Shown piece after piece: positions 1 through 20,779 of a stretch of DNA of 20,779 bases. How positions within the stretch are numbered: the first letter of the stretch is position 1; each line of letters opens with the position of its first letter. Location of the stretch: NCBI RefSeq assembly GCF_006345805.1, contig NW_021823918.1:1-20779 (forward strand). The letters run 5' to 3'. The position numbers were made by a program, and so were the translations under genes. Source of the DNA: Octopus sinensis. Its lineage: Eukaryota. Under the pieces are notes generated by a model that was not told where the DNA came from, did not search any database, and was given only the letters and a program-made list of their open reading frames with translations.

Positions 1-257
1 ATATAGATTTCATACATAAAGGATAAACCATTTTTAACAAATTTACATCAATAATAGAAAGCAGTTTTCATTGATCAATTAAATGGAGTTGCTTGAAATG
101 GCTGTAATGTATTGATACCTGTACATCCTTGTTACTTATTTACATTCTGTTCACCTAACTTGGAGCTGTGCAGTCTATCATGTACTGGCAAGGTGCCTCA
201 ATTTAAGTACATAATTCAACTAAATCTTAATTTCATATATGTACGTATATATATGTA

Positions 258-568
258 GGTCAGTTCCTGCTATAGGTGACATACAACCCAGTAGAACCTG
301 TTATATCGTTGGACAGTTGGTGATTAAACTGGCAATACAACCAAGCTTGCTTGGCAAGGAGGGTTGTTTACAGTGGACATACTGAAGAATTAAAAACAAG
401 AACTGTGAAAGAGTGGATGAACTTAGTAGTGTCAATAATTATATAACAAGTGGGAGTGGATACACCCAGTCTTTGTTTAGACATGTCATCTCTAAGAGAA
501 GGAAAACTCTGATGTAAGATCTGTGAATTCACTTGCACCCAATGATGTAGACTACTTCTTCATTTTGA
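258..568 (+). mobile_element. Old RTE-clade LINE 5'-UTR-like fragment
   Basis: 451-568 (TGGGAGTG...CTAAGAGAAGGAAAACTCTGA...ATGATGTAGACT) aligns by eye with the reverse complement of about 5265-5395. CTA(G)GAGAAGGAAAACTCTGA is a motif I recognise from RTE 5' UTRs. The 5' boundary (after a TA tract) is a guess. Confidence 0.45.
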
Positions 569-814
569 GTAAATGAATATATTATTTAGAAAATAGGATT
601 GACCCTATGCAAGGCATTTCCTCACTAAGAAAGTTGCAGTTACAGGCATCACTTGATTTTTCAACATCTATAATATGTTGCAAGCATGGCTGGCCATAGT
701 TGGCAAAACACTCAATGAAATATTTCAGGATGTAAGGAAGGTGTATGTCAGTGTGTAGTGCTGTGCATGTTGAACACCTGTGACAAGAGGCTCCCATCGT
801 TACCAATCTGTACA

Positions 815-935
815 AACAGATATATTAGTATAATGCTCGGGAATTGAAAAAGTTTTTAATGTTTCGAGCCTACACTCTTCCACAGAAAGGAACACAGAAA
901 GAAACAAGGAGAGAAAAAAATGTGTGTAGAGGCTA
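815..935 (-). mobile_element. Fragment of a PLE-associated repeat with a degenerate hammerhead-like motif (856-885)
   Basis: Minus strand reads CTGTGGA-A-GAGT-GTAG-GCTC-GAAAC-ATTA: hammerhead layout with an altered core. Boundaries approximate. Confidence 0.35.
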
Positions 936-1516
936 GTGATGTTGATGATTATGTTACCTCACAGATGCAAGAGTATATATAACTCAGATGCTCAAACTGT
1001 AAGTCTTTCACTCTTCTCCCCACCCCCACTGTTCTGCTAATGTCAGTGTTGTTTTTACAGTTTAGAAACATCAAATTTCTGCTAGACAATTTCTGTCCCC
1101 CAAGGCCAACTGAAGAGACTAACTTCTTTATGCTTATCAGAAGCATCAGCAAGGTAAACTAAAAGCATTCCAGAAATGTCAATGTATTGGACAGTTTCAT
1201 TGTAGACTTGATAATAAACAGGAACAGATGATGAAACAATTCTTATGAAAAAAAACAGTTTGCTTCAAATTAGACCCAAGTGGAAATGTTTACAGACTGC
1301 TACCACTGACATTACCATCACCACCACAATCACCACAAATTATCAAATGAGTATGAAGCAACAGAACAACCTAAGAAAAAATGAATATTGAATCTCTCCA
1401 GTATATTTAAAGATACAATGACAATTATAAGTTCTTATTGTTAGATGGAGACACATACACAGAATTTCTGCTTCATGTACATTTATTTCATTGTATATGT
1501 GTACATGATTGATGTG

Positions 1517-1531
1517 TTGTGTGTGTGTATG

Positions 1532-1566
<35 letters not shown>

Positions 1567-1575
1567 ATGTGTGCA
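1517..1575. repeat. Compound (GT)n/(AT)n microsatellite
   Basis: Direct reading; explains ORFs 1343..1576 and 1488..1727. Confidence 0.95.
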
Positions 1576-2056
1576 TAGGAGGGTGTTGTCCTTGAATTGG
1601 ATTTAAGGTAAATCTGGGCTGCTATTTGATTGTAATTCCTCTCAATATAAACAAGCCAGTTGATCCATTTCTGTTTGATCCTAATAAATAGCCATGTCAT
1701 GATAAGACATGACATACTGTATAACACTTAGATTAGTGCTTAGCTTCTCTGCTGGATCAAACAGATTAAAACATCAAAACAATAAGCGAGCAAGTTGCAA
1801 TCAATGACAGATTTGCATCAATTGCCTATTTCGGAGTTAGATTACATGCTTCAATAAACTGAATGCAGGTATTAACAGAAATATAAAATGACTTATTATC
1901 ACTATTGATATGCTCATATTTCTCATGTAAATTTTGTAGTCTAGTTCTCAAGTGGCCCTAATCATTTTGACAAACATTCCAACAAGAAATTCATATTCAC
2001 AGAAAATAACTACACTGAGTAAAAAGTAAAATGCTATTATATAAAACTGAGCCCCC

Positions 2057-2103
2057 CTCTCTCTCTCTCTCTGCCACCCCATTCTCTCTCTCATACACAC
2101 ACA
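2057..2103. repeat. (CT)n/(CA)n microsatellites
   Basis: Direct reading. Confidence 0.85.
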
Positions 2104-2494
2104 TGCAGAAATACATGTATACGCACTTGAAAAGACAGGTTGAAATCTTAAGACATTGATCTGTTTCAAAAGAATGGCTTGATTATAAAAACATTTTACT
2201 CAAGGATGTGAAAATTATTACAATCCCAACCTGCCCAACTACAAGCTGATTAGCTGGAATATTTATCTCAAGATTGATAAGTATTCTAGTGTATCAGCTT
2301 GTAAACAGAACAATCGAAAATGAAATTTTATGAGAGCCAGTCATTAAAATGAATGTTCTACAAAATCTCAGCTGTCTGTTAATCACCAGTCATCAATTAC
2401 TTAGTTTTCTAATACAATTATTCTAATTAACAAACACCAATTTTTAGTTGATCTAACCCAGAATATGTACAATTATTGCAAGCATTTGCAATAT

Positions 2495-2544
2495 GAGAGA
2501 CAGAGAGGGAGAGAGCAAGCAGGAGGGGGAGAGAGAGAGAGAGA
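2495..2544. repeat. GA-rich simple repeat
   Basis: Direct reading. Confidence 0.85.
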
Positions 2545-2770
2545 ACACAGGTTTAAAAGTTGGCTCAACAATTTTAGTGTATGTGTTGTGATACACATCA
2601 TGATTAATACATCACAATTTTTTTACATTATACATTTGTGAACAATAAGAATAACAAGAAACTATATATGCAATTTGAGTGAAGTAAATACCATAACATG
2701 TTATTTGCTTGACACACTAATGTATTTGGCAGTGTCTTGCTAGCATATATGTATATATATTATTTTTAGT

Positions 2771-2918
2771 AAGTTAAAAGTTATGGCCAGTCAGAGAGTG
2801 ACCATTGGTTTTGCACCTATTAGACTCAGATTTCTGCCTCACAAGTTTCCTAAGCTGCTAAGTGCTTTATAGGTGCAAAACCAATGATCAGTCAATGACT
2901 GGTCATAACTTTTAGCTT
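2771..2918. mobile_element. Palindromic MITE/foldback-like element
   Basis: Inverted arms 2771-2820 and 2869-2918, 44/50 identical, 48-bp spacer; weaker complementarity extends about 10 bp outward. Confidence 0.65.
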
Positions 2919-3044
2919 TCTAAGAAATACATTACTACTCAAATGCTTTAGAGTGTGCTTCTTTTCCAGATATATTAACTACTGATGATATATCTATATG
3001 TATATCTTTCATTGACACATATATACACTCATGATGATCTCCAC

Positions 3045-3188
3045 ACAATTTTCATTGATTAAATGTTACAAAACTTTGGTTAACCTGAAGCTCTCATAGA
3101 GGACATTTAACCAATGTTCTGTGCAATGGGATTGTATCTCAAAGATTTGGTTGAATAAGCATAGTTCTAGACCACACAGCAATGCCTG
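3045..3188 (-). mobile_element. Highly decayed tRNA-SINE family A, 5' part
   Basis: Colinear by eye with 4190-4332 (CTTTGGTT...GCT...GACA...TGGGA...ACCACACAGC). Confidence 0.55.
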
Positions 3189-3330
3189 TTCAATTGTTAT
3201 CAGCAAAGAATAAGAATTTTACCAAAAAAAAAAAATACTGGTATACTTCCCACCAATCTATATTTGATATAAAAAGGATTTATATATCAATCTCTCTTAT
3301 ATATTCTGCATTCTGTAACAGATGGAACCA

Positions 3331-3730
3331 TTGTAATATAAAATTTAATACAATGCTACATGATATGCAAGACATTTGTATACACACATATATACATACA
3401 CAAACATGCATTCATACATACATACATACATACATGCATGCATAGTCACACACACACACACACTGACCCACACACTTGTGCACAAACAAACAAAATGGAA
3501 CGCAGTATAAATAATGGACAGGCAATAGCCGGCTGTAGTTGTAACTGGGCTTCATGTACCTTTGCATGTCATTTCAATCAATCAATCAATGTAGTTATCA
3601 TGCAATGCCTGTGCAAGAAGACTTTTTTTAAAGTGGGGAAAGGCTGTGCACTGAGTGTATGTATATATGTGTGTATGCAAATGTCTTGTAATATAAAATT
3701 TAATACAATGCCCATGATAAAATTGCAGAC
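3331..3730. repeat. Complex templated insertion bounded by a direct duplication
   Basis: 3331-3356 = 3686-3711 (26 bp exact). 3372-3521 is an inverted copy of 5825-5964. 3518-3656 is a direct copy of 5092-5230 (136/139). 3655-3688 is an inverted copy of 3368-3401 (33/34). Confidence 0.9.
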
Positions 3731-3910
3731 TACAGCACATATGTTATCACAAGAACACAAATTTCACAACTCGTGAAGTAGATACAGCAATGTCACTAGG
3801 CACACTGCCTAATGAAGGTCACTGCTAGCTCTCACTGCAAATGCAACCATGTACTGCCATCTGCTGGCATGATACACAACTAGTCCGGGAACTTTATGAT
3901 ACCACCTTGT
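3712..3910 (-). mobile_element. Mariner-like transposon end (single TIR remnant)
   Basis: Reverse complement of 3882-3909 is CAAGGTGGTATCATAAAGTTCCCGGACT next to a TA tract, resembling mariner-type TIRs. No partner TIR found. Confidence 0.45.
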
Positions 3911-3930
3911 GTATATATATATATATATAT

Positions 3931-4332
3931 CTTTTACTCTTTTACTTGTTTCAGTCATTTTGACTGCGGCCATGCTGGAGCACCGCCTTTAGTCGAGCAA
4001 ATTGACCCCGGAACTTATTCTTTGTAAGCCCAGTACTTATTCTATCGGTCTCTTTTACCGAACCACTAAGTGACGGGGATGTAAACACACCAGCATCGGT
4101 TGTCAAGCAATGCTAGAGGAAAAAACACAGACACACAAGCATATAGACACACATACATATATATACACATATATACGACAGGCTTCTTTCAGTTTCCGTC
4201 TACCAAATCCACTCAAAGGCTTTGGTTGGCCCAAGGCTATAGCAGAAGACACTTGCCCAAGATGCCATGCAGTGGGACTGAACCCGGAACCATGTGGTTG
4301 GTTAGCAAGCTACTTACCACACAGCCACTCCT
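3931..4332 (-). mobile_element. Full-length tRNA-derived SINE, family A
   Basis: Minus strand: A-box-like TGGCTGTGTGG, B-box-like GGTTCAGTCCC, internal TA/TG tract, tail GACTGAAACAAGTAAAAGAGTAAAAG. Four more copies in the window; (TA)n on both flanks. Confidence 0.85.
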
Positions 4333-4357
4333 ATATATACAACACACACACACATAT

Positions 4358-4646
4358 CTTTTATTGTTTGAGCTATTAGGCTGTAGCCATGCTGGGACAC
4401 CACCTTAAAGAATTTTAGTTAAACAAATTGACACCCTAGTACTTCCAGTTGTGATGTGGTTGTGAAGGACAAAGACATACACACACTCATATGATGAACT
4501 TCTTTCAATTTCTGCTTACTAAATCCACTCACAAAGCTTTGGTTGGCTTGAAGCTATAGTAGAAAACACTTATCCAAGGTACCACACAGTGGAACTAAAC
4601 CAAGAACCACGAGGCTGGGAAGTAAACTTCTTACCACACAGCCACC
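4358..4646 (-). mobile_element. Older, internally deleted SINE family A copy
   Basis: 4495-4646 colinear with 4180-4330; 4358-4445 resembles the 3' tail. Confidence 0.75.
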
Positions 4647-4800
4647 TATATATATATATAAATATAGATAGATAGATATAGATAAATAATAAGGGTGGCT
4701 TGTGAGCAAGTTTTCAACCGAAAGGCAAAAATATATATATGTCACTAGAGTGACTGAGGGCACTATTCAGCACCAGCATTACAAGATATATGAGTCAAAA

Positions 4801-4924
4801 CAACTTGTAGCCACAATAGGCACCATCCTATAGACTGACAAGGAGGCAAGCTCCCTAAGCACCAGCCATAGTCAGATCAGCAGTGATTCTGCAATAAGAT
4901 GGTACCTATTGTGGCTATGAGTTG
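4801..4924. mobile_element. Small MITE-like element with about 31-bp inverted termini
   Basis: 4801-4831 vs reverse complement of 4894-4924: 27/31 identical. Confidence 0.55.
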
Positions 4925-4944
4925 CTTCACAGTAGTTATTCCAT

Positions 4945-5398
4945 TATATATATATATGATGGCTGCCCCCTCGTTATTGAGTATGGCCATTGCACAAGGC
5001 TTAACTGTTATTGGTACTGTGATCGAATGTTACTTTTTAGCGCAGCTAAAGATCTACAGTGTCTTGTACAGAATTGGCAGCTAAAACCTTTACAGGCAAT
5101 AGCCGGCTGTAGTTGTAACTGGGCTTCATGTACCTTTGCATGTCATTTCAATCAATCAATCAATGTAGTTATCATGTAATGCCTGTGCAAGAAGACTTTT
5201 TTTTAAGTGAGGAAAGGCTGTGCACTGAGTTAATCCCACTCACTAAGGAACAGCAGCCATAGTCCGAAAAGATGAACAAGTCAACATCATCGGTAACCAC
5301 TGAACCGCAGGTTTTATGTCGGAGTTATCCCAGTTACCTGAGTTGCCTTCTCCTAGAAGGATGCCCTAACAAAGGCTAGCAGTCCTTCACTCCCAAGT
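4945..5398 (-). mobile_element. Internally deleted (bipartite) RTE-clade element
   Basis: Minus strand: RTE-like 5' UTR motif CTAGGAGAAGG (about 5345-5355), then C-terminal peptide FSCQFCTRHCRSLAALKSNIRSQYQ* (5085-5008; degenerate RTE terminal zinc finger), then 3' end ATGGCCATACTCAATAACGAGGGGGCAGCCATC and an (AT)n tract. Confidence 0.65.
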
Positions 5399-5457
5399 AT
5401 ATATATATATACAAACATGTATACATATATATATATATATATATTATACAAACATGT

Positions 5458-5496
<39 letters not shown>

Positions 5497-5581
5497 AACA
5501 TGTATACATATATATATACATATATACAAACATGTATACATATATATATACATATATACAAACATGTATACATATATATGG

Positions 5582-5620
<39 letters not shown>

Positions 5621-5622
5621 CA
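5398..5622. repeat. (AT)n-based minisatellite with ACAAACATGTATAC spacers
   Basis: Five copies of the 14-mer at 5411, 5448, 5494, 5526 and 5558; the last three have a 32-bp period. Confidence 0.92.
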
Positions 5623-5624
5623 CA

Positions 5625-6943
5625 TATTTCGTTTTTGGATTTGGTTTGCAAGATTCTTTATATGAGTTCGTGTGTTGAAGCATATTCTGTTGTGTCTGGG
5701 GAGAGTCATTTTCTTTTCATGCCTTATAATGTAACACACTCACCAGTAAAATTTCCACTTATTTCTTATTTTTATTTTCCTAAAAGTTTCGTTGCGTCTT
5801 GCAACCTTTTCAATAGTCTTGACTCTGTCCGTTATTTACACTGCGTTCCTTTTTGTTTGTTTGTGCACGTGTGTGTGGGTCAGTGCGTGTGTGTGTGACT
5901 ATGCATGTATGTATGTATGTATGAATGCATGTTTGTGTATGTATATATGTGTGTATGCAAATGTATATATGTATGTATGTGTGTGCATCTGTATGTATTC
6001 TGCATATTCATGTGCTTGCATGGCGTTTGTGTATTTTTTTATGTATGTGTGAGTGAGTGTTTGTATTTGTATGCACCTCTTTCTCCTTATGTGTGCATGT
6101 GTGTGTGTTTTGCAACTATGTACCATGTTTGTATGTATGGATGTGAATCTCTATATGTGTGGATATGTGTCTCTATATGTGTCCTTGTGTGAAGTAAAGT
6201 GTGTGTGTATATGGTCATGTGTTTCAGTCTCCATGTGTGCTTGTCTGTTCATATAACCTATGTACCTATCTGTCTGTATGTTGATCTGTTTATTTACATA
6301 TCTATATGCTTACATACATGTGCATATGCACATATATACCAACACACACACACGCATACATAACATACATAACAGCCCACTAACTATTCTACTCTACCTG
6401 TGTAAACTGTGGGTGTGGAGGTATGATATCTACTATGTATATTTTCTATTTAGTATTGGAGAAGTTTCATTTATAAGGACATACTCCCGTATTTGTCTGA
6501 GTGTTGGGCCTTTTGGGTGCTCGGATAAGATGTGGATGTCAAGTTGACCCAAGTTGCTTCCATGGTGGTTTTTGGCATGTTGGTAGAGTATGGAGGACTG
6601 TTTTTTGTCATCATATTGTCTCAGATGTACATTTAGTTGTTCTGCAATGCTCCTAGATGTCTCCCCTATGTACATCATGTTCATGTCTTTACAAGCACCT
6701 TCTATGCATCTTATGCTGTAAACTACATTTCGAGTTCTACAGTTAATGTCAGGATTAATCCTACATACCATGCAGTTATCATTGGTGCATATGGTATTCT
6801 CAAAGGGGTACAGCCTACATCATGATCTGACAGAGTTTCCTGGTTTTCCAACAATCTTAATGTTGAGTTTGGTCTCCTTCAGAGCTTTTCTAAATCTACA
6901 GGCTAGTTCTCCATGCAAGCACATGAATATGCTAGTTCTCCAT
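5625..6943 (-). mobile_element. 5'-truncated Penelope-like retroelement (linker + endonuclease + 3' region)
   Basis: GIY-YIG coding remnant followed on the minus strand by a CA/TA-rich region and a hammerhead-like stem (5779-5813). Assigning 5625-6430 to the same element is inference. Confidence 0.7.
6433..6912 (-). pseudogene. PLE GIY-YIG endonuclease plus Cys-rich linker, inactive
   Basis: GELACRFRKALKETKLNIKIVGKPGNSVRS*CRLYPFENTICTNDNCMVC...NCRTRNVVYSIRC...C...YIGETSRSIAEQLNVH...LYQH...RQIRE...LNRK. Contains VVY/YIG, CCHH and a linker CX4CX2C; one in-frame TGA; Q at the usual catalytic Arg position. Confidence 0.88.
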
Positions 6944-7387
6944 AGCCATTGCAGAAGCTATGAGTAGATGAAATGATGTTAGCATGGATAAATGTCAACC
7001 ATTTTGCATTCACATTGTCATCCCTTATCACTTTATTTTCCACTGAACATCTCTTTCTCCTGAACACCCTTTCACATCTGCCATCATTGACACTGAAATT
7101 CAGAGACTTTCAGAAGAACAAACTAAAAACTGTAGCATGAGATGTGCTTCAACAGAAAACTGAAAGAGAGCAACTACTTGAGGAAAAATGCCATCATATT
7201 CTAATATGAGAAGCTGCAAAATATTACTTATTTTGGCATAAAGTAATGAGACATGCACTAGTATGTATAATAGACAAACATATAAAATATAGTAAGAGAA
7301 AAAGGAAGTTCAGGAAATCAGCATTCCATGTGAAATCCTAGCTTTCATGAGAGAAAAAATATTTTTGAATTAACTGGACTTAATTTC

Positions 7388-7536
7388 CTATTTAGTATTG
7401 GAGAAGTTTCATTTATAAGGACATACTCCCGTATTTGTCTGAGTGTTAGGCCTTTTGGGTGCTCGGATAAGATGTGGATGTCAAGTTGACCCAAGTTGCT
7501 TCCATGGTGGTTTTTGGCATGTTGGTAGAGTATGGA
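7388..7536 (-). repeat. Local duplicate of PLE endonuclease segment 6446-6594
   Basis: 148/149 identical, same orientation, 942 bp away. Confidence 0.95.
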
Positions 7537-7640
7537 AATGTACCAATTATAAGAATAATGAATTCAATGCAGAGTATAAAGTAATATGAACAATGGAATA
7601 AATATAGTGATATCACATTTATTAATCAACAACAGTAATA

Positions 7641-7834
7641 GTTTAAAGTTTTGGCACAAGACCAGCCATTTAGAGGAGGAGATAAGTTGATTACATGGAC
7701 TCCAGTGCTTAACTGGTACTTAAAAGAATGAAAGGCAGAGTTAACCTCAGCAGAATTTGAACTCCAAACATAAAGAGTCAAAAGAGATGCTACTAAGCAC
7801 TTTTCCTGATGTGGGAATGATTCTGCCAGCTCAC
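7641..7834 (-). mobile_element. tRNA-SINE family B (Meta-domain-like core), decayed
   Basis: Minus strand GAGCTGGCAGAATC...GAGTTCAAATTC (B-box-like)...GCCTTTCATTC; colinear with 8566-8767. Confidence 0.75.
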
Positions 7835-8104
7835 AGCTTTACTGCTACAAATAATAATGATTTCTTTTATCTACCACAGGAGCATCAGATAAGGGGTACA
7901 ATTCAAAGGCAGTTTACAATTTGTGTAAGGGTTTACATAAAAGATGAGAATAAGAAAGAGAGGAAGAGGGTGAAATGAGATAACAGCATACATAGTAAAC
8001 AAAATATGTGAACATATGACGCAGTCCTTCTGATACAGAAGAACCTTCAATTAGAGCCAATTAAGGAGTTCCACAGATCCAGAATCACCATGACCACCAA
8101 AAGT

Positions 8105-8465
8105 ACAAGCCTCATCTACCACACAACCTTTTTTGCTATAGCCTCTAGAGAGAAACACCACCTGCCTAGCCTTGTTAAAGATGGGTGGTAAGGTGGTCTT
8201 CACAATGGATTCAGCCAATAAATGGATTTGTTGTACATACTAAACAGCTGTTCTATATAACTCCACAAGTCAGTGATGGTCAGACACTGTAATGGTACAT
8301 GCAGTATGTTTTCATTGCTCTGTGTGCATCTCAGGCAGCACCATTTGGTGCCACTTCCATACCTGTAGAGTTTATCTTGAACTTGTAGTGCTCCTCAGTA
8401 GCATTAGCAGATTAGTGATTTCTTAAATTTATCCATGATAGTTCCCAGCCCAAAAGTCCTGATAT
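8105..8465 (-). pseudogene. L1/Tx1-clade LINE ORF2 C-terminal zinc-knuckle remnant
   Basis: Manual minus-strand translation ALQVQDKLYRYGSGTKWCCLRCTQSNENILHVPLQCLTITDLWSYIEQLFS contains CX2CX8HX4C followed by LW (8337-8284); stops and frameshifts on either side. Confidence 0.75.
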
Positions 8466-8565
8466 TTCTACTGATCATATTGCTTGACTGGCAGAGTGTT
8501 GAGTGCCTGATGACATTTAAGGTACCAGGTGCCTCATCCTAGTCTTTTCTTATTGTAGTAGTGGT

Positions 8566-8766
8566 GATTTCAAATTTTGGCACAAAGCCAGCAATTTCAG
8601 GGGAGGGGGTAAGTCGATTGCACCAACTCCAGTACTCAACTGGTACTTATTTTATCAACCCCAAAAGGATGAAAGGCAAAGTCAACCATGGCAGAATTTG
8701 AACTCAGAACATGAACAAAATACCTCTAAGCATTTCACCTGGCATGTTAATGATTCTATCAGCTTG

Positions 8767-8767
<1 letters not shown>
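8566..8767 (-). mobile_element. tRNA-SINE family B
   Basis: Minus strand GAGTTCAAATTCTGCC...GTTGACTTTGCCTTTCATCCTTTTGGGGTTGATAAAATAAGTACC (resembles the Meta domain). Confidence 0.8.

Positions 8768-8769
<2 letters not shown>

Positions 8770-8801
<32 letters not shown>
8770..8801. repeat. (AAT)n microsatellite
   Basis: About 10 perfect units. Confidence 0.95.
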
Positions 8802-8802
<1 letters not shown>

Positions 8803-9132
8803 CTGAGTGCAAAATATACAATAAATACCATAAAAGTCCTAACAGTCCCAGTTTTAATAGGAACATAAGCAAAATTACTTGATAGTTAGGAAAATCTAAA
8901 AAGCACTAATATGCAACAAACTGCACCAACTTGAAAGGCTATAGCATTTTAAAACAAAAACAGTCTCACTCATCATAGCGTCTTCAGTATGATATGGAGG
9001 TGAGACACATCTTAGCAATATCCCAAATGAACCATTTCCTCAGGAAATTCTAAAAATAGTAATGACCAGTACTGTACACATCCTACACAATCTTCTCAAT
9101 CTAAATATGAACTACAGAGTACTAGTAAATTA

Positions 9133-9360
9133 ATTCCTTTCTACTAAAGGCACAAGGCCTGAAAGTTTGGGGGAAGGGACTAGTCAATTACATAATAATA
9201 ATTTGTAATAAAACTAAAAAAAAACTTCACATGAAGTGTAATCTCTTTTGATCAACCTCCTAGTTATTTTACTCATTGATCCTAGTGGGTTCAATAAAGG
9301 CCAGCTGATATCAGAAATATTTGAACTCAAATCATGAATTTGTGACGAAATACCACAATC
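9133..9360 (-). mobile_element. Decayed SINE family B pieces
   Basis: GGCACAAGGCCTGAAA...GTCAATTACAT and ATTTGAACTCA match the other family B copies. Confidence 0.5.
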
Positions 9361-9784
9361 TGTTACTCTTCCATTTTTACCACTCTATTGTTCCAAGAAT
9401 GATGATGAAAGGATACATTGTTTCGTGAAGTAATAGTGTTGCAGTTGAAATGTTGAGGAAATTGATATAATCTTTCATTTATCAGTTGCCTGTAATTTGA
9501 TGAGATTAATTTACCAATTTAATTAACATAAGTAAGTTTGCGTCACCATAAAGATGTTACCTTAAATTCTCTTTTCTCAGGGTTTTAAACTGAATATAAC
9601 AATAATAAACCAAGAACATGTTAACCAAAAGAAAATGCTCCTGTTTGTCTGTGGACATTTATGAAAAATAAACATATCTATTTCAGAGAAGAGCTAACAA
9701 AGTTGGTGATTTCTGGACAATCAATATTGTCTTTTAGATTTCTGTTTTAGTAGGGTAGGTGAGCTTAACTGTCTGGAAGTGCAA

Positions 9785-10158
9785 GTCTGTGGAATGAAGC
9801 TTCTCAATCACATGGTTCCAGGTTCAGTCCCACTGTGTAGCACTTTGGGTAAGAGTCTTCTACTGTAGCTTCAGGCCAAGCAAAGCCTTGTGAGTGAATT
9901 TGGCTGATAGAAATTAAAAAAAGAAGCCCATCATATATATATGTGTGTGTGTTTGCTCCACCCCCCACCCCCCATATTGCTTGATAACCAATGCTGGTGT
10001 GTTTATATCCTCGTATCTTAATGGTTCAACGAAAGAGACCGATAGAATAAATACTAGGCTGACAAAAAAATAAGTCCTGGGGTTGATTTCTTCAACTAAA
10101 ATACTTTATGGTGGTGCTCCAGCAAGGCCACAGTCAAATGACTGAAACAAGTAAAAGA
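9785..10158 (+). mobile_element. Near full-length SINE family A
   Basis: Reverse-complement colinear with 3931-4320; GGTTCAGTCCC box; ends GACTGAAACAAGTAAAAGA. Confidence 0.85.
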
Positions 10159-10497
10159 CTAATCCAGGAGTTAAAGAGAGAACATTTTTTGCTGGCAATT
10201 AGCCAAAGCTTTCTTCTTCTCCAGTCAGCTTGGAATGTTTTACAGATATCGATCTATAGTTGTGACGCTGACCATATCAACCTAATCAGTCTAGAAAGGC
10301 TCCCTTTCCTTCCTGTCCTCCTACTGCTTTTAGAATAAAGTTAATGAAGTTGTTTAGAGTATTATGGCATATATTTCCATATTCTCTATATAGAACTGGG
10401 TAATTTGACCACAATTTTATTGACACATACAACAGAGTCTATGTTCAGGGTTTGAACAAAATAATGGAAACACCTTAAAATTTCAAACAAATTTATT

Positions 10498-11640
10498 TTA
10501 ATATGGGAGCCAGATGTAGAAACACTGCCAGATCAGACTGGAGCCTGGCGCAGCTTCCTGGCTTCCCAGACCCTGGTCAAACTGTCCAACCCATGCTAGC
10601 ATGGAAAACGGACATTAAACGATAATGATGATGATGGGGTAGGACCGCCTTTGGCAGTAAATACAGCTTGAATTCTATGAGGTATGGACTCATACAAAGT
10701 CTGAATTTTTTCAAAAGGAATTTTGTCCATTCTTCAGCTAAAACAGTTTCCAGTTCTTGTAGAGATGATGGTGGAGGATATCGACTCCTTACTTGTTTTT
10801 CTAAAATGCACCATAAATGTTCAATAATATTGAGATCTGGGGACTGTGGTGGCCAGATAAGATGTCCAATGTCACCAGAATGTTCCTTGTGCCATTCAGT
10901 AACAACTTTAGCTGTGTAAATTGATGCATTATCATCCTGAAAGATTGTGTTTCCCTCCAGAAACAGTTTCACAACCATAGGATGAATTTGATCAGATAAA
11001 ATGCTTAAATAATCTTGACTATTAATTCTGCCATGAAGGCAAACCATTGGGCCGGTGGATCTCCAAGATACAGACCCTCAGATCATCACAGATCCTCCTC
11101 CATGTTTAACAGTTGGAAGAAGGCAGTCTGGATCAAATATTTCCTTTGGCTGTCTCCACACATATACTTGGCTGGTGGTTGGAAATAAGGTAAAGGATGA
11201 CTTGTCCAAGAAAACAACATTCTTCAACTACTCTAGGGACAATTCTGTAGGTTTTTACTCCACTCTAAATGCTTTGCAACATTTGTTTTTGAAAGTAGTG
11301 CTTTTCTTATTGCAGCCCTCCTGTGAAATCTGACTTTGTGCAACTCCTGGTGAGCAGTTTTTCTGGAAACTGGGTTCTCGAGGTAGTCATTAAGCTCTGC
11401 AGTAATTTTGGGAGTTGTACTTTTGTGATTCTTTCTAACAGTTCGCATAAGAGTCCAAAGGTCCCTATCTATAAGTTTTGGTTTTCTTCTGGAGTTGTTT
11501 CGACAAGCAGGTTTTTCCCTCTTTTTCAAAGGGTGTCATTACTTTCAAGACAGTACTTCTTGATACACCAAACATTTTGGCTGTTTTCGTTACACTAGCA
11601 CCCGCCATACGATTCTTTGAAAGTCCAATAAATCTGCCAT
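10498..11640 (-). pseudogene. Tc1-family transposase pseudogene
   Basis: ATG at 11640 (MADLLDFQR...MAGASVTKTAKMFGVSRSTV, helix-turn-helix region); IFQDDNA...WPPQSPDLNIIEHLW; reconstructed end AKGGPTPY* (stop 10500-10498); several frameshifts. Confidence 0.92.
10508..10633 (+). mobile_element. 5'-truncated RTE-like LINE 3' end nested in the Tc1 element
   Basis: CCATGCTAGCATGGAAAACGGACATTAAAC(GAT)n tail shared with five other copies; TSD ATGGG at 10503-10507 and 10634-10638. Confidence 0.88.
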
Positions 11641-12804
11641 TTTAATGAATTTTAATTACCTTTTTCTGATGATATCTGAAAAGGAACAGCAATTTTAGCA
11701 AAACATATTAAGCAACACTAATAATAAATCAAAAAACATAAAAATAAACAAGCTTTTGATGGTTTTATAGATATTTCAAAATTATGACACTATGATGCTA
11801 GGTGTTTCCATTATTTCGTCCAACCCCTGTATATGTGTGTGTATGTGTATACATGTACATTAGTGATCATGGAAAACAGTACATGAAATAGTGGTTGAAA
11901 CAAAAAAAATTTGGCAAGGATTCAGAATTTGGTCCAAGTAACTATTGGAAATTTAAGGTGGAAACATGAAATAGAAAATAAAGTTTGATAAACTTAATAA
12001 CACTGAAATATATGGATGTTACAGAATCACTTCCAAAAGAACTGAACATTAACAAATGGTGTACTATTCATTTTTTTTTTTTTCATATGACAAACTAAAA
12101 ACTTAATGGCCTAACCTACATTATTGTAAAAGACCAGCATCATAACTTAAAGCAAATTAGATGAAGATGGTCACAGTGTAGATGAAAAAGTAATTATTTA
12201 TAGGGAATAATGTATGTAATGAACTGAGGGAATTTGGTCTGACAATGCAGCAGCTAAATCTTCAACATGTTAACAAGGAAAGCGAGATTGTCACACTAAA
12301 AATAATGAAATGCATTGTTTGATCAACAAACCCAGCACATCAGGTATATTAAAGAGAAGCTGACTGAAGCTACCCAACATATAGGGAAAAATATAAAAAA
12401 AAGACAGACTGAAGATTTCTTTAAACAAGCATTGACAACAGCTTATGTAACAAGAAGAGCCAAGTAATAGATAAATTGACAGAGAAATAATAATGAGTTA
12501 TTGCTATTGACAGTAAAAGTTGTAATATGTCCAGAGAAAGAATATAACTGAAGAATATATTAAATCAGAAAAAAACTAAATTTAATGCATTTACCTTAAA
12601 ACAGTTACTTTAAATATCTATGCAGAAAATATGTTACTCTTTTTAACTACTATGTTGCTTAGAGGTGTGAACAAGAGAATCATCAGTAAGATAGTGTGAG
12701 TGAATAATTAATCTTCAATAAAGGCAACTGATCTGGAAGAACAGTTACTCCAAAATATATTCCAGGATGAATATATTTAGTATGAGAATATAACTAACAT
12801 AGTA

Positions 12805-13012
12805 GATGTTTAACCACAGGGTAACTCTGGTCAAACAACTCTACTCTATGATTAATGGCAGCCCAACCATGATTAATCTGTCTACATTTTCAGATATAGC
12901 AATTCTAGGATCTCATTATCTAATATACCTTTCCTTTTAAGGTTGTAGGGTATGATTTAAGGGGTCTTGGTTGCTACTTTTAACAGGTCAAATGACCACA
13001 TAGAAACTGCCT
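12805..13012. mobile_element. Possible old interspersed repeat
   Basis: GGGTATGATTT...GCTACTTTTAACAGGTCAAATGACCACATAGA resembles a repeat I recall from cephalopods; no second copy in the window. Confidence 0.3.
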
Positions 13013-13607
13013 AAATATACATTTAGTCAATTTTATTGTAGTAATTGTTATTTAGAATTTCTAGCCAGTACATCCTTGTCATGAGAACATACACCAAAGA
13101 CTGAGAAAGGTAACTTATTTATGATGAAAATGTTTTTCACATTGAACAGCCATAAATCACATGAATAAATTATAATTTAATGTATCTATATGAAGACAGT
13201 ATTTAAATTCATCATCAACACTTTATATCCACTTGTCCATGCTTCTTATTTCGAGTCATTGCCCTCCAAGAGGAGTCCAGTACAAGTCTCATTTATATAA
13301 TCCAAACATGTTAAAAATGGAGCATTCTAGCATGGCATTGAATAATCAAAAACTGTTAGACCATGTATCAACAAAATGTAAAGAATGTGAGAAGCTGAAT
13401 CACTTTAATTAATTGCAAAACAACATTCTGATCTTTTACTGAGTTGTTTTATATAATTATTTATCAATTTCGTAGACCAGTATAAGAAACAGCTGGTCAC
13501 ACTATTAACTACTGAAATAATGTCATATATATCATAAAGAAAGTCCATCAACATTATCAACTGTAGTAAGGGCATCTGCTAAAAAGGCAGTAAGGGCATC
13601 TGCTAAA

Positions 13608-14183
13608 TTGGCAATGAAATGCAGATTGTTGACAGGATGGATTCTTAGAACTTTTAGAACAAGAAATCAAGAAACTACGATGGTCCTCTGGAGGACACTT
13701 GTCCTCAGCAACATTAACTATTGCTCTCAGCTATGGTCACCAACCAGTGTCAAATTAATCTCAGAACTTGAGGCAATCCAACGAAGCTACATGAAGAAGA
13801 TAGCCTCTATGCAGCATATAGGCTATTGGGAAAGACTCAAGAGATTGAGACTCTATTCCTTAGAGCGTAGGTGAGGAAGATATGCCATAATATACATCTG
13901 GAAGGACTTGTCCCTAACTTTGGCATTGAGAGTTACACAAATACTAGAACTGGGTGCCACTGCATAATGCCAAGGATTCCAAATTTGCCATCAAGATGTA
14001 GGACAAGATACTGCAATAGCCTGGGCTTCAAAGGTCCACAGCTCTTCAATATCCTCCCAAAGGACCTGAGAGACCTGCATGGGGTGGATGTAGGTGTCTT
14101 CAAAATAAAGCTGAACCTCTTCCTGTCAAGTGTCCCAGATGAATCAACTTTATGGCCGGAGGTGTAGATGAGGGCAGCTGCAT
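13608..14183 (+). pseudogene. CR1-clade LINE ORF2 C-terminal remnant
   Basis: GWILRTF...YCSQLWSP...LEAIQR...YWERLKRLRLYSLERR, then after a frameshift GPQLFNILP...FKIKLNLFLSSVPDE: typical post-RT region of CR1-group ORF2. Confidence 0.88.
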
Positions 14184-14257
14184 ATGTATATAATATATAT
14201 AACATATATTATATATATATTTTTAATATATAAAATATATATATATATTATACATGC

Positions 14258-14288
<31 letters not shown>

Positions 14289-14349
14289 GCATATATATAT
14301 GTATATATATATATATATATATATAATATGCATATATATAATATATATT
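14182..14349. repeat. Irregular (TA)n array
   Basis: Direct reading. Confidence 0.95.
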
Positions 14350-14350
14350 T

Positions 14351-14514
14351 GGTTCAGTCCCACTGTGTGGCACCTTGAGTAAGTGTCTTCTACTATAGCC
14401 TTGGGCTGACCAAAGCTTTGTGAGTGGATTTAGTAGATGGAAACTGAAAGAAGCCTATCATATATTATGTGTATATGTATGTGTGTGTATACGTTTGTGT
14501 ATCTGTGTTTGTCC
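14351..14514 (+). mobile_element. SINE family A, truncated at both ends
   Basis: Starts at the B-box-like GGTTCAGTCCC; colinear with 9821-9955. Confidence 0.85.
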
Positions 14515-14537
14515 ACAATATCATATCTTCTCCACTA

Positions 14538-15447
14538 CGGTTCCCTAAAACTTGAGAACTACACAACCAATTTCATTCAAATTTTACACATGCCTTACTT
14601 AGGGTCCATGTAGTTTCATGGGCAAAAAAAAATGTTCAACTTCATGCCTAGGGCGAGCCCATAGCAATATCATATCTTCTCCACTATTTCAGTATTACGT
14701 GTTAAAAGTGAAACAAAAACATTTTTCTATTTTATGTCTGATACTTTCACTTTAACAATAAAAATTAGAGATAATAATAACAATTGAATTACATGTAGTA
14801 AGTAATAATTAAAATCAAACTAAAGTATAATATAATCGTAACATAACAAAAGTAAAAATAGCAATTGGTATAAAATTGCATCAATGACTTGAATTTGAAT
14901 AAGTGGTTTCACATGAATGGGAATAAATTAAAAATAAAATTAGCGTGCAGAAATGGAATAGTCCAGATGGACTATTATACATAAAGGACTATAGCTTCAA
15001 CTGCGTACTGCGACTATGAAAGATATCTAACCAGAGGTGGTAAATTCACCACAATAGAAGCAAGGTTCGAGTCAACGGAGCGTGCAAGGGAGTACTCGAC
15101 TCAAATGTTGCAAAGTGGAAATATTTTATTTTCAACTTTATATCTGGGATGTAGGACGTCCCAGATAAAAATTTTAAATGCCCCCCCAGAAGTAGAGGTA
15201 GGCTGGATTGTAGCCACACTTCTATACAAGAGGGAGGACAAGATACAATTGATCGAAATTGCAAGAGACGGGCCTACAATTCCAGTCTGTTATATATTTT
15301 GAGTATTGTTATCACTAGCGATATTAAGATATAACTTTGTATTTTGTATTTTATGTGTAGATGTATATATATAGATGTACATGTAATATGTACACATATA
15401 TGCATGCACTAGCACTATGACCTGACAACAATGGGTCATAATGCTAG
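14538..15447 (+). mobile_element. Non-autonomous Helitron-like element (5' end missing)
   Basis: 3' hairpin ACTAGCACTATGACC...GGTCATAATGCTAGT (15408-15448, 14/15 arms) ending CTAG followed by T. Internal continuity is inferred. Confidence 0.55.
14985..15302 (+). pseudogene. Stop-free 105-codon frame, probably a LINE (L1/Tx1-like) ORF1 fragment
   Basis: ...YLTRGGKFTTIEARFESTERAREYSTQMLQSGNILFSTLYLGCRTSQIKILNAPPEVEVGWIVATLL...; more GC-rich than its flanks. Family assignment is from memory only. Confidence 0.45.
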
Positions 15448-15534
15448 TATATATATATAAGATATATTATATATATATATATAATATATAATATATATAT
15501 ATATAATATAATATAATATGGTATATATAATATA
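15448..15534. repeat. Irregular (TA)n array
   Basis: Direct reading. Confidence 0.95.
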
Positions 15535-15843
15535 TCATCATCATCGTTTAACGTCTGTTTTCCATGCTAGCATGGGTTGGACGGTTCAACCGGCGTCTGG
15601 GAAGCCAGAAGGCTGCGCTAGGCTCCAGTCTGATCTGGCAGTGTTTCTACGGCTGGATGCCCTTCCTAACGCCAACCACTCCATGAGTGTAGTGGGTGCT
15701 TTTTGTGTGCCGCCAGCACAGGGGCCAGATGAAGCTGGCAAACGGCCATGCTCGGTTGGTGCTTTTTATGTGTCACCGACACGAACGCCAGTCAGGCGGC
15801 GCTGGCATCAGCCACATTCAAATGGTGCTTTTTACGTGCCACT
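15535..15843 (-). mobile_element. RTE-like LINE 3' fragment
   Basis: (CAT)n CGTTTAACGTC...CCATGCTAGCATGG; reverse complement matches 10508-10633 and 19440-19625. Confidence 0.88.
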
Positions 15844-16008
15844 TGCAAACCATTAGATATGATAGGACTGTTGTTAACCCAATACCACAGTCTAATAACA
15901 ACAGTAATACACAAACAGTGAATTTACTTAACTCTCTTATAAATGATTCCACAACAAATTCAGCTATCACACCACACATGCCATAATAAATAATATATAT
16001 TTATATAG

Positions 16009-16657
16009 ATGATGAGCAGCCGAGACCTTTGGAGAAATGCTGTGCTTAAGAAGACCCGGCAAGCCAAGCAAGACCGTAACCATGACCTATGCCAGTGCAG
16101 CATAACCGGCCCATTTAAGAGCACCCTTCAATCATTGGGCTTTAGAAGACCTGTTGAATGAAGTGAAATCATTGTCATGGCTGATGCCATACCGCCTAAC
16201 TGGCTCCCATGCTAGTGGCACATAAAAAACACTATTCAAGTGTGGTCATTGCTAGTGCCGCCTGACTAGCTCCCATGCCGTTGGCACGTAAAAAGCAGCA
16301 TTCGAGGGTGGTTGTTGCCAGTGCCATCTGATTGGTTCCTGTGCCAGTAGCACCATTTGAGCATGGTCATTGCTAGTGTCATGTGATTGGCTCTAATGCT
16401 GGTGGCACATAAAAAGCACCATTCAACATGGTCGATGCCAGTACCACCTGACTCATCCTCCTGTCATTAGCATGTAAAGAGCCTCCACTACACTCTCTGA
16501 GTGGTTGGCATTAGGAAGGGCATCTAGGGCATCTAGTTGTAGAAACCTTGCTAGATCAGATAGGGGCATGGTACAGCCTTCTGGTTGTCAGTCCTTAGTT
16601 AAACTGTCCAACCCATGACAGTATGGAAAGTGGACATTAAACGATGATGATAATGAT
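16009..16657 (+). mobile_element. RTE-like LINE 3' fragment with ORF end and about 66-bp tandem repeats in the 3' UTR
   Basis: Begins with coding-like SSRDLWRNAVLKKTRQAK (resembles the RTE-type DR..WR terminus); about 4.5 diverged units at 16201-16490; (GAT)n tail. Confidence 0.8.
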
Positions 16658-18135
16658 ATATATATATATATATAAATAAATAAACATATTTACATATCGC
16701 TTCCACCACCATGACCAGAATCATCATAACTCATTCTTTTCCTGCTGTTATAAATTCAACAAGCTTACACCACAAGTTTTTTTTATTTAGTTATCTTTAT
16801 CCTATTGCATTAGAATCTATATTTGCACATCTCTACACAGAAATAAATGATATTGAAACCCTGATGTTATGCAATTTCTTCATTATCTGGCGGAAGACAC
16901 CTTGAAATTACTGAAGGCCTTTTATCACCATTTCCTTGTCTCCTTTCTGACTTATGCATCATATACTATGTAGTTTATACAGATTAGCCATTCTTTTGTC
17001 ATCAGCTGTTGAAATCAATTACATTTTTGTGTTTCGAGTTGCCTAAATTTTCAATTGTCCTTTCATGTGTATCAAATGATTTACCAAATGAAACTAAAAT
17101 GGTATGCAATACAAATGAAGTCTGCAATACAAATAAGTAAAATGTCTGTAAATTAGACCTACCCAACCTACATTCACATGACTGAATGGCTTATGTTCCT
17201 ATGTAAGAACTACTTCCTAAGATCATTTGTGAAATTACACTATGGAATTGATTCTTTCACAATTTATTCCACTCTCCCTTCCTCTCTCACTCTTTGAAAT
17301 TGATCACTTATGACATGTGACTGTTTGTCCATTGACTCCCTACTTTTCAACAGCATCATCAACAATAGAAATTTTACTATAATTTTTATCATTCTAATTT
17401 AGAGGAGTGGGTCATATTATCGTAGATAATCATTATATTGATATTTTATCATTTTCATTGTTAAAATTATGACAGAAAATAGGTTAGTTTATCAGAAAGA
17501 TTGTGTACACTCTTTGAATGTGTGATCGTACATTTAACAAAAACGTCACTTCTACACATGCATCAGTTTTCTTTTCATAATTGAGCCTAAATTGTTTAGT
17601 TAAAGTCTATCTTGTTGTTCTGTAATGTTTATTGTGTTAGGGCAAGAGCAAAGTCTGTTCATAGAACAAACTTTGATATTTTCATGTTTACCCACTCCAA
17701 AAATCTTAAGCTCGCTTCTGATTTTGGTGTCTTTTATATCTTTGCTAGGCTAAATTGTTGTACTAATTCAAATATTTACACATCAACTTTTTAATTACAA
17801 GTTATATTATCAGACCTGTATTCTAATAGTGGCAATAGAACTTTCAAAATTTTCACAGGCTGAACTTTTACAATTTCCTGAGGTTTATTGACGTTGTAAG
17901 TTGGAAAGACTCATGTTACATGAGATCTCTTCAACTATATGAAACCAGACTGTCAACTGTGGCAAACAGATTAATGTGTTCTGAACACACACCACCCACA
18001 AACTATACATGACAGGATTTTAACTTTTATGACATGTTCGCTATTATACTTAGATAAATGTATTTAAACAGAAACAGACACAATTTACATCATGATGATG
18101 ACTATTATCAATCTAACATCTTTTTTAAATTCCAG

Positions 18136-18234
18136 TTTCAAGTACTGACATCAGGTATGAAAGATCAGGCAAAAGGTGAACAGACAGACAGAGCTGCCTC
18201 TCCAGAACTATTCAATTGGTGTCCTGAAATCAAA
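18136..18234 (+). CDS. Candidate 99-bp phase-0/0 internal exon of an unknown gene (FQVLTSGMKDQAKGEQTDRAASPELFNWCPEIK)
   Basis: Acceptor TTTTTTAAATTCCAG|, donor AAA|GTAAGT, length divisible by 3, only one frame open, non-repetitive context. No homology recognised. Confidence 0.4.
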
Positions 18235-18330
18235 GTAAGTTGTATTAATGATTTCCTAAGCTACTAGAATATTTTACAACATTCTACTTCCGTTTGCTTT
18301 AATTACTTACTCTGTTAATGAAGTTTAAGT

Positions 18331-18453
18331 ACTACACTCTCTGAGTGGTTGGCAATAGGAAGGGCGTCTAGCTGTAGAAACCTTGCCAGATCAGATTGGA
18401 GCATGGTACAGCCTTCTGGTTGACAGTATGGAAAGTGGACATTAAACGATGAT
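18331..18453 (+). mobile_element. RTE-like 3' fragment, apparently a local copy of 16487-16648
   Basis: Shares variants with the 16.5-kb copy that the other copies lack; has a 30-bp internal deletion. Confidence 0.85.
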
Positions 18454-18966
18454 TAAGGATTTCTGGTTTTGTCATTCCTCCTAAAACTTTAATTCCAAAT
18501 TATTTTGTTCTAAACCAACTTCATTTACTGCCAAACATTAGCAAGTTCTTCCTTCTATTCAACTGTCATATTGAAATCCAGGTTTTTCTGTCTATCTCTA
18601 TCTCTGTCTCTATCTGTCTCTCTCACTGCTATTCTCTCAGCTCATTCAGTTTGCTTCTCAGTTTTACATTGTAAATCATTTACATAACACTTAACTGAAT
18701 GCTGCAAGTAATTTGAATGTGTAATACCTTTCTGTGACTCTGGAAGTTCAGACCATGAATCAGTTGCTGGTTAACCTATTATTGAATTTCTGTTGTTTGG
18801 ATAATTGAAAAAATAACACAAAGAATATGCAAGATTTGTTACAGACACAAAATGATTAGCTGTGTTTCAATGCCATATGGCATCATACTTCAGGCTCATA
18901 TGATATACAGTGTATATTTTTTTAACCTGAAGTAAACCCTGACTGTTGTATTACATTAGTTATATT

Positions 18967-19630
18967 GAGACCATAACCTCATGGCCTATGCCAGGAACGT
19001 AACCAGCTCACTTATGCATATCTTTTCCTTCTTTGGTCACTAAACTCTGCTTGCGATGACCTGTTGAGGCAAGTGACATCAAAATCAAAATCAAATTCGA
19101 TGACTGGCATCCGTGCTAGCGGGGTGCAAAGAGCACTGTATGAGTGTGATCGTTGACAGAGCAGCTAACCGGCTTCCATGTCAGTGGCACATAAAAGGGC
19201 ACCATTCGAGTGTGATCATTACCAGCATCGCCTTACTGGCACTTGTGCCTGTGCTAGTAGGGTGCCAAGAGCACTATCCGAGCGTGATCATTGCCAGAGC
19301 AGCCATCTAGCTTCCGTGCCAATGGCACGTAAAAGGGCGCCATTCGATCATTACCAACGTCGCCTTACTGGCACCTGGGCCGGTGGCATGTGTAAAAAGA
19401 TTTGAGCGAGGTCATTGCCAGTATCGCCTAACTGGCCCCCGTGCCGGTGGCACATAAAAAGCACCCACTACACTCTCGGAGTGGTTGGCATTAGAAAGGG
19501 CATCCAGCTATAGAAACTCTGCCAGATCAAGATTGGGGCCTGGTGCAGCCATCTGATTCGCCAGCTCTCAGCCAAAATCATCCAATTCATGCTAGCATGG
19601 AAAGCAGACGTTAAACGATGATGATTATGA
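18967..19630 (+). mobile_element. RTE-like LINE 3' UTR fragment with internal tandem repeats
   Basis: Colinear with 16070-16657; repeats at about 19105-19465; (GAT)n tail. Confidence 0.85.
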
Positions 19631-19647
19631 ATAAACATGCATTTTAA

Positions 19648-19836
19648 CATCATCATCATTATCATTTAATGTCCATCTTCCATGCATACATGGATAGGAC
19701 AGATAAAGGGAACCAGCCCAGTAGAAGACTACCTTAGGTTATTGTATCTGTTTGGGGCAGGGTTTTTACGGTTGGATGCCCATCCTAACACCAACCACTT
19801 TGCAGAGTGGACAGAGTTCTTTTTGCATGGCACCAG

Positions 19837-19838
<2 letters not shown>
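19648..19838 (-). mobile_element. Older RTE-like 3' fragment
   Basis: (CAT)n TTTAATGTCC...GGATGCCCATCCTAACACCAACCACT; matches the family. Confidence 0.8.
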
Positions 19839-19885
<47 letters not shown>

Positions 19886-19934
19886 TTAAAGACATATATA
19901 TATATATTTATATATATATATATATATATATATA
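19839..19934. repeat. (TA)n array
   Basis: Direct reading. Confidence 0.95.
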
Positions 19935-20779
19935 ATTGATCAAAATAAAATAAAAACATGATGCGAAGGATTCAGCAGTACATATGTTTCGGGCCTTTAT
20001 TAGACAGATTTATAACAATGCATAATGTATGTCTGTGGCCTTCTTCAGCCGCGCACAACAGCTTCCACAAGGACATGTGTTACATCAAAAATTCTTGGTT
20101 GGGGATGCAAATCCTCTCATTCACGTACGACATAATGCGGCAGCAGCATAGAATTGAAGCGTCCATCTCTTTCTTCTCTCAATGTAGAATGAGGAAAATT
20201 GGATGTTGAGGTAATGTAAATAAATAAATACATATATAGAGGTGAAGATGGAGGGGCGAGAGTTCGGGACGAGGGATAAAAAATGTATAAAAAGTGTAAG
20301 TATAGAATAATATAAACTATTACATTGTATTTCTTATTTTATACTGTATTTTTTATTTCTAATCTTTACCCTTACCCTCATTCTTACCCCTAACTTATCG
20401 CTTTACACCTCTATATATGTTTATTTACTTACCTATGGATCCACCTTTTGAATATACGAGCGTCCGCGTACGTGTGTGTACGCACACATACATATGCACG
20501 CGCATATATGTACATGCATACTTCGATATCTTATAGCTATACCCGTGTGCACGTGTGTCTCTCTGTGTGTGTATATGAGTGTATATGTGCACGCACATAC
20601 GGACACACAGCCGTGTGTGCGTGCGCATGTTGACATGAGTACGGGATTCTTTACTTATGTTCTTATACACATCCTTTAATATCTTATACCTGGACCTAGA
20701 GGCGTGGGCATATACGTGTGTGCATGTAGTGATGGGCGCGCGTATATACATGTGAGCGTGTACGCGCGTAATGTCCGTG
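19935..20779 (-). mobile_element. Hammerhead-bearing PLE pseudo-LTR / retrozyme-like repeat, running off the window
   Basis: Same layout as 5625-6430 (low-complexity CA/TG tract, hammerhead, short tail, (TA)n); unusually CpG-rich for this window. Confidence 0.5.
19975..20052 (-). ncRNA. Minimal type I hammerhead ribozyme motif
   Basis: Minus strand: GCGG-CTGAAGA-A-GGCC-(41 nt incl. ACAGA/TCTGT)-GGCC-C-GAAA-C-ATAT-G-TA-CTGC; both core boxes, three stems and a GUA cleavage triplet. Confidence 0.72.

What the first reader, a model, noticed from the sequence alone, without database searches (positions are those of the whole stretch)
3331..3730. Three-part patchwork insertion copied from DNA 1.5-2.5 kb downstream and from itself
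Seen: a 26-bp exact duplication (about 40 bp imperfect) encloses (a) an inverted copy of 5825-5964, joined through ACAG microhomology (3518-3521) to (b) a direct copy of 5092-5230, joined through GT to (c) a fold-back copy of the insert's own start (3368-3401). Part (c) includes CAAG, which the distal source lacks, and rejoins the flank through TTG. Known: iterative microhomology-primed template switching is the signature of polymerase-theta-mediated end joining and MMBIR/FoSTeS. Inference: one repair event with about four switches. The product has 34-bp inverted ends and a flanking duplication, so it mimics a MITE.
Basis: partly seen in the sequence, partly recalled or inferred. Interest (0 to 1): 0.75.

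Follow-up and report, generated by a model that had tools for sequence, protein, structure and literature searches.

The report
Patchwork DNA-repair scar from nearby DNA
A 330-base insert made of two copied pieces of neighbouring DNA and a short fold-back of itself is found at only this one place in the genome, and is most likely the old scar of an error-prone repair of a broken chromosome, a kind of event already catalogued in vertebrates.

Summary
In detail: a 26-bp exact duplication encloses an inverted copy of 5825-5964, a direct copy of 5092-5230 and a 34-bp fold-back, joined by 2-4-nt microhomologies (joint chance about 0.0008). Part (b) carries a junction found only in the local copy, and (a) and (b) share 4 and 3 rare variants with their local donors. 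No junction or inverted end recurs in the genome, so this is not a MITE family. Copy and donors differ by 3%, and another run holds one junction, so it is not an assembly artefact. It fits the chimeric proximal repair-mediated duplications of Pace et al. 2009 (median 147 bp, donors under 5 kb, microhomology). The fold-back and the longer flanking duplication are the extras. Three clear single-donor look-alikes were found in 1 Mb of this genome. The enzyme and copying direction are not determined, and no empty allele was obtained. The 8 earlier scan notes shown (of 29 fitting) did not describe this class.

The parts
3331..3356 (+). Left copy of the exact 26-bp flanking duplication
3357..3373 (+). 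Corrupted continuation of the left duplicate: C to TA, a 4-nt loss and one added A relative to the right copy; ends in the AC microhomology with (a)
   Evidence: the right copy is the ungapped one against the host repeat family
3368..3401 (+). Left inverted end (flank CAAG plus the start of a); likely template of the fold-back
   Evidence: 33/34 to the reverse complement of 3655-3688
3372..3521 (-). Part (a): inverted copy of donor 5825-5964
   Evidence: best hit and 4 shared rare variants
3518..3656 (+). Part (b): direct copy of donor 5092-5230, including the donor's copy-specific internal junction
   Evidence: run X3 has a contig at 3485-3549 across the a/b junction
3655..3688 (+). Part (c): 34-bp inverted repeat of the insert start; its first 30 nt are identical to 5935-5964
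3686..3730 (+). Right, intact copy of the duplicated flank (exact part 3686-3711); runs on into an old repeat (about 3709-3905, 83-86% to its family)
5092..5230 (+). Donor of (b), inside a two-armed repeat (4945-5396) set in TA microsatellite; spans the copy-specific arm junction near 5148-5158
5825..5964 (+). Donor of (a), inside a high-copy SINE-like repeat whose family alignment runs past both ends (5760-6010 tested)
5796..5803 (-). Possible fifth micro-template: the only other place in the window with the 8-mer at 3366-3373, on the same strand as (a) and 21 bp from its donor; suggestive only

Best explanation
This is a single-locus insertion copied from two nearby donors and from its own start, most likely made in one germline break-repair event by DNA synthesis that was repeatedly re-primed at 2-4-nt microhomologies (a chimeric proximal repair-mediated duplication, SDSA- or MMBIR-like). 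Shown: the pieces, their donors, the direction of copying (donor to insert), the microhomologies and the uniqueness in the genome. Inferred path, written on the top strand: the 3' end at about 3373 primes at 5964 through AC and copies 140 nt inverted; it switches through ACAG to 5092 and copies 139 nt; it folds back through GT onto its own new strand at 3401 and copies 34 nt across the first junction; it re-anneals through TTG at 3331, about 40 bp upstream of where it left, which duplicates the flank. The same product can be made from the right-hand end, or from both ends with annealing at ACAG. The polymerase is not identified.
For: Local donors. (b) scores 238 bits over its full length against 5092-5230; the next best of the 38 other scored places scores 132 bits and none covers its first 53 bases (40 of 967 candidates scored). 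(b) shares 5097C (1 of 6 family copies), 5167A (0 of 32) and 5196C (1 of 32) with the local donor. (a) shares 5898A (1 of 34), 5924A (0 of 34), 5933T (1 of 34) and 5960A (0 of 28). The 30-mer of (c) is exact in 0 of 34 family copies, and the local donor is its only other genome hit. Direction: family alignments run through both donors and past their ends. Microhomology of 2, 4, 2 and 3 nt: P(all at least 2 and sum at least 11) = 0.0008 in 200,000 random joins, and 0.0016 for the three junctions without the first. The added A at the first junction is absent from the right flank copy but present in (c), so it arose before (c) was copied, which implies ordered synthesis. All three flank changes lie in the last 17 nt before the first junction, as expected of error-prone synthesis near a switch (PMC5068794 passages). 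Size, distance, microhomology and two-donor chimerism match PMC2671141.
Against: No empty allele or outgroup orthologue was obtained, so the pre-insertion state is inferred only from the duplication. By bit score alone the local donor of (a) is barely ahead (195 vs 192), two of its four diagnostic sites lie in microsatellite where alignment is uncertain, and only the 34 best-scoring of thousands of family copies were compared. At the single site where (c) can choose, it agrees with the distal donor and not with the insert start, so the fold-back needs that change in (a) to be later. The flanking duplication (26 exact, about 43 imperfect) is longer than the 4-21 nt reported for this class. The fold-back would be primed by only 2 nt.
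Confidence: 0.8

Rival explanations
1. Both ends of a staggered cut were primed on one single-stranded top-strand template (a local transcript or displaced strand spanning 5092-5964), for example by a Penelope-type reverse transcriptase. The left arm is (a), the right arm is (c) then (b), the arms annealed at ACAG, and the duplication is a target-site duplication.
For: The sequence shows that, read inward from each flank, (a), (c) and (b) are all complements of the top strand and both arms start at 5964. A GIY-YIG fragment lies at 6436-6819 (PF01541, E 1.4e-4). Donor (b) sits in a two-armed repeat in TA microsatellite. Earlier AI notes propose two-ended copying for other repeats in this genome (unchecked leads). 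PMC11702581 passages report L1 insertions that carry locally templated DNA.
Against: Both arms carry CAAG next to 5964, which the donor lacks, so the template itself would have to be rearranged (for example a 5964-to-5798 join). There is no poly(A) or simple-repeat tail, the target is not a TA repeat, and the piece ends do not match the ends of the two-armed element (4945, 5396). No hammerhead was found in that family. In PMC2671141, 0 of 39 proximal acceptors had poly(A/T) tails.
Confidence: 0.08
2. Canonical polymerase-theta-mediated end joining made the whole insert.
For: Short microhomologies, snap-back geometry and errors clustered near a junction are POLQ features (PMC5068794 passages); the last two switches (34 nt, break-proximal) fit well.
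Against: C. elegans POLQ inserts are mostly under 25 bp and about 85% are primed within 10 bp of the break; here the two main donors are about 140 bp and 1.7-2.6 kb away.
Confidence: 0.25
3. Two successive events: a two-donor insertion first, then a later local fold-back duplication that added (c) and the second flank copy.
For: (a) differs from its donor at 7 of 140 sites plus 2 gaps, while (c) differs at 0 of 30 and the exact duplication at 0 of 26.
Against: (b) differs at only 3 of 139 sites, so the counts are small and uneven. The right flank is the intact copy and joins directly to (c), which one event explains with fewer steps.
Confidence: 0.08
4. A MITE or other mobile element with 34-bp terminal inverted repeats and a target-site duplication.
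For: Inverted ends and a flanking duplication; the insert folds as a long hairpin.
Against: The 20-mer of the inverted end occurs exactly once in 2.72 Gb. The a/b junction is spanned only here among 40 scored of 65 candidates, and the b/c/flank stretch has 2 of 2 hits, both in this contig. The inverted ends overlap the duplication by TTG and consist of donor sequence.
Confidence: 0.02
5. Assembly artefact in a small unplaced contig.
For: The window is a whole 20.8-kb contig, and the two right-hand junctions were not covered in the runs laid.
Against: Copy and donors differ at 10 of 335 sites, with changes on both sides (6 on the insert, 4 on the donors). A 65-nt contig of run X3 crosses the a/b junction with 1 difference, and contigs of X3 and X19 run from the unique flank 9 nt into the insert up to the tool's mask.
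Confidence: 0.02

Closest known systems
Proximal repair-mediated duplications (RDs), chimeric type (Pace, Sen, Batzer, Feschotte 2009, PMC2671141; parts 1-3 of 8 and passages read, supplements not read)
   Same: Donor within 5 kb; length near their median of 147 bp; microhomology 2-9 nt; no poly(A/T) tail; two donors close together (5 of their 20 chimeras, second donor 289-3,432 bp from the first; here 595 bp); a target duplication in 6 of 39 proximal cases.
   Different: A third, self-templated fold-back piece; a duplication of 26-43 bp against 4-21 nt; an invertebrate genome (likely octopus, from recall), whereas their survey was vertebrate.
Tandem Short Template (TST) jumps, MMBIR-type chains (Umbreit et al. 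2020, PMC7347108; passages read)
   Same: A chain of tandem short templated pieces (their medians 150-199 bp) drawn from a 1-10-kb hotspot.
   Different: TST jumps are somatic, follow chromosome-bridge breakage, link hotspots megabases apart and show infrequent microhomology; this is an inherited three-piece chain that returns to its own locus with microhomology at all four joins.
POLQ templated insertions, including snap-back (PMC5068794; passages and section 11 read)
   Same: Reiterated priming at minimal homology, reverse-complement snap-back pieces, errors near switch points.
   Different: Inserts mostly under 25 bp, from within about 10 bp of the break, accompanying deletions rather than a flank duplication.

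Membership tests
Proximal repair-mediated duplication (PMC2671141) | Insert of at least 50 bp with an identifiable donor more than 50 bp and less than 5 kb away | tested here: met
Proximal repair-mediated duplication (PMC2671141) | Acceptor with its flanks occurs once in the genome (not a transposed chimera or segmental duplication) | tested here: met
   the DNA searches score at most 40 candidates each
Proximal repair-mediated duplication (PMC2671141) | Repair hallmarks at breakpoints (microhomology, filler, deletion or short duplication) and no poly(A/T) tail | tested here: met
Proximal repair-mediated duplication (PMC2671141) | Donor unambiguous | tested here: met
   Met by the copy-specific junction and shared rare variants. 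Their stricter pipeline filter (at most two BLAST hits) would have dropped this case, because both donors are repeat pieces.
Proximal repair-mediated duplication (PMC2671141) | Empty orthologous site in an outgroup, or an interrupted host element | tested here: inconclusive
   No empty allele in 4 runs; organism C did not cover the unique flank; the host repeat aligns right of the insert but not significantly upstream of the duplication (0 of 5 loci above shuffles)
Polymerase-theta-mediated end joining | Templated inserts short (mostly under 25 bp) and primed next to the break | tested here: not met
   Donors 140 and 139 bp, 1.7-2.6 kb away, against PMC5068794
Polymerase-theta-mediated end joining | Genetic dependence on POLQ | not testable with these tools
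   Needs a mutant
MITE | Multiple dispersed copies with the same terminal inverted repeats | tested here: not met
TST jumps | Chain of about 150-200-bp templates from a 1-10-kb hotspot | tested here: met
   Two pieces of about 140 bp and one of 34 bp within 2.6 kb; only three pieces
TST jumps | Association with bridge breakage or chromothripsis and links between distant hotspots | tested here: not met
   All templates lie in this contig and the chain returns to its origin
Retrotransposon-mediated insertion (target-primed reverse transcription) | RNA-like 3' tail and element-defined ends between target-site duplications | tested here: not met
   No tail; piece ends fall inside both donor elements

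The most novel reading that the evidence does not exclude
Both ends of a staggered break were primed at the same point of one single-stranded top-strand template from the same locus (a nascent RNA, or a displaced or circularised strand joining 5964 to 5798, 167 nt), possibly by a Penelope-type reverse transcriptase. That would make local duplications of about 140 bp in this genome a footprint of two-ended, possibly RNA-templated repair rather than fork switching. It would explain why all three pieces complement one strand, why both arms start at 5964, and where the CAAG comes from.
Probability: 0.07. Interest if true: 0.6.

Novelty: new member of a known kind. Interest (0 to 1): 0.25.

Why it matters
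As one locus it is a neutral scar in repeat-rich non-coding DNA. Its value is as an unusually readable example: the added A that is present in the fold-back but not in the intact flank records the order of synthesis. It also shows how repair alone can build an object with inverted ends and a flanking duplication that transposon finders could call a MITE. The rough rate of about 3 single-donor cases per Mb suggests that proximal repair duplications are common in this invertebrate genome. A search for octopus or cephalopod papers with these terms returned none, so a genome-wide catalogue would be a modest extension of the 2009 vertebrate result.

Tried and rejected
Empty allele: four runs (X3, X7, X18, X19; 4 of 24 listed) were laid twice. 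The wide lay was swamped by repeat copies. The narrow lay listed no joints and masked 3377-3476. The b/c and c/flank junctions had no bridging piece among those shown, and organism C (X7) had no cover of 3245-3370; these holes prove nothing. The X3 contig across the a/b junction has 33 letters on the left and 28 beyond the microhomology on the right, just under the tool's 31-letter rule if the overlap is excluded. The X18 contig fits 3037-3367 exactly and its last 62 letters are not shown. Its depth (5.92) matches three covered positions at 3686-3688, which suggests that its continuation was placed on (c), i.e. a filled allele; this is indirect and not used as evidence. A paralogous empty site looked plausible by eye but failed against shuffles in 5 of 5 loci. 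Hammerhead in the family of donor (b): no Rfam hammerhead hit at E up to 0.1 in the window or 4 family loci and no hit to a recalled core motif. The 9-mer match of 3357-3365 to 5170-5178 was rejected because it uses a base that changed later in the donor. Splicing as the b/c join was rejected because there is no AG before 5935. Dating in years was not done: no octopus rate was found. C7 39725, a two-donor candidate from the scan, was dispersed repeat.

Full report
Observation. 3372-3521 is the reverse complement of 5825-5964 (133/150). 3518-3656 matches 5092-5230 (136/139). 3655-3688 is the reverse complement of 3368-3401 (33/34) and its first 30 bases equal 5935-5964. 3331-3356 equals 3686-3711. 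The joins overlap by AC, ACAG, GT and TTG. In 200,000 random joins of the same local sequences, all four overlaps at least 2 nt with a sum of at least 11 occurred with P = 0.0008, and P = 0.0016 for the three junctions without the first.

Setting. The window is the whole contig G000:C389 of a 2.72-Gb genome, AT-rich and dense in repeats. It is likely an octopus; that rests on recall and on earlier AI notes, not on a test. No gene overlaps the insert: the ORFs there are low-complexity reading frames.

Are the donors local? Both donors are pieces of high-copy repeats (3,479 and 2,938 first-look candidates), so this needed testing. For (b), the local donor is the only full-length hit: 238 bits against at most 132 for the 38 other scored places, none of which covers the first 53 bases (40 of 967 scored). 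The donor spans a junction near 5148-5158 between two arms of a repeat, and none of 32 family loci holds the 46-mer across that junction exactly. (b) also shares 5097C (1 of 6), 5167A (0 of 32) and 5196C (1 of 32) with it. For (a), bit scores barely separate local from distant copies (195 vs 192). It shares four rare states with the local donor: 5898A (1 of 34), 5924A (0 of 34), 5933T (1 of 34) and 5960A (0 of 28); two of these lie in microsatellite. Family alignments continue through both donors and past their ends, so the insert is the copy.

Is it a family or an artefact? The 20-mer at the inverted end occurs once in the genome. The a/b junction is spanned only here (40 of 65 candidates scored), and 3630-3712 has two hits, both in this contig. 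Copy and donors differ at 10 of 335 aligned sites plus two gaps. By family majority, 6 changes are on the insert and 4 on the donors, which an assembly error would not give. In public runs, a 65-nt contig of X3 crosses the a/b junction with one difference, and contigs of X3 and X19 run from the unique flank to 3376, where the tool masks. The other two junctions were not covered and no empty allele appeared.

The duplication and the fold-back. The right flank enters an old repeat (83-86%). Against five family loci the right duplicate is collinear and ungapped in four and has a 1-nt gap against one. The left duplicate carries three changes in its last 17 nt: C to TA, a 4-nt loss and an added A. 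The added A is part of CAAG and appears again in (c), so (c) was copied from a strand that already had the first junction. Two facts favour fold-back over a second visit to the distal donor: C3685, and (c) ending at the very base (5964) where (a) starts. Against it, at 3379/3677 (c) agrees with the donor rather than with (a), which requires that change in (a) to be later. The 8-mer at 3366-3373 has its only other window match at 5796-5803 on the same strand as (a). Its background is 0.035 per kb and 21 of 29 family copies carry it, so a fifth micro-switch is possible but this is post hoc.

Mechanism. Most likely (0.8) one germline repair event with DNA synthesis re-primed at microhomologies; the pieces and joins are shown, the path and enzyme are inferred. 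The product does not reveal direction. It can be written left to right with a 2-nt-primed fold-back, right to left with a 30-bp hairpin, or from both ends with annealing at ACAG. Read inward from both flanks, all three pieces complement the top strand and both arms start at 5964. That keeps a two-ended single-template model, possibly RNA and reverse transcriptase, alive at low probability. A GIY-YIG fragment lies nearby, but there is no tail, no TA target and no hammerhead in the donor family.

Base rate. I took five arbitrary 200-kb blocks. A pair scan gave 75 rows outside the window, most pairs listed twice, and it missed part (a), so it is a lower bound. An architecture scan found 73 direct duplications outside the window, of which 27 passed the local-cover filter, and it recovered the window as positive control. 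Most of the 27 are tandem arrays by their coordinates; I opened five of them and none had two distant donors plus a fold-back. Of the 18 non-window stretches opened, three acceptors are clear single-donor look-alikes. They are C20 block 19574-19662 (89 bp, inside a 59-bp duplication), C7 block 52046-52125 (80 bp, interrupting a SINE, donor 2.3 kb away) and C7 block 48844-48895 (52 bp, inverted). Two more are unclear. Local templated inserts are therefore ordinary here, and the three-part form is rarer (0 in 1 Mb).

Comparison with print. Pace et al. 2009 (PMC2671141; parts 1-3 of 8 and passages) catalogued 824 human repair-mediated duplications with donors within 5 kb, median 147 bp, microhomology 2-9 nt and target duplications of 4-21 nt in 6 of 39 proximal cases. 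Twenty were chimeras, five of them with the second donor within 3.5 kb of the first. This locus meets those features and adds a fold-back and a longer duplication. TST jumps (PMC7347108, passages) share the piece size but not the context. POLQ inserts in C. elegans (PMC5068794, passages and section 11) are much shorter and closer. PMC11702581 (passages) shows that L1 can leave locally templated DNA. A search for at least four of octopus, cephalopod, templated insertion, template switching and microhomology found 0 papers. The library lacks most subscription papers.

Verdict. Real, single-locus and well explained: a new member of a known kind. Interest 0.25.

Noticed in passing
window 6441-6594 and 7383-7536: 154-bp direct repeat at 98.7%. 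The first copy lies in a GIY-YIG fragment (PF01541, E 1.4e-4), and a distant relative aligns across 6380-6626 but only over 7383-7537 at the second copy. Either a Penelope-type partial tandem repeat (recalled feature) or a second proximal repair duplication.
   Followed up: partly
window 4945-5396: Two-armed copy of a roughly 500-bp high-copy repeat set in TA microsatellite; the two arms are in opposite orientation in L016 and L033 and joined at a copy-specific junction here. No hammerhead found.
   Followed up: partly
window 10580-11535 (minus strand): Broken Tc1/mariner-type transposase: DDE_3 (E 1.4e-11) and HTH_Tnp_Tc3_2 (E 5.4e-10) in two frames.
   Followed up: partly
window 13521-14167: Two short ORFs that look like the end of a LINE reverse-transcriptase gene (recalled resemblance); no Pfam hit.
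   Followed up: partly
window 16185-16444 and 19096-19489; 16616-16648 and 18421-18453; 2761-2929: A repeat family with about 66-bp tandem units, a 33-bp exact direct repeat, and a 60-bp inverted repeat.
   Followed up: no
G000:C1 about 50150283-50151170 (L105): Two-armed inverted repeat of a roughly 356-bp unit between TA tracts, with a weak hammerhead HH9 match (E 4e-4, below the gathering score), like the repeats described in earlier scan notes.
   Followed up: partly
G000:C7 about 40048844-40052125: One locally unique stretch (block 49686-50001) appears to have donated two separate short inserts, 1.1 and 2.3 kb away; one has a short repeated snippet at its left junction.
   Followed up: partly
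G000:C20 about 15019519-15019766: 59-bp duplication enclosing an 89-bp copy of DNA about 270 bp upstream, with a 4-nt overlap and 45 unassigned bases: the nearest look-alike of this finding.
   Followed up: partly
window 3000-3366: No allelic copy of the left flank was found elsewhere in the assembly (best other hit 72%, 40 of 59 candidates scored), so this small contig does not look like a redundant haplotype of a placed region.
   Followed up: partly
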